Made by a program: the position numbers and the translations under genes
Notes under the pieces: generated by a model
Databases searched by the model: none
The model's input: only the letters and a program-made list of their open reading frames with translations
Told to the model about the DNA's origin: nothing
Origin: Patescibacteria group bacterium
GTDB lineage: Bacteria > Patescibacteriota > Minisyncoccia > Phycocordibacterales > UBA9973
Reading direction: 5' to 3'
DNA length: 64,000 nt
Assembly (NCBI GenBank): GCA_040390725.1
Contig: JAZJXT010000001.1
Span: forward strand, 85,070-149,069
In this document: positions 1 through 64,000 of the stretch, piece by piece
How the letters are laid out: every line of letters begins with the position of its first letter
Numbering within the stretch: the stretch's first letter is position 1

Positions 1-2409
<2,409 letters not shown>

Positions 2410-2461
2410 CTTTTGCTTTATTTTGTGGTATTATTTCTATAGAAACTTTTAGCCAAAATAT

Positions 2462-3379
2462 ATGTATTACTTTTTGTTCTTTAAAATTGTCCAGATGGTC
2501 GAGAGCGTTTATAATGCTTTCCCATTATTTCATCCTTCATTGGGTGAAGAAATTATACTTGTAGCAACAATGTGTTTTATAACAATTATTTCTACAAGTA
2601 TTTACCTGCACAGGTGCAAAACTCACAAGGCCGTTATTTTAGACTGGAAAGCAGAATTTTATTTTCTACTCATTATCTGGCTGAATAATGGAATAAAAGC
2701 TATTGAGTGGGTGGTATTTCATGTTTACCATCATGCGAATTCAGACAAAAAAGGTGACCCTCATAGTCCAAAAATTCCAATTAAAATTTTTGGCTGGGAA
2801 GTGAAAGGACCGCTAGTTCCGTTGTTAGAGTATTTTTATTTGTACGGAAATGTACCACCTGAAATAAAAAAAAGAGTGGATGCTATGGTAAAAAAGGAAA
2901 ATTGGATATTTAGAAACTTATTTCATAGACTAAGTATCATAGGTCCGATTGTCTTACTTACCGTTTATTTATTTTTATTCGGCCTTGATGGAATTTGGAT
3001 GTTCGCTATTCAGTTTTTTTACATGCCAATAGTTGCTGGAATGGGCATAAATGGTTTTGGGCATGGGAAAAATGTTGTAGATGAAAAAACAAGAGATTAT
3101 TCTGCTGATATTTTTGGATTTTTACAAAAACTTCCAAAATCAATTTATTGGACATTTTTTCCTGTTTGGGCTTTACTAAAAATTATACTTTCCACCATAA
3201 CTGGCGGTGAGTATTTGCATCATTTTCACCATTTGCACCAAGCATCTGCTAAGATAGCAGGGGGGAAATGGGAATTTGATATAAGCTGGTTGGTGATTTA
3301 TGTTCTTTGGGTTTTTGACTTGGCGAAAGAAGTTTATTATTTTAAAGACGGTAAGCGTGTTCATCTCGGGGGAGGTTAA
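2462..3379 (+). CDS. membrane fatty-acid desaturase family protein (acyl-CoA/acyl-lipid desaturase-like)
   Basis: Three His boxes typical of membrane desaturases: HRCKTH, HVYHHANSDKKGDPHSP and HHFHHLHQ; multiple TM segments. Confidence 0.7.
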   Translation: MYYFLFFKIVQMVESVYNAFPLFHPSLGEEIILVATMCFITIISTSIYLHRCKTHKAVILDWKAEFYFLLIIWLNNGIKAIEWVVFHVYHHANSDKKGDPHSPKIPIKIFGWEVKGPLVPLLEYFYLYGNVPPEIKKRVDAMVKKENWIFRNLFHRLSIIGPIVLLTVYLFLFGLDGIWMFAIQFFYMPIVAGMGINGFGHGKNVVDEKTRDYSADIFGFLQKLPKSIYWTFFPVWALLKIILSTITGGEYLHHFHHLHQASAKIAGGKWEFDISWLVIYVLWVFDLAKEVYYFKDGKRVHLGGG

Positions 3380-3395
3380 TGTCATTATCATATTT

Positions 3396-3428
3396 AAGAG
3401 CGTTGAAATATACGCTCTTTCTTTTTAT
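3396..3428 (+). terminator. rho-independent terminator after the desaturase gene
   Basis: aagagcg-ttgaaatata-cgctctt hairpin followed by a T-run. Confidence 0.6.
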
Positions 3429-3477
3429 CTATTTGCTTTTTTTCTGATTATGTGATATCATTGGGTATTCATTTATT

Positions 3478-4563
3478 ATGAAAAAACATTTTAAAAAAAT
3501 CATTCATACGCCCAAAATCGCGATAAGTATCGCTATTTTTATTGCCCTTATTTTAGGAGTTGTTAGTTTCGTTGCAAATAATAATATACAGAAGGCAAGG
3601 TTTGCAAAACTCGGGGAATTTTCAGATTTTACTGGAGCTAATAATATTAACGTACTATCTAAAGATCTAACCTTGGCTTTTCCTGTGGGTGGAAGAATTA
3701 AAGATGTATTTATAAAAGTCGGAGATAAAGTAAAAGCCGGAACAGTTTTGGCAAGTCTTGATTCCGAAAATGCCATTGGCTCGGTGAACCAGGCGAAAGC
3801 ATCTTATGATTCCGCACAGATATCTTATACGAAATTAGTAAATGGTGTTTCTACTCCAGAGGTAGATGTCGCCAAGGTCGCTTTGAATAATGCAAAAAAT
3901 AATTACAATAATACAGTTGCTCAGCAAAAAGTTTTAGTCGCTAATGCTTTTTCCGCAATGCTAAATTCAGGACTTGTGGCTTTGCCTACAATTAATACTG
4001 TGAGCTCTACAGATGTTGCACCACTTATTTCCGGTACGTATACCGGAGCTGAGGGGGCATATACAATTACAATATACACAACAGGAAATGGCGGATATTT
4101 TTCTTTTTCTGGACTTGAAGAGGGTACTGGCCAGGTCAGTGCTGTGCCCGTAAAGTTAGGAACTCGCGGTCTTTATATACAATTTCCTGATAACTTTATG
4201 CAAAACACAAATACTACTTGGGTAATTTCTATTCCAAATACAAAGTCTGTAGGTTATTTAGTACTTTATAATGCTTATCAGTCAGCTTTACAAAATCAGT
4301 CTCAAGCAGTTACTACTGCCCAGGGAATAGTGGATACCACGCAAGCGTTATTGGATCAAAAGTTATCCAGTGCTCGCTCTGAAGACTTGGAGATAGCTAG
4401 GGCTCAGGTTGAAAATACGAAAGGCGCTTTGCAGGTAGCACAAGGAGTGTACGATAATACTATTATTACAGCTCCTATTGATGGTGTTATTGCAAATGTT
4501 TCAATAACTGCCGGACAAATAGCTACAGCAAATACTTCCGCTATCGAATTATTAGCGCAATAA
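3478..4563 (+). CDS. HlyD/EmrA-family periplasmic adaptor (membrane fusion protein): N-terminal TM, lipoyl-like halves and long coiled coil
   Basis: N-terminal TM; biotin-lipoyl-like half (VGGRIKDVFIKVGDKVKAGTVLASLDS); long alpha-helical region; second lipoyl half (IITAPIDGVIANVSI); upstream of an MFS DHA2 pump. Confidence 0.7.
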   Translation: MKKHFKKIIHTPKIAISIAIFIALILGVVSFVANNNIQKARFAKLGEFSDFTGANNINVLSKDLTLAFPVGGRIKDVFIKVGDKVKAGTVLASLDSENAIGSVNQAKASYDSAQISYTKLVNGVSTPEVDVAKVALNNAKNNYNNTVAQQKVLVANAFSAMLNSGLVALPTINTVSSTDVAPLISGTYTGAEGAYTITIYTTGNGGYFSFSGLEEGTGQVSAVPVKLGTRGLYIQFPDNFMQNTNTTWVISIPNTKSVGYLVLYNAYQSALQNQSQAVTTAQGIVDTTQALLDQKLSSARSEDLEIARAQVENTKGALQVAQGVYDNTIITAPIDGVIANVSITAGQIATANTSAIELLAQ

Positions 4564-4577
4564 TTTTTAAAAAATAT

Positions 4578-5222
4578 ATGATTGAAGAAAAAAATACAAA
4601 AAAAGAAAATATATTTCAAAAACCTATAGTTCAAAGCTTGCTCGGTGTTGTTTGTGTATTTTTAATTTTAACAGGATTTCTTTTTTGGCAAGCAAATCAT
4701 GGCACAATATTTATTGAAAATTCTGAAATCAATGCTCCGATTGTAAATTTATCTGCTAGTACGCCGGGCACATTAAATACTCTTTACGTAAAAGAGGGGG
4801 ATGCTGTTTCTGCTAATACTCCTGTAGCCTTGGTAGGTACTTATACAATTTCTTCTAAGCAGAGTGGTGTAATAGTAAATGTTAAAAATAGTGTAGGTGA
4901 ATTTTTCGCTCCAGGAGAAACTGTTGTTTCGATGATACATCCCGAAGATTTACGTGTAGTAGGTTCTATTGAAGAAAACAAAGGACTGGAAAAAATTAAA
5001 ATAGGGCAAAAGGCTTCTTTCACTGTCGATGCATTTGGTGGAAAAGTTTATGTAGGAGTTGTGGATGATGTCAGCCAAACCTCAAATGACACAGGAGTAG
5101 TATTTTCTATTTCTGACAAGCGCCCGATAAAAAAGTTTGACGTAAAAGTTCGTTTCAGCGCCAGTGATTATCCAGAATTAAAAAATGGAATGTCTGCGAA
5201 GATTACTGTTTATTTGAAATAA
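4578..5222 (+). CDS. second HlyD-family adaptor-like protein (TM, lipoyl-like and beta-barrel domains)
   Basis: N-terminal TM; EINAPIVNLSASTPGTLNTLYVKEGDAVSANTPVALV lipoyl-like half; C-terminal beta-barrel-like region; possibly the complementary half of a split adaptor. Confidence 0.6.
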   Translation: MIEEKNTKKENIFQKPIVQSLLGVVCVFLILTGFLFWQANHGTIFIENSEINAPIVNLSASTPGTLNTLYVKEGDAVSANTPVALVGTYTISSKQSGVIVNVKNSVGEFFAPGETVVSMIHPEDLRVVGSIEENKGLEKIKIGQKASFTVDAFGGKVYVGVVDDVSQTSNDTGVVFSISDKRPIKKFDVKVRFSASDYPELKNGMSAKITVYLK

Positions 5223-5227
5223 AATTT

Positions 5228-6733
5228 ATGGATACTCCACCAAAAAACAATCTGCGATGGTGGATTTTATTTACCGTTATTATAGGCACATTTTTAGGTA
5301 GGCTTGATCAGAGTATTGTAAATTTGGCTTTGCCGAAAATAATAAGTGATTTCGGTATTACTATTTCTGCCGCTGGCTGGATAGCTACTGCATATATTTT
5401 AGCCAATGCAGTATTCGTGCCTATTTGGGGAAAACTAGGAGACACGATAGGTAGAAAAAAAGTTTATATTATTGGATTTTCTATTTTTATTTTAGGCTCT
5501 GTGTTGGCGGGTTTGGCCTGGAATCTGACATCTATGATTATTTTCCGCGTGATTCAAGCCATTGCCGGCTCAGCGGATTATCCGACGGCGATGGCAATAA
5601 TAGCTGTCACCTTTAAAGAGGGTAAAGAACGTGCGCAGGCGCTCGGTATTTGGTCTTCGTCTTTTGCGGCAGCCATTGTTTTCGGTCCATTACTCGGTGG
5701 TCCGCTTATTGATAATTTTGGTTGGAGGTCTGTGTTTTTAATAAATTTGCCTATAGGAATTTTGGGTATTTATATGGCATTACGATTTATAAATGAATCA
5801 CGGTCAGAAATAAAAACGAAATTTTTTGATTGGTGGGGAGCATTTAGTTTGGGTGGTGCGCTTTCTGCTTTGGTGTTGGTATTGGACAAGGGTGCTGATT
5901 GGGGATGGTTTTCAGTAGGAAGTTTAATATGTTATTTCTTAGCCATTATTCTTTTTGGATTATTTCTTAAGATCGAGCAAGAAGTACCTGAGCCTATTAT
6001 TGATCTTAAATTTTTTAAAATTCCGGCTTTTGTAAATGCGCTTTTAAATAACTTTGTAGTTTTTATGGGAATGATGGGTGGAATTTTTTTGATACCTATT
6101 TTTGCGCAAACATTTTTAGGTTACAATGCGACGGAATCCGGTTATCTTTTTATACCGATGGCGGCCGCCATGATGTTAGGTTCACCGATAGGTGGAGCAT
6201 TGACTGGAAAAGTAAATTCAAAATATGTGATATTTGCCAGTACGTTAGTGGCATCTGTAGGGATTTTCTTTTTTAGTTTTCTTGATCCAAAATCAACAGC
6301 GCTTGATATTATAATCCCTCTATCTATCATGGCATTTGGATTGGGTTTTGGTATGGCTCAGCGTACGAGTATCATTGCATCCCTCGTTCCGCAAAGTGAA
6401 ATAGGGGTTGCTTCATCAGTTCTTGCATTAGTACGAAATTTATCAGGAGCATTCGGCATAGCGATATTTGCGACAATATTAAACAATAGAACTACTTCAA
6501 ATATTTTGAAGATAAACAGTTTTAGTAAACTATACAGTCATGCATCAACAGATGTTCAAAATTATATTTCGCTTATTATTCTGAAAGCTCAAGTAGATGC
6601 TTATGATTATGTATTCTTGGTTGCTGCGATAATGATTTTTGTAGGAGCTTTTCTTGCGCTTTTGTTAAAAGTAAAAAAGGGGAGTGACAATATCTCAACT
6701 AATAAAGAATTTTTAAATACTATTGAGGCTTAG
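5228..6733 (+). CDS. MFS transporter, DHA2 (EmrB/QacA-like, about 14 TMS) drug:H+ antiporter
   Basis: MFS motif A (GKLGDTIGRKKVY); about 14 hydrophobic segments; 501 aa; directly follows the two adaptor genes. Confidence 0.85.
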   Translation: MDTPPKNNLRWWILFTVIIGTFLGRLDQSIVNLALPKIISDFGITISAAGWIATAYILANAVFVPIWGKLGDTIGRKKVYIIGFSIFILGSVLAGLAWNLTSMIIFRVIQAIAGSADYPTAMAIIAVTFKEGKERAQALGIWSSSFAAAIVFGPLLGGPLIDNFGWRSVFLINLPIGILGIYMALRFINESRSEIKTKFFDWWGAFSLGGALSALVLVLDKGADWGWFSVGSLICYFLAIILFGLFLKIEQEVPEPIIDLKFFKIPAFVNALLNNFVVFMGMMGGIFLIPIFAQTFLGYNATESGYLFIPMAAAMMLGSPIGGALTGKVNSKYVIFASTLVASVGIFFFSFLDPKSTALDIIIPLSIMAFGLGFGMAQRTSIIASLVPQSEIGVASSVLALVRNLSGAFGIAIFATILNNRTTSNILKINSFSKLYSHASTDVQNYISLIILKAQVDAYDYVFLVAAIMIFVGAFLALLLKVKKGSDNISTNKEFLNTIEA

Positions 6734-6772
6734 CTTTTCTTTTTTCTTAAAATAATGTAGATTAAAGTGTAC

Positions 6773-6857
6773 GGAGGCGTCGCATAGCGGTCTAGTGCGC
6801 AGACCTGGAAAGTCTGTGTGGGGAAACCCACCGAGAGTTCGAATCTCTCCGCCTCCG
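6773..6857 (+). tRNA. tRNA-Ser (anticodon GGA) with long variable arm
   Basis: Acceptor GGAGGCG/CGCCTCC; anticodon loop CTGGAAA; long extra arm; T-arm GAGAG-TTCGAAT-CTCTC; CCA not encoded. Confidence 0.85.
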
Positions 6858-6916
6858 CATTGACAAGTTATATATTCTGTGTTTACTATTTTAGTACTTT
6901 GATTACTAAGGATTAC

Positions 6917-8965
6917 TTATTCTGCTTCTTTAGCAAGTACAGAGTTTGCATAATCTTTAGACCATTTAGCGAAAATACCAGTAGGTCCTTTGAGTCCTTG
7001 TGGGGTGAGGATTTCACTGAAATGGTCTTGTTGTAATTTCATTAAAGCATTTTTAGTAGCTGCCTCGAAAGAGGTCGTCTCGTGGCCAATAGATCCGGCC
7101 CCTGTTGTTGCAACAATATATCCATGAGTATTCAAGAATTCCTGAAGTCTCTTTACTTCTTCTCCTTTACTTCCTACTTGCATTCTTAGTTTGAAAAAAA
7201 TAGGGGAAACCTTTTTTACGATGGAGGGCTGTAAAGTCGTTGTAACTGTTCTTGCTTCTGTTGGGGTGGTTGTCGCAGGCGGAGGGATAAGGCGGCCACC
7301 ATTTCCCCTAGGTGGAATGATTGGCTGTGATTCTTCACTACCACTACTGCATCCAGAAGTAGTAAATGTATTGTCTGTGCCCGTGGTTGCATTTCCAGAA
7401 GTATCTACAGAGTAAACTGCATAGTGATAAGTTGTACAAGGTAAAAGACCCGAAATAATAACTGTGTGGGAAGTGACTCCTGCTCCAGTATCAGATTCTG
7501 TCGTCATGCTTCCATAGCTGTCAGTTGTGCCATAAAGTATTTTTGAAGATGATGATGTATCTGTGGTCCATGTAATTGTAGCAGTCGTAGTGGATGGTGT
7601 TGCTGAAACATTTGAAATACTCGGTGCAGTTTTATCAAAAGTTACTGTTGATGCATCTGTTGTTGATGTGGTTGAAGTAGGATTGCTTGCAAGGTCTGTA
7701 GCATCAATAGTGAATGGCACTACTCCTTCTGTGTCGCCTGATATCATTGTGTATGTAGCGCTCCATGTATTTCCAGATGTATTTATAGGTGTAACAGAGT
7801 GTCCCGCGATAGTGACTGTCGGTGTATTGATTGTGTCGTCAGCTGTAAATGTTAAAGTTACATCATTTCCGACTTTTGCCATTGATGTAGAGTTTGTATT
7901 ATTTGAAGAAATAGAAATAGGTGAAAGCATAGGCGGGGTAATATCACTACCTACTACGTTTACAGTAGGAGATGTACCGATATCGGTAAGCCCTCCGGAA
8001 TCAACTGTCTTTGATTTTACTGTAAAGGTGCTTGTCTCTGGAGAAGAAGGCGCTACGGCTCCACTTGCGCCACCTCCGTCGCCGTAAGTTATAGTGATAG
8101 TTTGACCAGCAGTCAAAGAAAGAGCATCAATAATAATATTTTGCCCGGAAAATGTCGGCACAATGGTACCACCTGTTGAGCCCAGCATAATGTGATCCAC
8201 GTAAACTGTATTGTTGCCGATATTTGAAAGGTTGGAAATTTTGAAGCCGAAACTTCTAACGGCGGTGCGGGAAGATGGAATCGAAGCAAAATTAAAAGTT
8301 ACGTAAGTCCAAGTGTCGGCAGAAATTGCCGAACCCAAATTCAAATCTTCAAAAGCGGAGGATAAATCTGTATTGCCGCTGACGTCAAAAGTTAAATCGC
8401 CATTATTGATGGGGCCTGTTGTTCTGATCCAAAATCCAATTGAAGAAAAAGAAGACCAATCTTGAGGAGAAATAGTTTTATACCACAAGCCGTGATTGTC
8501 GTCACTGCTGTTTACGCACTTAATAGAACCTGTGCTCGAATGAAAAACAGAATTATCAACAGTCAGTCCGCCCGTGCAAGCCGTAGGGTGAGAAGTAGTA
8601 TTAGTCCAGTCGGTGGTACTTTCTGCCTCATCTAAAACTCTGCCTACTGTACCATTGGAAGAAATAGTCGTATAACCCGCAATACCGGGTGTGCCTTGAG
8701 GGGCGCTCCATGTTGCTGGCACTGTAAGGGTGATGCCTCCGCTGTTCATTGTTTCAGAGGCAGTAAAAGTAAACGTTAAAGTATTACCTGTTGAGTTTAC
8801 TGTGGTGACTCCTGGTGATGTAGATACAGCTGTCGCGCCTGAACCATCACTAGCATAAGTATTATTAATTTTATAAAAAGTAAACGCTAATAAAAAGACA
8901 CAAAAAAGCAAAAGACAAAATTCCTCTATTTTTAAAATTTTTTTCATAATGAGCTTATTATACAT
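6917..8965 (-). CDS. large secreted Thr/Ser-rich cell-surface protein with Ig/Fn3-like repeats and C-terminal peptidoglycan-binding domain
   Basis: N-terminal signal/TM; long T/S-rich beta-rich repeats; C-terminal LQEFLNTHGY..G..T..A...LQ pattern resembling a PG_binding_1 domain. Confidence 0.6.
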   Translation of the reverse strand: MYNKLIMKKILKIEEFCLLLFCVFLLAFTFYKINNTYASDGSGATAVSTSPGVTTVNSTGNTLTFTFTASETMNSGGITLTVPATWSAPQGTPGIAGYTTISSNGTVGRVLDEAESTTDWTNTTSHPTACTGGLTVDNSVFHSSTGSIKCVNSSDDNHGLWYKTISPQDWSSFSSIGFWIRTTGPINNGDLTFDVSGNTDLSSAFEDLNLGSAISADTWTYVTFNFASIPSSRTAVRSFGFKISNLSNIGNNTVYVDHIMLGSTGGTIVPTFSGQNIIIDALSLTAGQTITITYGDGGGASGAVAPSSPETSTFTVKSKTVDSGGLTDIGTSPTVNVVGSDITPPMLSPISISSNNTNSTSMAKVGNDVTLTFTADDTINTPTVTIAGHSVTPINTSGNTWSATYTMISGDTEGVVPFTIDATDLASNPTSTTSTTDASTVTFDKTAPSISNVSATPSTTTATITWTTDTSSSSKILYGTTDSYGSMTTESDTGAGVTSHTVIISGLLPCTTYHYAVYSVDTSGNATTGTDNTFTTSGCSSGSEESQPIIPPRGNGGRLIPPPATTTPTEARTVTTTLQPSIVKKVSPIFFKLRMQVGSKGEEVKRLQEFLNTHGYIVATTGAGSIGHETTSFEAATKNALMKLQQDHFSEILTPQGLKGPTGIFAKWSKDYANSVLAKEAE

Positions 8966-9052
8966 TATATTTTTTTTAAAAAATAGGGGATGTTGATAAG
9001 TTATAGATATAAAAATGCTTTCTTTTTTCTTTTAATAATGTAAATTAAGAAT

Positions 9053-9820
9053 ATGAAGGTAATTTTACTTAATAAGAAAGAAGGGCAGACTCCGCTGGAA
9101 GCACTAGAGCAATTCCGGAGGAAGAGCAAACAATATGCTCGTGCATCTATGACTTATGCAGGACGGCTCGACCCTATGGCCTCTGGGCTTTTGATAATCT
9201 TGGCGGGGGAGGAATGCAAGAAAAAAGAAAAGTATTTAAATTTGAACAAAGAATATGAATTTGAAGTTCTTTTTGGCTTTGCGACGGATACTTATGATAT
9301 CTTGGGTAAGATTGAAAAAATCGCTAGGCAAGACCTAGCGATGCAAGATTTAAAAGAAAAGATAAAAGAAAATTTAAAATTTTTTACTGGAAAATTTATA
9401 CAGAAATATCCGATGTATTCTTCGAAGCCAGTAAATGGCAAGCCGTTATTTATTCATGCCAGGGCGGGTAGTGTTGTAAAAAGTCCGGAACATGAGGTTG
9501 AAGTTAAAAGTCTAAAATTTATAAAAATGAGAAAAATCGGTAGGGAAAAACTTTTAAAAGATATTGAAAAAAGAATTGTGAAAGTTAAAGGAGATTTTCG
9601 GCAAAAGGAAATTTTGAAAATTTGGCGCAAGGAATTAGGGGGATTGAGCAGAAAAAAATTGTCTGAACAATTTTTTTCTGCGAGTTTCAAAATAAAGTGC
9701 GGCTCTGGCACATATGTGCGAGCTATTGCAAACGATCTTGGCGAAAAAATTAGTGTGCCATCGCTGGCCTTGACTATCAAGCGGACAAAGATTGGTAAAT
9801 ATAGTAGAATAAGCAAATGA
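9053..9820 (+). CDS. truB: tRNA pseudouridine(55) synthase TruB-like
   Basis: Catalytic Asp motif (YAGRLDPMASGLLII); downstream YSSKPVNGKPLFIHARAG matches the TruB YSAxKxxGxRLYExAR motif. Confidence 0.8.
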   Translation: MKVILLNKKEGQTPLEALEQFRRKSKQYARASMTYAGRLDPMASGLLIILAGEECKKKEKYLNLNKEYEFEVLFGFATDTYDILGKIEKIARQDLAMQDLKEKIKENLKFFTGKFIQKYPMYSSKPVNGKPLFIHARAGSVVKSPEHEVEVKSLKFIKMRKIGREKLLKDIEKRIVKVKGDFRQKEILKIWRKELGGLSRKKLSEQFFSASFKIKCGSGTYVRAIANDLGEKISVPSLALTIKRTKIGKYSRISK

Positions 9821-10653
9821 TAGATAGTTCAAGAAATGTTGTTATAGAAAATATTTTAAATAAAAGAGATAAAGTGTCGGGGTCTGAAAATATTCGACCT
9901 CTTCTTTTTATTTTAGGCGGAGGAATGCGTGGAGTTTATGGGGCAGGTTCTGTCGTAGCTTTTAGAAAAATCGGTTTGGGTGATGTTTTTAGTCATGTTG
10001 TAGGTATTTCAACTGGTGCTCCGATAGGAGCATACTTTCTCGCTGGTGATGAGCAAGTACTCTTGGGGGCTTCGATATATTATGAAGAATGTGTCGGCAA
10101 AGAATTTATAAATTTTTTTCGTTTGGGGAAAATAGTAAATATTGATCACATAGTAAAACATATGCGTCACGGCAAAAAAGCATTGGATTGCGAGGCTATT
10201 AAAAAATCTAAAACAGAATTTTATGTTGAGGTTACCCTGAATACAGGTGAGTGCGCTTTGATAAACACAAAGACTGCGAGTCCAGATATGATTTCCTCGA
10301 TACATGCCTCGATGGCTTTGCCTATTTTATATGGTAAAAAAATTATTGTTAATAAGGATGAAGTCAATGACGGGTCATTTTGTAAATATCCTGTTTGGGA
10401 TGCAATAGAAAATTTAAATCCCACTGATGTTTTAATTTTGCCAAATAAAACACTGAAAGACGGTAAAAGTGTTTTGGAAATAAAAAAAGAAATTGCTAAA
10501 TTTTGTAAAAATGTGGAAATTCTTTGGCCTGCAAATATAGAGGTTGGTCAGCTAAATACAGATAAGAAAAAATTAAAATCAGCAGTTGAAAAATCAGCTG
10601 AGGCCACTCTTTGCGCATTTGGTTGTCCGAATGAAAAAATAACTCTTTTATGA
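9817..10653 (+). CDS. patatin-like phospholipase
   Basis: GGGMRGVYGAG oxyanion motif and GISTGA (GxSxG) nucleophile elbow; start overlaps the truB stop (ATGA). Confidence 0.85.
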   Translation: MIDSSRNVVIENILNKRDKVSGSENIRPLLFILGGGMRGVYGAGSVVAFRKIGLGDVFSHVVGISTGAPIGAYFLAGDEQVLLGASIYYEECVGKEFINFFRLGKIVNIDHIVKHMRHGKKALDCEAIKKSKTEFYVEVTLNTGECALINTKTASPDMISSIHASMALPILYGKKIIVNKDEVNDGSFCKYPVWDAIENLNPTDVLILPNKTLKDGKSVLEIKKEIAKFCKNVEILWPANIEVGQLNTDKKKLKSAVEKSAEATLCAFGCPNEKITLL

Positions 10654-10683
10654 TGTTTTTAGGTTTTTTGCTATAATATAAAA

Positions 10684-11607
10684 ATGCTATTTTCCGCGAT
10701 ATTTACGATAGTCGGGCTTTCTCTTTTTGAGGCAATTTCGTCTTTGGATAATGCTGTTATCAACGCTGAGGCACTAGCCACGATGAGTCCCAAAGCAAAA
10801 CGCTGGTTTTTATTATGGGGTTTTTTATTTGCTGTTATTGTTGTGCGTGGTTTTTTACCATTCGTTATTGTCTGGGCTTTTAATCCGACTTTGAATGTGA
10901 TGCAAGTTTTGTCTGCAGCTTGGTCAAACAATCCTATTGTTCATGAATCAATTATGAAATCTTCTCCTATATTGCTCGTAGCCGGGGGAGTTTTTCTTTT
11001 GTTTTTATTTTTACATTGGTTATTTTTAGAGGATAAACATTTTGGCTTACCACAACCCGAGAAATTTTTTATGAAAAAGGGTGTTTGGTTCTATGCTGTT
11101 ATTTCAGTTATATTGTCTCTTGTCGCGTGGTTTGCTTTGAAACATAGTAACATGATGGGCTTTGGCGCAGTGATGGGTTCGACTTTATTTTTTATCACGC
11201 ACGGCTTCAAGCAAAATGCGGAAGAAGCTGAAAAAACTTTGACCAGTTCCGTAGGTTCTGATTTTAGCAAACTTTTATTTTTGGAAATAATTGATGCTAC
11301 TTTTTCTATCGATGGAGTATTGGGCGCGTTTGCATTTACTTTATCTGTGCCTTTAATTTTACTTGGTAATGGATTGGGTGCATATCTTGTGCGTAAATTT
11401 ACAGTAAGTAATATAGAAGTTATAAAAAAATATATTTACCTTAAAAATGGCGCGATGTATTCTATCTTAGCTTTGGGTGTCATTATGATTTTACAAAGTT
11501 TCGGTCACGAAATTCCGGAATATGTTTCTCCACTTATCACTATTATTATTATCGGTTTTTTCTTTTGGAAATCTAAAGTGATGATTAAAAATAATGCAAA
11601 AGTTTAA
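10684..11607 (+). CDS. TerC/DUF475-family integral membrane protein
   Basis: Two internal repeats, each with a (S/A)xDN/DG motif (SSLDNAV; IDATFSIDGVLGAF); about 7 TM segments. Confidence 0.55.
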   Translation: MLFSAIFTIVGLSLFEAISSLDNAVINAEALATMSPKAKRWFLLWGFLFAVIVVRGFLPFVIVWAFNPTLNVMQVLSAAWSNNPIVHESIMKSSPILLVAGGVFLLFLFLHWLFLEDKHFGLPQPEKFFMKKGVWFYAVISVILSLVAWFALKHSNMMGFGAVMGSTLFFITHGFKQNAEEAEKTLTSSVGSDFSKLLFLEIIDATFSIDGVLGAFAFTLSVPLILLGNGLGAYLVRKFTVSNIEVIKKYIYLKNGAMYSILALGVIMILQSFGHEIPEYVSPLITIIIIGFFFWKSKVMIKNNAKV

Positions 11608-14596
11608 CGAAGAATACAGAAAACTAAATAAAGCACAAAAGGAAGCTGTGGATAGTATCGACGGGCCGGTGATGGTGGTAGCGGGGCCGGGTACTGGGAA
11701 GACGCAGATTTTGGCTTTGAGGATAGCAAATATTTTAGAAAAAGCTGGTGCACAAGCAGATGAAATTTTGTGTCTGACTTTTACGAATTCCGGGGTGAAG
11801 GCGATGAAAAAAAGATTGGCGGAATACATAGGCAGTGATTCCGAAAAAGTTCGTATTTCGACATTTCACAGTTTTGGCATAAATTTAATCGAAAAAAATT
11901 ACGAGAATTTGGGTTTTAAAAAATTACCGACGCTCCTTTCCGACGATGAAGCAGTATTTCTCGTGGATGATATTTTGCAAAATAATGATTGGGAACATTT
12001 GCGTCCACGAGCAAATCCGGTAATGTATTTTTCTGATTTAAAACATTTAATTTCTATTTTAAAAAGAGAAGGCTTAAGTCCGGAAGAATTTTTGTCATTT
12101 GTCGAGGCGGACATAGAAAATTTGAAAAATGATCCGGAAAATATTTCTTCGAGAGGCGAGACAAAAGGACAATTAAAAAAAGAAATTAAAACAAAAATAG
12201 AATCCCTCGAACGCACGCGTGAAGTTGTGGAATTTTACAGAATTTATGAAGAGAAAAAACTCGAAAATGGATTGATGGATTATGACGACATTTTGGCTTA
12301 TACTGTCCGGCTCGCAGGTGAGTTTGAAGATATCAGCGCCGACATAAAAGAAAATTATCAATATATTTTGGTGGACGAACATCAAGACTCGAGCGGTGTG
12401 CAAAATAATTTCTTGAAAGCTGTCTGGAAAGGCGAAGAGAAGCCGAATATTTTCGTAGTAGGGGATGACAGACAATTGATTTACGGTTTTTCTGGCGCTT
12501 CGATGTCGTATTTTGAAGAATTTGCGCATATTTTCGGTAAAGCAAAACAAATTACTCTTACTGAGAATTATCGCTCTACTCAAAATATTTTAGACTTGGC
12601 GGATGATTTGTTAAAGAGTTCTATTACCAATGAAAACTTAAAAAGCAATACAAAAGGTAAAGAAAAAATAAATTTAAATGAATATGATTATCCGCGTGAT
12701 GAAATATTGGGCGCAGGTTTGTATTTCAAGAATAAAATTGAAAAAAAAGAATTAAAAATGGAAGACTGCGCAATACTCGTGCCGAAGAATTATCACGTGC
12801 GAAATGCCATAGAAATACTGCACAATATGGGTGTGCCTGTTTCTGCTGGCAAGAATTTGTCATTATTTGATGTGTCGGAAACACAAAGCTTGTTACGAGT
12901 TTTGAATATTACAGCAAAGCCATATGACAGTATTCCTCTTTCGGAATCATTGCTTGATAAATACAGCGGTATAGGCGCTTTTTCTGCGCATAAATTTTTA
13001 AAATCCCTGAAACCGGATAAATTAAATATTGAAAACTTGATATCAGAAGGCAAAGACGGTGGGCTTTTTGCCGGAGAAAATGCAATTTCAAAATGGGGAA
13101 GTAAATTAAAAAATTGGATTGATACTTTATCCAATGAAAAACTTTCGGTAGTAGTCAGCACTATCGGCAATGAATTTTTAATTGATCAATCAAAAACTCA
13201 CGAAGAGTTGATACGCAACGTCGAAGTTGTGCGCAGTTTTATACATATAGCAATGCTTTTTGAGCAGAAAAATAAAAATAAAGGTTTAGTAGAATTTTTG
13301 GAATATTTCAGAAGGTTGGAAAGCTATGGTAGTCACATTTCACTTGCGACTTTTGGCGCAGAGAGCGGTGTGCAAGTTATGACTTTGCATAAATCAAAAG
13401 GGCTCGAATATAAAGCTGTTTGGATAGCGCATATGAATGAAGAAGTGATAATGTCCGAAAAGAAAAATGGTTTTACTTTGCCGGAAGAAGTTAAGAAGCG
13501 ACTCGCCGAGAAGGATATTGAATCAGTAAAAAGGGAGCTGTATGTGGCTATTACTCGCGCGAAAGAGTTTTGTAATATATCGTATTCTGCGGAGAATTAT
13601 ACCGGTGGAGAGATGGAGCTCGCACATATCATCCGCGAATTGCCGGAAAATCATTTTATAAAAAAGACACAAGAAGAAACAGAAAAAGAAATTTTAGCAC
13701 ACGGTCCGCAAATATACACGAAAGTTGTAAAAAATAAGGAAGGAAATATCTTGGAAGATATAAAAACTTTTGTACGAGAAAATTATTCGGATAGTAAAGT
13801 TTCCGTGTCATTGCTGAATAATTTTTTCGAATGTCCTTGGAAATGGTATTTTAGAAATTTTTTGAAATTACCGGAAGTGAAAAGTTCGTCACTAGGACTC
13901 GGCTCCGCAGTGCACAGCACGATAGAATTTATTTTGAAATCTGCCGAAGCAAGGCTTCGGCAGAAAGTTTCGCAAAAAGAAATTTATGAAAAGATACTAT
14001 TTGAGTTGGAAAAAGAAGGAGTTAGTAATGAAACAGAATTAAAGAAATTAGCAAAAGATGCGGAGAATGCAGTATTGTATTGGGTGGAGAATTATTATAA
14101 AACTTTGGCGAAAGATTATATGTCGGAAAGGTCATTGCAATTCCGTGATGCAAAATTCCCGGAGCTTTTGATGTATGGAAAATTGGACTTAACGGAGAGA
14201 TTGGAAAATGGCGATGTGGTTATCACTGATTTTAAAACCGGCAGTGTGAAAACAAAAAATACAATAGAAAAAATCGACGAAGAGGGTAGGCTTTCGACAT
14301 TGATGCGCCAGCTTGCGATGTATTCATACCTCGTCGCGGGCGCAGAGCGGGGCAGAGATGTGTATGCCTCCAAACTTCTTTTCCTTGAGGCAAAAAAGGA
14401 CGACAAAAACGCTTTGTATTCTACGCACATAGATATAGAACAAATAGATTTGTTGATAAAAGATATAAGGGATTATGACAATCTTCTAAAAATAGGTGAT
14501 TGGGTAAATAGACCTTGCAACTATAATTCGTATGGCAAAAATACCAAATGTGAGTATTGCAAAAGAGCTGAAATATATATGCACCAAAGTATTTAA
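11594..14596 (+). CDS. UvrD/PcrA-family helicase fused to a C-terminal PD-(D/E)xK (RecB/Cas4-like) iron-sulfur nuclease (AddA-like)
   Basis: Walker A (AGPGTGKT), DEHQD, VGDDRQLIYGF, NYRST and TLHKSKGLEY helicase motifs; C-terminal GKLDL...ITDFKTG nuclease motif; 4-Cys cluster (FECPW ... CNY..C..C). Confidence 0.85.
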   Translation: MQKFNEEYRKLNKAQKEAVDSIDGPVMVVAGPGTGKTQILALRIANILEKAGAQADEILCLTFTNSGVKAMKKRLAEYIGSDSEKVRISTFHSFGINLIEKNYENLGFKKLPTLLSDDEAVFLVDDILQNNDWEHLRPRANPVMYFSDLKHLISILKREGLSPEEFLSFVEADIENLKNDPENISSRGETKGQLKKEIKTKIESLERTREVVEFYRIYEEKKLENGLMDYDDILAYTVRLAGEFEDISADIKENYQYILVDEHQDSSGVQNNFLKAVWKGEEKPNIFVVGDDRQLIYGFSGASMSYFEEFAHIFGKAKQITLTENYRSTQNILDLADDLLKSSITNENLKSNTKGKEKINLNEYDYPRDEILGAGLYFKNKIEKKELKMEDCAILVPKNYHVRNAIEILHNMGVPVSAGKNLSLFDVSETQSLLRVLNITAKPYDSIPLSESLLDKYSGIGAFSAHKFLKSLKPDKLNIENLISEGKDGGLFAGENAISKWGSKLKNWIDTLSNEKLSVVVSTIGNEFLIDQSKTHEELIRNVEVVRSFIHIAMLFEQKNKNKGLVEFLEYFRRLESYGSHISLATFGAESGVQVMTLHKSKGLEYKAVWIAHMNEEVIMSEKKNGFTLPEEVKKRLAEKDIESVKRELYVAITRAKEFCNISYSAENYTGGEMELAHIIRELPENHFIKKTQEETEKEILAHGPQIYTKVVKNKEGNILEDIKTFVRENYSDSKVSVSLLNNFFECPWKWYFRNFLKLPEVKSSSLGLGSAVHSTIEFILKSAEARLRQKVSQKEIYEKILFELEKEGVSNETELKKLAKDAENAVLYWVENYYKTLAKDYMSERSLQFRDAKFPELLMYGKLDLTERLENGDVVITDFKTGSVKTKNTIEKIDEEGRLSTLMRQLAMYSYLVAGAERGRDVYASKLLFLEAKKDDKNALYSTHIDIEQIDLLIKDIRDYDNLLKIGDWVNRPCNYNSYGKNTKCEYCKRAEIYMHQSI

Positions 14597-14626
14597 TTGC
14601 GCGTATAATATGTTACGATTACTAAA

Positions 14627-15835
14627 ATGAATACAGCAGACATATTACATGAAACATATTCATCACTTTCCGCAAACAAAGCGCGGTCGGGCTTGACGAT
14701 GCTCGGCATTGTTATAGGCATTGCTTCAGTTATCGCGATGGTGTCTATTGGTAACGGCGCCAAGGAATCTATTCAGTCCAGTATCGAAGGACTCGGTTCG
14801 AATTTGCTGACTATTTTACCCGGCATTGTCCAGCCTGGACGAGGGATAGTTTCATCAGGGCGAGGCACGGCGCAAACTTTAAAAAATGAAGATATTGATG
14901 TTATAAAAAACCTTGATGGAGTGGCGGCAGTTTCACCGGAAGTTTCCCGTCGTTTCCAGGTAGTGGCTTCGGGCAACAATACAAACACAACCATCACTGG
15001 AGCAACAGCGGATTATGTAACAGTGCATAATATAAGTATAGAAAATGGGGATTTTATTTCTGAAGCGAATCAAAGAAGTCTCGGCAGGCAAGCAGTCTTG
15101 GGCGCTACTGTTGCTACTGACTTATTTCCAGATCAAGATCCGTTAGGGAAAACTGTCAGAATAAATAAAGTAAATTTTAATGTGATAGGAGTTTTGACTG
15201 CAAAGGGCGGGGCTGGATTTTCCGGGCCGGATGATATGATTTTTGTTCCGCTTTCCACAATGCAGAAGATTTTATCCGGTGTTGATTATCTTTCTACTCT
15301 TTCTGTTTCAGTAGCTAATAAAGATCAAATGGCAGAAGTAAAAGACGCTGCTACGAATGCATTGCTCGATAAGCACAATGTTTCTGAGGCTGATTTTTCA
15401 ATAATTTCCCAAGAAGATATTTTAGGTACCTTATCCACTGTTATAAATACTTTTACAATTTTTCTTGCTTCGATTGCTTCTATTTCACTGCTCGTTGGTG
15501 GAATTGGAATTATGAATATGATGCTTACGACTGTGACTGAACGTACAAAAGAAATTGGCTTACGTAAAGCTATTGGTGCAAAAAGGCAAGACATCAGTAC
15601 TCAGTTTTTATCAGAAGCTGTAGCTTTAACATTTGTAGGTGGAGCTGTGGGCGTAGCATTGGGTTGGCTTATATCATTTGCTGTGACGTCGGCTGGTATT
15701 TTACAGACGCAAGTTTCTTTTTCTTCCGTGCTTTTGGCTTTCGGAGTTTCAGCAGGTATCGGTATTATTTTTGGATATTATCCCGCGCGTCGAGCGGCAA
15801 TGTTAAATCCGATTGATGCTTTGAGGTATGAATAA
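14627..15835 (+). CDS. ABC transporter permease, MacB/FtsX family (no ATPase adjacent)
   Basis: N-terminal TM; large periplasmic MacB-type domain; C-terminal FtsX-like 3-TM bundle; 402 aa. Confidence 0.75.
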   Translation: MNTADILHETYSSLSANKARSGLTMLGIVIGIASVIAMVSIGNGAKESIQSSIEGLGSNLLTILPGIVQPGRGIVSSGRGTAQTLKNEDIDVIKNLDGVAAVSPEVSRRFQVVASGNNTNTTITGATADYVTVHNISIENGDFISEANQRSLGRQAVLGATVATDLFPDQDPLGKTVRINKVNFNVIGVLTAKGGAGFSGPDDMIFVPLSTMQKILSGVDYLSTLSVSVANKDQMAEVKDAATNALLDKHNVSEADFSIISQEDILGTLSTVINTFTIFLASIASISLLVGGIGIMNMMLTTVTERTKEIGLRKAIGAKRQDISTQFLSEAVALTFVGGAVGVALGWLISFAVTSAGILQTQVSFSSVLLAFGVSAGIGIIFGYYPARRAAMLNPIDALRYE

Positions 15836-15855
15836 ATTATAAATAAAAAAAATAT

Positions 15856-16302
15856 ATGAATAAAGAAAATAAAAATAAAAAAATAGTTGGCTTGGTTTTG
15901 TGTGCTGTGATTTTAGCAGTTGTTTCTTTTTATGCAGGCATGAGATATGGTGGAAATAATGTTCAGGCTGCTATAAATAGCAGGGGTCAAAATTTTGGAC
16001 AATATGGAGGGATGAACGGTGGAATGAATGGGGGAATGCGAGGCATGCGCAGTGGCGGTGGCTTTGTAAATGGTGAAATTCTCTCGAAAGATGCGCAAAG
16101 TATTACTGTAAAAACTCAAGATGGCGGTTCTAAAATAGTTTTTTATACAGACAAAACTACAGTCATGAAGACAGTAGAAGGGGCGGTTTCTGATTTGGTT
16201 GTAGGTGTTAAAGTTGCTATAATAGGTGTAGCGAACTCTGACGGTAGTGTAAATGCAAATTCAGTGCAGATTCGAAACAGCCAGCAGGCAAGCAGTCAAT
16301 AA
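15856..16302 (+). CDS. secreted/anchored protein with Gly-Met repeat (GGMNGGMNGGMRGMRSGGG) and a DUF5666-like beta domain
   Basis: N-terminal TM/signal, low-complexity GGMNGG repeat, then a beta-rich domain resembling the repeats in the 17805-18740 protein. Confidence 0.5.
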   Translation: MNKENKNKKIVGLVLCAVILAVVSFYAGMRYGGNNVQAAINSRGQNFGQYGGMNGGMNGGMRGMRSGGGFVNGEILSKDAQSITVKTQDGGSKIVFYTDKTTVMKTVEGAVSDLVVGVKVAIIGVANSDGSVNANSVQIRNSQQASSQ

Positions 16303-16305
16303 TAA

Positions 16306-16701
16306 ATGGAAGAAAAAGAACAAAAAAAATGGCGAGAAGCAAAAGCACATAAGCGACTTTTAAATGCATTTAGGGGCTTGTATGTTTTTGTTGCCAGGGA
16401 GGAGCATTGGTTTTTGCCGGCATCTATTTTTTTACTTATTTTAGTTATTATTGGGTCAGGTATTTATTTTAGAATTTCAGAGTTTGAATGGATTTCTCTT
16501 GTTATTGTTATTGGTTTTCTTATTGTTACTGAAGTATTTAATACTGCTATTGAAATAGATATAGATTTAACTTCTCCTGAGTATCATCCATACGCACGCG
16601 ACACCAAAGATGTAGCTGCCGGAGCAGTGGCGTTCGCTGGAATAGTTGCTTTAATTGTTGTATTTATTATCTTCTTGCCGAAGATTTTAAGTTTGCTTTA
16701 A
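16306..16701 (+). CDS. dgkA: diacylglycerol kinase / undecaprenol kinase (DgkA family)
   Basis: 3 TM; conserved EVFNTAIE...SPEYHPYARDTKDVAAGAV matches the DgkA signature (EILNSAIE...SEYHELSGRAKDMGSAAV in E. coli). Confidence 0.85.
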   Translation: MEEKEQKKWREAKAHKRLLNAFRGLYVFVAREEHWFLPASIFLLILVIIGSGIYFRISEFEWISLVIVIGFLIVTEVFNTAIEIDIDLTSPEYHPYARDTKDVAAGAVAFAGIVALIVVFIIFLPKILSLL

Positions 16702-16726
16702 AATTATAAATTGTTAGTATTAAATT

Positions 16727-17110
16727 ATGAAACAAACAACAATATTTTTTAGTGTGATAATAGTTTTGATTTTAGGCAGTATTATGACCTTTTTGGTAAA
16801 TAATAAGCAGGATAATACACTCAGTAGGTATGATACTTTTGCTCAATGTTTAAAGGATAAAGGTGCCACTTTTTATGGAGCTTTTTGGTGTCCGCATTGT
16901 AAGGCTGAGAAAAAACTTTTTGGAACTTCTGTACATCTTTTGCCTTATGTTGAATGTTCCACTTCAAATGGCAGTGCTCAGACTCAAATTTGCATAGATA
17001 AAAAAATAACAGGTTATCCGACTTGGGAATTTATTGATGGATCACGTCTGACGGGAGAAGTAGCCCTCGACAAGCTTGCTGACAAAACGCAATGCATTTT
17101 ACCTCAGTAA
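16727..17110 (+). CDS. secreted thioredoxin-fold thiol:disulfide oxidoreductase (DsbA/BdbD-like)
   Basis: Signal/TM followed by FWCPHCKAEKKLF (CxxC); adjacent to a DsbB-like gene. Confidence 0.65.
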   Translation: MKQTTIFFSVIIVLILGSIMTFLVNNKQDNTLSRYDTFAQCLKDKGATFYGAFWCPHCKAEKKLFGTSVHLLPYVECSTSNGSAQTQICIDKKITGYPTWEFIDGSRLTGEVALDKLADKTQCILPQ

Positions 17111-17116
17111 AAAATT

Positions 17117-17662
17117 ATGAATCTCGACAATGTGCATTACTTGAATATGTTTCTAGGAATGGGCGCAATTGTCTTGCAAATTTTTGCAGTTGTTTCTTTA
17201 CTTATTTTATTTTTTGGTCCAAAGAAAAATTCTTTTTTTGATTATCTTGAGAAACATTTTTTAGCTATTTGTTTTTTAATTTCTCTGATAGCTACATTTT
17301 TTTCTTTGGTTTATTCTGAGATAGTGCATTTTGCGCCTTGTTATTTGTGTTGGTATCAAAGGATTTTTCTTTTCCCACAAGTTATTCTTTTTGGCATAGC
17401 ATTCTGGGATAAAGATAAAAAAGTCATTAGATATTCTTTGCCTCTTTTGTGTATTGGTTTTGTTTTTTCTATTTATCAAAATTTAATGTATTATTTCGGA
17501 GAAACTGGCTCTGTGCCTTGTGATTCTTCGGGTGTATCTTGTTACCAACAATTAATTTCTGAATTTGGCGGATACATTTCATTCCCAATGCTTTCTTTGA
17601 CTGCATATTTTACTATTCTTGTTTTGATTCTAATAGTGCATTTTAGACAGAAAAGTAGATAA
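17117..17662 (+). CDS. disulfide bond formation protein B (DsbB/BdbC family)
   Basis: 4 TM; first loop CYLCWYQR (DsbB CxxC-QR signature); second Cys pair CDSSGVSC. Confidence 0.75.
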   Translation: MNLDNVHYLNMFLGMGAIVLQIFAVVSLLILFFGPKKNSFFDYLEKHFLAICFLISLIATFFSLVYSEIVHFAPCYLCWYQRIFLFPQVILFGIAFWDKDKKVIRYSLPLLCIGFVFSIYQNLMYYFGETGSVPCDSSGVSCYQQLISEFGGYISFPMLSLTAYFTILVLILIVHFRQKSR

Positions 17663-17804
17663 TATTTTCCAATATTTAAGGGACTTTATGTAGTTTTCCA
17701 CTTTTTTTCCACTTAGGGTCTTTTGTGTTTTTTAATATAGTGATAAAATTATTATATGGGGTCGAAACCTATATTAAAAATTATTATTAATTATTAAAAA
17801 TATT

Positions 17805-18740
17805 ATGAATTTTAAAAAGTTATCTTATGTTCTTGCGTTTGTTTTGATGTTTTCATGCTTGGCTTTTGTCGGTTCAGTAAAAGCTGATAATGAAAATAAT
17901 AATGGTAATGAGGATAGTATGAAGCATGCCAAAGAAGCCCATGATAACGGTTCTACTTTGGAGGTGCATATTTATGACAATGGCAAAGTTTTGGTTCGTG
18001 GAGCAAAAGTCACTGGTGTTTCTGGTACTGTTGTTTCTGCGTACACGACTTGGGGTTCTGTCACTTTGAATTGGGCGGTGAATGCTGGCACTGGTTCAAA
18101 AGTTATCAGAAAATACGGGGGAGTTTCTTCAGTATCTGAAGTATCTGTAGGAGACTTTATCAGTTTTCATGGAGATTTGGTAACGACAGCAGGAACACCT
18201 TTGACAGTGAATGCTGACACGATGAAGGACTGGTCTATTCAAAAGAAGGGCGCTTCTTTGAATGGTATGGTTAAGAGTGTTGATGCTGTAGGTATGAAAT
18301 TTGTTTTATCTAATGAAGATAGGGCTGATGTAACTGTGATGGTGACATCTTCTACTAAGATCATGAAGGGTGATATGGTAGGAACTTTTGCTGATATTGT
18401 TGTGGGTGCGAAAGTTTCCGCTCGAGGAGTGTTAAATACTTTGACCAATACTCTTACAGCAGATTTGGTAAAAGTAAATGTGCCAAAAATGGAACGCACT
18501 GTAATGGGAGGGACCATAAAATCTCTTTCTGTAACTGCTTCTCCAATGACTTTGGTGATGACATCAGGAGATAAAGATTACACAGTTAATTTTGCATCTG
18601 ATACTTCTGTCTTGAATGCTCTTTGGCTTCGTGTAGGTCTTTCTACTTTGCGAGTCGGGGATTCTGTTCAAGTTTACGGTATGTTCAATATAAACATGAC
18701 TGTTGACGCGACAGTAGTCAGAGATACAAGTCTTAAGTAA
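17805..18740 (+). CDS. secreted protein with three DUF5666-like beta-domain repeats
   Basis: Signal peptide; three units of about 70 aa with a recurring G.V.S....V......V.V....T.I......L.DL.VGD.V pattern. Confidence 0.5.
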   Translation: MNFKKLSYVLAFVLMFSCLAFVGSVKADNENNNGNEDSMKHAKEAHDNGSTLEVHIYDNGKVLVRGAKVTGVSGTVVSAYTTWGSVTLNWAVNAGTGSKVIRKYGGVSSVSEVSVGDFISFHGDLVTTAGTPLTVNADTMKDWSIQKKGASLNGMVKSVDAVGMKFVLSNEDRADVTVMVTSSTKIMKGDMVGTFADIVVGAKVSARGVLNTLTNTLTADLVKVNVPKMERTVMGGTIKSLSVTASPMTLVMTSGDKDYTVNFASDTSVLNALWLRVGLSTLRVGDSVQVYGMFNINMTVDATVVRDTSLK

Positions 18741-18761
18741 AATGATTTAAGCATTTTATAA

Positions 18762-18792
18762 AAACAGCCTCCACTTGGGGGCTGTTTTTATT
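18762..18792 (+). terminator. rho-independent terminator
   Basis: acagcctcc-acttg-ggggctgt hairpin followed by tttttatttg. Confidence 0.7.
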
Positions 18793-18809
18793 TGTGTTAT
18801 AATTAACTT

Positions 18810-19343
18810 ATGGAATCAGAACCATTAGACAGTTTATTGCTTTCAAGCAATCTCCAAATGGAGGAAGGTAGTAAAAATAAATCGACAGAATATTACCTTG
18901 AACAATACAGGGTCTATCTTCATATTTTTAATGATACTAATGACCGCAGACAAAAAGCAAATGAATTTTTTCTAGGATTAAATACAGCTATCATGGGTGT
19001 ATTGGGATATTTGGAGGCAAAAGAAGCGCCACATAACTCAATAATTTTTGCCCTAGTTCCATTTGTCGGTGCTGGCATTTGTTCTTGTTGGTACAGTATT
19101 ATTCATTCTTTTAAGCAATTAAATCGAGCGAAATTTAAAGTTATTCACATGCTTGAGAGTAAATTACCTGCTCAGCCATTTGCAAAAGAGTGGGAAATTC
19201 TTGGTCAAGAAAAAAATAGAAAGAAATATCATCCGATATCAAAACTTGAAAAACACATTCCAATTATTTTCACTTTATTGTATGTTATTTTTATTCTTTC
19301 CGGCGTGCCTTGGAAAGAAATCTACCATTTATTGCTGAAATAG
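18810..19343 (+). CDS. hypothetical 3-TM membrane protein, possibly SLATT/DUF4231-like
   Basis: Soluble N-terminus (YYLEQYRVYLHIF..RRQKANEFF), two close TM helices, a soluble segment, then a C-terminal TM; no catalytic motif. Confidence 0.4.
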   Translation: MESEPLDSLLLSSNLQMEEGSKNKSTEYYLEQYRVYLHIFNDTNDRRQKANEFFLGLNTAIMGVLGYLEAKEAPHNSIIFALVPFVGAGICSCWYSIIHSFKQLNRAKFKVIHMLESKLPAQPFAKEWEILGQEKNRKKYHPISKLEKHIPIIFTLLYVIFILSGVPWKEIYHLLLK

Positions 19344-19364
19344 TTTTTATGCTATAATGTCCGG

Positions 19365-20897
19365 ATGGAAACAGGTAGAACTAAAATACTTATCTTAGAC
19401 CTTGGTTCGCAATATACCCAAGTAATACGACGTTCTTTGCGTTATTTAGGCTTTCATTCGACTGTTATTGCACCTGAAAAAGCATTGGAATGGGCGCAAA
19501 TGAATAAACCAAAGGGGATAATCCTTTCGGGTGGTAGTGCTAGTGTTTATGATAATGATGCGCCGAAAATACCAAAAGAATTGCTTGATTTAGGTGTGCC
19601 GGTTTTGGGTATTTGTTTTGGTATGCAGTGGATGGCTTATGTGAATGATGGTACTGCAGTGCAGAAAGTCTTGGAAGGAAAGTCATATGGACCAGTAGAA
19701 GTTGCTTTAGGGAAAAGTAAACTTTTTTCAGGATTAAAAGAAAATTTAAATGCATGGTCTAGTCATGGTGATTCTGTAAAGCATGCACCGGAAGGCTGGG
19801 TGATAACTGCGACTTCAAAAAATGGTACCGTGAATGAAGCGATGGAAAATGTCGCAAAGAATTATTATGCAGTGCAATTTCATCCGGAAGTAGAACAAAC
19901 AGAAGATGAAAATATTATTTTAAATAATTTTATGCAAGTTTGTAATTGTGTTCAAGATTATTCCAAAAAAGACGCTATCGAAGAAATTAGAGAAAATACT
20001 AAAAAAGTTTTAGGTGACGGCACAGCTATCATCGGTGTATCCGGCGGAGTGGATTCTACCGCATTGGCTGCGATACTTGCGCCGGCTCTCGGTGATAAGT
20101 TAAAAGCATTTTTAATAGATACTGGTGGGATGCGCAAAGGAGAAATAGAGAAAGTAAAAGAAATGACTAAAAAAGCCGGTATAACTTTGGAAGTTATAGA
20201 AAAATATAAAGAAAAATTTGTACAAAAAATAAGCGAGACTATAGACGCCGAAGAGAAACGAGCGCGTTTCAGGGAAGTGTATGGAGAAGTTTTCAAAGAT
20301 GTTGCGCATTCATACGGAGCGACGCATATGATACAAGGGACCCTCGCTACGGATTTGATAGAGTCAGGTAGTATGGGGAATTCCGCTTTGATAAAAACTC
20401 ATCACAATGTTAATCTGGATTTGGGGCTTACTGAAATAATGCCCTTGTCGGATTATTTTAAATTTGAAATTCGCGCATTTGCGCACGAGTTCGGCCTTGA
20501 TGAACTAGTATCAAAACGTCAGCCATTTCCAGGACCCGGTTTATATTTGCGTGTTGTGGGTGTGCCCGTCACGGAAGAACTCTTGGAAGTTGTCCGCGAA
20601 GCGGATTATGCTGTGGCGGAAATTTTGAAAAAACACGGAGTGTATGAAAAAATAGCACAGACTATTGTTGCTCTACTCGGTGTGAAAACTGTTGGTGTGA
20701 AAGGGGATGGCAGAGTTTATGGATATTCATTAGTTATTCGTACTGTAGAAACTACAGACTTTATGACAGTCAAAGGTTATTATTTATCACCTGAAGTTTG
20801 TGAAGAAATAACCAGCGCCCTCATCAAGCATCCGCAAATAGTCCGCGTCCTTTACGATTGGACTTCTAAACCTCCAGCTACGACAGAATTTGAGTAA
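19365..20897 (+). CDS. guaA: GMP synthase (glutamine-hydrolysing)
   Basis: Class I GATase domain (GICFGMQ, HPE); PP-loop SGGVDSTA; C-terminal dimerisation domain; 510 aa. Confidence 0.95.
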   Translation: METGRTKILILDLGSQYTQVIRRSLRYLGFHSTVIAPEKALEWAQMNKPKGIILSGGSASVYDNDAPKIPKELLDLGVPVLGICFGMQWMAYVNDGTAVQKVLEGKSYGPVEVALGKSKLFSGLKENLNAWSSHGDSVKHAPEGWVITATSKNGTVNEAMENVAKNYYAVQFHPEVEQTEDENIILNNFMQVCNCVQDYSKKDAIEEIRENTKKVLGDGTAIIGVSGGVDSTALAAILAPALGDKLKAFLIDTGGMRKGEIEKVKEMTKKAGITLEVIEKYKEKFVQKISETIDAEEKRARFREVYGEVFKDVAHSYGATHMIQGTLATDLIESGSMGNSALIKTHHNVNLDLGLTEIMPLSDYFKFEIRAFAHEFGLDELVSKRQPFPGPGLYLRVVGVPVTEELLEVVREADYAVAEILKKHGVYEKIAQTIVALLGVKTVGVKGDGRVYGYSLVIRTVETTDFMTVKGYYLSPEVCEEITSALIKHPQIVRVLYDWTSKPPATTEFE

Positions 20898-21029
20898 CTG
20901 AAAGGTAATGCTTGATTTTTGTGCTTTTTATGCTATTCTATTTTAGAAGGTAAGAAACCGCCCCTTTTTTACTTAATGTAGAAAAAATCGGCTCAATAGT
21001 TCGTTTAAATTTTTAAAGGAAAACAAATC

Positions 21030-21785
21030 ATGAGTAATGAAACAGATTCCGAAAAACTGAGCTTGCAGGAAAGAATGCAACAGCTCGGGTCACTCACAGG
21101 CTTTATCGTTGATTTTTTAGCAACATTGTTGTCTGTACAAGAAGTTAGTTATTGGCTTGGCCACAAAAAAGAGTTAAAGAAAAAAATCCGTGAGGTTTTT
21201 GTACTTGATGAATATTTTGATATTCGACAAGAATGGCAAAAATTTTATAAAGATTTTTTAGGATGGGATGTAGATTTTAGCCGAGTAATAATTCCTGTGT
21301 TGCCTATTAATAAAAAGTTCAAGTATCGTTTGATTTTTATTGCAAATGGTCTTAGACTTAATGAGGTTTTCGATGCTTGGGATTTTACAAAGCATAAAGA
21401 TCAATATTTTGGTGATCTTGATAAGGAAATATCAAAAAATGCTCGTAATGCAGATAAAAATTATGCTATATGGGTGGTAGCTAGCGTAACTCCTACGCAT
21501 AAATTTTTAGGCGGTGATTCTTACAAGGTTGGTAAGATTATGCATGATTGTATTACTCTTTTAGAAATGATGGTTTTTGCAGCTAAGTATTTCTCTGAAA
21601 CAGGCAAGCACCTTGAAGGTGTTACCGACTGCAGTGGCTCGCGTCGTGGTAATTTTGAAGATGATGGCGATGTTCCTTCTATTTTTACGATGACTTCCGT
21701 ATTTAAAAATGCGTTAGCGGTACATTATTCACGCTTAAACAAACTACCCAGTAAAGTTAATATTCTTCGTTATGTAGTTGCCTAA
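21030..21785 (+). CDS. hypothetical protein (251 aa, no recognisable motif)
   Basis: Good SD (aaaggaaaa) upstream; followed by a hairpin terminator; no TM. Confidence 0.5.
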   Translation: MSNETDSEKLSLQERMQQLGSLTGFIVDFLATLLSVQEVSYWLGHKKELKKKIREVFVLDEYFDIRQEWQKFYKDFLGWDVDFSRVIIPVLPINKKFKYRLIFIANGLRLNEVFDAWDFTKHKDQYFGDLDKEISKNARNADKNYAIWVVASVTPTHKFLGGDSYKVGKIMHDCITLLEMMVFAAKYFSETGKHLEGVTDCSGSRRGNFEDDGDVPSIFTMTSVFKNALAVHYSRLNKLPSKVNILRYVVA

Positions 21786-21790
21786 TTTTT

Positions 21791-21826
21791 TTACAACACG
21801 TACTTCTTTGATTTACGTGTTTTCTT
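21791..21826 (+). terminator. rho-independent terminator
   Basis: aacacgta-cttctttgatt-tacgtgtt hairpin followed by ttctttttg. Confidence 0.65.
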
Positions 21827-21864
21827 TTTGCCGATTTTGTTTGTGGGTGTGTTAAAATTAGTTA

Positions 21865-22503
21865 ATGCAAGATCTTACAAAAAAAGAAATAGCGTTAATG
21901 AAGAAATTAAAAACACCGGCTTTGGTGCAGGATTTTTTGAATAGTTTGAAGTTTAATTTTGAAATAGATGCAAAGGGTAATAATACTGGGGATGTTGTAA
22001 AGTCTCCTTTGTTGGTTTTGCGCGAGGGGAATGCGCATTGTTTGGAAGGCGCTATATTGGGAGCTTATATACTGTCCTTGCATGGCTATAAGCCTTTATT
22101 ATTGCATTTAAAAACTACTAAAGGGGATTTTGATCATATCGTGGCGCCTTTTAAGGAGGATGGTCTTTGGGGCGCATTGTCGAAAACTAATCACGCAGTG
22201 CTTCGGTATCGTGAGCCAATTTATAAAAATATCCGTGAATTGGTGATGTCATATTTTCATGAATATTTTTTAGATGACGGCAGGAAAACTTTGCGACAAT
22301 ATTCCGCCTTGCTTGATTTAAATATTTTTGAAAAAGGTTGGGAAACAGAAAATGAAAATCTTTGGGGCATAGATGAAGAATTGGATAAAATAAAACATTA
22401 CGACATTGCACATAAAAAAGTTTTTAAAAAACTGCGTAAGGCTGATAAAGTGGAAATAGAAGCGGGGAAGGTGGTGGAATACAAAAAAGATGCAAAAAGG
22501 TAA
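21865..22503 (+). CDS. papain-fold cysteine peptidase-like protein (C39-like / transglutaminase-like)
   Basis: GNAHCLEGAILGAYILSLHGY resembles the C39 catalytic Cys region (CGxAxL...yG); downstream DHIVAP His (C39 HFVV-like). Confidence 0.45.
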   Translation: MQDLTKKEIALMKKLKTPALVQDFLNSLKFNFEIDAKGNNTGDVVKSPLLVLREGNAHCLEGAILGAYILSLHGYKPLLLHLKTTKGDFDHIVAPFKEDGLWGALSKTNHAVLRYREPIYKNIRELVMSYFHEYFLDDGRKTLRQYSALLDLNIFEKGWETENENLWGIDEELDKIKHYDIAHKKVFKKLRKADKVEIEAGKVVEYKKDAKR

Positions 22504-22549
22504 TTTTTATGTATAATTAAAGTATTATAAATTATTAATTTCCCGTTAA

Positions 22550-22957
22550 ATGGGACACAAAAATATGTTATATTTATTCGTTATTGGTAGGATTTTATTA
22601 GGAGGTTTTTTCTTATTGAATGGCTATAATCATATGAAAAATATGAAAATGATGGCCGGCTACGCAGGGTCAAAAGGTGTGCCGATGCCGACATTGGCAG
22701 TATTTGTCACAGGGCTAATGCTCCTTTTGGGTGGAGCAGGAATTTTGCTAGGAGTTTACGTAAGGGTTGCAATACTTTTACTTTCAATATTCTTAGTCGG
22801 CGTAAGTTTCAAAATGCATGATTATTGGAATCTTGAAGACCCAATGCAAAAAATGGTTCAGGAAATTAACTTCAAAAAGAATATGGCAATTTTAGGTGCA
22901 TTACTAATGATTTCCCTAATTCCATTATCCACATGGGCAATGTTGGCTTTGTTTTAA
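22550..22957 (+). CDS. DoxX family membrane protein
   Basis: 135 aa, 4 TM; DoxX-like N-terminus GRILLGGFFLLNGYNHM. Confidence 0.7.
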   Translation: MGHKNMLYLFVIGRILLGGFFLLNGYNHMKNMKMMAGYAGSKGVPMPTLAVFVTGLMLLLGGAGILLGVYVRVAILLLSIFLVGVSFKMHDYWNLEDPMQKMVQEINFKKNMAILGALLMISLIPLSTWAMLALF

Positions 22958-23020
22958 AAGTTTGACATTAGTTTTGATTTTGTTACTATTAAATTTATGA
23001 GATATATAAAACAAGCAAGC

Positions 23021-23077
23021 ATGTTTATGATGATGAAAAACCCAAATTTCGGGGTTGCTTGTTGTGTTGCATCATAA
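23021..23077 (+). other. candidate Met-rich leader micro-ORF (MFMMMKNPNFGVACCVAS), speculative
   Basis: 18-codon ORF with 4 Met in the first 5 codons and a CC pair; embedded in nested inverted repeats; followed by terminator hairpin 23108-23136, upstream of the DUF62 gene. Confidence 0.25.
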
Positions 23078-23107
23078 TCACTTAAATGTAAAAATGAAAC
23101 ACAAAAA

Positions 23108-23136
23108 ACAGCCTCGAAAGGGGCTGTTTTTTGTTC
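23108..23136 (+). terminator. rho-independent terminator / possible attenuator
   Basis: aacagcc-tcgaaag-ggctgtt followed by ttttgtt. Confidence 0.65.
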
Positions 23137-23176
23137 CTTTAGTTTTATTTTTGTTCTTTTTTAAACCCCAATACAT

Positions 23177-23935
23177 ATGTTGTTAGTTTACATTTCAGAT
23201 TGCCATGACCCTAACGCAAGGGGTCGGCTAGAAATTCGTTGTCGTGCATTGCTCGGTGGCTTGAGTTTCGTTTTTATCGGTGTTTCCAGTGAATTGGAAG
23301 CTTCGGGATGTTTGATTGATGCAATTGATGCATTGAAAGGTATTCCATGCATAATAATTGTAAATGTCGCTCCCAGGGGTGACAAAAAAAAGCATCCAAA
23401 TGGTATTCCGTTTTGCTTTAGTAAAGTCGGAGATATTACTATCATTGGTACACCGAATTGTTTTTCTTTAGCAAAGAAAATTGGCATATTATCAACTACA
23501 TCTGAAACCGATGTTTTGAGGGTATGTAAAATGTTTCTTGAGGAAAATGAAGCAAGACGAATTGCTAATTCTCAATTCAGGAGTTACGAATATCTTCCTT
23601 ATTTAGCTAAATGGCTTTCAGAAGGTAAAGATATTCCTGCGACGAAATTAAAGATTGCTGATTTTGGAAAAAAAGATTTTATTTGGTATGTTGATTGTTT
23701 TGGCAATTGCAAGACAACTATTTTTTCTAAAAAAGGTTTTTCACGCTGGAGTAATCGGGGATTTCGCCCTAAGTTCTATGAAAAATTGGCGGATATTCCA
23801 AGTGATGATCCTAGATCTTTTGTTGTTAAGGGAAGCTCCGGGTATGGCAATAAACGTTTTTTTGAAATTGTTTGTAAGGGTCGTTCTGCTAGTGAAACCC
23901 TTGGTTATTGTGTTGGTAAAGAGCTTCTTTATTGA
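23177..23935 (+). CDS. DUF62 family protein (SAM hydroxide adenosyltransferase / fluorinase-chlorinase fold), divergent
   Basis: By-eye match to archaeal DUF62: IVNVAPRGDKKK~VIDPGVGTERR; TPNCFSLA~PDNGLATL; YVDCFGNCKTTI~YIDDFGNVILNL; FEIVCKGRSASETLGYCVGKEL~[22 protein letters not shown]. N-terminal TDFG...MK motif replaced by SDCHDPNARGRLE. Confidence 0.6.
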   Translation: MLLVYISDCHDPNARGRLEIRCRALLGGLSFVFIGVSSELEASGCLIDAIDALKGIPCIIIVNVAPRGDKKKHPNGIPFCFSKVGDITIIGTPNCFSLAKKIGILSTTSETDVLRVCKMFLEENEARRIANSQFRSYEYLPYLAKWLSEGKDIPATKLKIADFGKKDFIWYVDCFGNCKTTIFSKKGFSRWSNRGFRPKFYEKLADIPSDDPRSFVVKGSSGYGNKRFFEIVCKGRSASETLGYCVGKELLY

Positions 23936-23960
23936 TTTTAGAGGGTAAGTTTTTATTCAA

Positions 23961-23991
23961 ATCACCTTGATTATGTCAGGGTGATTTTTTT
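23961..23991. terminator. bidirectional terminator region between convergent genes
   Basis: atcacc...ggtgat hairpin plus ttttttt on the + strand; adjacent gttagg...cctaac hairpin. Confidence 0.6.
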
Positions 23992-24017
23992 ATACGTTAG
24001 GCAAGACCTAACGCAAA

Positions 24018-24704
24018 CTATTTAATGCAACTATAAGCTTCAGCGGTGCCGGTGCCGTTGTAGTAATTGGGAGCGACTTTAGCTATGAGCGGGTCGCTCT
24101 TTAGTTTTTGCCAACCGAGAAATATCGAAAAGAAAATTACAAGAGTTGCGAGCGCCATATATGGGGCATCTTTTCCATGGTCATATGAAGTATTTTTTGG
24201 TTTGGGGCAAATCGCAGATACTGAGCTTGTCGAATGTATTTTTCCACAATCAAAATTCCTAATTTCACGTAGAGTTAAAAATATTGGCACCATCATAAAA
24301 ATAAATGCTAAAGTTTTTAATTCTAAGCCTTTGAATGGCAGGGCGGTGAGTCCGCCTGTCACGCCTATTAAAGAAAATAATGTTGATCCGCAGACAGGGC
24401 AAGCTGAAGCAAAAATTCCTAAAATAGCGCCCACTCCTGCACCACCTTGATTTTTAAAATTCAAACCATATTTACGAAAACGATAAGTTAAAAGTGAAAT
24501 GTTTATGCCGAAAAGTATAGACGTACCCAAAGCAAGAGCAATATAAAAGAAAGAATAGGTGGCTGACACGCCGGTGTGATCAATTAAAAATCCCGCATTT
24601 GAATCTATGCGTAAAATTAAATAGAAAACTAAAAGTAAAGCTAATGCCGAAGCAAGCCCAGTAAGTCCGTAAAATAAAGCATTTAAAGCCTTTTTATTTT
24701 GCAT
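24018..24704 (-). CDS. hypothetical polytopic membrane protein with conserved Cys motifs (ACPVCG in a TM region; Cys-containing C-terminal tail)
   Basis: About 5 TM; GIFASACPVCGSTLFSLIG; no confident family assignment. Confidence 0.45.
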   Translation of the reverse strand: MQNKKALNALFYGLTGLASALALLLVFYLILRIDSNAGFLIDHTGVSATYSFFYIALALGTSILFGINISLLTYRFRKYGLNFKNQGGAGVGAILGIFASACPVCGSTLFSLIGVTGGLTALPFKGLELKTLAFIFMMVPIFLTLREIRNFDCGKIHSTSSVSAICPKPKNTSYDHGKDAPYMALATLVIFFSIFLGWQKLKSDPLIAKVAPNYYNGTGTAEAYSCIK

Positions 24705-24818
24705 TTTTATACTATAACATAAAATATCTAAAAAATAATTAGATTGCTCAACTTAGTCAAGTGTGCTAGCCTGAACATAGGCTAGTGAACAAATGATCTA
24801 GTTCTTTAAAAATCAATT

Positions 24819-26411
24819 ATGTCAGTAAAAAATCATAATAAGGCTGTTGAGACATCAATTGTTTCCGGCCTAAAAAATGCTATTATAGTACTTTTTGCAA
24901 AATGCGTTTCTTGGGTGATTTATTGGCGTCACAGTATGCCCATAAAAAGACAGGAAAAAATGCTCAGGTATCTTGTTAAAAAAGCTAAGGACACAGATTT
25001 TGGAAAAGATCATTTTTTTTCTGAAATAAAAGGTGATACTTTTGATGAGTTTTACGAGAACTTTAAGAAAAATGTTCCTGTTACTGATTACGAGGGGTTT
25101 AAAGGTTACATTGAAAAAATTATAACCGGAAAGCCTAACGTATCGTGGCCAGGAATGCTACTTCATCTTGCAACTACTTCTGGTACAACATCAGGAGAAA
25201 AGCGTATCCCGATAAGCAAAGAATCTATTTGGACACATATTCGTTGCGCCTTTTATGCATTAATGTTTTATATTGCGAGAAGTGGAAATGCTTCCTTTAT
25301 GAGTGGTAAAATGATTTTCCTTTCAGGAAGTCCTGAACTGGAAAGTATAAATGGTATTCTTCTCGGAAGACTTTCAGGGATTGTGAATCTGTATGTTCCA
25401 GCTTTTTTTAAGAGAAAGCAAATGCCTTCTCTTCATGTAAATAGGATTAGAGAGTGGAAAGTTAAGATAGATGGAATTGTTGCTGAAACAAAAGATGAAG
25501 ATATGAGACTGGTAAGTGGAATCTCACCCTGGATACAAAATTATTTCGACAGGCTCCTGGAGGTGACTAGAAAGAAAACTGTTAAGGAAGTTTTTCCTAA
25601 TCTTTCTGTGGTTGTTCATGGGGGAGTAAATTTTGATTTGTATGAGCAACACATGCGCAGTACGATAGGAGGTCCGGTAGATTTTATTGAAACTGGTCCT
25701 GCGTCCGAAGGGTTTATGGGTGTACAGGATTCAAATAGTGAAGGGTTATTTTTGTTTTTAAATCAAGGAGTATTTTATGAATTTATTCCTGTTGGTGTAA
25801 ACGAGAATGAAAATTACCTTGACCTTAATGATTCATCAAAACGTATTTTTTTGAAAGATGTTAAGATGGGTGTTGAGTACGCTATAATTTTAACTACAAG
25901 CGCAGGTCTGTTTAGCTACTTGATTGGTGATACAGTAAAGCTGGTATCAAACAAACCACATCGGTTTGTTTTTACAGGTCGTACTGCGCACTTTATCTCT
26001 GCTTTTGGGGAGCATGTGATATCTAGACAGGTTGAAGAAGCAGTTAAGTCTGCAATGCAGGCAACGGATTCTAATTGTGTTGAATTTACTGTTGCTCCAT
26101 ATGTGGCTCCAAAAACAGGTGACTCATCATACTACGAATGGTTTATAGAATTTAGTAAACTTCCAAATGATATGGAAATGTTTAGCAAGGTTCTTGATGA
26201 TGTTTTGTGTAAACAAAATAATTATTACAGCCATAACATAGAAGGAGGTATTCTTCAGTCTTCTCAAATAAGGGTTATGCCAAAAGGTATATTTTTTAAA
26301 CATGCGGAACTTTGCGGTAAAGTAGGTTCTCAGTTTAAGCCTATTCGTCTTTCCAATAATCGAAAGATGGCAAATGAGATTAATGAGGTAAGTTTAGTCT
26401 ATTTTAGTTGA
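24819..26411 (+). CDS. GH3 family acyl-acid amido synthetase-like adenylating enzyme
   Basis: 530 aa; ATP/AMP motif TSGTTSGEKRIP (GH3 SSGTTxGxxKxxP); overall length and C-terminal organisation as in the GH3 auxin-responsive promoter family. Confidence 0.7.
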   Translation: MSVKNHNKAVETSIVSGLKNAIIVLFAKCVSWVIYWRHSMPIKRQEKMLRYLVKKAKDTDFGKDHFFSEIKGDTFDEFYENFKKNVPVTDYEGFKGYIEKIITGKPNVSWPGMLLHLATTSGTTSGEKRIPISKESIWTHIRCAFYALMFYIARSGNASFMSGKMIFLSGSPELESINGILLGRLSGIVNLYVPAFFKRKQMPSLHVNRIREWKVKIDGIVAETKDEDMRLVSGISPWIQNYFDRLLEVTRKKTVKEVFPNLSVVVHGGVNFDLYEQHMRSTIGGPVDFIETGPASEGFMGVQDSNSEGLFLFLNQGVFYEFIPVGVNENENYLDLNDSSKRIFLKDVKMGVEYAIILTTSAGLFSYLIGDTVKLVSNKPHRFVFTGRTAHFISAFGEHVISRQVEEAVKSAMQATDSNCVEFTVAPYVAPKTGDSSYYEWFIEFSKLPNDMEMFSKVLDDVLCKQNNYYSHNIEGGILQSSQIRVMPKGIFFKHAELCGKVGSQFKPIRLSNNRKMANEINEVSLVYFS

Positions 26412-26416
26412 TTTAA

Positions 26417-26446
26417 ATACCCGACATTGTGCGGGTATTTTTTTTA
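26417..26446. terminator. bidirectional terminator between GH3 (+) and nrdB (-)
   Basis: atacccg-acattgtg-cgggtat flanked by A/T runs. Confidence 0.65.
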
Positions 26447-27445
26447 TTCTTCTTTCTTCTTTTCGTTGTTGTGGCCGTGAGCGTCGACTTCGTAAGAAGT
26501 GTTTTGCTGTTCAAAGAAGTTCACAAGTTCGAAAACGTCAGTAGCTGTGGACATCCATTTTGCAGGGTTGGTGACTTTGAAATACGCCTCAAAGCCGAGC
26601 TCTTCGAGTCTGCGGTCGGCGACGTATTGCACGTATTGATTTACATAGTCGGCATTTAGACCCAAGATTCCTTTTGGGAATAAGTCTTTATTATAAGCGA
26701 CTTCCAAGCTGACTCCCTCGATGACTATGTCTCTGATTTCATTTGCGAATTCTTCTGTTAGGAGTTCTGCATTTTCTTCCAAGACTGTGTGAATTAAATT
26801 GATACCAAATTTTAAGTGCAAAGATTCATCACGTAGAACCCAGTTGATCATAGAGCCTAAATTTCGGAGTTGGTTTCTTTGACGGAAGGAAAGAGCCACC
26901 ATAAATCCAGAGTAAAACCAAATTCCTTCCATCACTATGTTTGTAGCGACGAGGTTGCGCAAGAAATCTTTCTTGCCTTCAGGTGTGTCGATGTCCAAAG
27001 TATTTTCCGTCATTCTTAGAAGATATTTTTTAATGAAAGCCTCTTTCTTTTCCATTGAGTCAGTATCAAGGTGCACATTGTAAACCTTGTCGCGGTCGAG
27101 TGGGAAAGTTTCGAGAACGTATTCAAAAGATACGCAGTGGTTTGCTTCTTCGAACATTTGTTTTGCGAGATAGAGGTGGCATTCAGGGGATTTGAGGTAA
27201 GGGTAAACTCCCAATGCTAGTGAACGATTCACGATAAGTTCTGCAGGGTTAAAGAATGCCATTAAGAATTCTACGGCATGGCGCTCATCCTCAGTCATTG
27301 CTTTCCAGTCGGCTAAATCTTCACCTAGAGGTATCTCGTGAGGGAACCAACTGTTTCTGACTGCTTGGTTGTACAAGTCATAAGCCCATTTATAATGCAT
27401 GGGATGTAAATTCATGTCTTCTGGTGAAGCTTTTCCTAAAATCAT
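26444..27445 (-). CDS. nrdB: ribonucleoside-diphosphate reductase beta subunit (class I R2)
   Basis: Ferritin-like di-iron protein, 333 aa; R2-type helices (EAVEFLMAF, EEANHCVSFEY); directly downstream of nrdA on the same strand. Confidence 0.9.
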   Translation of the reverse strand: MILGKASPEDMNLHPMHYKWAYDLYNQAVRNSWFPHEIPLGEDLADWKAMTEDERHAVEFLMAFFNPAELIVNRSLALGVYPYLKSPECHLYLAKQMFEEANHCVSFEYVLETFPLDRDKVYNVHLDTDSMEKKEAFIKKYLLRMTENTLDIDTPEGKKDFLRNLVATNIVMEGIWFYSGFMVALSFRQRNQLRNLGSMINWVLRDESLHLKFGINLIHTVLEENAELLTEEFANEIRDIVIEGVSLEVAYNKDLFPKGILGLNADYVNQYVQYVADRRLEELGFEAYFKVTNPAKWMSTATDVFELVNFFEQQNTSYEVDAHGHNNEKKKEE

Positions 27446-27472
27446 AAATATTTTAAATTAATTTTTTAATTA

Positions 27473-27526
27473 CCCCCTCCGCCTTCGGCACCTCCCCCTT
27501 AATCAAGGGGGAGGAAGGGTGGGGGT
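27473..27526. repeat. GC-rich palindromic element (variant D) in the nrdA-nrdB intergenic spacer
   Basis: cctccccctt-aatc-aagggggagg perfect 10-bp palindrome, then aagggtgggggt, preceded by ccccctccgccttcggca; same C-stem/G-stem/GGGTG architecture as copies A-C. Confidence 0.6.
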
Positions 27527-30202
27527 CTACTGACAACTCTCGCACATCAATCTTTCTTGCGGATCAATAGGACAAGTGTTCGCGACTTTTTCTACTTTTT
27601 TAACCATTAAATCAACTTCACTGTCAGATGGGAGGTTTGGAGCAACAATAGATTCTTCTACTTTTATTTCTTCAATTTTTATTTCTTCTGGTTTTTTTTC
27701 TCTCAAAGCTGCAAAACCTTTTCTGCCTTGAGCTTCAGATTTGTTCACATGCGTCGTTGATTGCTCAGCGGAGTGGCGAGGTTTCATATGCAAATAATAA
27801 GTAGTCTTCAAGCCTTTGTCCCAAGCAGTAGTATAGATGTTCATAATCTCATCTATGTCACGGATATCTAAATACATATTGCGGGAAATTCCCATGTCTA
27901 CCCATTTTTGGGCACGAGCTGCGACTTCGATATATGCATAAGCTGAAACAGAGAAAGATGTTTTGTAAATTCTTTTTATGTGATCAGGAATTTCAGAAAT
28001 ATTTTCCAAGTCTCCGTGATTTTCAAGAATTTTCTCGCGAGTTTTTTCCCAAAGATTTTCTTTTTGCAAAGCTTCGACGAGGTTTGGATTGATTTCTAAA
28101 TATTTTCCGGAAATTTTATTACGAGAGAACATTTGTGCAAAGCGAGGATCAATACCAGGGGAAGTGCCGGCGACGAGTCCGATATTTGCATTTGGAGCGA
28201 TAGCGAGGAGGGTAGCATTACGCATTCCTTTTTTAACTTTTGCTCGCAAGGTGTCCCAATCAAGCGCTGGCAATAATTTTGCAGATTCTTTGCGCACTGT
28301 CAGCTCGCGGTCGCGCATTTTTTCAAGTTTCGCCAAAGTATCTACCGGGACATTGCCTTTGGACCATTCAGAACCTTTAAAGTTTTTATATGAACCTCTT
28401 TCTTCTGCCATGTTCGCGCTTTCATCTATGGACATATACGAAATAAATTCAAAAACTTGATCAGCGAAATCATAAGCTTCGTTGTCTTCATAAGAATAGC
28501 CTAATTTCTCGATAGAGTCTGCAAATCCCATCAATCCTAGGCCTACAGCTCTGTTTTCAGAGTCCGCACGGCGAGCCTCTGGGATAGGAAGTTCATTAAT
28601 ATCTACGAGGTTGTCGAGCTGGCGAGTTGCTAGGCGAGTGCTTTGTTCTAACCTGTGCCAATCAATTTGTCCGTTTATAATGTGCCTAGACATATTGATA
28701 GAGACTAAATTACAAACTGCAACGTTGTCGCGATTGGTAGGCAAAGTGACTTCAGTGCAAAGGTTTGAACAGTGTATAGTGCCAGTATTATTATTTAAAG
28801 CGCGAACATTTATGGAGTCTTTCCATGTGAGCCATGGGTGGGAAGTAGTCTCAAGAGAAACCAAAATGTTTTTGTATTGCTGGCGAGCAGGCATAACGTG
28901 GAAAATTTTCATTTTCTTTTGTTTTGCCATTTCTACATATTCTTTGTAGCGTTTGGAAAAATCTTCTCCATAAAGTTCATTCAAATCAGGAACTTCTTTC
29001 GGATCAAATAAATACCATTCATCACCAGCTATGACGCGTTTCATAAATTCATCAGAAATATAAACTGCGGTGTTGGCTGTGCGAGCTCGACGATAATCAT
29101 CACCGTTGTTTTGTTTAAGGTCTAGGAAATCTTGGAAATTTAAATGCCAATTTTCCATGTAGAAACATAGTGCACCTTTTTTCTTGCCACCTCTTTGGAC
29201 TGCGCGAACAGCAGAGTCGATAATGTGCATAAATGGAATTGGTCCAGAAGAAACTGTGTTGTTGGATTTTAATAGGGAACCTTCAGCGCGGAGCTTGGTA
29301 ACGGAAAGACCGATGCCTCCTGTAGCCTTGGAAAGCAACAAAACATCTGAAACAGTTTTCCCGATGTGTTCCATGTCGTCATGAATTTCCATCAAGAAGC
29401 AGTTTGAAAGTTTTGGGTGTGGAGTACCGGCGCCGATATTTGTAGAACCAGCAGAAAGATATTCGAGTGATGACATTTTTTCATAAAACTTTTTTGCCCA
29501 GACATTCGGCTCGCTTTCATTTAAAGACATACCCATAGCCACACGCATCCAAAAATATTGAGGAGTTTCGAGTGGGGATTGTTTCTCGTCTTTCATTAAG
29601 TATCTGTTTTGCATTGTAGAAAGACCGGAGTACTTGTATAGGTCGTCTCTGTCGATATTTAAAGCATTAGCAAGTTCGTCTAAATTAAACATTGTTGCGA
29701 GTCTTTTATCGAGCAAATTCTTCTCAACTGCGTTTAAAATGTATTCTTTGAAATGGCTAGCGTGAAGTTTACCAAATTCTTCCTTGGAAATAGGCTTGGC
29801 CTCATTGTCTGGGTCATAATCACCCATAACTTTTTTGTAAATAACCTTCAAAAGTAGGCGAGTAGCTATTTTATCGAACTCTAAATCGTATTGAGTGTTT
29901 TGAAGAGCGGCATTTATGGTGGCGAGGTCGAGTTCTTCAGTAGTGATGCCATCATATAGAGTGATGCGAGTCTCAGTCGCTATCTGAATAACCTTGCTGA
30001 TAGGGTCATTGATGCCATAGCAAGCGCGTTCGATAGATTTGTTGATTCTATCGGCGTTAAATTGAACTTTTGAGCCGTCTTTTTTTGTAACTGTTGTTGT
30101 CATAGGGTATTTATTATACTCCTCCATTAAACTGTTATGCAAGGTGGATAACTCAAAAAATATCACAAGGAAAAGAGGGCCTAACTTCGTCAATATGTGC
30201 AC
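27527..30202 (-). CDS. nrdA: ribonucleoside-diphosphate reductase alpha subunit (class I) with ATP-cone
   Basis: ATP-cone (VTKKDGSKVQFNADRINKSIERAC); RNR catalytic core; C-terminal CESCQ tail. Likely true start at an internal Met (MEEYNKYP or MTTTV) about 25-33 codons downstream of the listed GTG. Confidence 0.9.
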   Translation of the reverse strand: MHILTKLGPLFLVIFFELSTLHNSLMEEYNKYPMTTTVTKKDGSKVQFNADRINKSIERACYGINDPISKVIQIATETRITLYDGITTEELDLATINAALQNTQYDLEFDKIATRLLLKVIYKKVMGDYDPDNEAKPISKEEFGKLHASHFKEYILNAVEKNLLDKRLATMFNLDELANALNIDRDDLYKYSGLSTMQNRYLMKDEKQSPLETPQYFWMRVAMGMSLNESEPNVWAKKFYEKMSSLEYLSAGSTNIGAGTPHPKLSNCFLMEIHDDMEHIGKTVSDVLLLSKATGGIGLSVTKLRAEGSLLKSNNTVSSGPIPFMHIIDSAVRAVQRGGKKKGALCFYMENWHLNFQDFLDLKQNNGDDYRRARTANTAVYISDEFMKRVIAGDEWYLFDPKEVPDLNELYGEDFSKRYKEYVEMAKQKKMKIFHVMPARQQYKNILVSLETTSHPWLTWKDSINVRALNNNTGTIHCSNLCTEVTLPTNRDNVAVCNLVSINMSRHIINGQIDWHRLEQSTRLATRQLDNLVDINELPIPEARRADSENRAVGLGLMGFADSIEKLGYSYEDNEAYDFADQVFEFISYMSIDESANMAEERGSYKNFKGSEWSKGNVPVDTLAKLEKMRDRELTVRKESAKLLPALDWDTLRAKVKKGMRNATLLAIAPNANIGLVAGTSPGIDPRFAQMFSRNKISGKYLEINPNLVEALQKENLWEKTREKILENHGDLENISEIPDHIKRIYKTSFSVSAYAYIEVAARAQKWVDMGISRNMYLDIRDIDEIMNIYTTAWDKGLKTTYYLHMKPRHSAEQSTTHVNKSEAQGRKGFAALREKKPEEIKIEEIKVEESIVAPNLPSDSEVDLMVKKVEKVANTCPIDPQERLMCESCQ

Positions 30203-30279
30203 TAAAAAAACCTTTGAAACTCTGCTATAATAGACCTATGTTTGAGAGAAAAAATAAAAATAAAAAAAAGATAAAAATT

Positions 30280-30726
30280 ATGGTCTTTGGTACCTTTGAT
30301 GGTGTGCATAAAGGGCATTTAAATTTTTTTAAACAGGCTAAAAATGTTGTAAAAAGTAAATTAAAAAATGCTGAGCCTTTTTTAATAGTTTCAATAGCGC
30401 GTGATAAGAATGTTTTTAAAATAAAAAATAGAATACCAACTTTTTCTGAAAAAGAACGTGTGAAGTTAGTAAAAAAATACAAAAATAATTCAGAGAATAA
30501 AGATAAAAGTTTAGTAGATAAAGTTGTACTAGGTGGCACCAAAAATTATATTCCGCACGTAATCAAAGAAAGACCGGATATAATAGCACTCGGTTATGAC
30601 CAAAAAGCCTATGTGAAAAACTTAAAAAAAGACTTAAAAAATAAAGGTCTTTTGGTAAAAGTTGTCAGACTAAAGTCACACAAGCCATACATATACAAAA
30701 ATGTCTTGCTAAAGAAAAAAAGATAG
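30280..30726 (+). CDS. cytidylyltransferase-fold nucleotidyltransferase (FAD synthetase/FMN adenylyltransferase-like, HxGH motif)
   Basis: GTFDGVHKGH (GxFDxxHxGH). The ORF-track start at 30214 lies upstream of a TATAAT box (30224-30229) and encodes a poly-Lys stretch, so the ATG at 30280 is preferred. Confidence 0.55.
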   Translation: MVFGTFDGVHKGHLNFFKQAKNVVKSKLKNAEPFLIVSIARDKNVFKIKNRIPTFSEKERVKLVKKYKNNSENKDKSLVDKVVLGGTKNYIPHVIKERPDIIALGYDQKAYVKNLKKDLKNKGLLVKVVRLKSHKPYIYKNVLLKKKR

Positions 30727-30828
30727 TTTTTAATTCCAAATATCTACTATATTAAACATATGTATAAGTTAGTAGAACATATTTGCATCTTAAAAAAACA
30801 CGATTTTTTTAAAAAAGAAGTTTACAAA

Positions 30829-31989
30829 TTAAATATCACTCCTGCTTATCGTCGATGCAATATAAACTCCAGAGAGCATTATTGCTCCTAGGATTATATA
30901 AAGAAAATTAAATGATGGAATAAATGCAAATGCTATTAAAGCAGAAAGTGGCCCTACTATATATGCGATGGGAAGGGTGTTGCGATACACACTGATATAT
31001 TCTTCATTTTCAGGTTTTATGTGTTTGAAAAAATAAACATCGCTCATCGTTTCTATCGTTGCGCCACCTACTCGAGTCATAAATAATGCTAATGCCCAGA
31101 TCCAGATCGCGTGTTGATGGATAAAAAATATAGACATTGTAGCGATGGATGCAATAAAAAAGCCTATCATTAGCATTTTTCTTTCACCTATTTTGTCTGC
31201 ATACTCACCGAGCCTAAAAGGCAAAATTGAAAAAGGGATAAGCATAATTGCGAATATTATGCCGATTTGTTGCCAGGTAAACCCTAAATGCACTGATAAA
31301 TATATCGGCGTATAAATGATCATCCAAGAAATAAAAAATTGTAAGAGAAAATTTATTTTATAACTACGAGATAAATGTGAGTCTTTAAAAAAAGTTTCCA
31401 CATATTTTATTATTTTCATTTTATCATAATTAGGATTTGGAATATTTTTTAGACCAAATAAAACAGTCAAAAAGAAAAGGAGCATTATTGTAAATCCTAT
31501 AAAATATATTGTTTGAAAGTGGAATGCACCCAATATTTTACTTGAAGCCAGCTGAGCTATTATCCAAGCCAGGTTCATCACGGCAATATACAATCCTCGT
31601 ACTTTGCCTGTTGCGGAATTTTTAGAAAATATTTTTAAAAGTTCATCTATTGAAAAAATAATTAAAATATTTGTTACAAAGTATAAGATAAATATTATTG
31701 CCGCAATACAAGAATTGTTTATAGAAGAAAATGTTAGTAAGGATAAAGCATCAATAAAGGCTAGAGAAAGTAAAAATTTACGTATACCTATTTTCTGCAG
31801 TATTTCCGGCGCTACTAAGAGTACTAATATTGAGGCTATTGCTCCTAGGGCATAAATAAGATTTATCAATTTTTCACCGACAAAGGAGGTGAGGAAGCTC
31901 GAGTTGATATAAGCCGTAAATGCCAAATGCAAAGAAAGTAAAAATCCTGCCAAGAAAATATTTTTTAATTTTGGAGCATCTTTGAACAT
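30829..31989 (-). CDS. MFS transporter (12 TMS)
   Basis: 386 aa; about 12 hydrophobic helices; MFS-like loop motifs. Confidence 0.75.
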   Translation of the reverse strand: MFKDAPKLKNIFLAGFLLSLHLAFTAYINSSFLTSFVGEKLINLIYALGAIASILVLLVAPEILQKIGIRKFLLSLAFIDALSLLTFSSINNSCIAAIIFILYFVTNILIIFSIDELLKIFSKNSATGKVRGLYIAVMNLAWIIAQLASSKILGAFHFQTIYFIGFTIMLLFFLTVLFGLKNIPNPNYDKMKIIKYVETFFKDSHLSRSYKINFLLQFFISWMIIYTPIYLSVHLGFTWQQIGIIFAIMLIPFSILPFRLGEYADKIGERKMLMIGFFIASIATMSIFFIHQHAIWIWALALFMTRVGGATIETMSDVYFFKHIKPENEEYISVYRNTLPIAYIVGPLSALIAFAFIPSFNFLYIILGAIMLSGVYIASTISRSDI

Positions 31990-31999
31990 TTTTTATTTT

Positions 32000-34030
32000 T
32001 TAAACAGCGATAATGACAGGAATAACCAAAGGTCTTTTTGCTGTTTTTTGGTAGAGATATTTTGATACAGTTTCTCCTAAGCTATTTTTAATATAGTCAA
32101 AGTCCATAGAGCTGGCATTGGGATGATTGTCTACTTCGAGTCGCGCAGGCATTTTGGCTGTAGCATCTTCGACTGATTTTTTAATAATTATTCGTACTTG
32201 ACGCAAGAGTTCTTGGTTTTCTTTTAGGTAAACAAAACCTCGTGAAATAAGGTCAGGGGACTTTTTAAGTCTACCTGTTTTTTGATCAATCAAAACCATA
32301 ATAACGAACATACCGTCTTGGGCTAGCATGACTCGGTCGCGGATAACTACGTCCTGTACATCACCGACAGATATGCCGTCTACCATCATCAGGCTCGAAG
32401 GGGCTTTTTCTTTTCGTACGGATAGTTTCTCGCCGTCGGGTGATATTTCAATAATAGATCCGTTGTCAGGAACTACGATGTGGTCTTCTCGCATGCCGAG
32501 TTCCATCGCGAGTTCTTTGTGAAGTTCCAAATGGTAGTGATTGCCGTGAATAGGAATAAAGAATTTCGGATGAGTTTTCCTGTGCAACCATTTTACATCT
32601 TCTTTATTACCGTGACCTGTCGCATGCACAAAGTCTTCACCGGGGGTGCGATAACTTATTATTTTTACACCTTGTCTGGAAAGTGCGTCTTTCATTTTTT
32701 GAACTTGTCGTTCATTGCCCGGCACAATAGAAGCGGAAAGAATAATAGTGTCGCCTTGGCGGATAGTAAATTTTTTGTCAGTTTTATTTGCTGCGCGATT
32801 TAATCCAGAGAATTCTTCACCTTGTCCGCCAGTTGTTAAAATAATTATTTTGTTTGGCGGATATTCATCTATTTCTTCCATGGAAATAATCGTGCCTTTT
32901 TTAGGAGTGTATAGTCCAGCTTCGAAAGCGACTTCCATGTTGGACTTCATTGAACGTCCGTTCAAAACAATTTTTTTATTTAAGTTTTCGGCGATTTGAA
33001 TAACTTTCACAAGGCGGGTAATGTGCGAAGCAAAAGCTGCGATAATCATCCTGCCGTTTACTTTTTTTATTAAATTCTCCAATCCTTGATGCACTTTTAT
33101 TTCCGGTAATGCAAAACCTTCGTTTTCAATATTTGTAGAGTCAGTCAATAACATAAGCACATTCATCTTATCGAAAATAGAATATTCTTTTTCTTCTTCG
33201 TCGGATACTATGCCGTCGACTTGGTCGAGTTTATAATCTCCGGGTGTTACGATATTTCCATGTGGAGTTTCAATAATTATTCCCATTGAGTCGGGGATAG
33301 TGTGAGTGACGCCGAAGAATCGGACTTTTATTTTTCCGCACATTATGACTTCGTCTTTTTCCACGACTTCTGTTTTCATCGCTGGCAAGTGGGGGAATTC
33401 TGCTTGTCTTTTTTTCATCATTAAGATGGAAAGATTTCTAGAATACACAGTAGGATTACCAATACGAGAAAGCACTAAAGGCACTCCACCGATATGGTCG
33501 AGGTGTCCGTGAGTTATGAGCATTGCGCGGATTTTGTCTTTGCGCTCTTCGAGGTAAGTAGTGTTTGGGATGACATAGTCTACTCCAGGAGTTTCTTCAT
33601 TTGAGAAGAACATCCCGGCGTCAATGACGATAATATCATCACCGATTTCTATTGCGGTCATGTTTTTACCGATTTCTTCGACTCCGCCGAGGGGAATTAT
33701 TCTGATTACGCCTTCTCCTGGAGGGGGAATCTTGCTATCCATTGTACTTCTGAAAGGTCTAGTGTTGCCACCTGGACGTCCTGCGGCACTCTGGCGACTT
33801 TTCCCAAATTTGGAATATTGGAAAGTTTTTTTTACCATTTGTTGTCTCTTGTCACCTGAAGTGTGACTAGGTGAATGATAAGGCGCGCGTGCATGCAGGG
33901 GGTGTGCTGGTGCCTGTGCCGACGTTGTCACATTTTTATTCTCTTCTTTTTTACCGTCAACACTGATTGCGCTGAAAGGCAGTCTGTTTTTTTTCTTCAT
34001 CATTTTATTTCTTTTTCTTTTTATTCTCAC
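32000..34030 (-). CDS. rnj: ribonuclease J (metallo-beta-lactamase/beta-CASP) with a basic N-terminal extension of about 110 aa
   Basis: HxHxDH motif (LITHGHLDHIGG); beta-CASP and C-terminal domain; canonical RNase J start would be near MDSKIPPPGEGVIRIIPLGG, but the frame stays open for a further 100 codons of Lys/Arg/Pro-rich sequence. Confidence 0.85.
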   Translation of the reverse strand: MRIKRKRNKMMKKKNRLPFSAISVDGKKEENKNVTTSAQAPAHPLHARAPYHSPSHTSGDKRQQMVKKTFQYSKFGKSRQSAAGRPGGNTRPFRSTMDSKIPPPGEGVIRIIPLGGVEEIGKNMTAIEIGDDIIVIDAGMFFSNEETPGVDYVIPNTTYLEERKDKIRAMLITHGHLDHIGGVPLVLSRIGNPTVYSRNLSILMMKKRQAEFPHLPAMKTEVVEKDEVIMCGKIKVRFFGVTHTIPDSMGIIIETPHGNIVTPGDYKLDQVDGIVSDEEEKEYSIFDKMNVLMLLTDSTNIENEGFALPEIKVHQGLENLIKKVNGRMIIAAFASHITRLVKVIQIAENLNKKIVLNGRSMKSNMEVAFEAGLYTPKKGTIISMEEIDEYPPNKIIILTTGGQGEEFSGLNRAANKTDKKFTIRQGDTIILSASIVPGNERQVQKMKDALSRQGVKIISYRTPGEDFVHATGHGNKEDVKWLHRKTHPKFFIPIHGNHYHLELHKELAMELGMREDHIVVPDNGSIIEISPDGEKLSVRKEKAPSSLMMVDGISVGDVQDVVIRDRVMLAQDGMFVIMVLIDQKTGRLKKSPDLISRGFVYLKENQELLRQVRIIIKKSVEDATAKMPARLEVDNHPNASSMDFDYIKNSLGETVSKYLYQKTAKRPLVIPVIIAV

Positions 34031-34076
34031 AACATTTAAGTGTAGAGATATAAGTTAATAATTTTTAATAATTTTT

Positions 34077-35864
34077 TTAGTTAAATTTGGAAAACATTTT
34101 CCAAACATTAGTTTTTTCTGTGTACCAAGAATATGAATTTGCAAATCTATCAGCAGGGGAGATCAAATGATCTATCGCAAGGCCGTTTAGATTTTTTGAA
34201 ACTGCGTAAATAAAATCAGGGCTGTAAATAAATACTGCCGGGCTGTCTTTTTTAATTTCATTTTCAAATTGAGCGTATTTTTTTACTCGGTTATTTTCAT
34301 CGAGCGTGACGAGCGCATCTTCTAAAATCTTATCCACTTTTGCATTGGTGTACATCGCTATGTTTAGCCCCGGGTCTTTCCTCTGTGAGGAATGCCAAAA
34401 TGCAAAAAGGTCGGATTCGTGGTTTATAATTTGTCCAAAAAGCAATGCGTCATATTTTCTAGGGCGTATAACGGATTGATTTAAATTTCCGACTTCAAAA
34501 GTTTTTACATCTACTTTCATTCCGATAGCTCGCAAATCTTCTGCTACTAGCTCTGCAGTCTTTGTGAGTTCTGGGGCATTGCCTGTAGAGATAGTGAATT
34601 CTATTGTATTTATTTTTGAAGCGGTGACGACTTTTGCCACAACCTTGCTTTTAGTCTTGCTTGTTTTTGCTTTTGTTTTGGGGACTGCTGTTTTTTCCAA
34701 GAATCCATCGGCATTTTTCTTCCATCCGTCTTTTGTCAAAATGTCTTGCGCTTTTTGTAAGTTTTCTTCACGAGAAGATTTATCTTCCTCAGTTAGCTTT
34801 TGATAAGCAATCATATTTGGCGGTATCGGGTCATCAATAGCTACACCATATCCGGATAAAACTTCACGCACAATTCTGTCTTTATCTACGGCTTGGTTTA
34901 TCGCTTCGATGACATGCTTGTCGGTGAAAATCTGCGCTTGGTTTTGATTAAAGAAAAGTCCAAAAACTCTCGGTAATACTGATGACTCTATTCTGTATCC
35001 TTTATTTTTTAATTTTTCTGCATTTTCCGGAGTGATGGAGCTGGCCTGGTTTATGTTTCCACCTTGCAATGCAGTTATTAAATCACCTTCATTTGGGTAA
35101 AATTTTAAAGTAATATTTTTTACATAAGGTTTACTCAAAATAAATTTACTAAAATATGAAAGTTCATATGAATCAATAATACCGGAAGATTGCTTGCTGA
35201 CATTTGAAACTTCATAAGGTCCGGAGCCTACAGGATTCATATTTGTTTCATTTAGTTCTATTGGGGAATTACTCCACAAGCTTTTCGGCATTATTCCCAA
35301 TGTAGCATTTTCTAAAAATGAAGCGTATGGCTGTTTCAAAGTAAATTTTATAGTTTTGTCATCTACTTTTTCAACATTTATGCCATCCCAATTTCCTTTT
35401 ATTGGGCTTTTTATTATAGGATCCTTGGCTTCACTAACTGTGAATATAATATCATCCGCTGTGACTGGCTTGCTGTCGTGGAAATATATTTTATCTTTTA
35501 AAGTGAAAGTGTATGTTAGGCCATCAGGTGATACATCATATTTTTCTGCTAGGTCCGGAGCCAGTGTTCCGTCTGGGTTTTTTCTCATAAGTCCTGAGTA
35601 AATGAGAGAGACTAAATCTTTGTCTGCGTCAGACAAAGCTAGTACTGGGTTTACAAAACGAGGAGCGCCGATTATTCCTTCAGAAATTGTTCCTCCACGC
35701 GCTGGCACCGAGACCATAAAAGATTTATTTACGCTTTCTAAGATAGCGATAGTACTAATAAATAGAATTGCCAAAAGTACAAAAAAAATCATCCATTCTT
35801 TTTTGGAAAAATAGGCGAGAGCTGAACGTATTTCGTTTTTATTTGGGAAAGACAAATTACTCAT
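34077..35864 (-). CDS. ABC transporter substrate-binding protein, family 5 (Opp/Dpp/Nik-like), membrane-anchored, orphan
   Basis: 595 aa; N-terminal TM anchor; SBP_bac_5-like core; no permease or ATPase genes adjacent. Confidence 0.75.
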   Translation of the reverse strand: MSNLSFPNKNEIRSALAYFSKKEWMIFFVLLAILFISTIAILESVNKSFMVSVPARGGTISEGIIGAPRFVNPVLALSDADKDLVSLIYSGLMRKNPDGTLAPDLAEKYDVSPDGLTYTFTLKDKIYFHDSKPVTADDIIFTVSEAKDPIIKSPIKGNWDGINVEKVDDKTIKFTLKQPYASFLENATLGIMPKSLWSNSPIELNETNMNPVGSGPYEVSNVSKQSSGIIDSYELSYFSKFILSKPYVKNITLKFYPNEGDLITALQGGNINQASSITPENAEKLKNKGYRIESSVLPRVFGLFFNQNQAQIFTDKHVIEAINQAVDKDRIVREVLSGYGVAIDDPIPPNMIAYQKLTEEDKSSREENLQKAQDILTKDGWKKNADGFLEKTAVPKTKAKTSKTKSKVVAKVVTASKINTIEFTISTGNAPELTKTAELVAEDLRAIGMKVDVKTFEVGNLNQSVIRPRKYDALLFGQIINHESDLFAFWHSSQRKDPGLNIAMYTNAKVDKILEDALVTLDENNRVKKYAQFENEIKKDSPAVFIYSPDFIYAVSKNLNGLAIDHLISPADRFANSYSWYTEKTNVWKMFSKFN

Positions 35865-35948
35865 AGTGATATAACATATTTTTTAAAAATCAAAATTAAA
35901 AAAATTCGCGTGAAAGGGGACAGGAAAGTTATTAGCTTTAGCTGGTAA

Positions 35949-36182
35949 CTATTTTATAATTATAGCAAGGAAAGCTGACAATGCAAAAAGGATTCCGCAA
36001 ACTATGGACAAAATAAAAAGAAACTTCTCGAAACCTCGGCGTGTATGATGGAAAGATCCGCTGTCGCCCCCGCCTAAAGCTCCGCCTACACCGGCGCCTG
36101 ATTGCTGGAGCATAATGGCTAGTATCAATACTACTGAAAAGATTATCTGCGCATATGGCAGTAATTTGGCTATTAATTGCAT
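35949..36182 (-). CDS. secG: preprotein translocase subunit SecG
   Basis: 77 aa, two TM; conserved LLQQSGAGVGGALGGG motif. Confidence 0.8.
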   Translation of the reverse strand: MQLIAKLLPYAQIIFSVVLILAIMLQQSGAGVGGALGGGDSGSFHHTRRGFEKFLFILSIVCGILFALSAFLAIIIK

Positions 36183-36243
36183 TTGGCTATTATTGCATAT
36201 TGTTGGTTAAAAAACAAGTTTTTTAGGGAATAACCCTAAACTA

Positions 36244-36273
36244 TTGCATTTTTTTACTAAATTCCTGTATAAT
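36244..36273 (+). promoter_or_regulatory. sigma70-like promoter (TTGCAT, 18 nt spacer, TATAAT) for the DHS-like gene
   Basis: TTGCAT at 36244-36249 and TATAAT at 36268-36273, 8 nt upstream of the ATG at 36281; ttaggg-aataa-ccctaa hairpin just upstream. Confidence 0.45.
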
Positions 36274-36280
36274 TGAGCCT

Positions 36281-37276
36281 ATGAAAAAAGAAATCACAAC
36301 GTTAGGCTTGTTTCAAAAATTATTCCATAATTTTAACGCGCGTCAGATGAAAGACGCTACTTTGGCTTATAAGAAACATTTGGACGAGGGCGGGAAAATG
36401 ATGCTAGCAATGGGGGGCGCGATGTCTTCTGCGCAGATGGGCGTGACTCTTGCGCCGATGATAAAAGAGGGGAAAATTCATGCAGTGTCTTGTACGGGAG
36501 CGAATTTGGAAGAATCTGTTTTTCGATTAGTTGCGCATGATAGTTATAAAGATTATCCAGACTATAGATATTTTACCAAAGAAGATGATCAGGCAATTCT
36601 AGAGAGAGGCGAGCGTCGTGTTACAGATACGAGTATCCCGGAAGAAGAAGCTTTTCGTGTGATGGAGCCGATTATTTTGAAATATTGGAAGGAGGCGGAA
36701 AAAAACGGTGAGCGTTTTTTTCCGCACGAATATTTTTACAAAATTTTATTGTCTGATGATTTGAAAGGAAAATACGAAGGTGACCCTGAAGCTTGCTGGC
36801 TCCTAGAAGCGGCAAAGAAAAATTTGCCGATGGTTGTGCCGGGCTGGGAAGATTCAACGCTCGGAAATATTTTTGCCGGATATTGCAAAGCAGGTGAGGT
36901 GAGCCCGACAGTAATGAAAGGTGGTATTGAATATATGATGTATCTATATGATAGATATCAAGAACTTTCAAAGGATGGTCCGGGTATTGGATTTTTCCAA
37001 ATCGGTGGAGGAATATCCGGAGACTTCCCGATATGCGTCGTGCCAAGTATTAAGTATGATTTAAAAAAAGAAGTTCGCCCTTGGGGATATTTCTGTCAGA
37101 TTTCAGATTCCACGACTTCTTATGGTTCATACTCTGGAGCGACTCCAAATGAAAAAATAACTTGGGATAAGCTCACAGTGGATACTCCGATGTTCGTCAT
37201 TGAGTCTGATGCCACTATCGTAGCTCCGCTTATTTTCGAAGCCATTCTCGACCGCTACAATATCGTAGAAAAGTGA
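36281..37276 (+). CDS. deoxyhypusine synthase family protein (homospermidine synthase-like)
   Basis: C-terminal QIGGGISGDF...SGATPNEKITWDKL...IVAPLIFEAIL aligns by eye with DHS ILGGGVVKHH...SGARPDEAVSWGKI...LVFPLLVAETF; NAD-binding GG motif (SCTGANLEE). Confidence 0.75.
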   Translation: MKKEITTLGLFQKLFHNFNARQMKDATLAYKKHLDEGGKMMLAMGGAMSSAQMGVTLAPMIKEGKIHAVSCTGANLEESVFRLVAHDSYKDYPDYRYFTKEDDQAILERGERRVTDTSIPEEEAFRVMEPIILKYWKEAEKNGERFFPHEYFYKILLSDDLKGKYEGDPEACWLLEAAKKNLPMVVPGWEDSTLGNIFAGYCKAGEVSPTVMKGGIEYMMYLYDRYQELSKDGPGIGFFQIGGGISGDFPICVVPSIKYDLKKEVRPWGYFCQISDSTTSYGSYSGATPNEKITWDKLTVDTPMFVIESDATIVAPLIFEAILDRYNIVEK

Positions 37277-37289
37277 TATAATAGCCAGT

Positions 37290-38768
37290 ATGCCGAAACC
37301 TAATAGAGTTCAAATAATCAAATATGGTCCACCGCCACCGGAACTGCCTGTTTTTGGAAAGGTCAAGCCCGAGGAGGTTTCTTTTATTGGGCGTACTAAT
37401 TACGTGGCATCTTTAGAGGAAAAGAAATTTATTTTCGGAATGAAGCGTGTTGACCGTCGAAGACATTTGTATATTATAGGAAAGTCCGGAGTGGGCAAGA
37501 CAAAACTACTCGAGCTTTTTTTACGTCAGGATGTCAGCTATGGCCACGGGCTTTGCTTAATTGACCCGCACGGCGATGTCATCGACGCGATGTTGGACTA
37601 TATTCCAAAAGAACGTATCGATGATGTGTGTCTTATTGATCCTCCTGATTTGGAATTCCCGGCATCTTTTAATCCTTTGGCAAATGTCGACCCACTTTTT
37701 AAATTTCAATTGACTCAAGGTTTGATTGAAGTTTTCCAAAAGCAATTCGGCGCGAATTGGACGCCTCGTCTCGAACACGTTTTCCGTTTTACTTGTTTGG
37801 CGCTTTTGGATTATCCGCATGCTACGATGCGCGGAATGATTTCGATGTTGACGGACAGAAATTACAGACAGAAAGTCGTTGAGTATATCACTGACGATAT
37901 GGTGAAAAGATTCTTCGCTATCGAATTCGCGGATTGGTCGGAGAAATTCGACACTGACGCCATCATCCCGCTCGTGAACAAGCTCGGTCAATTTCTTTCC
38001 GATCCTTTGCTTCGAAATATTTTCGGACAGAAGCAAAACAAAATAGATATCAGCGACCTGATGAACAATAGGAAAATTATTTTGATTAATCTTTCAAAAG
38101 GACGACTCGGTGAAGAAAATTCTTCTTTTTTGGGTTCCATATTTTTGACTAAAATAAAACAAGCGGGTATGGAGCGTGCTTCTATGCCGGAGAGTGCCCG
38201 TAAGGATTTTTATATTTATGTGGACGAGTTCCAAAACGTCGTCACTCAGACTTTCGAAAACATTCTCTCTGAGGCTAGGAAATACGGTTTGAATTTAACA
38301 ATGGCACATCAATACGTCGGGCAGATTATTCCTCAAGTTCACAAAGCTGTGCTCGGTAACTGCGGAAGTATTATTACTTTTCGTATTTCCGGTGAAGACG
38401 CGGTAAAAATGAAGCCGGAATTCGCGCCCTTGTTTGATGTCAAAGACATGATCAACCTCGCCGTCGGGGAATTTTATATTAAAATGACAATTGACGGGGA
38501 ATCTTATGATCCATTTTCTGCTGAGACTTTGCGAGTATTGCCTCCAAATCATCCATCTTACAGACAAGAAATCGTGGATGCTTCACATAGAAAATATTCT
38601 ATCTCCAGAGATGACGCGGCAAAATTAATTGCTGCCGAAGAAGCGACTATTATCCGAAGCGCCGAAGAAAAAGCTATTATTGAAGGCAAGGGCAAAGTTA
38701 ATGTGTCCGAAGATACTGCGAAGGAAGAGCTACCAAAAGCTTCCCAAGAAGCTGAGCCTATGATATAA
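37290..38768 (+). CDS. orphan P-loop ATPase of the TraG/VirD4/HerA-FtsK type (type IV secretion DNA-binding-domain-like), no TM
   Basis: Walker A (IIGKSGVGKTKLL); Walker B (FYIYVDEFQNV); 492 aa; all-soluble; no adjacent T4SS genes. Confidence 0.5.
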   Translation: MPKPNRVQIIKYGPPPPELPVFGKVKPEEVSFIGRTNYVASLEEKKFIFGMKRVDRRRHLYIIGKSGVGKTKLLELFLRQDVSYGHGLCLIDPHGDVIDAMLDYIPKERIDDVCLIDPPDLEFPASFNPLANVDPLFKFQLTQGLIEVFQKQFGANWTPRLEHVFRFTCLALLDYPHATMRGMISMLTDRNYRQKVVEYITDDMVKRFFAIEFADWSEKFDTDAIIPLVNKLGQFLSDPLLRNIFGQKQNKIDISDLMNNRKIILINLSKGRLGEENSSFLGSIFLTKIKQAGMERASMPESARKDFYIYVDEFQNVVTQTFENILSEARKYGLNLTMAHQYVGQIIPQVHKAVLGNCGSIITFRISGEDAVKMKPEFAPLFDVKDMINLAVGEFYIKMTIDGESYDPFSAETLRVLPPNHPSYRQEIVDASHRKYSISRDDAAKLIAAEEATIIRSAEEKAIIEGKGKVNVSEDTAKEELPKASQEAEPMI

Positions 38769-38778
38769 ATAAAAATAT

Positions 38779-39882
38779 ATGAAAAAAGATTATTATGAAA
38801 TTTTAGGAGTAAATAAAGGCGCCTCAAAAGACGAGCTGAAAAAAGCTTTTCATAAGATGGCGCACAAATACCATCCTGATAAAAAAGAAGGAGATGAGAA
38901 GAAATTCAAAGAGGTAAATGAAGCCTACCAGACTCTTTCTGATGACCAAAAACGAGCAAAATACGACCAATTTGGGGCAAATTATGAGAATGCGGGCTTT
39001 GGTGGTCAAAGTCAGGGTGGATATCAACAAGGCGGTTTTGGCGGCTTTGATTTTTCTGGTTTTCAACAAGGTGGTGGACAGGATTTTGACTTTGGAAATT
39101 TAAATGATATTTTTTCTGATTTTTTTACAGGAGGAATGGGTGGAGGCAGAGCGCAAGCACGCAGAGGGCGAGACATTTCTACTGAAATACAAATTACTTT
39201 TGCTGATGCTATTTTCGGCGTAGAGAGGAAAATTTTAATTACTAAAACTTCAAATTGCAATACTTGCAATGCAACAGGCGCAAAACCCGGCACGAAAATG
39301 GAAACTTGCAAGAAATGCAATGGTCAAGGAAAAATCCACGAAGCGAAAAGGACAATCTTGGGAACTATTTCCAGCACAAAACTTTGCGAGGAATGCTTGG
39401 GCGCGGGTGAAGTGCCAAAAGAAAAATGTGATAAATGTCACGGTAAAGGGGTTTTGAGAAAAGAGGAAGAAATTTCCCTCGCCGTGCCTGCGGGTATTCG
39501 CGATGGCGAGATGGTGCGCATGACTGGTATGGGAGAGGCAATTTCAAAAGGCACGCCTGGCGACCTTTACATAAAAATAAATGTCGCATCGCATAATATT
39601 TTCAAACGCGAAGGCAATGACTTGGCAATGAATTTAAATTTGAGACTTTCTGATGCATTACTAGGTACTGAATATGCTATTCAAACTCTCGACGGGGAAG
39701 TCAAAGTGCAAATCCCAGAAGGCATTTCTATCAACGAAATTCTACGCGTAAAGGGCAAAGGTGTGCCTTATACCAAGGGTAAACGTGGCGACCTTTTAAT
39801 AAAACTAAATATAAAACTTCCATCCAAAATCTCTCGCAAATCCCGCGAGCTCATAGAGGAACTCAAAAAAGAGGGGATTTAA
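38779..39882 (+). CDS. dnaJ: molecular chaperone DnaJ
   Basis: J domain (DYYEILGV...HPDK); G/F-rich linker; four CxxCxGxG zinc-finger repeats; C-terminal domains. Confidence 0.92.
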   Translation: MKKDYYEILGVNKGASKDELKKAFHKMAHKYHPDKKEGDEKKFKEVNEAYQTLSDDQKRAKYDQFGANYENAGFGGQSQGGYQQGGFGGFDFSGFQQGGGQDFDFGNLNDIFSDFFTGGMGGGRAQARRGRDISTEIQITFADAIFGVERKILITKTSNCNTCNATGAKPGTKMETCKKCNGQGKIHEAKRTILGTISSTKLCEECLGAGEVPKEKCDKCHGKGVLRKEEEISLAVPAGIRDGEMVRMTGMGEAISKGTPGDLYIKINVASHNIFKREGNDLAMNLNLRLSDALLGTEYAIQTLDGEVKVQIPEGISINEILRVKGKGVPYTKGKRGDLLIKLNIKLPSKISRKSRELIEELKKEGI

Positions 39883-39928
39883 AATTATGCTTTCTGAGTA
39901 ATTTATTTAAATGTGATATAATATAAAT

Positions 39929-40192
39929 ATGAGTACAATTTTGCAATCCCAAATATTCTTTTTTATTTCTTCAGTCGGCTTTGTTTTATTGTGGAGCTTA
40001 GTCGCGGTTTTTTTGTATTACCTCATACGTGCTACGGATACATTTTCTAGAATCATGAGCAAGATAGAAAAAAATATAGATGATATAGGTGACACCACTA
40101 AAGATTTATTGGAAGACTTGCGAGATAATCCAGTATTTCGTTTTCTGGTTGGGAAAAAGAAACAGAGCCCAAAAAAGCATCATAAGAAGTAA
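39929..40192 (+). CDS. small membrane-anchored hypothetical protein
   Basis: N-terminal TM, acidic coiled segment, basic C-terminal tail; terminator immediately downstream. Confidence 0.4.
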   Translation: MSTILQSQIFFFISSVGFVLLWSLVAVFLYYLIRATDTFSRIMSKIEKNIDDIGDTTKDLLEDLRDNPVFRFLVGKKKQSPKKHHKK

Positions 40193-40210
40193 AAATTTAT
40201 TAGTAACTTG

Positions 40211-40230
40211 CCCCGCGGTGGCGGGGTTTT
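40211..40230 (+). terminator. rho-independent terminator
   Basis: ccccgc-ggtg-gcgggg followed by tttt. Confidence 0.7.
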
Positions 40231-40238
40231 AAAAAAAT

Positions 40239-40517
40239 ATGAAAAAAAATACAAATAAAAAAAGTGCAAAAGGGGGGATGTCGGGCGGTAAGATGTTAGC
40301 AGTGAGTGCGGGGGTAGCAGCCCTAGGCGCAGGAGCGTATTATTTATTGGGTCCAAAATCAAAAGTTCATCAAAAGAAAGCCTCAGCTTTGGTGTCTAAG
40401 GTTAAAAAAGATATAGTAAGTGAGATTAAAAGAGATATTAAAAAAGCAAGACCTCTTGTGAAGAAAGTTATTAAAAAAGTCACTAATACAAAAAAGGCTA
40501 AAGTTTCAAAGAAATAA
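40239..40517 (+). CDS. YtxH-like small Lys-rich protein
   Basis: GKMLAVSAGVAALGAGAYYLLGPKS resembles the YtxH/general stress protein N-terminus; Lys-rich helical tail. Confidence 0.45.
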   Translation: MKKNTNKKSAKGGMSGGKMLAVSAGVAALGAGAYYLLGPKSKVHQKKASALVSKVKKDIVSEIKRDIKKARPLVKKVIKKVTNTKKAKVSKK

Positions 40518-40537
40518 TAATTTATTTCAATATCTTG

Positions 40538-40610
40538 AGCCGGCAGGGGGATTCGAACCCGCGACCTTCGCTTTACAAAAGCGTTGCTCTACCAACTGAG
40601 CTATGCCGGC
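40538..40610 (-). tRNA. tRNA-Thr (anticodon TGT)
   Basis: Reverse complement GCCGGCATAGCTCAGTTGGTAGAGCAACGCTTTTGTAAAGCGAAGGTCGCGGGTTCGAATCCCCCTGCCGGCT: 7-bp acceptor, D-arm, anticodon loop TTTGTAA, T-loop TTCGAAT; one T-stem mismatch by my reading. Confidence 0.8.
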
Positions 40611-40666
40611 GATTATTATAACGTTTTACCGGTATGGTTATTTTGGTGATTATTTGTTGTATATCT

Positions 40667-40762
40667 ACCAAGACAGCTATGCCGGCGATTTGTTTATTCA
40701 ATTTTCAATACTGCCACATTATGATTTCTTTTGCATCCTACCAAGACAGCTATACCGGCTTG
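40667..40762 (-). repeat. two degenerate partial copies of the tRNA-Thr 5' half (acceptor plus D-arm) at about 75-bp periodicity
   Basis: ctaccaagacagctatgccggcgatt (40667-40692) and ctaccaagacagctataccggctt (40739-40762), versus the tRNA's ctaccaactgagctatgccggcgatt (40589-40614). Confidence 0.6.
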
Positions 40763-40807
40763 TGTTTACATTCTACTTAAAATAAAATAAAAAGCAATTC
40801 TTAATTT

Positions 40808-41233
40808 TTATTTTATACCTTCCTCTTCTTTTATCCTATGTTTTATCTTTTGTATTTTTTGTTTGTACTCTGATATTGTTTTCAAGAATCCGGAAATTTC
40901 TTTTTGTTTTATTGCTTTTTCTTTTTGTGGAATATATCTATTGATAGTATTTTTTGCTTTTATTGTTAACTCTTGATGTTTCTTTTTAAGAAAATTATGA
41001 GTCAGTATATATGAACGAAGAGTGATCACCAGTGCAATAAATCCATATCTTTTTGCGTGCTTCATTACTACGTATTTTGCATCTTCTAAGTTCGGTATTT
41101 CAAATAAAAATTTCTCTGCATCTATTACTTGTATGTCTACAGCAAAATTTTGCCTTAATTTTAATACTTTTCGTCCTATCATTAGGATTATCCCTGCAAG
41201 CGATGCGAAAAATAAAATTAATTCTATTTGCAT
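40808..41233 (-). CDS. hypothetical membrane-anchored Lys-rich coiled-coil protein
   Basis: N-terminal TM, second hydrophobic segment, Lys-rich helical C-terminus; upstream of tsf. Confidence 0.4.
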   Translation of the reverse strand: MQIELILFFASLAGIILMIGRKVLKLRQNFAVDIQVIDAEKFLFEIPNLEDAKYVVMKHAKRYGFIALVITLRSYILTHNFLKKKHQELTIKAKNTINRYIPQKEKAIKQKEISGFLKTISEYKQKIQKIKHRIKEEEGIK

Positions 41234-41245
41234 ATTTTTATATAT

Positions 41246-42025
41246 TTAGATTGAATAACGCTTTACTTCTTTGATTGTCGCTTTGTTTTTTTCTAAAAGT
41301 TTACCAATAGTTTCATCAGGATTCTTTATAAATGGCTGGTCCATCAATGTTTTTTCTTTGAAGTATGTCGCTATCTTACCATCGAGTATTTTCTTTTTTA
41401 TTTCTTCAGGCTTGTCGGAGCTTGCAACTTCTTTTTCAAAAATTTCCATCATCATTTTCTTTGCGTTTTCATCTATCTCAGATGCAGAAATGTACTCTGG
41501 TCTCATGGCTGCTACGTGCATAGCTATATCTTTTGCAAGGTCAGCGTTGCCACCTTCGAGAGACACAACCACAGCCATTTTGCTGTTGTGCACATAATTT
41601 CCTAAAACATTTCCTTCTATCATGAAAGAATCACCGAGCTGGATATTTTCACCAGTTTTTTGGATGATTTGATCGATCATTTCTTTTGAATTTGCTTTCA
41701 TTACTTCGATTCCTTCTGAAAGCGCCTTGTTTGCAAGGTTATTTAAAAGGGAAGTGAAGTCATCATTCCTAGAAACGAAGTCAGTTTCGCAGTGTAAAGC
41801 CACAAGCACAGCTTTGTTGCCTTCAGATTTTACAGCTACCGCGCCGTCTTTGGCTTCACGGTCAGCCTTTTTTAGAGCGATATCAGAGCTAGTCTTTTTT
41901 AAGATAGCTAGAGCTTTGGTCATGTCGCCTTCGGCTTCTTCTAGTGCGCGCTTGCATTGCATAACAGAGATGCCAGTAGCGTCTCTCAATTCTTTTATGA
42001 GTTCTGTGGTTATTGCGATAGACAT
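41246..42025 (-). CDS. tsf: translation elongation factor Ts
   Basis: N-terminal UBA-like (LIKELRDATGISVMQCKRALEEAEGDMTKA); dimerisation core; downstream of rpsB. Confidence 0.9.
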   Translation of the reverse strand: MSIAITTELIKELRDATGISVMQCKRALEEAEGDMTKALAILKKTSSDIALKKADREAKDGAVAVKSEGNKAVLVALHCETDFVSRNDDFTSLLNNLANKALSEGIEVMKANSKEMIDQIIQKTGENIQLGDSFMIEGNVLGNYVHNSKMAVVVSLEGGNADLAKDIAMHVAAMRPEYISASEIDENAKKMMMEIFEKEVASSDKPEEIKKKILDGKIATYFKEKTLMDQPFIKNPDETIGKLLEKNKATIKEVKRYSI

Positions 42026-42030
42026 AATTT

Positions 42031-42780
42031 TTATTCTTTTGTTGGTACTGATAATTGACCGGCTTTGTAGGCTTTTACAACTTTGTCAGTAAAGAATTTG
42101 ATAGACGGAATAGATGCGTCATTGCCGACGATAGGGTAGTCGAGAGTTTTTATGTTAGTATCAGAATTAACCAATGATATTACAGGTACGCCTGTCTTGC
42201 GAGCTTCAGTAGCAGCGATGTGTTCTGCTTTTGCATCCACTACATATACAGCATCAGGGATTTTCTTCAAATCAACTAGACCTGAATAGTATTTTGAAAG
42301 TCTTTCCATTTTCTTTGCCATTACAACTCTTTCTTTCTTTGTGTATTTTTCAAGATTACCCTCGGCACTGTCCTTGCGGTAATTTACGAGTTCCATAATT
42401 CTTTTTTTAATTTCTACGAAGTTACTGAATGTTCCACCAATCCATCGTTCTACGACATAAGGCATATTCAGAGCTTCAGCTGCATTTTTTACAACTTCAC
42501 GAGCTTCAGGCTTTGTGCCGACAAAAAGAATAGTTTTATTTCGAGAACCCAAGCCTTTTACGAACTCTTCTGTAGTGCCGAGCATTACACTTGTCTTTTC
42601 AAGGTCGATAATATCTGTTTTGTTTTTTGTAGCGTAAATATATGAAGCCACAGAAGGGTGCCTGCGGGTTTTTGAATAACCATAATGTGCTCCTGCTTGG
42701 AACATATCCTCCACTAAACTATCTTTATTTTCTATTTTTTGCATAGGTTTTATATTAGCAGAAAGCCATATATTTTGCAA
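42031..42780 (-). CDS. rpsB: 30S ribosomal protein S2
   Basis: FQAGAHYGYSKTRRHPSVASYIY (S2 signature region); 249 aa; rpsB-tsf order. Confidence 0.92.
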   Translation of the reverse strand: MQNIWLSANIKPMQKIENKDSLVEDMFQAGAHYGYSKTRRHPSVASYIYATKNKTDIIDLEKTSVMLGTTEEFVKGLGSRNKTILFVGTKPEAREVVKNAAEALNMPYVVERWIGGTFSNFVEIKKRIMELVNYRKDSAEGNLEKYTKKERVVMAKKMERLSKYYSGLVDLKKIPDAVYVVDAKAEHIAATEARKTGVPVISLVNSDTNIKTLDYPIVGNDASIPSIKFFTDKVVKAYKAGQLSVPTKE

Positions 42781-42835
42781 ATTTAAAAATTGGGTAAAAA
42801 TTAAGGGACCCTATTGGATCCCTTTGTTCGATGTC

Positions 42836-43342
42836 CTACTGTTTGGTCCAGTAGATTATTTTTTTCTTGTTTTCTGTGAATTCTATTTCGGGCATCCCGT
42901 CACAGTTTTCACAGTTCAACAAGGAGTTAAGTTCCTTGTCTCTTGAAAATATAAAATTTATTGCGTGGAAATCGTATCCATAGTAGCTAAACAGCCAAAC
43001 TACGAAAACGGTATCTCCATAATTTTCAATTTCGAGAACTTTTTTCCCCGCGGAATCTTTTTTTCTCCAGACATTGGTGAACCCTGGGGCTGGAGTTTTT
43101 ATTACTGGTAGAAATGAATCTTCCAGGCTGTAGAGGCCTATGTCATCATATTCAGCATCGTTATAATACTCGGCAAGCATCACCGAGTCTATTATTTCTT
43201 GCTGGACCTCGGTTTTGGCTTGTGTATTTAGAGCCAATGTCATCATGGAATCCATGTCTGGGTTCAAATGGTTTTGTGCCGATGAAGTAGACGTCAATGA
43301 CAAAGTCATTGTAAGGCAGATTAAGAACAAATTTTTTTTCAT
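42836..43342 (-). CDS. hypothetical secreted protein
   Basis: Signal peptide (MKKNLFLICLTMTLSLTSTSSA); acidic region; C-terminal CENCDG. Confidence 0.45.
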   Translation of the reverse strand: MKKNLFLICLTMTLSLTSTSSAQNHLNPDMDSMMTLALNTQAKTEVQQEIIDSVMLAEYYNDAEYDDIGLYSLEDSFLPVIKTPAPGFTNVWRKKDSAGKKVLEIENYGDTVFVVWLFSYYGYDFHAINFIFSRDKELNSLLNCENCDGMPEIEFTENKKKIIYWTKQ

Positions 43343-43458
43343 TGTGTTTTACTTTTATGTGTGAAAAATGTGTGAAAATAATTTAATCTGTATTGGAGAA
43401 TATCATATTTTTATAATAAAACAAGGGCTTTGCCAAAAAATGTTTTTTCGGTTAAGAT

Positions 43459-44736
43459 GTGAGGATGACTAAAGGAACGCGACAATCACAACTTTTTACT
43501 AAAACGAGGAAAGATGCCCCGGCGGACGAGGTATCCAAGAACGCCGAGCTTTTGACTCGCGGTGGATTTATCCACAAGGAAATGGCGGGTGTTTATACAT
43601 ATTTGCCGTTAGGTTTACGCGTATTAAAAAAGATTGAAAATATAATTCGTGACGAAGTGAATTCTGTCGGAGCGCAAGAAGTCTCGATGACGGCGTTACA
43701 GAATCCTGAACTTTGGAAAAAGACGGACAGATGGAATGATGAAGTCGTGGATAATTGGTTCAAGACAAAATTAAAAAATGATACCGAGCTCGGCCTCGCA
43801 TTTTCACACGAAGAGCCGTTGGTAAATATGCTGACGAATTTTATTTCTTCTTATAAAGATTTACCTTTGTCTGTTTATCAATTCCAAACAAAATTTCGAA
43901 ATGAACTTCGTGCCAAGTCAGGCATTTTGCGTGGGCGAGAATTCTTGATGAAGGATATGTATTCTTTTAACACGACACAAGAAGACTTCGATTCTTTTTA
44001 TGAAAAGATGAAAATTGTTTATAAGAATATTTTTCAAAAAGTCGGTATCGGACACATTACATATTTAACATTTGCATCGGGCGGAATTTTTTCAAAGTAC
44101 TCACACGAATTTCAGACCTTGACTTCTGCTGGAGAGGATACTATTTATGTAGACGAAGCTACTTCGATAGCAGTAAATCAAGAAGTTTTTAATGACGAAG
44201 TTTTGGCTAATTTAAATTTGGAAAAAGAAAAATTAGTGGAGCACAAGGCCATAGAGGTTGGTAATATTTTTGAATTGAAAACCAAGTTTTCCAAGCCTTT
44301 TGATTTATCTTATGTTGATGAAAAAGGTGAGAAGCATGAGGTTTTAATGGGTTGTTATGGCATAGGTGTCGGGCGACTTATGGGTACTGTTGTAGAAGCT
44401 CTTGCAGATGATAAAGGTATTATTTGGCCGGAATCTATTGCTCCGTTTAAAGTTCATTTGCTTATGTTGGGTGATGACGAAGAAGTAAAAAAACGAGCAG
44501 ATGAAGTATTTGAAACTTTACAGAAAAATAATATTGAAGTTTTGTTTGATGATAGAGTTGGGCTTTCTGCCGGAGAGAAATTTGCTGATGCTGATTTACT
44601 AGGTATGCCTTATCGCGCGGTGATTTCTGCGCGAAGTATTAAGGAGGATGGAGTTGAAATAAAAAAGAGAAATGAAGAAAAAGGAAAAGTTATTAACATG
44701 GAAGAACTTTTAAAATTACTAGCACCTAATCACTAG
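43459..44736 (+). CDS. proS: prolyl-tRNA synthetase (class II, short form without editing insertion)
   Basis: Motif 2 (FQTKFRNELRAKSGILRGREFLMKDMYSF) matches the ProRS FRDE..GLMRGREF.MKD.YSF; motif 3 and C-terminal anticodon-binding domain. Confidence 0.8.
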   Translation: MRMTKGTRQSQLFTKTRKDAPADEVSKNAELLTRGGFIHKEMAGVYTYLPLGLRVLKKIENIIRDEVNSVGAQEVSMTALQNPELWKKTDRWNDEVVDNWFKTKLKNDTELGLAFSHEEPLVNMLTNFISSYKDLPLSVYQFQTKFRNELRAKSGILRGREFLMKDMYSFNTTQEDFDSFYEKMKIVYKNIFQKVGIGHITYLTFASGGIFSKYSHEFQTLTSAGEDTIYVDEATSIAVNQEVFNDEVLANLNLEKEKLVEHKAIEVGNIFELKTKFSKPFDLSYVDEKGEKHEVLMGCYGIGVGRLMGTVVEALADDKGIIWPESIAPFKVHLLMLGDDEEVKKRADEVFETLQKNNIEVLFDDRVGLSAGEKFADADLLGMPYRAVISARSIKEDGVEIKKRNEEKGKVINMEELLKLLAPNH

Positions 44737-44757
44737 ATACTAGAACCTAATTATTTT

Positions 44758-45804
44758 ATGTTTGATAAAATTTACAAATTAATTTCAAATGACATCGGGA
44801 TAGACTTGGGTACTGCAAATACTTTGGTGTATTTGAAAGGGCACGGTATCGTGATTAACGAACCTTCTGTTGTAGCTGTGAATCAAAAGACAAATCAAAT
44901 CCTCGCTGTCGGCGCAAGCGCAAAAGAAATGCTGGGCAGAACCCCGGGACACATCAAGGCTATTCGTCCACTTGTGGATGGAGTTATTTCTGATTTTGAA
45001 GTGACAGAAGAAATGCTTTCATATTTGATAAATAAAGCAGATAAAATGTCTAAAAAAATGGCTCGCCCGCGCGTGGTCATCGGCGTGCCTTCTGGTACTA
45101 CTAATGTCGAGACTCGCGCTGTGTATGATGCAGCTAGGAATGCCGGAGCAAGGGAAGTGTATTTAGTAGAAGAGCCGATGGCTGCGGCTATTGGAATTCG
45201 TTTGCCCATCAAAGAACCTGTCGGCTCGATGATTATAGATATCGGCGGAGGCACTACGGACATTGCAGTTATTTCTCTTGGTGGAATTGTAAAATCTAAA
45301 AATTTAAAAATCGCCGGAGATAAATTAAACAATGACATCATTTCATATATGCGTGATGAATTTAAAATTTTAATCGGTGAGAAAACTGCCGAAGCTGTAA
45401 AGATGGCTATCGCTTCAGCTATTCCTGGTGAATATATGGAGACGGGTGTCCGTGGCAGGGATTTATTGACCGGTCTTCCGCGTGAAGTTGTCGTCACTGA
45501 TTCTGATATTCGTGAGGCTATTGCATTGTCAGTTAAAGAATTGGTAGAGGGGGTAAAGGATGTACTTGAAAATACGCCTCCGGAAATACTTTCAGATATT
45601 ATGCATCAAGGCATTACTCTTTCTGGAGGTGGGGCTTTGCTTTTAGGCTTGGATCAACTCTTGCAAAGTCATCTCAAAATCCCTGTTTACGTTGTAGATG
45701 ATCCTCTTTCTGCTGTCGCGCGAGGCACAGGAATTATTTTGGATGACATAGAATCTTATCGTGAAGTTTTGATCGGACATCAAAATGAGTTACCACCTAG
45801 ATAA
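44758..45804 (+). CDS. mreB: rod shape-determining protein MreB
   Basis: Actin-fold phosphate motifs (DIGIDLGTANTLVY; DIGGGTTDIAV); 348 aa. Confidence 0.93.
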   Translation: MFDKIYKLISNDIGIDLGTANTLVYLKGHGIVINEPSVVAVNQKTNQILAVGASAKEMLGRTPGHIKAIRPLVDGVISDFEVTEEMLSYLINKADKMSKKMARPRVVIGVPSGTTNVETRAVYDAARNAGAREVYLVEEPMAAAIGIRLPIKEPVGSMIIDIGGGTTDIAVISLGGIVKSKNLKIAGDKLNNDIISYMRDEFKILIGEKTAEAVKMAIASAIPGEYMETGVRGRDLLTGLPREVVVTDSDIREAIALSVKELVEGVKDVLENTPPEILSDIMHQGITLSGGGALLLGLDQLLQSHLKIPVYVVDDPLSAVARGTGIILDDIESYREVLIGHQNELPPR

Positions 45805-46576
45805 AAAAGCTAAACAGAAAAAACTTAAAAATATCGCTATCGGCGTAATTGTTTTATTGTTTCTAATTTATTTCCGAGCCGGGATTTTTGGCGGGCTTTC
45901 GACTGCTTCTCATTTTGTTTTTCGACCTGTGATTATTTTAGGCAATAATATAGGTGAAAAGTTTTCAAATACTCGAGCGTATTTTCTTTCAAAACATTCT
46001 CTACTTTTAGAAAATGAAAATTTAAAAACACAAATATCAGAAAGCGAAGCGTACAGAGCGAATTATGCTTTGGTTGTCGATGAAAATAATAAATTGAAAG
46101 AAACTTTAGGCAGGAAAAATGAAAAAATGAATTTTGTTCTTTCTGCGATTTTATCCAAGCCAAATCAATCACCGTATGATACTCTAATAATAGACGCAGG
46201 TAAAAATCAAAATATAAATATTGGCAATGTGGTTTTTGCATTAGGTGATGTACCTATCGGTAAAGTTGCCGAAGTTTATGCAAATTCTTCAAAAGTTATT
46301 TTATTTTCAAATCCGGGAGAAAAGACAGAAGTTGTTGTGGGAGCTAAAGATAGTTTTATGGAAATTGTCGGCCGAGGAGGAGGGAATTTTGAACTTATTT
46401 TACCGAGGGACTTTGTGTTAGATGCTGGCGCTGAAGTTCGTTTGCCGGGCATTAATCCATACATTTTGGCTGTGATGCAAACTATCGTATCCGACCCCCG
46501 CGACTCGTTCCAAAAAGCTCTTTTCACGAGTCCTGTAAACGTGCAAGAACTAAATTTTGTGGAGGTGGAAAAATAA
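45785..46576 (+). CDS. mreC: rod shape-determining protein MreC
   Basis: N-terminal TM, coiled coil, C-terminal beta domains; immediately downstream of and overlapping mreB. Confidence 0.8.
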   Translation: MSYHLDKKAKQKKLKNIAIGVIVLLFLIYFRAGIFGGLSTASHFVFRPVIILGNNIGEKFSNTRAYFLSKHSLLLENENLKTQISESEAYRANYALVVDENNKLKETLGRKNEKMNFVLSAILSKPNQSPYDTLIIDAGKNQNINIGNVVFALGDVPIGKVAEVYANSSKVILFSNPGEKTEVVVGAKDSFMEIVGRGGGNFELILPRDFVLDAGAEVRLPGINPYILAVMQTIVSDPRDSFQKALFTSPVNVQELNFVEVEK

Positions 46577-47868
46577 TGCATTTTAAAATACAAAAAAAGT
46601 TGGAAAATAGTTTGGGGCGGGCGGGGGTTTTGGAAACTCCTCACGGGGAGATTTTGACGCCGGCATTTGTGGCTGTGGGCACCAAGGCTACGGTGAAATC
46701 TTTAACTCCGGAACAAGTCCGTGATGCTGGCACACAAGTCGTGCTCGGTAATACTTACCACTTATTTTTACAACCCGGGGATGAAATAGTCCGCGATGCG
46801 GGAGGTATTGGGAAATTTATGAATTGGCATGGTCCCACAATGACGGACTCTGGGGGGTTCCAAGTTTTTTCTTTGGGTGTTGCTTATGGAAAAGATATTT
46901 CAAAAGTTGTTAAAATTACTGACCCGTCGCTAATGATTCCTGAAAGGTTTGATGACAGTGATGCGCCACGGCTCGCAAAAATAGGGCAGGATGGAGTTTC
47001 TTTTAAGTCGCACCTCGATGGCAGTATTCATTATATAACTCCGGAGAAATCAATTCAGATTCAGCACAACCTCGGCGCGGATATTATTTTTGCTTTTGAT
47101 GAATGCACCAGTCCGGCGGAAGATGCAAAATATCAAGAAGAGGCTTTGGAGCGGACGCATATTTGGGCAAAGAGGTGCTTGGAGGAGCACAAAAGATTAG
47201 CTGGCGAAAAAGATTCTTTCTTTACAGGGTCGCTGTCTGTGCCTGCTGGCACAGCGCTGCCTCTCGGCTCGTCAGCCTGCGAGACACCCCGCAAAGAAAA
47301 ATCTTTTTCACCAGCTCTCTTTGGGATCGTGCAAGGCGGGCGAGATGAAAGTTTGCGAAAGAAATCAGCGGAATTTATTTCCAGTTTGGATTTTGATGGG
47401 TTTGGTATCGGTGGGAGTTTTGCCAAAGAAGATATGTCCACAGCAGTAAAATGGGTGAATGAAATTTTGCCGGAAGAAAAGCCTAGGCACTTGCTTGGCA
47501 TCGGTGAGCCGGAAGATTTATTTATGGGCATAGAAAACGGCGTGGATCTTTTTGATTGCGTCTTGCCGACGCGCCTAGGCAGGAATGGCACTATATATAC
47601 AAAGAATGGAAAAATAAGTATTACGAATACAAAATTTAGAAATGATTTTACGCCGATTGAAAATGACTGCGAATGTTATTCTTGTAAGAACTATACAAAA
47701 TCTTACATCGCGCATTTGTTTCACGGTAAAGAAATGCTCGCGGGAACTTTAGCTTCTACTCACAATTTGTATTTTATTGTAAATCTGGTAAAAAAAATCC
47801 GCCAAAGTATTTTGGACGGTAACTTTCACGAATTTAAAAAAGAGTTTTTGAGTAATTATTTAAAATAA
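46576..47868 (+). CDS. tgt: queuine tRNA-ribosyltransferase with a GC-rich in-frame insertion of about 30 aa
   Basis: VLETPHGEILTPAFVAVGT; catalytic Asp regions; Zn site CECYSCKNY...H; 430 aa, about 40 aa longer than typical Tgt. Confidence 0.9.
   Translation: MHFKIQKKLENSLGRAGVLETPHGEILTPAFVAVGTKATVKSLTPEQVRDAGTQVVLGNTYHLFLQPGDEIVRDAGGIGKFMNWHGPTMTDSGGFQVFSLGVAYGKDISKVVKITDPSLMIPERFDDSDAPRLAKIGQDGVSFKSHLDGSIHYITPEKSIQIQHNLGADIIFAFDECTSPAEDAKYQEEALERTHIWAKRCLEEHKRLAGEKDSFFTGSLSVPAGTALPLGSSACETPRKEKSFSPALFGIVQGGRDESLRKKSAEFISSLDFDGFGIGGSFAKEDMSTAVKWVNEILPEEKPRHLLGIGEPEDLFMGIENGVDLFDCVLPTRLGRNGTIYTKNGKISITNTKFRNDFTPIENDCECYSCKNYTKSYIAHLFHGKEMLAGTLASTHNLYFIVNLVKKIRQSILDGNFHEFKKEFLSNYLK
47226..47318 (+). 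other. GC-rich hairpin-containing in-frame insertion inside tgt
   Basis: gtgcctgctggcac and tctcg...cgaga palindromes; GC far above the local average; encodes FTGSLSVPAGTALPLGSSACETPRKEKSF between WAKRC... and ALFGIVQGG, where E. coli and Z. mobilis Tgt have about 14 residues. Confidence 0.55.
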
Positions 47869-47881
47869 TTTTGGGTAAAAA

Positions 47882-47912
47882 ACACCCCCTGTAAAAACAG
47901 AGGGGGAAGGTT
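47882..47912. terminator. bidirectional terminator (tgt + strand; small ORF - strand)
   Basis: ccccct-gtaaaaacag-aggggg; on the - strand followed by tttttt. Confidence 0.55.
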
Positions 47913-47927
47913 CAAAACCTACAATTC

Positions 47928-48161
47928 TTAGACCTGCATTTGCAGGAGGTTGATTGTCGGCTGTTTTTGCCGTAACAACCTTTTTTTCTCCCGAGCTATA
48001 CGCGCGGAACTTTTTCTTATTACCAGTCTTTTTTTTTCATCAGGGGGGGCTGGCGGTCCCTTTTTTGTTGGTTTTTTCCTCACTATGAGGTAAACCACAT
48101 ACACTAATAAGCATATGCCCAGGGTCACTGTTCCTGGAAAAATAAATGTTTCTAAATTCAT
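47928..48161 (-). CDS. small hypothetical membrane protein with Pro/Lys-rich basic tail
   Basis: One TM (GTVTLGICLLVYVVYLIV), then KKPTKKGPPAPPDEKKR...; coding status uncertain. Confidence 0.3.
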   Translation of the reverse strand: MNLETFIFPGTVTLGICLLVYVVYLIVRKKPTKKGPPAPPDEKKRLVIRKSSARIAREKKRLLRQKQPTINLLQMQV

Positions 48162-48247
48162 AATACTTTACTAATTTATATAAAGCATATACCTACCATA
48201 AATAAACGCAAGCGACAAAGTGGATTACTTTTGATATACTGCAAAAT

Positions 48248-50344
48248 ATGCAAGGAAAATTCAAATTAAAACTTCCTTTTGAGCCGGCCGGGGATCAACC
48301 CAAGGCTATTTCGGCTTTGGTAAACGGCTTGAAAAAAGGGATGAGGAAGCAGACGTTGCTGGGGGTGACGGGTAGTGGCAAGACTTTTACCGTAGCGAAT
48401 GTTATTCAGCAAATGCAGAAGTCTACGTTGATAATAGCTCATAATAAAACTTTGGCAGCGCAACTTGCCCAAGAATACAAAAGTTTTTTTCCGGAAAATG
48501 CCGTACATTATTTTGTTTCATATTATGATTATTATCAGCCGGAAGCCTACATGCCGATGACGGACACATATATAGAAAAGGATGCACAGATAAATAAAGA
48601 GATAGACAGGTTGCGACATGCGAGTACGCAAGCCCTTTTGACGCGCAAAGATGTGATAATAGTGGCTTCGGTTTCTTGTATTTACGGTTTGGGAAGTCCG
48701 GAGGAATACAGGGAAGAGAATTTGGAAATAAATGTGGGTGATAAAATTTCTCGTACGGATTTGATGTCGCGTTTAATTGCGATGCATTTCGAAAGGACAA
48801 ATGCGGACTTGACTCCGGGAACTTTCCGCGCGCTTGCGAATAAAATAGAAATAATGCCGGTGTCTGAGAATTTTTTATATAGCATTTCTTTGGAAAAAGA
48901 TAAAATAGAAAATATAATTAGAATTGATCCGGTAAGCTCAAAAGTTTTAAGTGAAGAAAAAAGTATTTTTATTTTTCCGGCAAAACATTTTATAACAAAT
49001 AAATCAAAATTAGAGCTTGCCATAAAAAATATAAAATCTGAGCTGAAAGAGCAGTTAAAAAAGTTCGATAAAGAAGGGAAAATTTTGGAAGCGGAAAGAA
49101 TAAAAAGAAGAACGAATTATGATGTGGCGATGCTTCGCGAGGTGGGGTATTGTTCCGGTATTGAAAATTACTCTCGACATTTATCTGGTAAAAAAGCCGG
49201 TGAAGCACCGGAGACTTTGCTATCTTATTTTCCAAAAAAAGAAAGTCAGGAAAGTACTCTTCGTCGCTCGCACTCTGTCCTGGAAGGGCAAGGTTCATAT
49301 GTTCGTAGCGAAGGCTTCTCCAAGTACTTTCCTGACTTTCTTACTATTATTGATGAATCGCATGTGACTGTGCCACAAATCGGTGGTATGTATGCGGGTG
49401 ATGCTTCGAGAAAAGGTACATTGGTTGATCATGGTTTTCGTTTACCTTCAGCGAAAGACAATCGCCCTCTGAAATATGATGAATTTGAAAAAAGAGTCGG
49501 GCAAGTTATTTATACTTCGGCGACGCCATCAGAATTGGAAAGAAAAGAAAGTGCGCAAATCGTGGAGCAGATTATTCGTCCTACAGGGCTTGTTGATCCG
49601 GAGATAGAGGTGAAGCCGGTAATTGCTTCTAAGAAATATCCCGGTCAAGTGCAAGATTTTATCAAAGAAGCGGAAAAGGAAATAAAAAAAGGCGGGCGTG
49701 TGATAGCCACGACCTTGACCAAAAAAATGGCGGAAGATTTATCGGCATATTTGAAAGATAAAAAAATAAAATCAGAATATGTACACAGTGATATAAAAAC
49801 AATTGAACGCATAAAAATTTTAACGGAATTCCGAAAAGGGAAATTTGATATTTTAGTCGGGGTGAATTTGCTCCGTGAAGGATTGGATTTGCCGGAGGTG
49901 ACATTGATAGGAATTTTAGACGCGGACAAGGAAGGTTTTTTGCGCAGTGAAGTTTCTCTCATTCAGACTATCGGTCGCGCAGCTAGGAATGTCGAAGGGC
50001 GAGTGATTCTTTATGCGGATCATATTACCGGATCGATGAAGCGCGCGATGGATGAGACGAATCGCAGACGGGTGATACAAGTGGCTTATAATAAAAAACA
50101 CAACATAACTCCGAAAACCATTATCAAAAAAATTCAAGACATTACCGAAGGTATGGATACTATTCACGACAAAGCCGTGCGTTCCGAACTCGATTTAGAT
50201 ACAAAACTTTTCGCTAAAAATCCATCAAAACTTGTGAAATTAAAAGAGCGTCAAATGTCTGAAGCTGTAAAAGCTCTCGACTTTGAAACAGCAGCTATTT
50301 TGCGTGATGAATTAAAGATCCTAAGGGAGAGATTAGTGAAATAG
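48248..50344 (+). CDS. uvrB: excinuclease ABC subunit B with an in-frame insertion of about 30 aa
   Basis: Walker A (GVTGSGKTFT); helicase motifs; DESHVTVPQIGGMY; C-terminal UVR domain; 698 aa. Confidence 0.95.
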   Translation: MQGKFKLKLPFEPAGDQPKAISALVNGLKKGMRKQTLLGVTGSGKTFTVANVIQQMQKSTLIIAHNKTLAAQLAQEYKSFFPENAVHYFVSYYDYYQPEAYMPMTDTYIEKDAQINKEIDRLRHASTQALLTRKDVIIVASVSCIYGLGSPEEYREENLEINVGDKISRTDLMSRLIAMHFERTNADLTPGTFRALANKIEIMPVSENFLYSISLEKDKIENIIRIDPVSSKVLSEEKSIFIFPAKHFITNKSKLELAIKNIKSELKEQLKKFDKEGKILEAERIKRRTNYDVAMLREVGYCSGIENYSRHLSGKKAGEAPETLLSYFPKKESQESTLRRSHSVLEGQGSYVRSEGFSKYFPDFLTIIDESHVTVPQIGGMYAGDASRKGTLVDHGFRLPSAKDNRPLKYDEFEKRVGQVIYTSATPSELERKESAQIVEQIIRPTGLVDPEIEVKPVIASKKYPGQVQDFIKEAEKEIKKGGRVIATTLTKKMAEDLSAYLKDKKIKSEYVHSDIKTIERIKILTEFRKGKFDILVGVNLLREGLDLPEVTLIGILDADKEGFLRSEVSLIQTIGRAARNVEGRVILYADHITGSMKRAMDETNRRRVIQVAYNKKHNITPKTIIKKIQDITEGMDTIHDKAVRSELDLDTKLFAKNPSKLVKLKERQMSEAVKALDFETAAILRDELKILRERLVK
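49234..49331 (+). other. inserted segment of about 90 nt inside uvrB with terminal inverted repeats (gaaagtactcttcg ... cgaag..agtactttc), flanked by tattttcc / tactttcc
   Basis: Encodes KKESQESTLRRSHSVLEGQGSYVRSEGFSK between LSYFP and YFPDFLTIIDESH; E. coli UvrB has FDYLPADGLLVVDESH here with no such segment. Confidence 0.5.
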
Positions 50345-50455
50345 ATTTGCCTACTATCCTTACATATGTAGACATAGTAGACATTTTTAAAAACTGTGGA
50401 TAACTATTAAAAAACCCTTTACATTTGGTGTGAGCTTGCTATACTTTTTTTCATT

Positions 50456-51868
50456 ATGATAATGGTGCAGAAAAAAACAAAAAAAGCTAAAAAGCAGGGC
50501 AAGAATTGGAGGAAGTTCTGGAAGCTCGGGATTGATGAATTCAATACCCAGTTTTATGGCGTGTCCAAGGATGGCGAGCTGACTGTTTCAGAGGGGCATC
50601 ATTCCTATAATCTGTCTGACATTGCAAAAAAGTATGGGACACCACTTCAGGTAGTTTTTCCGTTTGTTATCGAAGACCGCTTAAAAGACCTTATTGGTTA
50701 TTTTCAAGCGTACATGAAAATTTATGGTTATAGAGGAAAATTCTTTTATCATTATCCAATGAAAGTAAATCAAAATAAAGAATTTATTTTACCGCTTCTT
50801 TCCGAGGGTGCGAATTTGGAAGTAACTTCCGCAAATGAACTTTGGATCGTAAAGAAACTTTGGGAGCGTGAAAAATTTAGCGAAAAGATTCGTGTTCTTT
50901 GCAATGGTCCAAAGACTGACCAATACCTCGATCTTATCGAAGAACTTCGCGCGAAGGGGATGAACATTGTTCCTATCATTGAAGGTCCGGAAGAAATTGA
51001 AAGAATTTCTAAACATAAAGGTGATATTGGTTTGCGTGTTGATTTGTCTATAAAAGCAGATACTCATTGGGATAAAAAATTTGATCGCTTTGGTCTTTCA
51101 GAAAAAGACGCGCTTGATTTGAGTAAAATGAAGAATTTAAAAGTAATGCACTATCATCTTGGTTCTCAAATCAAAACTCAAAAAAGTATTCTCGATGGAG
51201 TAAAGCATGGATTTTCTATTTATACGCAATTACAAAAAATACATCCGAATTTGGATACATTAGATATAGGAGGAGGATTTAGCATACCTTATGAAAAGAA
51301 AAAGTTTTATGTTGCAAAAGGTGTGACAAGTAAGATCGTAAGATTATTAAAAAACTTGTCAGACAAGGCTGGTATCAGGCATCCCAATTTGGCTGTAGAA
51401 TGGGGTCAGTATATCGTGGCTCCCGCACAAGTGACTATTTATAAAGTTATTTCTGAAAAAGATATTCCAAAAGCAAATGCAAAATCTTGGTATATTATTG
51501 ATGGGTCATTTATGAATGACTTGAAAGATACTTGGGCTATACACCAAAAATGGCATGTGATTCCTGCCAATAATATGCAGGAAAATTTAAAGACTGTATG
51601 GCTCGCGGGTAGTACTTGTGATTCTGATGATAAATATACTGCCGGCGGGAATTATATTTTGATGCCGAAAAATTCTGAAAATAGAGATCAACAGCTAATA
51701 GCAGTGCTAGACACCGGTGCATATCAAGAGGGTTTGGCATCGCACCATTGTCTGTTGTCTGCTCCGATGAAAATCGCCTTACAGGATGGAATGATAAAAA
51801 TAATTCGCAAGCGTGAGACTGCAGATGCTATCGGTAAAATGTTTGGCTGGAATGGTGATCATAAATAA
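50456..51868 (+). CDS. PLP-dependent decarboxylase of the Orn/DAP/Arg decarboxylase family (alanine-racemase fold); arginine/ornithine decarboxylase-like
   Basis: PLP-Lys motif (YPMKVNQN; y-a-x-K-x-N); DIGGGFSIPY Gly-rich motif; 470 aa. Confidence 0.65.
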   Translation: MIMVQKKTKKAKKQGKNWRKFWKLGIDEFNTQFYGVSKDGELTVSEGHHSYNLSDIAKKYGTPLQVVFPFVIEDRLKDLIGYFQAYMKIYGYRGKFFYHYPMKVNQNKEFILPLLSEGANLEVTSANELWIVKKLWEREKFSEKIRVLCNGPKTDQYLDLIEELRAKGMNIVPIIEGPEEIERISKHKGDIGLRVDLSIKADTHWDKKFDRFGLSEKDALDLSKMKNLKVMHYHLGSQIKTQKSILDGVKHGFSIYTQLQKIHPNLDTLDIGGGFSIPYEKKKFYVAKGVTSKIVRLLKNLSDKAGIRHPNLAVEWGQYIVAPAQVTIYKVISEKDIPKANAKSWYIIDGSFMNDLKDTWAIHQKWHVIPANNMQENLKTVWLAGSTCDSDDKYTAGGNYILMPKNSENRDQQLIAVLDTGAYQEGLASHHCLLSAPMKIALQDGMIKIIRKRETADAIGKMFGWNGDHK

Positions 51869-51869
51869 T

Positions 51870-52310
51870 ATGAAAAAAAGTTTTTACTGGTTGATAGTGG
51901 TAATTGTTATTTTTTTGGGTTTTTTGTTTTTGCAAAATAAACATGCTCCCGATTTTCACTATGTGAAAATCGGGAGCCAAACACTCAAAGTAGATTTGGC
52001 TTTGACTAATGCAGAACAGGAACAGGGACTTTCTGGCAGGTCAATTTTAGCAGAAGATGAAGGAATGCTTTTTGTTTTTAAGCAACCATCAAAAAATCTT
52101 TTCTGGATGAAAGATATGAATTTCTCGATAGACATGATTTGGTTTGATCAAAATATGAAAGTAATTTATATGCAGAAAAATGCGACACCGGAATCATATC
52201 CAGGAACCTTTGGACCGGATGGAAATTCTAAATATGTTTTAGAAGTAGTTTCTGGTTTTTCAGATAAGAATCATCTCCAGGTAGGGGATAAAATTGAGAT
52301 TATTAGATAG
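51870..52310 (+). CDS. DUF192 (COG1430) domain protein, membrane-anchored
   Basis: N-terminal TM; FSIDMIWFD...VIYM matches the DUF192 core. The ORF-track start at 51813 overlaps the previous gene; the ATG at 51870 (MKKSFYW) is preferred. Confidence 0.6.
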   Translation: MKKSFYWLIVVIVIFLGFLFLQNKHAPDFHYVKIGSQTLKVDLALTNAEQEQGLSGRSILAEDEGMLFVFKQPSKNLFWMKDMNFSIDMIWFDQNMKVIYMQKNATPESYPGTFGPDGNSKYVLEVVSGFSDKNHLQVGDKIEIIR

Positions 52311-52368
52311 GGAGTAAAGAAAATGTTTTTGATTTTTAGGTCGGGGGTATTTTGTAGTAAGTATTAAT

Positions 52369-55300
52369 TTAAGCTTTACTATTTACATAAACCTTCCTTC
52401 CAACATACACAAGACCTGCCGCTACTAATATCAATATCAAGATATTTATAGGAGTGGATTTGATATGCGTAACACTAGAGATGGCATTCGCTGTTAATCC
52501 AAGCATACTGTTGTCTGTTGTTGTGGGCGCAGGAGCAACCGTGCTTGTGTCTACTGTAGTTGTTAAATCTGCTCCAGCTGTTGTTCCTGTGTCTGTTGTA
52601 GTGCCAGATCCAGAAGTAGATACTGATGTTGTGCTTGTTGTTGTATTTTTTGTACTTGTCTTTGTAGAAGTTTTTGTTGCTGTTGCTGTGTCTGTAGATT
52701 TGGTCGTAGTGGTTGTATTAGTTGTAGTATCAGCAGGTTTTATTGTCGTTGTATCTTTTGTGGCTGTATCTGTAATTATATTTTGTGTTCCTTGATTAGG
52801 GTTAGTAGTTGTATCTGTATTTGTTCCCGTGTCTCCTGTAAAATTTCCGCCACTATTTCTCCTTATTGTATATGCAAAAGATCCAACAGCTGACATATTT
52901 AATGCATCATCACAGCCAACTGCTTGAATAGTTTGAGTTGAAGATACAGAAATTGCTCCTGAGTACAGAGTACCCACTGTGCATGACGGAGCTGTTGTTC
53001 CATCAGTTGTATAATAAATTTTTGTAGAACCAGTAGAAGAAAGAGTTACTGATTGAGTACCAGTGAATGTTCCAGCAGCTGGGGTCGCAGTAGGAGTTAA
53101 TGGGTTGCATGCAGTTGTATTGAAATTAGATTCATTACCTACGCTTGTTCCATTTGTGTTTGTAGCATATGCTCGGAAATAATATTTAGTACCGCAAGTT
53201 AGGCTTGAAAGGTCAGAAGAGAAGGAACCTATATTAAAAGGAGCGTTAGTATTGTCCACAGTTACATTTGGATTATAGTCAGCAATGTCAGTTGAAGTTG
53301 GATGTGAGGTTGTGTCGTAACCGAAGCCTCGTATTGTGACACTTGAACCTCCGGTATCGTAAATAGTGCCATTGACTGTAGAGGTATTGGCAGTAGGAGG
53401 GGTGACGTATAAATTTAGGAAACCAATATTGCTTGTACCGTGGGTTTGGATAGGAGTAAGACTATTCGTGGTAGTATTGTTGCCCAGTTGACCAACGCTA
53501 CTATCCCCCCACGCCCAGACTGTGCCGTCAGATTTAAGGGCGAGGGAAAAGTCAGCTCCATTAGTAATAGAAGTAATATCAGTTAAGCCAGAAAATTGAA
53601 TAGGGGTATGCCTATCGGTAATTGTGCCGTCGCCTAATTCACCATCGCCATTATAACCCCACTCCCAGACTGTACCGTCATTTTTTACAGCAAAAGAATG
53701 ATATTCACCTGTAGGAATATTAGTAATACCCGTAAGTCCAGAAACTTGAACGGGAGTATGTCTGTCAGTAGTTGTACCGTCACCTAGCTGACCAAAATCA
53801 TTTCTTCCCCATGCCCAGACTGTGCCGTCGGATTCTAGAGCGAGGGAACGGAAAGCACCAGTAGAAATCTTAGTAATACCCGTAAGCCCGGAAACTTGAA
53901 CAGGAGAAAGTCTATTGGTTATTGTGCCGTTGCCTAATTCACCAAAACCATTATAACCCCAAGCCCATACTGTACCGTCGGATTCTAGGGCGAGGGAGTG
54001 ATCTGTCCCAATGGAAGCAGAGATAGCAACAACTCCATTAAGACTAGAAACTTGAACTGGTGTAAGTCTGTCGGTTGTTGTGTTATCACCCAACTGACCA
54101 ACCCTGTTGCTTCCCCATGCCCAGACTGTGCCGTCGGATTTGAGGACTATAGAAAAGTCAGATCCACCAGTAATAGAAACAATATCAGTTAAGCCGGAAA
54201 CTTGAATAGGAGTGAGTCTATCAGTTGTTGTACCATCACCGAGTTGACCTTGTCCATTACCTCCCCATGCCCAGACGGTACCGTCGGATTTTAGAGCTAG
54301 GGAATGATCATGCCCTCCGGCAATATTAGTAATACCTGAAAGTCCGGAAACTTGAACAGGAGTAAGTCTATTAGTTGTTGTACCGTCACCTAATTTACCA
54401 AAATCATTTTGTCCCCACGCCCAGACGGTACCGTCGGATTTTAGAGCTAGGGAATGATCTACGCCTGCAGAAATTGTAGCAGTAAAAGTCGTAAGGCTCG
54501 GCTTAGCACATATGCTAGTTGTAAAGTTTAATATATTTCCATCTCCTTCACCATCATTAGATTTTGCATATGCTTGGTAGTCGTATTGTGTATTACAAGC
54601 AAGAGTTGTCACTATTGCGGAAAATCCTCCCACGCCTAAGCCTGTACTTAAAGTTAAAGACTGAGAAAGAACTTGACCATGAACACCATAATGAAATCCT
54701 TTCTCTGTTAAGCTAGATGATCCTTGTGAAATAATATTTCCTTGAAGTTGCCCAGAACTTCTTGTGATACTTGTCGCAACGTTAGTTGTAACATTAGGGA
54801 CAGAAGTAATAGCAGATGCACTAGGTCCAGCATTTGAGAAAGTAGAAGTTGCTTGCAGTGTCGGTGCATCTGCTCCGGTAACACCAGTACAACTTGTAGA
54901 GAGAGTACCACAACCATCGGTTGGTTGGTTGGAAGTAGTTGTATTCCAATAAGATCCGCTGATTGTTCCTTGATTAGTTCCTATAAATCCTCCAAACTCA
55001 ACAGTTCCTCCGCTTACATTACCAGAAGCGTACGAGTTTGTAATTGTTGCTCCACTTGAACTGCTTCCTACAAGTCCTCCAACATGCATTACACCACTTA
55101 CATTTCCTGTGGCATAAGAGTTAGAAATGGTAGCATTACTATTTCCGTCATTAAAACCAACCAAGCCTCCTGCGTTAGAATCAGTACATGTAACTGTTGC
55201 CGTAGAATAAGAATTCGTTATTGTTGCAGTATTGGACCCAACTAATCCTCCCACAGCACTGCTCCCAGTAACTGATCCGGTAGAATAAGAATTCGTTATT

Positions 55301-55734
55301 GTTTTAAAGTTAACTCCAGCTAAAATACCGACACCGCTATTGCCTGAAATATTCGCATTTATTATTCCAATATTGCTTATAGTTCCAGCTTGTATACCGA
55401 ATAGGCCTACAAAGTTAGTACTAGACATATTGATAGTTAGTCCGGAAACTTTAAATCCATTTCCATTTAGTGCTCCAGAAAAGGCAACATCATTATCTCC
55501 CACAGGAGTGAATGTAGTAGTGCTACAATCAATGTCATTAGCCAATTGATAACTTCCAGAAAGGTTAAGATTCATGTTTTGCAAGTCCTGGCAAGTGGTG
55601 ATGATAGTCGTAGGGGATGATGCAAAAGCAACACTAAAACCAGCACTAAATCCTGTGCTAATAAAAGCGACCAAAGTGAAAACTGATGTGATTTTTTTTA
55701 TAATATTTTTCATAATTTTTTTGTCTCCACGCAA
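52369..55734 (-). CDS. giant secreted cell-surface protein: GLUG-motif repeats, about 7 RCC1-type beta-propeller repeats, Fn3/chitobiase-like domain, Thr-rich stalk, C-terminal TM anchor
   Basis: Signal peptide; repeated GGLVG (GLUG) units; seven [28 protein letters not shown] repeats; [12 protein letters not shown] domain; T-rich linker; C-terminal hydrophobic anchor; 1121 aa. Confidence 0.7.
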
Positions 55735-55899
55735 AACATGGAAGACTTAATTTATAATATTTTTAATAAGTTATAGGTGCATTGTATCATAGTGAGCTTT
55801 AAAAGTCAAGCGAAATTGGTAATATGCACACACATATGGCGGTCTTATGAATCCGCCCTTATTTTACTTGCTATTTTTAGGCTTATATATTATAATTAG

Positions 55900-56265
55900 A
55901 AAGTCTTGAGCTGGATAATCGCGTCCTGAGCTTGTCGAAGGATGAGGAAAGTCCGAACATGGCGAATCCAATTTATTGGAAGGGAATGGTAATGGGTAAT
56001 TCCCATACAGGGCAACCTGCGAGGTGCGAGCAGAGACGCCGATGCCGAAAGGCTAGGGCTCCGACGTAACGTCGGAGCAGTCCAGTGGAAACACTGGGGT
56101 GAAACGGCTAAATCCTTACCCCCATGCAAGATCGTGTCCGCCCACAGCTACACAGTTGCTGGCGGAAGAATCGCTCGACTCCGACGGTAACGTCGGAGCT
56201 AGATAAATGATTATCGTTCCGACCTCGTGTCGGGATACAGAATTCGGCTTATAGGCTTAAGACAA
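55900..56265 (+). ncRNA. rnpB: RNase P RNA (bacterial type A)
   Basis: P4 hallmark GAGGAAAGTCCG near the 5' end and ACAGAATTCGGCTTA near the 3' end; P1 pairing gtcttgag/cttaagac; TATAAT at 55892-55897 about 6 nt upstream; terminator immediately downstream. Confidence 0.85.
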
Positions 56266-56271
56266 AACATG

Positions 56272-56300
56272 AAAAATCCCCTTGCAAGAGGGGATTTTTC
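56272..56300 (+). terminator. rho-independent terminator of rnpB
   Basis: atcccct-tgcaag-aggggat followed by ttttt. Confidence 0.75.
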
Positions 56301-56335
56301 TATTGCTTTTATTTTAAAAATGATATAATAGAAGT

Positions 56336-56734
56336 ATGAATATAAATTTACAAGCAAAAAATATGGAGCTCACTCCTGCCATAGGTGATTATGTTGAGAA
56401 GAGGGTGACCAATTTAGGTAAATTTCTCTCTGGCATAGAGGAAAAAGGCGGTGAGGTAAAAGTTTTTTTTGATGTTGCTAAAACCACTAATCATCACAAG
56501 GGGGGAGAATTTTTTCAAGCAGATTGCTCTATAATAATAGATGGTGATAAATTTTATTCTAAATCAGACAAGGAAGATTTATATGAAGCAGTTGATGATG
56601 TAAAAGAAAATCTTTTCCACGAAATTACCCGTTTTAAGAATCGCCGTGAGAATCTTTTCCGCCGTGGCGCTCGCAGTGTCAAGAAAATGTTGAAAGGTAT
56701 TTCAAAACGTAATCCTCTTACTTCAAAATATTAA
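56336..56734 (+). CDS. hpf: ribosome hibernation promoting factor / ribosome-associated inhibitor (HPF/RaiA, short form)
   Basis: MNINLQAKNMELTPAIGDYVEKRV... typical HPF N-terminus; 132 aa. Confidence 0.85.
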   Translation: MNINLQAKNMELTPAIGDYVEKRVTNLGKFLSGIEEKGGEVKVFFDVAKTTNHHKGGEFFQADCSIIIDGDKFYSKSDKEDLYEAVDDVKENLFHEITRFKNRRENLFRRGARSVKKMLKGISKRNPLTSKY

Positions 56735-57560
56735 ATATCTCCCAAGCTATTTCTTTTTTCCCCTCAGGCAGTACCTTTTTTATTTTAAATTCATTATCTT
56801 CCAAGATAGCTTCCGTTATTATTACTCTTTTATTGTCTTTGAAAAAGAAAATTCTTGGCCAGTTGGCATATGCACGAAATTTGTTGTACAAAATTTTTGG
56901 AGGCTCAACCTCCAAATTTACTAGGCCGTCTTCTTTTTTAATTTTTTTACATTGGGTGGCGATATTTTCATCTTGTGGAATTGGTATGATTTTTCCATTT
57001 ATAAAATCCGGTAAAGTTTTTACTAAAAGTTCTGCGCCGATTTTTATCAAGCGTTTGCGCAGGTCAGGAGCTTTTTCATCAGGCAAAATAGCAGTTTTTT
57101 CTTGCGCTATTATGGGTCCGGCATCCATTTTTAGAATCATTTTTTGAATGCTTATACCTGTTTCAGTATCGCCATTTAATATTGCAGATTCTACCGGGGA
57201 CGCTCCGCGATATTTTGGCAGTAAAGAGTAGTGAACATTTATTGCACCTAATTTAGGCATAGCTAAAACTTCTTCAGGTAATTTTTTCCCATATGCTATG
57301 ACTATTAAAATTTGGAAATCAAAAGTTGAAAGTTTAAATGCAAATTCATTGTCAAAAATTTCCGGTTTTAAGCAAGGTATATTATTTGCTTGAGCAAAAA
57401 TAGCAACGGGGGATTCTTGCACTTGTAAGCCACGACCTTTTCTCGCATCAGGGGAAGTTATTATTAAAGATGGAGTGTAGCCATTTTGTTTTAGTATTTC
57501 CAATGTTTCACTCGCTACATCTGGCGTGCCAAAAAATGCAAAATTTATTTTTTCATTCAT
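56718..57560 (-). CDS. fmt: methionyl-tRNA formyltransferase
   Basis: FAFFGTPDVASETLEIL; formyltransferase core (N, H, D); C-terminal domain; fmt-def arrangement. Confidence 0.88.
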   Translation of the reverse strand: MNEKINFAFFGTPDVASETLEILKQNGYTPSLIITSPDARKGRGLQVQESPVAIFAQANNIPCLKPEIFDNEFAFKLSTFDFQILIVIAYGKKLPEEVLAMPKLGAINVHYSLLPKYRGASPVESAILNGDTETGISIQKMILKMDAGPIIAQEKTAILPDEKAPDLRKRLIKIGAELLVKTLPDFINGKIIPIPQDENIATQCKKIKKEDGLVNLEVEPPKILYNKFRAYANWPRIFFFKDNKRVIITEAILEDNEFKIKKVLPEGKKEIAWEIFNILK

Positions 57561-57561
57561 A

Positions 57562-58113
57562 TTATTTTTGAGGTTTTTCTTCTTTTACTTCTTTTGCATG
57601 GTCGATAAAAAGAATACCATTCAGATGGTCAGTTTCATGTTGAAAAATTTGCGCCAATAGACCGCTTGCGCCACGAGTAAACTTTTTTCCATTTTCATCG
57701 TATGCCTCGGCTGTGGCTTTGATTGAACGATATGTTTTACCATAGAGCCAGCGCACGGACAGGCATCCTTCAGGTAGCCATTTTTTCTCACGGGATAATT
57801 TTGATATTTTTGGATTTATGAAAACAAGATGTTTTATTTCTTTCGGCTCCCTCTCCTTATTAAGGAGAGGGTTGGGGTGAGGTTCTTCTTTTTTCATAAA
57901 ATCATCTTCAAATATTTTTCCGGAAACTAGAAAAATACGCAATGAGTAGCCTATTTGCGGGGCAGCTATGGCCACACCATCACTTTGGCTCTTGAGAGCT
58001 TCTTCCATTTCTTTTAAGATTTTTTTTATTTTTGGAGTGCAAATATCTTTTATAGGCACCTCTTTGGCGACTTCTCTGAGCACTTTTTCTTCTTTTTGAA
58101 CAATATCCTTCAT
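57562..58113 (-). CDS. def: peptide deformylase
   Basis: Motifs G.aA.QIG, EGCLSV and HETDHLNG; 183 aa. Confidence 0.9.
   Translation of the reverse strand: MKDIVQKEEKVLREVAKEVPIKDICTPKIKKILKEMEEALKSQSDGVAIAAPQIGYSLRIFLVSGKIFEDDFMKKEEPHPNPLLNKEREPKEIKHLVFINPKISKLSREKKWLPEGCLSVRWLYGKTYRSIKATAEAYDENGKKFTRGASGLLAQIFQHETDHLNGILFIDHAKEVKEEKPQK
57849..57884 (+). repeat. GC-rich palindromic mini-element (copy B) inside the def ORF, antisense to the gene, translated in frame
   Basis: ccctctcc-ttatta-aggagaggg + ttggggtgaggtt; read on the minus strand as EPHPNPLLNKEREPKE within the def insertion loop. Confidence 0.7.
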
Positions 58114-58145
58114 TGTTTTTAATGGCTATATTCAGCCTAGAATTA

Positions 58146-59444
58146 TTATTTAATTTCTTTTAAATACTCTACTAGTTTGTCGATTTTTATTGTTTCTTGT
58201 GATCTGTTTGACATGTCGCGTACGATGACAGAATTCTCTAATGCTTCTTTTTGTCCAAAAATAAGCGCGTAGGGAACTTGTACTTTTTCAGCGATGGCGA
58301 GCTGGGCGCCAAGATTATCTTTGGATAGCGATTGAGCCATAGGTATGTGTGCCTTTCGTAAAATTTCTATGACATTTAAGCTTTTTAATTTTGCATCTGC
58401 ACCGAGTTGAATAAAATAAACTTTTGGTTTTTTTAGTATGCGAGGGGAGAGTTTTTTGTACCAAGGTGAAGCCACGATACGGTCGACACCGATAGAAAAT
58501 CCAACTGCGGGTACGTCCTTTTTACTGCCGAGTTGTTTACCTAAATAATCGTATCTGCCTCCGGCAGCGAGAGTGAGGGGTGAGCCATCTTCAGATCCAC
58601 CTTGCTGGATAACTTCAAAAACAGTACGTGTATAGTATGAAAGTCCGCGTACTAGATTTTTATTCATATTATATTGTATTCCCATTTCTTCTAAATACTC
58701 TAAAACTTCTGAAAAATGTTTCTTGCAAGAAGGGCAGAGGAAAGACACAGAGTCCGGAGCATTTTCATTTATTTCTTTTGTTTTTTCTTCTTTTGAGTCC
58801 AGTATTCGAAGAGGATTATTTTTTAATCTCTCACGATCCACAGCAGGCAATTGATTGATATGTTTTCTGTAATAATTTGTCAATTCTTTTATGTAGCCAT
58901 TTCGACATTCTTTGTCGCCGATAGAATTTATGTCTATAGAAAGGTTTTGTGCGCCGGCTTCTTCCAATATAGTCATACCGGTTTTTATGACCAATGCATC
59001 CATGATGCTTTTTTCACTACCGAGAGAGTCAACATCGAATTGGTAAAATTGTCTGTAGCGTCCGCGTTGCGGTTTGTCATGTCTAAATGACGGACCGTAT
59101 TGATAAAACATTACAGGCTGAGGAGTGGCCTGCATGCCGTGTTCTATGTATGCGCGCATGAGTGGGGCAGTGTGTTCCGGACGTAAAGCTAAATGATCTC
59201 CACCTTTTGTCTTTAGGGAATATATTTCCTTATCTATAATGTCAGTACCTTCGCCTATGCCGGAAGTAAAAATTTCTTCATATTCCATGATTGGAGTTTC
59301 AATAGGTTTGAAGCCGTAATACACAGCCACTTCTTGAGCTTTTTCAAAAAATCCTTGAAAGCTGTAGTAATCCTCATTCATTATATCTCTCATTCCTTTT
59401 GGTGATGCGAGATCTTTTGTCATTTTTGTTTTTTTAGGATTCAT
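58146..59444 (-). CDS. hisS: histidyl-tRNA synthetase
   Basis: Class II motifs; FRHDKPQRGRYRQFYQFD (motif 2); AAGGRYDYL (HisRS signature); anticodon-binding domain. Confidence 0.92.
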   Translation of the reverse strand: MNPKKTKMTKDLASPKGMRDIMNEDYYSFQGFFEKAQEVAVYYGFKPIETPIMEYEEIFTSGIGEGTDIIDKEIYSLKTKGGDHLALRPEHTAPLMRAYIEHGMQATPQPVMFYQYGPSFRHDKPQRGRYRQFYQFDVDSLGSEKSIMDALVIKTGMTILEEAGAQNLSIDINSIGDKECRNGYIKELTNYYRKHINQLPAVDRERLKNNPLRILDSKEEKTKEINENAPDSVSFLCPSCKKHFSEVLEYLEEMGIQYNMNKNLVRGLSYYTRTVFEVIQQGGSEDGSPLTLAAGGRYDYLGKQLGSKKDVPAVGFSIGVDRIVASPWYKKLSPRILKKPKVYFIQLGADAKLKSLNVIEILRKAHIPMAQSLSKDNLGAQLAIAEKVQVPYALIFGQKEALENSVIVRDMSNRSQETIKIDKLVEYLKEIK

Positions 59445-59448
59445 ATAT

Positions 59449-60057
59449 TTATTCTACTTGTTTGTAATTACCGGGGAGGAATCCGATTTTATTTATTGGT
59501 AAAAGACGTATCAAGGCTCTGCCTACCATCAGATGTTTTGGTACTGGGCCCCAAAACCTGGAATCAGAACTCGCAACTCTGTTGTCGCCCATTACAAAGT
59601 ATTCGTCATTTTTTAATTCGAAATGCACAGTGTCGCTCGCAGGATGTTCTATAAAAGGTTGGTCGAGCTTGAAACCTTGAGGATGTTCTTTGTTGGTAAT
59701 TGTAATTTCGTTTCCTTTTATGTCGACTGTTTCATTGGGTAATCCGATGACTCTTTTTATAAAAAATAATTTTGTGTTATTTGGATATCGAAATATTACT
59801 ACGTCGTCTCTTTTCGGGTTGCCTAGATAGTAAGATATTTCATCCACTATTAAGTATTGTCCGTTTTGAAATGTTGGAACCATTGAAGACCCGGAGACGA
59901 TAAATGGTTGAGCCACAAATATTCGGATAGGGATGACTATGAGTATTGCGATCAAGGCAAAACGAGCTAGTTCCCAAAAAGCTTGCCAGCCACTCTCTTT
60001 TTGTTCTGGGATATTTACATTTTTTAAATTTAAATTATTTATATTTTGTTCTTGCAT
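59449..60057 (-). CDS. lepB: signal peptidase I
   Basis: N-terminal TM; SGSSMVPTF (catalytic Ser); KRVIGLP; GDNRVASSDSRFWG. Confidence 0.88.
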   Translation of the reverse strand: MQEQNINNLNLKNVNIPEQKESGWQAFWELARFALIAILIVIPIRIFVAQPFIVSGSSMVPTFQNGQYLIVDEISYYLGNPKRDDVVIFRYPNNTKLFFIKRVIGLPNETVDIKGNEITITNKEHPQGFKLDQPFIEHPASDTVHFELKNDEYFVMGDNRVASSDSRFWGPVPKHLMVGRALIRLLPINKIGFLPGNYKQVE

Positions 60058-60153
60058 TGCAACATTGTATCATAAAAAGTTCTTGACAGTGTATATAAAT
60101 TTGTTCTCTAATGCTATTTACCTTTTATGTTTTAACTGATATAATTTGTATAT

Positions 60154-60690
60154 ATGAAAATTGTTGTTGGCTTGGGGAATCCTGGAAAAGAATACGAAAA
60201 TACACGGCACAATGCCGGGCGTATTATTGTTAGCATGATTGAAAAAAAATTACAGCAAAATAGTAAACATAAAATTAAATTTATTTTGCCTGATACTTTT
60301 ATGAATAATTCCGGCAAGGTTGTCGCGCCTTTTGTGAAATCACAAAAAGACCTAAAAGATTTGGTAGTTATTTATGATGATATAGATTTACCTTTGGGGA
60401 AAATTAAAATCTCTTTTAATCGTTCTTCTGGCGGGCATAATGGTTTGGGTTCTATTATCAAATCTTTAAAGACCGAAGAATTTTTGCGAATAAGAATAGG
60501 GTTGTGTCCGACTACGCCGACAGGCAAATTAAAAAAGCCAAAAGGAGAGAAGGCTATTTTAAATTTTCTATTAGGAGAATTCAAGAAATCAGAATTAGAC
60601 GAACTCAAAAAACTTTCCAAAAAAGTGGCAGAAGCCGTAGAAATTATTTTTTCCGAAGGCAAAGATAAAGCAATGAGTTTATTTAATTAG
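60154..60690 (+). CDS. pth: peptidyl-tRNA hydrolase
   Basis: MKIVVGLGNPGKEYENTRHNAG (Pth signature 1); DDIDLPLGKIKI...GGHNGL. Confidence 0.92.
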   Translation: MKIVVGLGNPGKEYENTRHNAGRIIVSMIEKKLQQNSKHKIKFILPDTFMNNSGKVVAPFVKSQKDLKDLVVIYDDIDLPLGKIKISFNRSSGGHNGLGSIIKSLKTEEFLRIRIGLCPTTPTGKLKKPKGEKAILNFLLGEFKKSELDELKKLSKKVAEAVEIIFSEGKDKAMSLFN

Positions 60691-60691
60691 T

Positions 60692-61789
60692 TTACTCCAA
60701 GTGCAAAAGAGTCATTTTGTGATCTTTCGGTTCGAATAGAGTAATTTGGAAATTATAAGTCTTTCCTAATGCTAACTTTTCTCGAAGTTTCGCTTCAGAT
60801 CCAAATGTGGAATTGTGTACAAGTCCAGCAACACCTTCTTTGATAGAAATCAAAGCGCCGTGTTTGTTGTACTTGATAACTACACCTTTTATGATGTCAC
60901 CCTTTTTCAATTTACCTTCATATTCTTTCCAAGGATTTTCCTTCAAAGCTTTGATAGAAAGGGAAATCTTGCCATCTTTTATTTCAATAACCTTTGCGCG
61001 GATAGGGTCGCCAACTTTAAACAATGTGCGTGGGTCTTCCACTAGGCCCCAGTCGAGTTCAGAAATGTGCACGAGCCCTTCCAGTTTATCTTCAAGTTTC
61101 AAGAATACTCCGAAGTCTACGATGCCGGCAATGGTGCAATCAAGCTCGTCGCCTACATTGTATTTGTTGAGAATTTCTTTCTTTTCTTCAGGATTATTGT
61201 CTTTTTCAGAGAAAATAAGTTTGCCTTCTTTTGGTAAAGTCGAAATCATCATTACAGAGATTTTCTGACCGACTAATTTCTTCAATTCTTTTAAGATTTT
61301 ATCTTTATCGGAATCAAGCACGCGCGGATAGTGTTCGGCTTTTAATTGTGAAGCAGGCAAGAAACCTTGGATGCCTTGCCATTCCAAAATAAGCCCGCCT
61401 TTGTTTGCGTCTTTAATTTCCAAATCCATCACTGTTTTTGCCTTGATAGCTTTTTCAGCTTCAGACCAAGTGAGGGCTTGTTTTGCTTCTTTCAATGAAA
61501 GCTCTGCATAACCGTCTTCATTTTCCACTTCGACGACTTTTGCTTTTATGATATCACCAGGATTTATTTTCTTGATGATATCTTTCGCATTAATAAACTC
61601 TCGTCCGTAAATGATACCTGTTCCAAAAGGGGAAAGGTCCACATACACTGACGACTTTTTAATCAAAATAACCGGACCTTCAACCAAGGCATCTACCTCG
61701 AGTTTTGTGGCACTTCGGTCTACTATTGATTTCAAGACTAAATTTTCATTTAAGTCTACGACTTCTTCTACTACTTTTGTTTTTTTCAT
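60692..61789 (-). CDS. rpsA: 30S ribosomal protein S1 (short, 4 S1 domains)
   Basis: Four tandem S1 (OB) repeats with the G..v.G.V pattern; 365 aa. Confidence 0.8.
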   Translation of the reverse strand: MKKTKVVEEVVDLNENLVLKSIVDRSATKLEVDALVEGPVILIKKSSVYVDLSPFGTGIIYGREFINAKDIIKKINPGDIIKAKVVEVENEDGYAELSLKEAKQALTWSEAEKAIKAKTVMDLEIKDANKGGLILEWQGIQGFLPASQLKAEHYPRVLDSDKDKILKELKKLVGQKISVMMISTLPKEGKLIFSEKDNNPEEKKEILNKYNVGDELDCTIAGIVDFGVFLKLEDKLEGLVHISELDWGLVEDPRTLFKVGDPIRAKVIEIKDGKISLSIKALKENPWKEYEGKLKKGDIIKGVVIKYNKHGALISIKEGVAGLVHNSTFGSEAKLREKLALGKTYNFQITLFEPKDHKMTLLHLE

Positions 61790-61961
61790 GTTAATTAAAA
61801 AATCCGCATTAAAGCGGATATAAGATTAGGTTCTTTGACCGGAGCCAAAGGGTTATCCCAAATCCATGCTTTTAATAAATATATCAGCCCTAGTTAGGCT
61901 TTGTGCCCATACTACTATATTCATATAAAAATGCAACCTCATCACGTCTGCTTCGCATCCG

Positions 61962-62006
61962 CCCCTCTCTATTTTTACTAAAATGTAGAGGGGTAGGGGT
62001 GAGGTG
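61962..62006 (+). repeat. GC-rich palindromic mini-element (copy C, longer loop), intergenic
   Basis: cccctctcta-tttttactaaaatg-tagagggg + taggggtgaggtg. Confidence 0.65.
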
Positions 62007-62044
62007 ATTTTGTATTGCTTCTTTTTTCTGCTATACTAAATGTC

Positions 62045-62166
62045 ATGATTCCCGTTAGAAGCCGCGGTCGCAGGGAATTTAAATAATATGAAAAAATATA
62101 ACATTATTTATTATAAATATAATTATGCTTGTCGTGGTGTTTTGACCGCGACCTGCTTCTAACGGG
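62045..62166 (+). promoter_or_regulatory. long-range inverted repeat (about 19 bp with a bulge) bracketing an AT-rich spacer of about 65 nt and overlapping the start codon of the downstream MBL-hydrolase gene; candidate 5' leader structure
   Basis: cccgttagaagc..cgcggtc (62048-62067) pairs with gaccgcg..gcttctaacggg (62143-62164); TATACT box at about 62031 upstream; spacer contains a 24-codon micro-ORF (MKKYNIIYYKYNYACRGVLTATCF). Confidence 0.4.
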
Positions 62167-62796
62167 ATGATAATTACATATTTCGGCAAGCAATTTTTTA
62201 AGATAAGCCAAGGCGAGATGGTCGTGGCTTTTAATCCCGTTTCTAAAAGTTCCAAGTCCGGTGTCTCGGCAAAGTTTGGCGCGGATATTGCATTGGTTAC
62301 TACCAATCATCCTGACTACAACGGCCTCGAACAACTCTCGCACGGCGAGCGTGTTCCTTTTGCCATCACTGGCCCGGGGGATTACGAAGTGAAAGAAATT
62401 TTCGTAAAAGGCCTCATGTCTGATTCCGAACTTTCCGGCAAAAAATATATTAACACTATTTACTCATTGGCTGTGGATAATATAAACATTGTTTTCCTTG
62501 GTGCTCTTTCTAATCCGGAAATTTCCAAAGAAGCTCGCGAGGCGATAAATGAACCCGATATTTTATTTGTGCCTGTCGGAGGTAACGGCTTGCTTGACGC
62601 AAAACAATCCGCAAAACTTGCTTCTTCACTCGAGCCGAAGCTTGTCATACCGATGGATTACGATACTGCATCTTTAAAATCTTTTTTGAAAGAAATGGGT
62701 GATGAAAAAGCCGAAGTAATGGATAAATTAACTCTAAAAAGAAAAGACCTAGAAGGTAAAGAGGGGGAAGTGATGGTTCTATCAGCGCAAGGATAA
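62167..62796 (+). CDS. MBL-fold metal-dependent hydrolase (UPF0173-like)
   Basis: N-terminus IITYFGKQFFKI..GEMVVAFNP resembles UPF0173 KITWLGHSAF.I...ILIDPF; C-terminal LFVPVGGNGLLDAKQSAKLASSLEPKLVIPMDYDT. Start may be the later Met at 62218. Confidence 0.6.
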   Translation: MIITYFGKQFFKISQGEMVVAFNPVSKSSKSGVSAKFGADIALVTTNHPDYNGLEQLSHGERVPFAITGPGDYEVKEIFVKGLMSDSELSGKKYINTIYSLAVDNINIVFLGALSNPEISKEAREAINEPDILFVPVGGNGLLDAKQSAKLASSLEPKLVIPMDYDTASLKSFLKEMGDEKAEVMDKLTLKRKDLEGKEGEVMVLSAQG

Positions 62797-62834
62797 AGAT
62801 AATTTAAATATTTTTTAAAAATAAATAATATATT

Positions 62835-63179
62835 ATGAAAGTAAAAATAAAAAAAATAGTTTATCATTTGCGACAACAACCTGTCGAAGACAAGAAGAAA
62901 ATTTTACATTTACTTACTATTGTATGCGTTGTTGTTATGATTATTCTTTGGAGTTATAGTTTGAGCTCAAATTTTAACAATCCTGATACTATAGTGCAAA
63001 TAAAAAATGATATAAAGCCTCTTTCAGCGATAAAGGATAATATGGTTGATGGGTACAAGAGTATTTCTGTGCCGGTACCATATACTACTTCAGATACTAA
63101 TCAAGACACATCAGCAGGCGCAACATCAAATTCTTCCCAGGATCAGGATATAAATTCATACCCAGGTATGATACAATAG
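62835..63179 (+). CDS. hypothetical small membrane-anchored secreted protein
   Basis: Basic N-terminus, one TM, Ser/Thr/Asp-rich tail. Confidence 0.4.
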
Positions 63180-63184
63180 AGTTC

Positions 63185-64000
63185 ATGGCAAAGAAAATTA
63201 CACAACCAATTGAAGAAGAAGCTCCTCGCACAGACGGAATAATTCCTGTGGATGTCGTGGTGGAAATGAAAGAGTCGTATCTCGCTTATGCGATGTCGGT
63301 TATTACTGCGCGCGCATTGCCGGATGTCAGGGATGGTTTAAAGCCTGTGCACCGCAGAATTTTATTTGCAATGAATGAAATGGGTCTGACATCTTCTGCA
63401 AGATTTCGAAAGTCCGCGGCGGTAGTGGGAGATGTGCTTGGAAAATATCATCCGCATGGCGACACAGCAGTATATGACACTATGGTGGGTATGGCGCAAG
63501 AATTTTCTTATCGTTATCCGCTTATTTTAGGGCAAGGAAACTTCGGTTCGATAGATGGCGACAATGCCGCGGCGATGCGTTATACCGAAGCAAAAATGTC
63601 TAAAATTTCTAACGAACTTTTGCGCGACTTGGAAAAAGAAACCGTTGATTTCAGACCAAACTACGACCAAACAAGAAAAGAGCCGATAGTTTTGCCTTCA
63701 GCTGTGCCTGCGCTTTTATTGAATGGCACGCTCGGTATCGCCGTCGGTATGGCTACAAACATTCCTTCGCACAATTTGGCGGAAGTTTTAGACGCGACGA
63801 ATCATTTAATTGAAAATGAAGATGCCACTACAGAAGACCTTATGCAATTTATCAAAGGCCCAGACTTTCCGACAGGAGGCATTGCTTATGGCAACAAAGA
63901 TATGCTTCACGCATATTCTTCCGGACGAGGCGGGGTAGTCTGCCGAGGTGAAGCTGAAATAGTGGAATTAAAAAATGGAAGTTTCCAGATTATTATCACT
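63185..64000 (+). CDS. gyrA: DNA gyrase subunit A, N-terminal part (continues beyond window end)
   Basis: [12 protein letters not shown]...[25 protein letters not shown]; active-site region ([10 protein letters not shown]); QRDR-like GKYHPHGD; no stop before position 64000. Confidence 0.92.

Follow-up and report, generated by a model that had tools for sequence, protein, structure and literature searches.

Organization of the spacer downstream of DoxX

The DNA analyzed here is a window of 64,000 nucleotides from the genome of a member of the Patescibacteria (CPR), and all positions refer to its forward strand. A gene for a DoxX protein (Pfam PF07681, E = 1.8e-12) occupies positions 22550–22957 and is followed by a gene with its start at 23177, which encodes a 252-aa protein. 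The spacer between the two genes is 219 nt long, as stated in an earlier sequence-only reading of the same DNA, and holds an attenuator-like element spanning 22962–23141. The individual features are compiled in Table 1. Folding of the spacer as a 223-nt stretch showed that it is more stable than expected by chance (z = −3.6).

The element opens with a putative promoter. Most of 36 related leaders have a TTGAC-like box equally far from the ATG of the leader ORF, and the distance from the end of the −10 box to this ATG was 6–7 nt in most leaders. Because the −10 box of the window ends 7 nt before ATG 22997, transcription is predicted to start at or next to the A of this ATG, and the mRNA is probably leaderless. 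An SD-like motif upstream of the leader ORF was found in 1 of the 36 related leaders only.

At the distal end of the element, the intrinsic terminator that had been proposed to follow the ORF was confirmed. Its hairpin (23101–23134) comprises 15 pairs, 6 of which are G-C, has a GAAA loop and a folding energy of −22.3 kcal/mol, and runs into a T tract. All copies of the element keep the terminator. The start of the downstream gene is 41 nt past position 23136, and no promoter-like site was found between the terminator and its ATG (23136–23177).

Table 1. Coordinates of the features of the leader and of its putative target gene in the 64,000-nt window
Feature	Position	Strand	Basis or remarks
−35 box, TTGACA	22962–22967	+	Promoter match 10/12, 16-nt spacer
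Extended −10 box, TGtTACTAT	22981–22989	+	Ends 7 nt 5′ of ATG 22997
Segment 1, predicted 5′ arm of the anti-antiterminator, codons 1–8	22997–23020	+	MFE folds; duplex test
Leader ORF, 26 codons + TAA, MRYIKQASMFMMMKNPNFGVACCVAS	22997–23077	+	ORF list; equivalent ORFs in relatives
Putative sensor codons (Met run), ATG TTT ATG ATG ATG	23021–23035	+	Conserved Met run
Small hairpin, AACCC-AAATTTC-GGGGTT, between Met run and segment 2	23039–23056	+	Present in core copies
Segment 2, predicted 5′ strand of the antiterminator, TCGGGGTTGCTTGTTGTGTTGCAT	23049–23072	+	RNAalifold consensus
Stop codon TAA of the leader ORF	23075–23077	+	ORF list
Segment 3, predicted 3′ strand of the antiterminator, ATGAAACACAAAAAACAGCCTCGA	23094–23117	+	Overlaps the 5′ half of the terminator
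Intrinsic terminator (segments 3:4)	23101–23141	+	Stem-loop 23101–23134, U tract, conserved GTTC(C/T)TT tail
Putatively regulated gene, 252-aa protein with DUF62 / SAM hydrolase-halogenase fold	23177–23935	+	Predicted structure, Foldseek
Terminator-like hairpin closing the transcription unit	23959–23987	+	13 pairs, then TTTTTATACGT

The leader ORF and its Met codons

The spacer had been described as containing an 18-codon ORF with four Met residues in the first five codons. This ORF is present (MFMMMKNPNFGVACCVAS, from ATG 23021 to TAA 23075–23077), but it is the 3′ part of a 26-codon frame that extends upstream to ATG 22997, and the 26-codon form rather than the shorter one is the version conserved in relatives. 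At the matching site, ORFs of 24–27 codons were found in 18 of 18 core copies (the near-copies described below) and ORFs of 14–29 codons in diverged copies. The Met run is always in frame with this upstream ATG, which in most leaders lies 6–7 nt past the −10 box, and no stop codon intervenes. With a single exception, all leaders carry 3–6 in-frame ATG codons, which are the only feature kept this widely. Codons flanking the run or interspersed in it vary (GCA, CCG, AAT, GAT, GTT, TTT, and others) while the ATGs stay. Since methionine has a single codon, conservation of the codon and conservation of the RNA word (AUGAUG) are inseparable by synonymous changes.

The C-terminal block of the peptide is read in two frames (...FGVAYCVA-stop versus ...RGCLLRCIN-stop), and a +1-nt insertion in the loop of the small hairpin shifts the reading frame in five copies. 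The DNA of the block is nearly invariant in spite of this, and the block is therefore conserved as an RNA element inside the ORF and not as protein. A conserved micro-protein or RiPP-like precursor (...PN(I/F)GVA(C/Y)C(V/I)A-stop) was considered and rejected, as five copies use the other frame and the C termini of diverged copies are unrelated. Cysteine, which had been suggested beside methionine as a second sensed residue, was given up as well: its codons depend on the frame and are absent from diverged leaders. The methionine part of the same suggestion is supported by the conservation of the Met run and by the alternative pairings described below. In our reading of the sequences, methionine is the only residue sensed and cysteine is not a sensor.

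Conservation of the element in related genomes

In dozens of diverged genomes, homologous genes are preceded by the same layout, irrespective of the gene farther upstream: a leaderless ATG opens a frame with 3–6 Met codons, which is closed by a stop codon and followed by a terminator. Conservation of the micro-ORF and of its Met run, which had been marked as a point to check, was borne out by 18 distinct near-copies and by 18 or more additional, diverged copies in front of homologous genes. The near-copies, referred to as core copies, share the promoter, the ATG, the Met run, the block GGGGTTGCTTNTTGNNNTGCAT, the stop codon, ATGAAAY, and the terminator. A covariance model yielded weaker matches in 14 more loci, on the + strand only and within ~100 nt upstream of the homologous gene, mostly directly abutting it. 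In each of these 14 loci, a Met run stands in a short ORF whose remaining peptide is unrelated.

Met-rich short ORFs, defined by at least four ATG codons within 7 codons, were counted in the 260 nt that precede the homologous genes. Such an ORF was present in 26 of 80 loci and was followed in each of the 26 by a hairpin and a T run. The background was 6 in 1.13 Mb, equivalent to 0.0014 per 260 nt, and the enrichment is thus ~240-fold. Other ATG-rich sites within the 64-kb window were without the layout of ORF plus terminator. In the copy of L090/L092 (leader at L092 10488–10631), Thr and Lys codons replace the Met run; to judge from the sequence of this one copy, the attenuator scaffold appears to be re-programmable.

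These data bear on the question of whether the ORF might have arisen by chance in the 3′ UTR or the terminator of DoxX and have no regulatory role. Short ORFs are common in AT-rich DNA, and no other terminator was found for DoxX before position 23101, both of which would suit such an origin. However, the upstream neighbor differs by genome, being rplU in L082 and L092 and one of several different unannotated coding regions elsewhere. A chance ORF is very improbable for an element that stands behind such unrelated genes, has its own promoter, and is enriched to the above extent upstream of homologous genes. Nor is the hairpin merely the terminator of DoxX, an objection that the sequence-only reading had raised against its own proposal: the upstream gene varies, the ORF is separated from DoxX by a promoter, and the antiterminator described in the next section is conserved.

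Alternative RNA pairings in the leader

Analysis of the structures overlapping the ORF, which had been recommended, revealed a conserved pairing between the 3′ part of the leader ORF and the terminator's 5′ half. This antiterminator, formed by segments 2 and 3 (2:3), is the RNAalifold consensus structure. In the alignment, 98.5% of the cells pair, compared with 36–50% in slid registers, and the pair at columns 79/116 shows perfect covariation, with G-C in 10 sequences, A-U in 7, and G-U in 1. The antiterminator fold of the window has an energy of −17.2 kcal/mol (z = −2.95). The mean of the per-sequence z values against shuffles was −2.7, with weak values (z > 0) in the core copies L083, L086, and L093. 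Cognate strands gave a duplex energy of −13.1 kcal/mol compared with −9.1 kcal/mol for non-cognate strands (p < 1e-4).

The anti-antiterminator, formed by segments 1 and 2 (1:2), was present in MFE folds. Here, the part AACAAGCAAGC of segment 1 (23010–23020) pairs with GCTTGTTGTGTT (23057–23068). For 27 leaders, the cognate 1:2 duplex had an energy of −12.6 kcal/mol compared with −9.0 kcal/mol for non-cognate combinations (p < 5e-5). A whole-fold shuffle test of 1:2 gave a mean z of −0.7, which is not better than chance. The small hairpin sequesters the G run of segment 2. The inverted repeats of the spacer had earlier been regarded as nested, which holds for two of them only: caagcaagc/gcttgttg encloses aaccc/gggtt, and the third repeat, tgatgatg/catcat, crosses it. 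The latter pairing needs an extra TCA codon unique to the window, is not conserved, and was dropped.

Segment 2 lies inside the ORF, starting 15 nt past the last Met codon and ending 3 nt before the stop codon. The gap between the last Met codon and segment 2 amounts to 12–21 nt across the copies. In most relatives, the stop codon falls within segment 2 or at most 8 nt after it, with outliers from 17 nt before to 13 nt after its end. Comparison of the sequences shows that the parts and their geometry are conserved, and it supports the complementarities of 1:2 and 2:3, which are lineage-specific; for 1:2, the supporting evidence is the cross-pairing test.

The structural data can also be held against the idea of a free-standing small gene, in which a Met-rich micro-protein or an sRNA would be encoded merely beside the DUF62-fold gene. 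A conserved antiterminator overlapping the terminator would be purposeless in such a gene. In addition, the peptide is unconserved beyond the Met run and has a C terminus in two frames, and the element is always located on the same strand and directly 5′ of a gene that, in the window, has no promoter-like site of its own. The element does possess a promoter-like site and a strong terminator and is conserved, as a small gene would be. Two published studies furthermore describe attenuator-derived RNAs and leader peptides that can act in trans in other bacteria (PMC6614838, PMC7298713). Overall, we consider a free-standing gene improbable.

Search for known RNA families

In the whole window, only RNase P and tRNAs reached the Rfam gathering score. 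The leader families stayed below it, with 24.5 bits for Thr_leader (RF00506) and 19.5 bits for Phe_leader (RF01859) at a gathering threshold of 55 in both cases. The Thr_leader match aligns little beyond the terminator and A/U runs. No match to a SAM riboswitch or a T-box was obtained at E values up to 10 across 22900–23250, and in eight related loci nothing scored above the gathering threshold. A Met-codon leader-peptide attenuator, or such control in a CPR lineage, was found neither in Rfam 15 nor in the literature searched.

An attenuator might also operate free of translation if the AUG repeats (AUGAUG-NNN-AUGAUGAUG) in the loop of 1:2 were bound by a ligand or a protein. The binder would be either Met or SAM, in which case the leader would be a new riboswitch, or a TRAP-like triplet-repeat protein, and binding would stabilize 1:2 and favor the terminator. 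TRAP of B. subtilis binds (G/U)AG triplet repeats (PMC3064811). The same three alternative structures would suit this type of control. Its other attractions are an invariance of the AUG words and of a 20-nt block that is uncommon among leader-peptide attenuators, and the single codon of Met, owing to which conservation of the RNA and conservation of the codon cannot be told apart. Binding without translation leaves unexplained, however, why an ATG follows the −10 box by 6–7 nt in most leaders, why the AUG run is always in frame with this ATG and free of an intervening stop, and why in most copies a stop codon comes inside segment 2 or directly behind it, even after the +1 insertion. In diverged leaders, conservation is limited to the ORF with its ATG run and to the helices, so that a conserved aptamer core cannot be seen in them, and the Rfam searches matched neither a SAM riboswitch, a T-box, nor another family. 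A translation-free attenuator is therefore judged unlikely.

The DUF62-fold protein and other genes behind the leader

The product of the downstream gene had been assigned to the DUF62 family. At the sequence level, this placement did not hold. Pfam gave only a sub-threshold match to the C-terminal domain (PF20257, 16.9 bits compared with a cutoff of 25.5) and did not detect the N-terminal domain PF01887; NCBIfam yielded no match, and a profile search of the PDB reached E values of only about 0.07–0.1. At the fold level, the assignment was upheld. The AF2 model of the 252-aa protein had a pLDDT of 93 and a pTM of 0.91, and the top 36 PDB matches in a Foldseek search with it were all DUF62 proteins, chlorinases, or fluorinases (probability 1.00, TM 0.51–0.70, E 4e-10 to 1e-6, both domains covered). 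On the basis of the predicted structure, the protein is a distant member of the DUF62 fold with a putative SAM-cleaving activity. Invariant residues of the family are D8, N13, R17, N63, R67, SQFRS 132–136, and DxFGN 173–177. The more divergent "VTDCGGSD" proteins of L088 gave an hhalign probability of 3.9% with the DUF62-fold family; they resemble it in the motifs TDCGG, NAAPR, and FRS.

Other genes were found behind the leader as well. In L092, it precedes a gene for a homolog of MmtN, a Met S-methyltransferase (PDB 7vvv, E = 1.8e-30), which is followed by a gene for a homocysteine S-methyltransferase (PF02574, E = 1.8e-57). Some leader copies (L081/L082, L091, L093) precede small proteins, and neither these nor the small downstream protein of L092 (10609–10935) had a Pfam or PDB match.

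Proposed mechanism

The reading we favor, with a probability of about 70%, is a transcription attenuator of the classical ribosome-mediated, leader-peptide type, with methionine sensed via the supply of charged elongator tRNA-Met. The downstream gene would most likely be turned on when methionine runs short. From the sequences we infer translation of the leader, stalling at the Met codons, and an enzyme that releases or makes methionine.

According to this model, the first product of transcription would be the leaderless 26-codon ORF from 22997, and the transcript could adopt three mutually exclusive pairings: 1:2, 2:3 (antiterminator), and 3:4 (terminator). With plentiful methionine, the ribosome would reach the stop codon at 23075–23077 and cover segment 2, the 3:4 hairpin would form, and transcription would terminate before the gene. 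If no ribosome is loaded, pairing of the first codons with 23049–23072 (1:2) would lead to termination as well. When Met-tRNA is scarce, the ribosome would stall on the ATG run at 23021–23035 and hold segment 1 and the small hairpin open. Segment 2 would stay free under the stalled ribosome because it begins 15 nt beyond the ATG run, and it could pair with segment 3 (23094–23117). The terminator would then not form, and the DUF62-fold gene would be transcribed.

The wider proposal is that leaderless Met-codon attenuators form a family that defines a regulon of methionine starvation in Patescibacteria and in some further uncultured lineages, with the divergent DUF62-fold enzyme as its commonest member. 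We give this extension even odds.

Implications for methionine control

Known regulators of methionine and SAM genes are SAM riboswitches, Met T-boxes, and protein repressors. The Patescibacteria or CPR are uncultured episymbionts with reduced genomes, and to our knowledge very little of their gene regulation has been elucidated. A conserved attenuator of the proposed kind would be direct sequence evidence for coupling of transcription and translation in CPR bacteria and would imply that they monitor the charging of tRNA-Met. The regulatory link also suggests a role for this divergent branch of DUF62 proteins or SAM hydrolases, namely methionine supply in starvation; if true, the DUF62 enzyme family, long enigmatic, would serve to regain methionine from SAM or from a related sulfonium compound at times of methionine shortage. 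The leader in front of the pair of MmtN-like and homocysteine S-methyltransferase genes points to an S-methylmethionine cycle under methionine control. The covariance model built here can be used for annotating the regulon across CPR genomes. The cellular function of the DUF62 superfamily is under debate. Recent work proposes that it serves to remove (R)-SAM, an inactive epimer (bioRxiv 10.1101/2025.08.29.672840, PMC12120602).

Comparison with known systems

The model of the 252-aa protein resembles DUF62 proteins or SAM hydroxide adenosyltransferases (PH0463, MJ1651, and the TM homolog), the chlorinase SalL, and the fluorinase FlA. They have a C-terminal DxFGN motif in common with it, at an identity of only 11–17%. 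We know of no report of a DUF62 enzyme under Met-codon attenuation.

SAM riboswitches (SAM-I to SAM-VI, SAM/SAH) and Met T-boxes share with the present element the location in a cis-acting 5′ leader, the choice between terminator and antiterminator, and the association with Met or SAM genes. They differ in what is recognized. The riboswitches sense SAM, and the T-boxes sense uncharged tRNA-Met by RNA-RNA contact, neither of which needs an ORF, whereas the present leader contains Met codons in an ORF and lacks a recognizable aptamer.

Classical attenuators are those of the trp, his, leu, thr, phe, and ilv operons of Proteobacteria, represented in Rfam by the Trp, His, Leu, Thr, and Phe leaders. 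Like these, the leader described here combines a short ORF containing a codon run for one amino acid with the predicted, mutually exclusive pairings 1:2, 2:3, and 3:4, and a ribosome terminating at its stop codon would mask segment 2. Some of the downstream genes would likewise relate to the amino acid presumably sensed, to judge from homology or predicted fold. In contrast to the classical systems, methionine would be sensed and the host belongs to the Patescibacteria/CPR. The mRNA is apparently leaderless, with segment 1 formed by the first codons of the ORF, and the sensor codons occupy the loop that separates segment 1 from segment 2, and not segment 1 itself. The regulated gene encodes a predicted salvage-type enzyme instead of a biosynthetic operon.

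A further parallel is provided by the leaderless poly-cysteine short ORFs of mycobacteria, where a stalled ribosome remodels the downstream RNA and raises the expression of Cys genes (Canestrari et al., bioRxiv 10.1101/834739). Several mycobacterial loci share this poly-cysteine device and together make up a "ribulon" in the terms of that study (bioRxiv 10.1101/834739). Both systems have a leaderless short ORF as the first cistron, with a codon run for a sulfur amino acid, and both occur at several loci. The output proposed here consists of an intrinsic terminator with a competing antiterminator, and the codon run is one of methionine in CPR bacteria, compared with cysteine in Actinobacteria.

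Layout of the leader

Genome sequence around the leader region is low in GC. The 219-nt spacer between the DoxX gene and the downstream ORF combines a promoter-like site, a short ORF and a terminator-like hairpin (see table), and its fold is more stable than that of shuffled sequences (z = -3.6). No promoter-like site was found between the leader hairpin and the ATG of the regulated gene. The sequence-only reading had described a Met-rich ORF plus terminator ahead of the gene, which sequence and fold bear out in substance. Its 18-codon ORF (start at 23021) exists, but as the 3' two-thirds of a 26-codon ORF. The inverted repeats it listed are likewise present but not all nested, as tgatgatg/catcat, a window-specific pairing, crosses the other two.

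Coordinates of the leader and associated features
Locus	Feature	Position	Remark
Window	ORF, 212 aa	21865-22503	weak Vasohibin similarity (E=7e-4, 19.4 bits, cutoff 24)
Window	DoxX gene	22550-22957	PF07681 match
Window	-35 box TTGACA	at 22962	promoter-like; 16-nt spacer to -10 box
Window	-10 box TGtTACTAT	end at 22989	promoter-like
Window	Leader ORF start, ATG	22997	7 nt past -10 box
Window	Leader ORF, 26 codons	22997-23077	MRYIKQASMFMMMKNPNFGVACCVAS
Window	Antiterminator 5' arm (segment 2)	23049-23072	nearly invariant block; RNAalifold
Window	Antiterminator 3' arm (segment 3)	23094-23117	ATGAAAC...CAGCCTCGA; RNAalifold
Window	15-pair hairpin, then T tract	23101-23134	terminator-like
Window	Regulated gene, 252-aa ORF	23177-23935	
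Window	Second terminator-like hairpin	23959-23987	closes transcription unit
Window	530-aa protein	24819-26411	all three GH3 (acyl-acid amido synthetase) domains: PF03321, PF23571, PF23572
L092 = L090	Thr/Lys leader copy	10488-10631 = 2704-2847	just after rplU
L092	MmtN-like + homocysteine S-methyltransferase operon	11240-13094	
L088	Second conserved hairpin	about 13060-13200	- strand
L089	Second conserved hairpin	about 250-385	- strand
L091	Second conserved hairpin	about 5290-5340	

Vasohibin has a transglutaminase-like cysteine protease fold.

Conservation among relatives

The window's downstream protein has a 100% identical counterpart in a 'Patescibacteria group bacterium' MAG. Its homologs otherwise share at most 60% identity with it, and 80 genomic loci encoding them were compared. 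In seven of the most similar loci, the same element immediately precedes the gene. The gene preceding the element varies, so the hairpin is not merely the DoxX terminator. Searching metagenome contigs for the best-conserved DNA segment added 13 loci, and 18 distinct close copies were obtained in total. All 18 have a -35/-10 pair, an ATG 6-8 nt past the -10 box that opens a 24- to 27-codon ORF, and the block GGGGTTGCTTNTTGNNNTGCAT, almost unchanged between copies, with the stop codon at its end or 5-6 nt beyond. The motif ATGAAAY and a terminator with a GTTCTTT tail are likewise present in each. An in-frame run of 3-6 ATG codons is kept in every copy except a Thr/Lys variant.

A covariance model built from the 18 copies was searched against all collected loci sequence and gave additional weak matches in 14 more loci (+ strand only). 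These sites lie within ~100 nt upstream of the homologous gene, mostly directly abutting it, and each locus has a short Met-run ORF. The encoded peptides, for example MIFKKAQNMMMAMMTQIRKAIVLCI, MQKRFAMMMAMMTPRRGGVLPA, MKIYSVNMMEMMTS and, from a 58%-GC locus, MQRSSAIMMMSMMMTASPGPDVLRM, show no relatedness beyond the Met run. Because the model includes the ATG run, the enrichment test was repeated without it, using ORFs of at most 45 codons with at least 4 ATG codons within 7, located no more than 260 nt ahead of the gene. Such ORFs occurred in 26 of the 80 loci, compared with 6 on both strands of the remaining 1.13 Mb, which excludes a chance ORF. A hairpin and T run follow all of the upstream ORFs; the six background ORFs lie inside genes and lack them.

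With an A run 5' and a T run 3' of its stem, the leader terminator is symmetric and is scored as one in either direction, which accounts for weak reverse-strand matches of the model at every leader copy. No convergent gene uses the reverse orientation in the window. Met-run leaders with GC-rich terminators were seen upstream of the same gene family in three GC-rich loci (L034, L022 and L039; GC 58% or similar) labelled Binatia or 'uncultured Gammaproteobacteria'; either the device is not limited to AT-rich Patescibacteria or the MAG labels are unreliable. Eight loci, falling into two groups (L004, L006, L007 and L008; L012-L015), have the DUF62-fold gene without a leader, only a few bases past the preceding gene; members of a group share the coding sequence that lies upstream. 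The proposed attenuator control has thus been repeatedly gained or lost within the gene family.

Transcription start and the C-terminal block

Start sites were compared in 36 leaders. As a rule, a TTGAC-like -35 box is present and the -10 hexamer ends 6-7 nt before the ATG; one subgroup has TTTAAT/TTAACT-type -10 boxes 17 nt past a perfect TTGACT. This spacing, together with an SD-like motif in only 1 of 36 leaders, suggests that the transcript probably begins with the AUG and is leaderless.

In five copies (L083, L086, L088, L089 and L093), the small hairpin 3' of the Met run has a loop that is longer by one base. They read the block as ...TQICRGCLLRCIN before the stop, where the others read ...PNFGVAYCVA, and still reach a nearby stop codon. 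Two reading frames over one invariant block place its conservation at the nucleic-acid level, although an open frame across it is maintained. A conserved micro-protein is ruled out by the two-frame reading. Cys codons, proposed earlier as sensors along with Met, were dropped since they fall in this frame-dependent block; the Met part stands, as the ATG run is kept.

Alternative pairings and proposed mechanism

The RNAalifold consensus of the 18 copies is not the terminator but a long helix between segments 2 and 3, whose 3' arm overlaps the 5' half of the terminator; an alternative pairing overlapping the ORF is therefore conserved. This 2:3 pairing holds in 98.5% of alignment cells, compared with 36-50% after shifting the partner strand by 1-3 columns, and one pair covaries without breaks (G-C in 10, A-U in 7, G-U in 1). 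Folded one by one over the stretch that starts 12 nt beyond the Met run and ends at the terminator loop, nearly all of 32 leaders formed it (mean z -2.7 relative to dinucleotide-shuffled upstream arms). Terminator stems vary by lineage (GGCCTTC, CCCTCC, GACCGGCCC...), which allowed cognate and non-cognate arms to be compared: 2:3 pairing averaged -13.1 versus -9.1 kcal/mol (27 leaders; 0 of 10,000 permutations as good). For 1:2, the first codons were paired with the 30 nt past the stall site, giving -12.6 versus -9.0 kcal/mol (0 of 20,000). In many leaders a 5'-terminal AUGCA pairs with UGCAU beside the stop, and the 1:2 hairpin spans the whole ORF. A less refined shuffle test on whole folds gave no significant result for 1:2, which makes this pairing the weakest arm of the model.

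Segment 2 starts 12-21 nt past the last Met codon (15 nt in the window), and the stop codon of most leaders is located inside segment 2 or at most 8 nt beyond its end. From the length of mRNA that a ribosome normally covers, one stalled on the Met codons would be expected to occupy segment 1 and the small hairpin and leave segment 2 free, and one at the stop codon to mask segment 2. In the window, pairing energies are about -17.5 (1:2), -17.2 (2:3) and -22.3 (3:4) kcal/mol, and the antiterminator could win only kinetically, as in classical attenuators. We consider the leader to be a ribosome-mediated transcription attenuator that would report tRNA-Met charging (probability about 0.7). That methionine has one codon would also suit an RNA-only switch in which the AUG repeats are recognised by a ligand or by a TRAP-like protein, but this is unlikely: it does not explain why the predicted transcription start falls on an ATG, why the AUG run is always in frame with that ATG or why the stop codon keeps its place whatever the frame, and the diverged leaders share no conserved aptamer core. 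A free-standing micro-protein or sRNA gene is still less credible, as it explains neither the antiterminator nor the invariable placement ahead of a gene that lacks a promoter-like site of its own. The earlier interpretation is supported by the sequence comparisons, with ORF and Met run conserved in 18 close copies plus diverged loci, and is corrected in three respects: Met as the only sensed residue, a 26-codon, probably leaderless ORF, and pairings that are alternatives and not nested.

A second long conserved hairpin (GAACATATTGGG...CCAATATGTTC) lies between leader terminator and downstream gene in three loci; it has no Rfam match and may be a tandem second regulatory element.

Putative regulated genes and the Thr/Lys variant

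The predicted structure of the window protein is confident (pLDDT 93). The 36 best matches in the PDB are without exception DUF62 SAM hydrolases (PH0463, MJ1651 and the Thermotoga homolog), chlorinases (SalL, ClA1/2) or fluorinases, with TM 0.51-0.70 and 11-17% identity. The DUF62 assignment made from sequence thus holds for the fold; at the sequence level only the C-domain matches, below threshold. Sharing this fold and some motifs, the protein is a putative family member that may cleave SAM. Other copies of the leader precede small proteins of no recognisable function, and also proteins that have diverged further but resemble the DUF62-fold family in their N-terminal motifs (VTDCGGSD) and are possible relatives of it. 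In contig L092 it precedes a homolog of the Met S-methyltransferase MmtN (PDB 7vvv, E=1.8e-30; structure identified in PMC9135737), followed 3' by a homocysteine S-methyltransferase (PF02574, E=1.8e-57). This pair, by similarity the two enzymes that make up an S-methylmethionine cycle, connects the leader with methionine chemistry in a way that does not depend on the DUF62-fold gene. The flanking genes (cysS, an AI-2E-type permease, rplU) are uninformative on lineage.

The Thr/Lys copy, 591 nt upstream of the Met-run copy in L090/L092, has ACA AAA ACA AAG AAG (T K T K K) in place of the Met run and keeps the whole scaffold (promoter, ATG, block, ATGAAAC, terminator). Its downstream ORF of about 85 aa has no recognisable function. 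At the same post-rplU position, locus L082 has a normal Met-run leader and a 78-aa ORF without assigned function. The variant fits a modular sensor with swappable codons; it could also be a decaying duplicate.

Comparison with known systems

The leader would be a widely conserved regulator in a poorly understood lineage and sets a divergent family of DUF62-fold enzymes in a physiological context that can be tested. No Rfam 15 family reached threshold in the spacer, the whole window or eight related loci, where neither a SAM riboswitch nor a T-box was detected; the best weak match in the spacer was Thr_leader (24.5 bits, gathering score 55). The literature searched contained no Met-codon leader peptides and no attenuation in Patescibacteria/CPR, an absence that does not prove that there are none. 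In its proposed mechanism the leader is like the trp, his, leu, thr and phe attenuators, but it falls outside all their Rfam families and differs in the amino acid sensed and in lineage. Unlike them, it is probably leaderless, with the ORF start as segment 1 and the sensor codons between segments 1 and 2. The nearest published relatives in design are the mycobacterial leaderless poly-Cys short ORFs, which control translation via an exposed ribosome-binding site and not via a terminator (10.1101/834739).

Follow-up and report, generated by a model that had tools for sequence, protein, structure and literature searches.

A probable palindromic, translated mobile element in frame within the tgt gene of a Patescibacteria group bacterium

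GC-rich mobile palindromes that inhabit AT-rich genomes, sometimes in frame within coding sequences, are familiar from the GC clusters of yeast mitochondria and the double-hairpin elements of Allomyces. These are organellar and eukaryotic, share no sequence relationship with the bacterial element described here, and serve as an analogy only. The closest bacterial systems are the Rickettsia palindromic elements (RPE), palindromes of ~100-150 bp that belong to several families, are found in a small, AT-rich, host-dependent genome, and are translated as a conserved peptide at sites tolerated by the protein fold, with no known transposase (PMC10969869). Bacterial MITEs (ERIC, Correia, RUP, and Nezha) are short, non-coding, and non-autonomous, with inverted-repeat arms and a hairpin-forming transcript. 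Their termini are conserved because the transposase binds them; occasional copies are intragenic and in frame (PMC10969869), and ~90% are intergenic (PMC11602168). In REP/RAYT (Y1) and IS200/IS605-type systems, a folded single strand of DNA is recognized. REPs are single extragenic hairpins of 20-40 bp with a GTAG or CGTC tag at the foot of the stem; REPs of the CGTC-tagged kind have been described (PMC3733652). Finally, intragenic invertons are coding segments flanked by inverted repeats that are found either way round, each orientation leaving its frame open (bioRxiv 10.1101/2023.03.11.532203). In full-text searches of the literature on CPR, Patescibacteria, and Parcubacteria, we found no description of in-frame palindromic elements of the kind reported below.

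We analyzed a 64-kb stretch of DNA (hereafter, the window) with an overall GC content of 37.5%. An earlier note, made from the sequence alone, had proposed that its tgt gene carries a GC-rich, in-frame insertion of 93 nt. The insertion was confirmed, and it holds the GC maximum of the window: the highest 60-nt GC content in all 64 kb is 0.70, at 47218-47301. The proposed location also held, but the extent did not, as the palindrome is larger, reaching from 47199 to 47316 around a core at 47227-47289. We refer to this element as family A. The host gene and the parts of the element are as follows.

46576..47868, forward strand: tgt (queuine/preQ1 tRNA-ribosyltransferase), the host gene, 430 aa, from the ORF listing
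47199..47316, forward strand: whole palindromic element of family A, 118 nt, recognized by inverted repeats, fold, and GC maximum
47199..47316, forward strand: the same element as codons, from L208 (third base) to A247, with translation AGEKDSFFTGSLSVPAGTALPLGSSACETPRKEKSFSPA
47199..47226, forward strand: 5' outer arm, variable in sequence among copies, with complementarity to the 3' arm kept
47227..47289, forward strand: conserved 63-nt core, a three-way junction of the form GGGTCGCTGTCT-hp1-AGCGCTGCCTCTCG-hp2-TGCGAGACACCC
47238..47253, forward strand: hp1, with an invariant closing T-A pair, a 5-bp hypervariable stem, and a TGCT loop
47239-47243 / 47248-47252, forward strand: hypervariable stem of hp1, 5 bp
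47259..47285, forward strand: P3 plus hp2, with the pair G47259-C47285 and a CGTC loop
47262-47265 / 47281-47284, forward strand: TCTC/GAGA stem in P3 plus hp2
47266-47269 / 47274-47277, forward strand: variable stem of hp2, 4 bp
47290..47316, forward strand: 3' outer arm, whose final bases are the host codons P246-A247

Homologues of the host protein carry PF01702 and matching source names. The protein matches Zymomonas mobilis TGT with an E value of 2e-97 (phmmer), and its AF2 model fits TGT structures with a target-normalized TM score of 0.85-0.90. The segment between WAKR and ALFGIVQGG, previously described as long, spans 46 residues, and residues 203-237 are unmatched in Z. mobilis TGT, where they fall at positions 183-186 of the chain (phmmer). 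From W to GG, this Tgt has 59 residues versus 25-33 in 16 of 80 close orthologues. The AF2 model shows a coil with pLDDT <50 at residues 214-242, flanked by a helix (184-215) and a strand (247-252), and outside the insert it superposes on Z. mobilis TGT. In agreement with what the earlier note had expected of a structural comparison, the modeled insertion point is a surface loop that is compatible with the host fold, probably on the face of the barrel opposite the active site. The codons for P246-A247 directly precede the conserved LFGIVQGG strand.

The 118 nt fold into a long stem topped by two small hairpins, with inverted-repeat arms of 20 nt (47199-47218 / 47297-47316) that are 90% complementary. 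Two short palindromes had been noted before, gtgcc..ggcac (47239-47243 / 47248-47252) and tctcg..cgaga (47262-47266 / 47280-47284). Both are real, but they are parts of one bigger palindrome with a defined three-way-junction anatomy. Folded as RNA, the element has a minimum free energy of -60.1 kcal/mol (z = -4.80; 0 of 200 shuffles were equally stable), and with DNA parameters its z score is -5.5. When 120-nt windows were corrected for GC content, the region ranked sixth in excess stability out of ~6,400. The ORF listing also contains the two overlapping frames reported earlier, one antisense (47133-47591) and one an alternative on the plus strand (47103-47348).

We found no second copy of family A in the 64-kb window, either with nhmmer or with a covariance model run with filters off, which scored the tgt copy at 97.9 bits and the next, unrelated hit at 13.3 bits. 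Repetition of the element is therefore visible only across genomes. Using the core as an nhmmer query, we recovered 25 copies from 80 Tgt loci plus the window: 23 in the Tgt loop, one at a second Tgt site adjoining the CxCxxC zinc motif (L075, 11249-11311), and one in an unrelated 304-aa ORF (L054). A scan of metagenomes with a core pattern returned at least 129 copies on at least 120 contigs; the pattern forced 24 core bases to be constant, and proportions of host genes describe this sample only. The core is nearly unchanged across related Paceibacteria genomes, where it occurs in both orientations in at least 13 recognizable host gene families and in intergenic DNA. Among the matches listed, host ORFs form 26 groups, and those named by Pfam are UvrD, TsaD, Def, an LTD protein, a class-I aaRS, UvrC, RecG, Fmt, a pseudouridine synthase, the DnaE C-terminus, and UvrB; IleRS is also among the host proteins. 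Such recurrence in many other genes and genomes bears out the earlier proposal of a coding-tolerant insertion element, along with its expectation that copies would exist elsewhere.

Hosts of family A include genomes with 38% and 55% GC. Among the matches listed, copies in low-GC hosts are mostly genic, and those in GC-rich (Kaiserbacteria-type) hosts are extragenic, at gene ends. Copy number per genome appears to be low, with one copy in the 64-kb window and one outside Tgt in ~1.2 Mb of Tgt flanks. Most copies occupy the same few orthologous sites, so that part of the spread could reflect vertical descent or allele transfer. In the Tgt loop, 16 of 80 close orthologues are empty, 23 hold family A, and the rest hold at least seven other hairpin families; the insert is thus not common to all relatives. 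Host tgt DNA from genomes that bear family A is only 71-84% identical. As a test of vertical inheritance, element similarity was compared with host tgt similarity, and the Spearman correlation was only 0.17. The neighbor-joining Tgt tree is star-like and poorly resolved, and insertion states are fully interspersed on it.

The surroundings of individual copies were also inspected. Identical intergenic copies in L083 and L102 are flanked by 3-bp direct repeats (CTA and TAG), the only convincing candidates for target-site duplications, and the flank motif CCGCTCG ... TCTCGCT accompanies 16 of 37 non-coding copies among the matches listed. No target-site duplication is evident at genic copies. There was no transposase, recombinase, or invertase gene beside the copies inspected. 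In L103, two inverted copies flank a methyltransferase ORF, with a PD-(D/E)XK nuclease and a DsbA-like protein as neighbors; the methyltransferase ORF was considered as a transposase and ruled out by its identity. In a search for viral carriers, IMG/VR yielded 0 matches to the exact core pattern, and family A matched none of 50,697 phage records in blastn.

We consider it likely that 47199-47316 is a non-autonomous, palindromic, translated mobile element of Paceibacteria (~105-130 bp), inserted in frame in the helix-to-strand loop of Tgt. With the element folded as a single strand or as a cruciform, its conserved unpaired bases would form the surface recognized by a protein that moves or maintains it. 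Selection would spare an insertion only where a surface loop tolerates it and the frame is one of the two benign ones, which would explain why the same loops (Tgt, UvrD, TsaD, and Def) are occupied repeatedly. The ends of the palindrome vary from site to site and extend into host codons. Specifically, the terminal 8-12 nt differ between sites and ~20 nt next to the core are common within subfamilies; at the Tgt site, the outermost stem (AGCGCAGG/CCTGCGCT) is common to family A (L002) and to the unrelated family C (L015). Template switching is known to homogenize and extend inverted-repeat arms, to invert the spacer, and to maintain perfect hairpins (PMC8604942, PMC13100816, PMC8794818). Switching between the arms of family A during replication would do the same and is the best explanation for outer stems that are perfect yet lineage specific, for their reach into host codons, and for the occurrence of opposite orientations at a single site. 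Homologous recombination may contribute by transferring filled alleles between species. A more specific proposal, which we regard as doubtful, is that the invariant junction bases are the site of a CPR enzyme acting on folded single-stranded or cruciform DNA, such as a hairpin-specific transposase, recombinase, or invertase. If true, family A would represent a new, structure-addressed class of mobile DNA, actively flipping and moving within essential genes, and housekeeping proteins of Patescibacteria would bear interchangeable, possibly phase-variable loop cassettes.

Family A is a repeated palindrome in the size range of RPE (~100-150 bp) that lies in frame in unrelated genes at a fold-compatible site, and in this it is RPE-like. 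Both are found in many unrelated housekeeping genes, in small, AT-rich, host-dependent genomes with several families and without a known transposase. The likeness is one of kind; as host phylum and composition differ, no place among the sequence families RPE-1 to RPE-10 is claimed. Unlike RPE, family A has a three-way-junction core in which two hypervariable hairpins covary and the unpaired bases hardly change. It also differs in its use of only two mirror-image frames, its site-specific outer arms, the presence of both orientations and several unrelated families in the same loop of orthologues, and an apparently low copy number per genome.

With MITEs, family A shares the short, non-coding, non-autonomous format, the inverted-repeat arms, and the hairpin-forming transcript; two identical intergenic copies also end in 3-bp direct repeats. 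However, its termini vary around a conserved center, and terminal inverted repeats common to all copies were not found. Its mostly genic location in low-GC hosts is also unlike that of MITEs, and no parent insertion sequence was seen among the copies inspected. Recognition of a folded strand, as in REP or IS200/IS605 systems, would explain conserved unpaired bases combined with sequence-free stems. Extragenic copies at gene ends in Kaiserbacteria-type hosts are REP-like, and the CGTC tetranucleotide is shared with CGTC-tagged REPs (PMC3733652). In contrast to a REP tag, the CGTC of family A is a loop within a 63-nt junction, the unit measures 105-130 bp, and copies in low-GC hosts are genic and in frame; no RAYT or TnpA was seen in the partial genomes.

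Reading frames provide evidence on translation. Among the matches listed, copies in ORFs of at least 200 aa fell in frame +0 (51 copies), frame -1 (49), or the other four frames (5), placing 100 of 105 in two of the six frames, whereas copies in short ORFs or intergenic DNA used all six. The two used frames read GSLS..ALPLGSSACETP and, on the opposite strand, GVSQADEPRGSA..DSDP. Stop codons interrupt these frames in 1 and 4 of 111 distinct cores, compared to 20-40 of 111 in the other four frames (all among the matches listed) and 24-32% of shuffled cores. Frame statistics of this kind suggest that family A is translated with its host protein as a loop of ~35 residues rich in Gly, Ser, Ala, and Pro; for Tgt, the expected tryptic peptide is DSFFTGSLSVPAGTALPLGSSACETPR. 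Sense and antisense orientations are equally common in genic copies among the matches listed. From the columns of alignment A1 and the codon layout, frame -1 is the frame obtained by flipping a +0 copy about its center, and codon mapping shows that the hp1 stem and outer arms give identical codons in both orientations.

One alternative is a programmed intragenic inverton, in which an invertase would flip the 63-nt core, lying between inverted repeats of 20-30 bp, within populations and toggle two loop isoforms of Tgt, UvrD, TsaD, and Def. Other bacteria are known to carry intragenic invertons (bioRxiv 10.1101/2023.03.11.532203) and, across species, the inverted repeats of family A flank a segment that occurs either way round and leaves the ORF open each time. 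The two used frames are exact inversion mates, and nearly all copies keep both of them open; orthologues of Tgt, TsaD, and UvrD carry the core at the same site in either orientation; and subfamily-identical copies are oppositely oriented (L012 versus L029 and L033). Nevertheless, an open mate frame is to some extent built in, because the hp1 stem and arms encode the same codons both ways, and we rejected an open, unread mate frame as a sign of frequent flipping. Family A is a dispersed repeat rather than a gene-specific switch, with orientations compared across species. A search for recent in-place inversions, seen as near-identical host flanks with opposite cores, came up empty in an ungapped comparison that is weakened by a 1-nt register shift, and no invertase gene lies near the inspected copies. 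Moreover, the loop is disordered in the AF2 model and probably far from the active site, leaving two isoforms without obvious phenotypic use. Spontaneous inversion of the spacer by template switching accounts for this pattern and needs no dedicated enzyme (PMC8604942). An inverton is thus unlikely.

The likely mobile element has a core whose variation follows base pairing. Core alignments A1 and A3 are gapless. Among 111 distinct copies from the matches listed, 94.4% of cells are paired versus 37-53% in slid controls, and each pair of the hp1 stem has 23-57 double changes with 1-3 unpaired cells. The pair formed by alignment columns 41-67 reads G-C in 81 copies and C-G in 27, with 2 unpaired, and Watson-Crick pairs fill ~98% of cells in the variable stems of the core (matches listed). 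The hp2 pairs covary, all 14 pairs of the outer stem carry compensatory double changes (RNAalifold), and covariation in all stems uses Watson-Crick pairs only. The unpaired bases of the junction and loops hardly vary; in 25 copies unselected by pattern, 35 alignment columns are invariant, including all three codon positions. Among the matches listed, wobble pairs and mismatches are similarly rare, and the wobble pairs do not favor the mRNA sense strand. These features are consistent with an element that works as DNA and not as part of an mRNA. Mismatches adjacent to the core are more often C.A (62) than G.T (15); this strand asymmetry probably stems from arm composition, the 5' arm being rich in pyrimidines and the 3' arm in A, and we do not take it as evidence for a single folding strand. 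The hp1 stem was also dismissed as a target guide, as many different hp1 stems occur among copies at the same Tgt site.

A highly stable fold could in principle reflect, together with the conserved unpaired bases and covarying stems that are hallmarks of structured nucleic acids, an RNA element in tgt mRNA: a regulatory hairpin, a site of RNase action or ribosome pausing, a self-cleaving ribozyme, or a small self-splicing intron. However, half of the genic copies among the matches listed are antisense, wobble pairs are not enriched on the transcribed strand, and the host genes are functionally unrelated. Two frames are selectively open and the other four are not, which would be pointless were the RNA excised. 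On either strand, Rfam returned no family for the whole window at the gathering threshold, nor for the locus at E values up to 10; chance matches at the locus were miRNA-precursor hairpins with 25.2 and 15.5 bits versus cut-offs of 80. Inspection of the reverse strand by eye for hammerhead-like motifs found CUGACGA and no GAAA. We judge an RNA element to be very unlikely.

It is highly improbable that the insert is a lineage-specific functional loop of Tgt under selection on its amino acids, for example for contact with tRNA or a partner protein. The GSLS..ALPLGSSACETP motif is conserved in many Tgt homologues, and the tgt ORF is unbroken in 80 of 80 loci. Yet conservation acts on nucleotides, third codon positions included, and the peptide varies at just the residues that the covarying stems specify. 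Other Tgt orthologues have the reverse-complement peptide or unrelated peptides in the same loop, 16 of 80 have no insert, the same DNA occurs in unrelated proteins, and pLDDT is <50. Local creation of a palindrome at each site by template switching, without mobility, has next to no likelihood: although the process can make hairpins (PMC8794818) and the outer arms are site specific and take in host codons, a 63-nt core with ~35 invariant bases cannot arise separately in at least 13 gene families and intergenic DNA, so that this origin is already contradicted for the core and viable for the outer arms only.

If family A is indeed a mobile element, it would be a second, independent Rickettsia-like case in another host-dependent bacterial group. 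The genomes of Patescibacteria are very small and streamlined, and still their essential genes would harbor several families of selfish palindromes. This would support the idea that, where a genome is small and AT-rich and leaves little room between genes, mobile DNA is driven into protein loops that tolerate it. Such inserts inflate and scramble alignments of marker proteins (Tgt, UvrB, UvrD, TsaD, Def, and aaRS), create spurious antisense ORFs, and may seed assembly breaks or chimeras. With its invariant junction, hypervariable stems, mirror frames, and in-place flipping, family A may offer a clean natural system for the evolution of palindromes by template switching, and its anatomy also suits a hunt for a structure-specific DNA enzyme in CPR.

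The earlier suggestion of more than one family was correct, with at least eight hairpin families in Tgt loops and two families besides family A in the window itself. The second is an insert in uvrB (48248-50344):

49239..49342, forward strand: family C element in uvrB, in frame, unrelated to family A

This element has perfect 20-bp arms, encodes the peptide ..ESTLRRSHSVLEGQGSYVRSEGFSKY.., and folds at -45.1 kcal/mol (z = -4.9). Its DNA aligns with the Tgt-loop inserts of L013, L015, L019, and L071. The insert in def represents a third family, and the same Def site holds family A in other genomes.

The highest GC content in the window (a 60-nt maximum of 0.70 at 47218-47301, compared with 37.5% for all 64 kb) falls within a 430-amino-acid ORF at 46576-47868. 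This ORF encodes a queuine/preQ1 tRNA-ribosyltransferase (Tgt). Its PF01702 homologs are named Tgt and come from Patescibacteria, Paceibacterota, and Nomurabacteria MAGs, and it matches the crystallized reference enzyme, Zymomonas mobilis TGT, with an E value of 2e-97. Residues 203-237 have no counterpart in the Z. mobilis enzyme. The DNA around 47199-47316 forms a long stem that is capped by two hairpins (energy as RNA, -60.1 kcal/mol; z = -4.80; 0/200 shuffles equally stable; z = -5.5 with DNA parameters), bounded by inverted-repeat arms (47199-47218 and 47297-47316) that are 90% complementary. In a GC-corrected stability scan of the 64 kb, this element ranked 6th and another, in uvrB, ranked 3rd among ~6,400 windows. 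The GC maximum, the fold, and the unmatched residues confirm an earlier note's proposal that Tgt carries a GC-rich, hairpin-bearing insertion. Both short palindromes that it described exist, although they are inner parts of the larger structure at 47199-47316 rather than the whole unit. The extra ORFs that it reported, one antisense and one in an alternative plus-strand frame, are also present. The finding was real and rightly interpreted.

We refer to this 118-nt palindromic element as family A and to the 63 nt at 47227-47289 as its core. Its parts are as follows.

47199-47226, plus strand, 5′ outer arm
47227-47230 with 47286-47289, plus strand, stem P1 (GGGT paired with ACCC)
Plus strand, stem P2 (CGC paired with GCG, with a TGTC bulge)
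47239-47243 with 47248-47252, plus strand, hairpin hp1 (5-bp stem, TGCT loop, invariant T-A closing pair)
Plus strand, CT junction between hp1 and P3
G47259 with C47285, plus strand, stem P3 (this pair plus TCTC paired with GAGA)
47266-47269 with 47274-47277, plus strand, hairpin hp2 (4-bp stem, CGTC loop)
47290-47316, plus strand, 3′ outer arm

Comparison among copies supported this structure. From 25 independent copies, RNAalifold predicted 37 pairs, of which 24 showed compensatory double changes. Across 124 copies (111 distinct), 94.4% of cells were paired in the proposed structure, compared to 37-53% when partners were slid by 1-3 columns, and double-changed cells numbered 572 versus 54-95 in the slid controls. 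The observed covariation score was reached by 0/500 shuffles. The pair at alignment columns 41-67 switched cleanly, being G-C in 81 copies and C-G in 27. Because 24 core positions in the metagenome copies were preset by the search pattern, invariance was judged on a gapless alignment of 25 pattern-independent core copies (A1); the pattern included neither the stems nor the 3′ third of the core.

Family A recurs in Tgt orthologs. The 120 closest Tgt proteins were 76-100% identical to the query (76-87% without the query's own sequence) and 395-480 amino acids long, with length differences mostly in the stretch between WAKR and ALFGIVQGG (the Tgt loop). Many bear GSLSxxxxxALPLGSSACETP in the loop; others bear GVSQADEPRGSAxxxxxDSDP, which is the same DNA in its reverse-complement reading; the remainder have unrelated loop peptides or, in some cases, none at all. 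Of 80 orthologous loci retrieved from GTDB species representatives, 79 yielded the loop, which was also taken from the window. The core was present in 25 copies among the GTDB loci and the window, which aligned without gaps and had 35 invariant columns across all three codon positions. The Tgt loop held 23 of the 25, with 18 forward and 5 reversed, while one copy lay inside an unrelated 304-amino-acid ORF on the opposite strand (L054; L-numbers denote orthologous loci or metagenome contigs). The remaining copy of the 25 (L075 11249-11311) was in Tgt at a second site, immediately downstream of the CxCxxC zinc-binding motif; family A occupied this second site in L112 4248-4310 and L125 671-733 as well, in the context CYVC / SAPEAFFSGSLS..ETPHKKTSGA / SRYSRAYIAHLF, so that some Tgt genes hold two copies.

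An exact-pattern scan of metagenomes matched at least 120 contigs, in which nhmmer found at least 129 copies; the ORFs spanning them formed at least 26 clusters. Among the matches listed, hosts were Tgt (43, at two sites), UvrD/PcrA (23, at three or more sites), TsaD (13), and Def (3), with an LTD protein, class-I aaRS, UvrC, RecG, Fmt, pseudouridine synthase, the DnaE C-terminus, and UvrB (Pfam names), as well as unannotated ORFs, having one to three copies apiece. There was no second copy within the 64-kb window (by covariance model, the tgt copy scored 97.9 bits; the runner-up, which is unrelated, scored 13.3 bits, E = 0.8), and the core had no match in IMG/VR or phage records. In L198, a 1.5-kb contig, a Tgt-loop copy at 1189-1267 is in frame +1 and the tgt ORF is broken downstream of it; either the gene is a pseudogene or the contig contains a homopolymer sequencing error.

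The element is unlikely to be a regulatory RNA, a ribozyme, or an intron. Watson-Crick pairs fill ~98% of cells in the variable core stems, and wobble pairs (~1%) are no commoner than other mismatches. The transcribed strand is not enriched for wobble, with reversed copies having 9 would-be A.C and 4 would-be G.U pairs in the mRNA. Genic placement was balanced among the matches listed (51 sense versus 49 antisense), and neither strand of the element locus matched an Rfam family. Together, these results argue against a role at the RNA level; they are more consistent with a palindrome maintained at the DNA level.

Judging from frame usage, family A is translated and filtered by selection. Among the matches listed, 100 of 105 copies in ORFs of at least 200 amino acids used two of the six frames (+0 and -1), whereas copies in short ORFs or intergenic DNA used all six. 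Stops interrupted the two favored frames in only 1 and 4 of 111 distinct cores, compared to 20-40 of 111 in the other four, a level similar to that of shuffled cores (24-32%). Gly, Ser, Ala, Pro, Asp, and Thr abound in the two tolerated peptides; translation of the four disfavored frames gives strings rich in Arg, Cys, and Trp. From the A1 columns and codon layout, the favored frames are mirror mates: a +0 copy flipped about the palindrome center is read in frame -1, and the outer arms and hp1 stem have identical codons in both readings.

The insertion would be placed away from the active site. An AlphaFold2 model of Tgt (55 homologs; mean pLDDT, 75; pTM, 0.80) superposed on Z. mobilis TGT with a target-normalized TM of 0.85-0.90. 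In the model, residues 214-242 lack secondary structure (pLDDT < 50) and lie between helix 184-215 and strand 247-252 (ALFGIV). Catalytic residues of (beta/alpha)8 barrels sit at the C-terminal ends of strands, and in Z. mobilis TGT the Gln of the GIVQGG motif binds the substrate, so this helix-to-strand loop would lie on the opposite face. A second ~30-amino-acid insertion relative to that enzyme, at 46852-46968 (residues ~93-131; ..VAYGKDISKVVKITDPSLMIPERFDDSDAPR..), is found in all close homologs, is not GC-rich, and has a pLDDT of <50; these features point to a fixed loop specific to the lineage and not to a palindromic element.

The Tgt loop is shared among several families. Of 80 loops, 16 were empty and 23 held family A; the rest held at least seven other recurrent peptide/DNA classes or unclassified inserts. 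Every filled class was GC-enriched (median, 0.39-0.54 versus 0.29 for empty loops), and median fold z was -4 to -7.5 in all filled classes except the two-member class H (-2.2), compared to +0.45 in empty loops. On a poorly resolved neighbor-joining tree of loop-free Tgt, insertion states were fully interspersed, and the window's nearest neighbors were two empty sites and one family E site. Related inserts and other features in the window are as follows.

49239-49342, family C element in uvrB (48248-50344), 20-bp perfect arms, z = -4.9, peptide RRSHSVLEGQ.. / ..STLRRSHSVLEGQGSYVRSEGFSKY..
~57830-57880, minus strand, family D in-frame hairpin insert in def (57562-58113), PHPNPLLNKEREP; DNA CTCCCTCTCCTTATTAAGGAGAGGG; peptide EEPHPNPLLNKEREP
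55903-56267, class A bacterial RNase P RNA (117.7 bits)
6773-6858, tRNA-Ser(GGA)
40537-40610, tRNA-Thr(TGT)

At the DNA level, the uvrB element is homologous to the inserts in the Tgt loops of L013, L015, L019, and L071, with which it aligns; like family A, it consists of a conserved core within a variable self-complementary stem. The def insert resembles a GC-rich element that lies between genes at 27468-27535, as well as the "PLLxKEG" Tgt-loop inserts of L022, L038, L049, L059, L060, and L078; the same Def site is filled by family A in L128, L156, and L179. With families C and D and several Tgt-loop classes, the suggestion that coding-tolerant elements belong to more than one family proved correct.

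Element ends combine shared and local sequence. Within subfamilies, ~20 nt of core-adjacent arm are common to copies in different genes (e.g., GGAGAAAATTCCTCTTTT, present in L054 and at Tgt in L010 and L002), and the outermost 3-10 bp of the palindrome are site specific and include host codons. At the Tgt site, CCTGCGCT (Pro-Ala-Leu) pairs with upstream AGCGCAGG in both a family A copy (L002) and a family C copy (L015). Three identical intergenic copies define the ends as CTGTCCGGGG...CCCCGGACAG (115 bp), and two of them are flanked by 3-bp direct repeats, CTA and TAG. Hosts form two populations; in one, represented by contigs of GC-richer Paceibacteria with 50-58% GC, copies are mostly intergenic. 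These GC-richer contigs include L091, L100, L103 (Candidatus Kaiserbacteria, by RpoC), L122, L143, L164, L178, L197, and L199, among others. Among the matches listed, CCGCTCG (5′) and TCTCGCT (3′) flank 16 of 37 noncoding copies versus 1 of 101 coding copies, and in L164 and L091 the 3′ motif belongs to an additional hairpin (TCTCGCTAC..GTAGCGAGA). This bracket could represent a target site or a target duplication, or it could belong to a larger composite element.

No transposase adjoined the copies checked. Similarity in the variable parts of the element correlated only weakly with host tgt similarity (Spearman, 0.17), and the most similar element pairs were in opposite orientations. Replication template switching at inverted repeats homogenizes and extends arms, inverts spacers, and maintains perfect hairpins (PMC8604942, PMC13100816, PMC8794818). 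Such switching could account for stems that are perfectly Watson-Crick paired, for their extension into host codons in a site-specific manner, and for the occurrence of both orientations at a single site. The near-invariant unpaired bases are not explained in this way; they imply sequence-specific recognition by a putative protein. The same few loops may be filled repeatedly because selection favors tolerant sites, because filled alleles are transferred by homologous recombination, or because preexisting palindromes are targeted. Identical copies in L083, L159, and L105 have 70 nt of 3′ flank in common and differ in their 5′ flanks, a pattern suggesting that copies recombined at the repeat or that the assemblies are chimeric there.

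In behavior, the closest analog of family A is the Rickettsia palindromic element, a likeness that carries no claim of sequence membership. Those elements are palindromic, ~150 bp long, and fall into ten families; Rickettsia conorii has 44 integrations in genes, of which almost half are in frame, encode a conserved peptide, and suit the protein fold (PMC10969869). MITEs require conserved termini, which family A lacks, and family A differs from REPs in both size and location. Our full-text literature search found no description of such elements in CPR, Patescibacteria, or Parcubacteria, an absence that is no proof, and these phyla are unmentioned in the main text of a MITE census of 183,232 genomes (PMC11602168). 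We classify family A as in-frame palindromic selfish DNA, a kind already known, here in CPR bacteria; it is set apart by a conserved core with a three-way junction, by two reading frames that mirror each other, and by a hot spot shared among families.

Three further hairpins occur in the window. The ligA (379-2409) insertion named in the earlier note is a 25-nt perfect hairpin at 1105-1129 (TCTGCCGAAGCCTTGCTTCGGCAGA) encoding SAEALLRQT. A GC-rich (0.63), hairpin-forming stretch at 33865-33929, in the low-complexity N-terminal extension of a 676-amino-acid ORF (32000-34030, minus strand), may be a further inserted element. Finally, an intergenic long hairpin at 62050-62170, upstream of the ORF at 62167-62796, has 13-nt arms (TCCCGTTAGAAGC / GCTTCTAACGGGA) and an AT-rich center and is the second most overstable 120-nt window (z = -4.3).

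Follow-up and report, generated by a model that had tools for sequence, protein, structure and literature searches.

The window, by which we mean the whole 64,000-nt stretch of Patescibacteria contig that was analysed, contains an intact uvrB coding sequence of 698 aa on the forward strand (48,248–50,344). The assignment, taken from the ORF list, agrees with a 100% match to a Patescibacteria MAG protein annotated UvrB and with an alignment to the solved UvrB structure 2FDC (E = 3e-235). This alignment falls into two blocks, 2–330 and 360–689, leaving 32 residues extra at the junction before helicase motif II, where the ORF reads KKESQESTLRRSHSVLEGQGSYVRSEGFSKYFP. Codon-level comparison with four relatives (L002, L003, L004 and L057), together with the two-block alignment to 2FDC, defines the insert relative to the empty allele YFPK/DFL as 96 nt, or 32 codons, at 49,238–49,333 of the forward strand, in frame and stop-free; the empty site in close relatives reads TAT TTT GGA AAA GAT TTT and onward. 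The initial annotation had proposed an in-frame inverted-repeat insertion of about 90 nt rather than ancestral UvrB sequence. The insertion is borne out by the empty sites of close relatives and by the recurrence of its core at seven intragenic and three intergenic sites, and its size is 96 nt. Both YFP copies of the window UvrB, the duplication cited initially in favour of an insertion event, map to the same 2FDC chain residues, 328–330.

In the AF2 model of the protein, which is moderate overall (mean pLDDT 70), insert residues 334–358 have pLDDT below 50 and appear as coil with no secondary structure. By prediction, the 32 extra residues loop out, hydrophilic and disordered, between domain 1b and the strand of helicase motif II. 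Peptides derived from the insert in the predicted UvrB are ESTLR and SHSVLEGQGSYVR, and close relatives differ in the length of UvrB, from 657 to 777 aa. A protein search with the tandem-doubled insert peptide as a 50-aa profile gave no match among the 20 candidates compared.

At the DNA level, the insert forms a hairpin of about 104 nt (49,239–49,342, forward strand) made up of left arm, core and right arm, as delimited by a perfect inverted repeat, by folding and by the anatomy of 49 unique copies of what we call family 1. The 20-nt arms (49,239–49,258 and 49,323–49,342) are 100% complementary, and no inverted repeat in the 64-kb window is longer; folded as RNA, the hairpin reaches −41.8 kcal/mol (z = −5.4), with equally stable shuffles in 0 of 200. 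The conserved 68-nt core, CTCTTCGTCGCTCGCACTCTGTCCTGGAAGGGCAAG...GTAGCGAAGGCTTCTCCAAG (49,257–49,324, forward strand), was defined from copy lengths, a gapless alignment and a core HMM. The suspected GC enrichment is real, with 0.54 in the core and 0.47 in the element against 0.39 in the gene and 0.37 in the window. The most conserved block of the core (49,268–49,292, forward strand) holds the apical stem-loop TCYTG-GAAGGG-CAAG and served as search pattern; it is invariant in L001, L003 and L081–L083, copies that were picked by protein similarity only.

The outer arms are specific to the site. The right outer arm TACTTTCCTGACTTTCTT (49,325–49,342, forward strand) ends in the host's own UvrB codons for D-F-L (49,334–49,342), which are found in all UvrBs, empty-site ones included. 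Its outer 9–10 nt are thus host sequence, and the outer 9 nt of the left outer arm AAGAAAGTCAGGAAAGTA (49,239–49,256, forward strand) are the reverse complement of these codons, GAC TTT CTT; the arms co-vary between orthologous copies. As such, the terminal inverted repeats of about 14 nt described initially exist, and extend to 20 nt without a mismatch, but they are not conserved element ends, as the arms vary by site. Similarly, the boundaries first given, 49,234–49,331, are approximately right and slightly off with respect to the conserved unit (49,257–49,324) and the arms (49,239 to 49,342). The 14-nt end motif does not recur, a search of the window giving chance-level matches only.

The 8-nt target-site duplication that had been suggested does not hold up. 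Its left copy TATTTTCC (49,226–49,233, forward strand) matches the right copy TACTTTCC (49,325–49,332) at only 7 of 8 positions, and the latter lies inside the right arm. Direct 8-mers of at least 7/8 identity at this spacing occur in the window at 0.0012 per position-spacing pair, and with roughly 200 placements near the ends the uvrB repeat is therefore at chance level. Nor is a duplication general: in a scan whose null is biased slightly low by N padding, no consistent flanking duplication was found in 49 other copies, the best direct match being typically 5/8 and never 8/8.

Copies, arms and descent of family 1

The exact 25-nt pattern located the core at 46 metagenome loci, a set that overstates core conservation and passes over diverged copies, and the core HMM gave 58 matches. 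The core measures 68 nt in 38 and 69 nt in 10 of the 49 unique copies. The gapless alignment has 28 invariant columns, and the hairpin spans 104–110 nt. The copies are not phylogenetically independent and represent about 8–10 distinct sites. Seven sites are intragenic, in six genes (UvrA, UvrB at sites A and B, UvrC, PolA, the CCA-adding enzyme and IleRS), and three are intergenic; the core occupies the identical UvrB site in L001 and L081–L083, and the other UvrB site in L003. Nearly all unique copies are intragenic (46 of 49), and around 45 of these 46 the frame is long and open, with host motifs flanking the copy left and right, L125 being the exception. Five of the seven intragenic sites fall in nucleotide-excision-repair (NER) genes (UvrA, two in UvrB, UvrC and PolA). 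This bias toward uvrA/B/C and polA could be a sign of function instead of selfishness. The genes polA, uvrB, uvrA and uvrC are also physical neighbours in these genomes, and copies sharing a contig differ at 2–3 of 43 positions, where the median is 10–11, so that core variants can be shared.

Three copies are in frame in reverse orientation (L099, L117 and L113). In assembled contigs, both core orientations are met at the CCA-enzyme site and at UvrB sites B and A, each time in different organisms, and at two sites (L117 and L113) a reverse copy with its own arms lies next to what remains of an earlier forward copy. The CCA-enzyme copies have a 69-nt core whose right half falls in a different reading frame, with the DNA still conserved; the sole stop of that alternative frame (TAG in GTAGCG) is mutated in every one of them. 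Third codon positions of the core are conserved to the same degree as the others. Therefore, given both orientations and two reading frames for the right half, the conserved unit is DNA, not peptide. Rfam yielded no match in the window at the gathering threshold, nor any at E ≤ 1 over the uvrB hairpin or a second hairpin, in tgt; a transposase or other mobilising gene was not seen among the ten largest window ORFs.

The outer arms, about 18 bp long, are distinct at every site, and nothing recurs in them beyond CTC...GAG and a loose GGAnnATG motif. Their pairing is strict: the outer stem is Watson-Crick at 93% of 777 positions, double-sided changes occur in 22 of 23 pairs, and one-sided changes number 0–1 per column. 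Compensated cells total 248, as compared with 73 ± 7 in shuffles (reached by 0 of 500), and the covariation score is 0.52 against 0.09–0.17 in slid controls. In the alignment, RNAalifold pairs columns 32–35 with 75–72 as helix 2. At UvrB site A, host codons lie inside the right arm in all lineages. Arm GC is 0.42, versus 0.36 in the flanks. The residual stem mismatches on the coding strand comprise 28 A·C and 8 G·U. Separately, 35 of 48 copies have a full hairpin that folds a little more stably on the non-coding strand. This strand asymmetry, in mismatches as in stability, is only suggestive, given the non-independence of the copies.

Of the 120 listed UvrBs, 31 conserve the insert peptide ...LRRSHSVLEGQ..S.RSEDSSE..., at the identical place and always in frame. 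The initial annotation had counted the same segment in sister UvrBs, lacking any terminal-repeat signal, as evidence against an insertion. The same segment does occur at the identical place in about 29 of the 120, which form a separate clade, and the inverted-repeat signal is present in them; what they share is vertical retention of the element and no refutation of an insertion. Most copies are therefore old. In the UvrB tree, relatives with an empty site surround the window sequence and L001, so that presence of the element is incongruent with the tree, and many close relatives are without it in the corresponding genes. Filled and empty uvrB alleles are known from different organisms, and none were seen together in one population. 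Families 2, 3 and others occupy some of the family 1 sites.

An imported recombination patch around the window copy was considered and rejected: in sliding-window identity, no such patch was detected at a resolution of about 50 nt, and the flanks are nearer the empty-site clade throughout. Many empty UvrB alleles carry 6-residue 'xKDGxP' loops. We considered these as deletion scars of the element; the apparent residual inverted repeats there are uninformative, since codons for Lys are complementary to those for Phe.

A probable palindromic repeat and its rival explanations

Taken together, we consider it likely that the uvrB segment is a family 1 copy, family 1 being a non-autonomous palindromic repeat of DNA that populates Paceibacteria genomes and is a functional analogue of Rickettsia palindromic elements (RPEs) and of intragenic REPs. 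Intragenic copies very probably survive only if they keep the frame, contain no stops and fall in a permissive linker or loop, and those that survive would be translated. The complementarity of the arms probably arises and is kept up in the DNA itself, intrastrand template switching on the hairpin, with quasi-palindrome correction and extension, being the most likely route. Template switching of this kind would explain the near absence of G·U-type intermediates, the way in which the arms follow synonymous changes in host codons, and the extension of the stem into the host D-F-L codons. A trans-acting protein with folded single-stranded or cruciform DNA as its substrate would be likely to recognise the invariant apical stem-loop, and spread was probably aided by gene conversion between copies and by homologous recombination between alleles. 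The GC-rich inner parts of the arms count against this explanation, as their source is not accounted for.

A bolder version of the same idea, which we hold to be rather improbable, is that family 1 represents a distinct kind of mobile DNA. With a short protein-recognised core as its only defining part, it would combine self-made terminal inverted repeats derived from the flank (an inverted, not direct, target duplication), self-templated repair, re-insertion into resident copies, and a repair-linked retention in uvrA/B/C and polA that extends across Rickettsiales and Patescibacteria. If so, the repair link, mechanistic or selective, could reflect insertion during repair synthesis, or a tuning of repair capacity and mutation rate.

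A functional reading of the hairpin has to be weighed against the palindromic repeat. Here the hairpin would be a cis-acting structure of an excision-repair regulon, bound as RNA or DNA by a regulator or nuclease that co-regulates uvrA, uvrB, uvrC and polA, with the peptide as a by-product. The share of NER genes among the intragenic sites (5 of 7) and the very stable fold are consistent with it, as is a core that is near-invariant in nucleotides whatever its reading frame, and an equal gene bias in other phyla was judged unlikely to be fortuitous (Di Nocera et al., PMC3733652). However, copies also lie in the CCA-adding enzyme, in IleRS and at the three intergenic sites, and transcription may run through the element in either direction; the element is absent from the repair genes of many close relatives, and unrelated families are found at identical sites. 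The strict Watson-Crick stems, with A·C mismatches (28) exceeding G·U (8), are the opposite of what selection on mRNA would lead one to expect, and local spread among the adjacent polA, uvrB, uvrA and uvrC can account for the bias. As such, we regard a regulatory structure as unlikely.

Could the arms instead serve as recombination sites at which the core flips, producing two protein isoforms by phase variation? Such intragenic invertons, as documented in other bacteria (bioRxiv 10.1101/2023.03.11.532203), resemble the present case in that inverted repeats within a gene flank a segment readable in frame both ways, and two orientations are met here at the CCA-enzyme site and UvrB sites A and B. 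Yet the orientations differ only between organisms, not inside one population, and the composite sites of L117 and L113, in which a reverse copy with its own arms stands beside a truncated forward copy, point to re-insertion or rearrangement and not to a clean flip. Two of the three frames of the window copy contain stops when it is read in reverse, and a recombinase was not seen among the window ORFs checked; an inverton is very unlikely.

Still harder to defend, and already largely refuted, is a lineage-specific UvrB loop kept for protein function, with the DNA palindrome incidental. It draws on the peptide conserved at one place, always in frame, in 31 of the 120 listed UvrBs; against it, the core DNA turns up in six further host contexts as well as between genes, other frames and the reverse reading yield unrelated peptides, third codon positions are equally conserved, AF2 predicts no structure in the insert, and the nearest relatives lack it. 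Least credible of all is removal of the segment in expression, by intron-like mRNA excision or by translational bypassing from the first to the second YFP codons: bypassing has precedents in phage T4 gene 60 and yeast mitochondria, and in the window near-identical codons (TAT TTT CCA and TAC TTT CCT) bracket the hairpin, but such matched take-off and landing codons are absent from other copies, excision of a 68- or 69-nt unit would not systematically restore the frame, Rfam gives no intron or ribozyme match, and all intragenic copies but one are in frame and stop-free, with the stop-containing frame repaired exactly where it is used, which would be needless if the segment were skipped.

Known palindromic repeats and other elements of the window

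The palindromic repeat that we favour has its closest counterparts in the 'protein-coding palindromes', namely RPE-1 to RPE-10 and the Wolbachia palindromic repeats (Ogata et al. 2000, 2002, 2005). RPEs are likewise repeats of about 100–150 bp with one long stem-loop, also found between genes, that fuse in frame into conserved housekeeping genes and leave them intact. Orthologues are filled at the same sites, certain sites are hotspots for different families, target-site duplication is uncertain and no transposase has been assigned; the uvrB of R. conorii is struck at two sites, as is UvrB here. The comparison draws on RPE features given in reviews and later papers; a sequence relationship is not expected, and the hosts differ, being Patescibacteria instead of Rickettsiales, and free-living or episymbiotic candidate-phyla-radiation (CPR) bacteria instead of intracellular parasites. 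Family 1 may also stand apart in its short invariant 68-nt core on site-unique, partly host-built arms.

REP elements, the GTAG- and CGTC-tagged palindromes with RAYT transposases that include intragenic REPs (Di Nocera et al. 2013, PMC3733652), are similar as palindromic selfish repeats. Intragenic REPs encode 20–30 residues, and in different species they are strikingly concentrated in the genes for UvrABC, UvrD, Pol I and RecBCD, as family 1 is found in UvrA/B/C and PolA, and the family 1 core holds CGTC (core positions 7–10) and GTAG (49–52). In contrast, the REP unit is 20–40 bp with a terminal tetranucleotide, while that of family 1 is 68 nt with the tetranucleotides internal; REPs are mostly intergenic, unlike family 1 (46 of 49 intragenic), and a RAYT or IS200-like gene was not seen among the window ORFs checked. 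Classical MITEs (Correia/NEMIS, ERIC, RUP, YPAL) share the format of non-autonomous repeats of 100–170 bp with long stem-loop transcripts, some of them open and fused in frame. Their terminal inverted repeats are family-wide, match a parent IS and usually come with a TA or other target-site duplication, whereas family 1 has site-specific termini and a flanking duplication was not detected.

For the arms, the nearest parallel is quasi-palindrome template-switch mutagenesis, associated with the names of Ripley and of Lovett and co-workers, which reportedly perfects imperfect inverted repeats and can copy a flank in inverted form. It would fit the strict Watson-Crick arms and the D-F-L-derived arm, although it is known as a mutational mechanism and not as part of a mobile element life cycle.

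Our literature search found no report of such elements for CPR bacteria. Protein-coding palindromic repeats have so far been regarded as an oddity confined to Rickettsia and some few further lineages, and several families in Paceibacteria make them a broader phenomenon. The inserts are a significant source of protein insertions in CPR bacteria, inflating lengths, and are relevant to annotation, alignment and protein-based phylogeny. The NER-gene bias of such elements is independently reproduced here, and an invariant core set against self-complementary host-derived arms offers a tractable system for hairpin spread and palindrome growth in genomes.

The 64-kb window alone contains three such in-frame inserts from three different families. 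Besides the uvrB copy, a family 3 element (47,199–47,316, forward strand), recognised by its inverted repeat and fold, lies in frame in tgt (46,576–47,868), whose product is TGT by Pfam; it has a core at about 47,219–47,297 and its own arms, and folds at −58.8 kcal/mol (z = −6.1). We considered the uvrB and tgt hairpins as one family, and direct alignment gave no useful similarity, placing them in different families. A copy related to the tgt element occupies UvrB site A in L122 (E = 4e-12). The third, a short in-frame palindrome of another family, CCCTCTCCTTATTAAGGAGAGGG (57,849–57,871, reverse strand), was found by fold scan and translation in the ORF at 57,562–58,113, where it encodes NPLLNKERE; peptides resembling NPLLNKERE occur in the UvrB, PolA and CCA enzymes of relatives.

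An in-frame hairpin in the window uvrB gene

The uvrB gene of this Patescibacteria (Nomurabacteria/Paceibacteria) metagenome-assembled genome (GC ~37%) is an intact plus-strand ORF of 698 aa (48248–50344) that carries an extra segment at site A, just before helicase motif II. Compared with close relatives whose site is empty (TAT TTT GGA AAA GAT TTT), 96 nt are inserted (49238–49333, plus strand), and the 32 surplus residues are evident from a two-block alignment to a solved UvrB (2FDC) in which the two YFP copies fall on the same residues of the chain. The hairpin (49239–49342) has 20-nt arms (49239–49258 and 49323–49342) that are 100% complementary and constitute the longest inverted repeat anywhere in the 64-kb window; the region folds with an energy of −41.8 kcal/mol (z = −5.4). 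GC content rises from 0.39 across the gene to 0.47 in the element and 0.54 in its core (49257–49324). The GC-enriched extra segment described in the initial annotation is therefore confirmed, and its reading as an in-frame inverted-repeat element is right in substance. The terminal inverted repeat also exists and is far stronger than claimed, but its nature was misread: the termini are not conserved element ends but site-specific self-complementary arms around an invariant core. The exception is the proposed 8-nt target-site duplication, which matches at 7/8 positions (a level of match with a frequency of 0.0012 per position-spacing pair), has its right copy inside the right arm, and has no counterpart seen flanking other copies of this repeat, here called family 1.

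Family 1 as a dispersed DNA palindrome

A recognisable ...LRRSHSVLEGQ..S.RSEDSSE... segment occupies the same place in 31 of 120 close UvrB homologues (657–777 aa), and one relative carries the peptide at a different UvrB site; the nearest relatives (80–83% identity) read YFGKDFL at site A and many others YFPxxKDGxPDFL. At the DNA level, a core of ~68 nt is common to the window and to L001, L003 and L081–L083, loci from relatives and metagenome contigs, while the surrounding stem differs. Scanning metagenome contigs with an invariant 25-nt block, an exact pattern by which the metagenome copies were ascertained, yields 46 loci, and a core profile search across all available sequence gives 58 hits, copies that are not phylogenetically independent. 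Host sites are UvrB sites A and B, the PolA inter-domain linker, a CCA-adding enzyme (PolyA_pol + HD), UvrC, UvrA and IleRS; three copies are intergenic. Copies at L099, L117 and L113 lie in reverse orientation, still in frame. The CCA-enzyme copies have a 69-nt core whose right half falls in another frame (SQRRLLQAS, not GRSEDSSE), with the DNA conserved regardless. Family 1 is thus a DNA repeat family and not a protein motif, a dispersed DNA palindrome that can coexist with coding sequence, each tolerating the other. Five of the six frames of the core are open; the only stop, the TAG in GTAGCG, sits in exactly the frame that the CCA-enzyme copies use and is lost in all of them, which argues that the inserts are translated. 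The only intragenic copy with a broken host frame around it is that in the CCA-enzyme gene of L125 (contig Ga0182028_1193047), which may reflect a pseudogene or an error of assembly.

Among 49 unique copies the core measures 68 nt in 38 and 69 nt in 10, and it is enclosed by an outer stem whose arms have a median length of 18 bp, with 93% Watson–Crick pairing across 777 positions. When 36 copies are aligned without gaps (A2), both sides have changed in 22 of 23 outer-stem pairs. Compensated cells number 248 against 73 ± 7 in shuffles, none of 500 of which reaches 248, and the covariation score is 0.52 versus 0.09–0.17 in slid controls (RNAalifold was also run). One-sided, G.U-type changes are nearly missing, and among the few coding-strand mismatches A.C (28) outnumbers G.T (8), a pattern that fits DNA-templated inverted copying rather than selection for an mRNA helix. 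In 35 of 48 copies, which are not independent, the full hairpin has a slightly higher stability when folded from the complementary strand; together with the A.C excess, this may be a clue to the DNA strand that folds.

The arms are tied to their hosts. In every copy at UvrB site A, the right arm extends into the host P-D-F-L codons and the left arm follows host synonymous variants (CCTGACTTTCTT / AAGAAAGTCAGG, CCGGATTTTTT / AAAAAATCCGG, CCCGACTTTTT / AAAAAGTCGGG); likewise, a direct reading of its aligned row places the right arm of the L105 site-B copy over the host Y-P-G-Q-I codons. Arm GC (0.42) lies between that of the core (0.53) and the flanks (0.36). Intergenic copies also have unique arms of their own, so the variable stem is intrinsic to the element.

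Retention, spread and related elements

A neighbour-joining tree of UvrB (without bootstrap) has one clade of ~29 sequences in which the element is almost universal at site A, which indicates vertical retention; the window and L001 branch within a group of relatives whose site is empty. No imported recombination patch is detectable around the window copy at 90-nt resolution, the flanks being nearer the empty-site clade right up to the element. Cores do not group by site (mean difference 10.4/43 positions for same-site versus 11.0/43 for other pairs), two of four same-contig pairs differ at only 2–3 of these 43 positions, and on one contig polA, uvrB and uvrA each contain a copy. At L117 site B (4660–4870) and L113 site A (320–520), a full-length reverse copy that has arms of its own is followed, within 4–12 nt, by the 3′ remnant of a forward copy, namely its last 15–18 nt plus the right arm. 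This arrangement indicates re-insertion or palindrome-mediated rearrangement. The ORF is still intact at both composites, and the older copy is broken near the internal GTAG. From such sequence comparisons, family 1 appears to be mobile.

Most element-free Paceibacteria (e.g. L013, L016, L005) have at site A six extra residues (xKDGxP / DKNGKP) relative to non-CPR UvrB (YFPKDFL). The P[RK]TKN residues of these alleles are common to the left arm of filled alleles, and the six residues may be either what a deletion left behind or the original loop. A Lys-rich insertion of 22–38 residues (KELKLDKSKVTKKK...SDEER..LVYE) is a further feature of the clade with family 1 at site A and lies close to the C-terminal UVR domain, after window residue 660 in the UvrB alignment, and other clades have C-terminal extensions; neither looks palindromic at the protein level.

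The nearest class is that of protein-coding palindromic repeats, namely Rickettsia RPEs, Wolbachia repeats and intragenic REPs, with which family 1 has in common size, stem-loop, in-frame fusion, orthologous positions, multi-family hotspots and an uncertain target-site duplication. Such repeats are biased toward UvrABC, UvrD, Pol I and RecBCD genes, with two sites in R. conorii uvrB (PMC3733652), and family 1 repeats this excision-repair gene bias in another phylum. As polA, uvrB, uvrA and uvrC are neighbours in these genomes, local spread would suffice to explain it. Classical MITEs have conserved termini and a target-site duplication, whereas family 1 shows neither, and it falls outside the REP definition in size and terminal tag. 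No Rfam family matches, and the literature, covered incompletely, yielded no description of such elements in CPR/Patescibacteria, which is absence of evidence only. The architectural twist of an invariant core within site-specific self-complementary arms may or may not extend to RPEs.

Proposed working and other repeat families

The arms are probably generated, homogenised and extended through intrastrand template switching on the hairpin, which would explain why they are strictly complementary, why they follow host synonymous sites and how one arm came to consist of D-F-L codons. Intragenic survivors are probably those copies that keep frame and land in linkers or loops. An AF2 model of the window UvrB (moderate, mean pLDDT 70) shows residues 334–358 as coil with pLDDT < 50, bracketed by two short strands just ahead of the motif II strand. 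More speculatively, the invariant apical stem-loop is a putative recognition site of a trans-acting enzyme; the ten largest window ORFs include no candidate.

Family 1 shares its permissive sites with other families. One of these, family 2 (EFSQVLGSP...RPFENSL), lies in frame in the PolA linker of L016, L094, L105 and L119 and at UvrB site A of L009. Family 3 supplies the second in-frame GC-rich hairpin of the window (47199–47316), in tgt (46576–47868), with 20-nt arms of 90% complementarity (−58.8 kcal/mol, z = −6.1) and encoding ...FFTGSLSVPAGTALPLGSSACETPRKEK...; a related copy, with 26-nt arms of its own, occupies UvrB site A in L122 (E = 4e-12). A short CCCTCTCC...GGAGAGGG palindrome on the minus strand (57849–57871, ORF 57562..58113), perfect over CCCTCTCCTTATTAAGGAGAGGG and followed by GTTGGGGTGAGG, is in frame and yields the peptide EPHPNPLLNKEREP. 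Similar peptides occur in inserts of relatives' UvrB, PolA and CCA enzymes, and the palindrome probably represents another family. The RNase P RNA of the window (bacterial class A, 55903–56267, 117.7 bits) and its two tRNAs, tRNA-Ser (6773–6858) and tRNA-Thr (40537–40610), are ordinary.

Follow-up and report, generated by a model that had tools for sequence, protein, structure and literature searches.

A putative low-GC BoxC/PIT/TM triplex-motif repeat in frame inside the peptide deformylase gene of a Patescibacterium

Introduction

The repeats of the BoxC/PIT/TM family have been known since the 1990s, and in the literature searched neither a function nor a mode of spread has been established for them. 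The motif, named BoxC, then PIT element and later TM or TMECO, has the form 5'-CCCTCNCCC-N3-6-GGGNGAGGG-N3-GGGNGAGGG (Holder et al. 2015, NAR, PMC4666352, who cite earlier work by Maher and co-workers). Escherichia coli K-12 carries 23 TMECO copies, 23 of 23 intergenic, and 3610 TM copies were counted in 262 proteobacterial genomes, related G/C-rich motifs being abundant in cyanobacteria (PMC4666352). The motif folds in vitro into an intrastrand purine-motif triplex, which was not detected in vivo. In E. coli it showed no promoter, terminator or in vivo polymerase-blocking effect, and it was found to have no link to known mobile elements and to be tied to local genomic instability (PMC4666352). 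The same E. coli elements, all intergenic, were described as HPG1 and HPG2, a G-quadruplex/hairpin/duplex switch (Kaplan et al. 2016, NAR, PMC5100583).

The Rickettsia palindromic elements (RPEs) are about 100-150 bp long, form ten Rickettsia-specific families, each with a conserved peptide ORF, and insert in frame in metabolic genes. REP/BIME elements and MITEs are, like the triplex motif, short, structured and interspersed repeats located mostly between genes. Here we describe a repeat found in frame inside the peptide deformylase gene (def) of a Patescibacterium and compare it with those systems. Judging from the sequence comparisons given below, it is likely that the element is a low-GC variant of the pan-bacterial BoxC/PIT/TM family of intrastrand-triplex repeats, also described as a G-quadruplex/hairpin switch, and that it behaves as an entity of its own.

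Results

The def gene and its variable loop

The window, i.e. the whole stretch of 64,000 nucleotides analysed, comes from a Patescibacterium near "Nomurabacteria"/Paceibacteria with a GC content of about 37%. The host gene of the element is:

57562..58113, minus strand: def, peptide deformylase, 183 amino acids (Pfam PF01327; thousands of homologues; GVAIAAPQIG, EGCLS and QHETDH intact)

An initial annotation of this DNA had pointed to a palindromic repeat inside the minus-strand gene, and the sequence was indeed found at 57849-57884, in frame and read antisense as PHPNPLLNKER. Since an independently assembled Logan contig encodes the identical Def protein, the copy is no assembly artefact. 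Its location was also correctly given as a variable loop between the G.aA.QIG (here G.AAPQIG) and EGCLS motifs. Both motifs are intact, and the loop, bounded by GKIF..DF and LVFINP, is hypervariable, ranging from 14 to about 50 amino acids among 76 orthologues. The nearest solved structures are the type-1A deformylases (Arabidopsis thaliana PDF1A, 1zxz) and the Leptospira enzyme 1sv2; on alignment with them the insert falls in a loop that is already extended in type-1A enzymes, and which is probably the one called the "CD loop", close to where the Leptospira enzyme binds its substrate. In an AF2 model of Def, a mediocre one (mean pLDDT 65) used solely to show a loop without confident structure, residues 71-90 have a pLDDT of about 50 and no regular structure, between flanking strands at 60-63 and 96-103. 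Read antisense, the copy would provide about 12 residues of a hypervariable surface loop, and the insert would be tolerated because the loop is permissive.

The same loop site is occupied in other lineages by unrelated sequences, even by other GC-rich elements. A different GC-rich element of about 66-75 nt lies in frame in the Def loop of L148 (10223-10288), L160, L182, L196, L194 and L199 (L denotes fetched loci and P database proteins), encoding ERGLSQxDGPRGSA.....DSDP. In its fold an outer stem, CGGGGTC/GACCCCG, encloses two hairpins, the second of which varies in sequence between species with its pairing kept, and Rfam has no match for the element. The Def of L130 and P0116 has an extra N-terminal segment, FQKEPARNASHSDAGGEK, missing from the other orthologues, and a similar string, SEADAGGE, occurs in the Def loop of L181; the segment may be another repeat-derived insert.

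Anatomy of the def copy

On the plus strand the element reads CCCTCTCCTT-ATT-AAGGAGAGGG-TTG-GGGTGAGGTT, 36 nt in all, laid out as a 10-bp hairpin followed by a G-rich tail:

57849..57858, plus strand: CCCTCTCCTT, the C-rich arm of the triplex motif; its complement in the def mRNA, AAGGAGAGGG, gives codons K86-E87-R88 and the first base of E89
57859..57861, plus strand: hairpin loop ATT, variable among orthologues (N85 in the window, V or I elsewhere)
57862..57871, plus strand: first G-rich arm AAGGAGAGGG, Watson-Crick partner of the C-arm
57872..57874, plus strand: linker TTG, 3 nt, counterpart of the E. coli linkers, TTA in type A motifs and CCG in type B
57875..57884, plus strand: second G-rich arm GGGTGAGGTT, mirror repeat of the first G-arm, with allowed purine-motif triads (G*G.C, A*A.T, T*A.T) at 10/10 positions
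57847..57885, minus strand: Def codons E77-E89 (E-PHPNPLLNKER-E), the translation covering the 36 nt of the element

The minus-strand reading around the element is ...KKEE-PHPNPLLNKER-EPKE..., the element taking residues 77-89, and the peptide stretch of the region is KKEEPHPNPLLNKEREPK. The hairpin, with its stem of 10 bp and loop of 3 nt, has a dG of -17.1 kcal/mol (z -4.2) as RNA of the def strand and of -10.4 kcal/mol (z -4.9) as DNA. Eight triads are G/C-rich and two are A/T. The copy is a low-GC variant in that its outermost triads are T.A*T in place of C.G*G and its loop is A/T-rich; its G-runs are 2, 3, 4 and 2 long (GG, GGG, GGGG, GG).

Other copies in the window

The 23-nt palindrome with at most 3 mismatches occurs at exactly two sites of the window, in def and in ligA, and allowing a free loop gives exactly the same two sites, 0.00 being expected from 100 shuffles in either case. 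A third copy was found by following the tail motif GGGGTGAGG, so that three copies (ligA, def, intergenic) lie in the 64 kb, where 0.00 are expected:

379..2409, plus strand: ligA, NAD-dependent DNA ligase, 676 amino acids, host of the second copy
853..891, plus strand: second copy, in ligA, read in sense as 13 residues (C-arm 853-863, loop AAC, G-arm 867-877, linker CGG, mirror G-arm 881-891)
61962..62006, plus strand: third copy, diverged and intergenic, CCCCTCTCTA-14 nt-TAGAGGGG-TA-GGGGTGAGGTG, between an S1-domain gene (60692..61789, minus strand) and an ORF at 62167..62796 (plus strand)

All 11 triads of the ligA copy are allowed ones (11/11). No direct repeats flank any of the three window copies. 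The claim that one element stays in frame in two genes in opposite orientations is borne out, ligA reading it in sense and def antisense.

Several other repeats and RNA genes were observed in the window. An unrelated 26-nt perfect palindrome, TTCTGCCGAAGC-NNN-GCTTCGGCAGA, lies at 1104-1129 and 13940-13965, the two copies being exact reverse complements and both in frame, one in ligA (ten residues, at another variable LigA site) and one in a UvrD/AddA-like ORF of 1000 amino acids at 11594..14596 (also ten residues); its exact pattern is absent from 321 of 321 fetched loci. A direct-repeat array with a unit of about 150 nt occupies 53446-54501, with 5-7 copies of 66-74% identity to the reference copy and a partial copy at 55417. 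A bacterial class A RNase P RNA (117.7 bits) lies at 55903-56267 and two tRNA genes at 6773-6857 and 40538-40610, and the direct repeats found at 40588-40763 point to a small cluster of tRNA genes.

Assignment to the BoxC/PIT/TM class

In members of the family a C-rich arm pairs with a complementary G-rich arm into a hairpin, and a 3-nt linker leads on to a second G-rich arm mirroring the first, which could lie into the hairpin as a third strand. The definition of the ITxF class has a C-rich arm, a loop of 1-6 nt, a complementary G-rich arm, a short second loop and a mirror G-rich arm, with stems of 6-15 nt and at most one mismatch; the def copy presents 10-nt arms, loops of 3 and 3 nt and 10/10 allowed triads. 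The core 8 nt of each of its arms (CCCTCNCC / GGNGAGGG / GGGNGAGG) are those of E. coli entries in the published Table 1, and the same arm cores were present in more than 240 collection contigs among the matches listed. Against the published consensus, the copy has three mismatches, one per arm, all at triad 9, where C.G*G becomes T.A*T.

Scanning for the C-arm and G-arm followed by GGGGTGAGG showed the motif to be abundant in viral and metagenome collections, on contigs of 32-73% GC among the matches listed. The scan of viral contigs returned at least 120 stretches on contigs of 37-73% GC; the motif is therefore not peculiar to the organism of the window. In the viral matches listed, three-way covariation was measured at triads outside the searched core: 102 of 127 combinations were valid at triad 9 (60 expected) and 31 of 66 at triad 10 (14.6 expected), and 0 of 10,000 shuffles reached either count. 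The third arm, covarying by the rules of triplex pairing, is therefore part of the element. One viral contig (L099, 1732-2830) has seven triplex-motif copies in runs of 3 and 4, spaced by about 71-72 nt and almost the same in their flanks, which shows that short tandem arrays of the motif occur as well.

With the TMECO repeats the def copy shares the three-block architecture, near-same arms (CCCTCTCC / GGAGAGGG / GGGTGAGG), the 3-nt second loop, the multi-copy nature, loops that vary more than arms and local gain or loss between relatives. It differs in that the E. coli arms are 9 nt long and all G/C-ended whereas the outer triads of the def copy are T.A*T around an A/T-rich loop, and in that the E. 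coli copies are intergenic whereas this one is in frame inside an essential gene of a Patescibacterium. Assignment to the strict TMECO subtype was rejected: its consensus allows at most one mismatched pair, which the three mismatches exceed, and its location is intergenic while the def copy lies within codons 77-89. The def copy is thus filed in the wider class and not in the E. coli subtype. HPG1 and HPG2 are the TMECO elements as described by their G-rich part (GGGAGAGGG-TTA/CC-GGGTGAGGG) and have a conserved C-rich 5' flank, but they are all intergenic and their switch uses four G-tracts of at least 3, for which the G-runs of the def copy are too short. On the basis of its sequence the def copy cannot form a canonical three-tetrad quadruplex. 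Triplex or G-quadruplex formation by it is thus putative, neither being assured given two A/T triads and G-runs of 2-4. In contrast to REP/BIME elements and MITEs, neither TIRs with a target-site duplication nor an associated RAYT or IS transposase was seen, and the third, mirror-repeat arm is foreign to REPs and MITEs. Rfam returned no family, either for the whole window at gathering thresholds or around the element at E<=10.

Reading frames and stop codons

According to the initial annotation, the element avoids stop codons in several frames, as a hallmark of RPE-type repeats. Six-frame translation does not sustain this, the def and ligA copies being each open in 3 of 6 frames. The 94 intergenic-like metagenome family members among the matches listed have on average 3.39 open frames of 6, compared with 4.10 in composition-matched shuffles and 3.51 in random 36-mers of the window. 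Moreover, the def and ligA copies are not interchangeable, since the frame used by ligA has a TGA in the def copy and the ligA copy is kept open by a 2-nt difference in the linker. With no stop avoidance, the coding copies would simply be those that by chance arrived in a frame free of stops.

Conservation and distribution among relatives

Eighty def loci were fetched from related species for the comparison. Besides the window, L122, L123, L130, L145 and L161 carry the element with identical position, orientation and frame, the reading frame being kept in all six carriers (6/6), and it is present in three further database Def proteins (P0003, P0007, P0013); the carrier peptide is conserved as PHP[ND]PLL[VIN]KER. 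In L161 a 39-nt GC-rich palindrome, CGCCCGCTTTCGCCTGAGCGAAGCGAAGGCGGGCAGACC, is nested in frame in the linker of the triplex motif and lengthens the loop to PHP-RPLSPERSEGGQT-NPLLVKERE.

Nucleotides of the element are conserved beyond what the peptide accounts for, whereas the synonymous sites of the surrounding gene have reached saturation. In pairwise comparisons of the six species, sites with identical residues have the same codon in 85% of cases within the element and in 46% in the rest of def, and among columns with an invariant residue the codon is also invariant in 5 of 8 within the element as against 5 of 94 elsewhere (Fisher p = 1.5e-4; six DNA sequences). The rare codons CCC, CTC, GAG and AGG are kept in the element of a 37% GC genome, and such differences as exist are mainly amino-acid replacements located in the two loops (N/D/S at 81, N/V/I at 85). 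At ligA (window, L322 and L323), the corresponding values are 94% inside and 52% outside the element (p = 1e-7).

The element is absent from 67 of 73 related Def loops, and 0 of these 67 loops showed residual similarity to it above shuffles, which leaves a slowly decaying ancestral insert unsupported at def. Related species have it either nearly intact or without any trace. Comparison of L122 with L132 shows the element in the place of native sequence of the same length, with nothing added. On a neighbour-joining species tree made from MAG data (HisS+Fmt, 685 columns, 64 species), five of the 64 species carry the def element and the carriers are never sisters of each other. The number of changes that parsimony requires is 5 for 94 of the 100 bootstraps and 4 for the remaining six. 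On the Def tree too the carriers are scattered, with the exception of L130 grouping with L145; lateral transfer of whole def alleles was accordingly discarded, the carriers clustering on neither tree, while short-patch transfer of the loop alone may have occurred.

Given the all-or-none occurrence and the codon conservation, the nucleotides of the def element cannot, on the sequences compared, have drifted neutrally since the carriers diverged. Sequence-level constraint, copy correction from other family members and repeated recent arrival are all possible causes of the conservation. Likewise, the history at def may consist of gains, of losses with sequence constraint, or of short-patch recombination. 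Five independent arrivals in the same orientation and frame and at about the same codon are unlikely unless targeting or short-patch recombination took part.

Most LigA orthologues lack the element and read IPLxLxxP[CYF]PEY at its site, and in L324 the copy is decayed, 15 nt of it being deleted. In P0127, P0128, P0131, P0140, P0146, P0148, P0196, P0224 and P0240, the site holds inserts such as PPDKGGxRGV, PPAKGEVGRG and LPxSPLSxGG. These inserts look like products of a related C5/G5-armed repeat, so that the LigA site, like the Def loop, takes several element types.

The relatives' sequences, 1.26 Mb in total, hold 20 further copies, and all those away from the def site are upstream of start codons. 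Eight species (L126, L130, L134, L147, L168, L175, L176, L191) have triplex-motif copies 5' of pth, in the divergent pth-lepB spacer at about 7800-8060, and two have them 5' of dnaE (L190 3896-3950, L198 2985-3018). The window has none at 60058-60153. Often the copies upstream of pth and dnaE belong to a more extensive palindrome, which has a CCTCACCC arm at its opposite end. Sister species with filled and with empty intergenic sites were compared (L175/L177, L147/L124/L141), and their spacers are too diverged to define insertion ends or a target-site duplication.

Coding copies in other bacteria

The low-GC variant was also searched in metagenomes, the sample being the first 120 contigs in database order, with no taxonomy assigned. 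At least 130 copies were found on at least 120 contigs. Coding sequences were called by an ORF heuristic. Among the matches listed, 36 of 130 copies lie in candidate coding sequences, as do 29 of the 80 located at least 400 nt from both contig ends, the latter figure being 16 of 50 for contigs below 45% GC. Pfam identified all ten ORFs tested as real enzymes, namely UvrD, CCA-adding enzyme, PFOR-beta, two RsmA, PurD, MurG, UvrB, Fpg and PPDK; the domain alignment spans the insert in eight of them and stops 4-6 residues short of it in the other two, one RsmA and UvrB. Coding copies are thus common in low-GC bacteria, and in-frame insertion is a wider phenomenon than the initial annotation had suspected.

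All six frames are used by the coding copies among the metagenome matches listed, and the peptides PHPxPLLxKER, TSPxPSPxxGE, NLTPxLSLxRRG, PLSLxRRGxGGE, PLLxKERxxVR and PSPxxGEGxGE recur. Of those listed, 24 are antisense and 12 sense to their gene, a ratio predicted by per-frame openness, i.e. by the stop-codon filter alone (p=0.61).

Discussion

The def element appears to behave as an entity of its own and not as a piece of Def. The opposite case, in which the loop would be ordinary, vertically inherited Def sequence with a motif kept by protein selection and the palindrome incidental to it, draws on the peptide conserved among the carriers and on the alignment of its LLNKER part with ILAQER of plant PDF1A. 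However, ligA and an intergenic spacer have the same nucleotide motif, codon identity greatly exceeds the background of the gene, with rare codons kept, and the element is patchily distributed. Neither half of the alternative named in the initial annotation, namely that Def orthologues all carry the segment and diverge at synonymous sites in the usual way, agrees with these data, and we regard ordinary inheritance as extremely improbable. It is also very improbable, if slightly less so, that the element is what that annotation proposed, an RPE-type, coding-adapted mobile element whose palindrome evolved to avoid stops and so inserts in genes either way. What stands of the proposal is the likeness to RPEs as short palindromic repeats in frame in unrelated housekeeping genes, adding peptide where the fold permits: two essential genes hold copies in opposite orientations and many more conserved enzymes hold them in frame, in all six frames. 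The assignment itself fails, since open frames are at or below chance and the def copy has stops in three of them, including the one that ligA uses. Moreover, RPEs are about 150 bp long and Rickettsia-specific with a conserved peptide, whereas the def element has 36 nt, the unrelated BoxC/PIT/TM architecture, a pan-bacterial distribution and a peptide that differs by frame, and about two thirds of the metagenome copies among the matches listed are non-coding, as most copies of close relatives are intergenic.

A locally selected cis-acting structure in def, for instance an mRNA hairpin pacing translation or mRNA decay, or a DNA structure with an effect on replication or transcription, kept for its function and not as a passenger, would agree with the conservation of nucleotides beyond protein need at two loci (def and ligA), with the stability of the hairpin and with the recurrence of copies at the same spot upstream of pth in eight relatives. 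We nevertheless consider it unlikely. Most close relatives lack the element at def and at ligA, the orientation of the coding copies is mixed just as the stop-codon filter predicts, the E. coli tests saw no promoter, terminator or in vivo polymerase-blocking effect (PMC4666352), and concerted evolution among copies would yield the same conservation. The reading of the def copy as a member of the BoxC/PIT/TM family would instead have the element spread, or be maintained, by copying between family members, through gene conversion, repair-templated insertion or transposition, and the coding copies would be those that landed in an open frame within a tolerant loop. A search for mobility machinery, a target-site duplication or a donor copy identified none of them.

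Two observations concern the insertion junctions. The C-arm side of both coding copies of the window coincides with native-like residues, PLSL in LigA and KERE in Def, and AAAGAGA is common to L122 and L132 at the def junction. Microhomology-guided capture can be taken from them as a lead only, with n=2 and with codons for Pro/Leu/Ser and Lys/Glu/Arg that are inherently pyrimidine- or purine-rich.

Published descriptions, in the literature searched, place the BoxC/PIT/TM family exclusively between genes, and a search from whose reach most subscription journals were excluded returned no report of it in coding sequence or in Patescibacteria. In-frame copies in essential genes of a reduced genome would turn an intergenic curiosity into something that shapes proteins, in parallel with the RPEs of Rickettsia, although both the element family and the phyla are others. 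Annotation and structure prediction in uncultured bacteria should then treat PHPNPLLxKER, TSPQPSPxxGEG and PLSLxRRGxGGEV as repeat-derived inserts and not as family motifs, and filled and empty sites aligned by codon would make insertion boundaries and rates measurable.

We propose, tentatively and as a possibility that falls somewhat short of the probable, that in Patescibacteria and other low-GC uncultured bacteria the BoxC/triplex motif is an actively copying element, kept up or propagated by gene conversion, repair-templated insertion or a hitherto undiscovered mobility system, which routinely enters or replaces short stretches of ORFs in any of six frames. If this is true, conserved enzymes would generally be supplied with new loop sequence by the motif, and the filled and empty sites in conserved genes, tractable because coding flanks align exactly, would offer the first tractable route to how a 30-year-old orphan repeat family moves.
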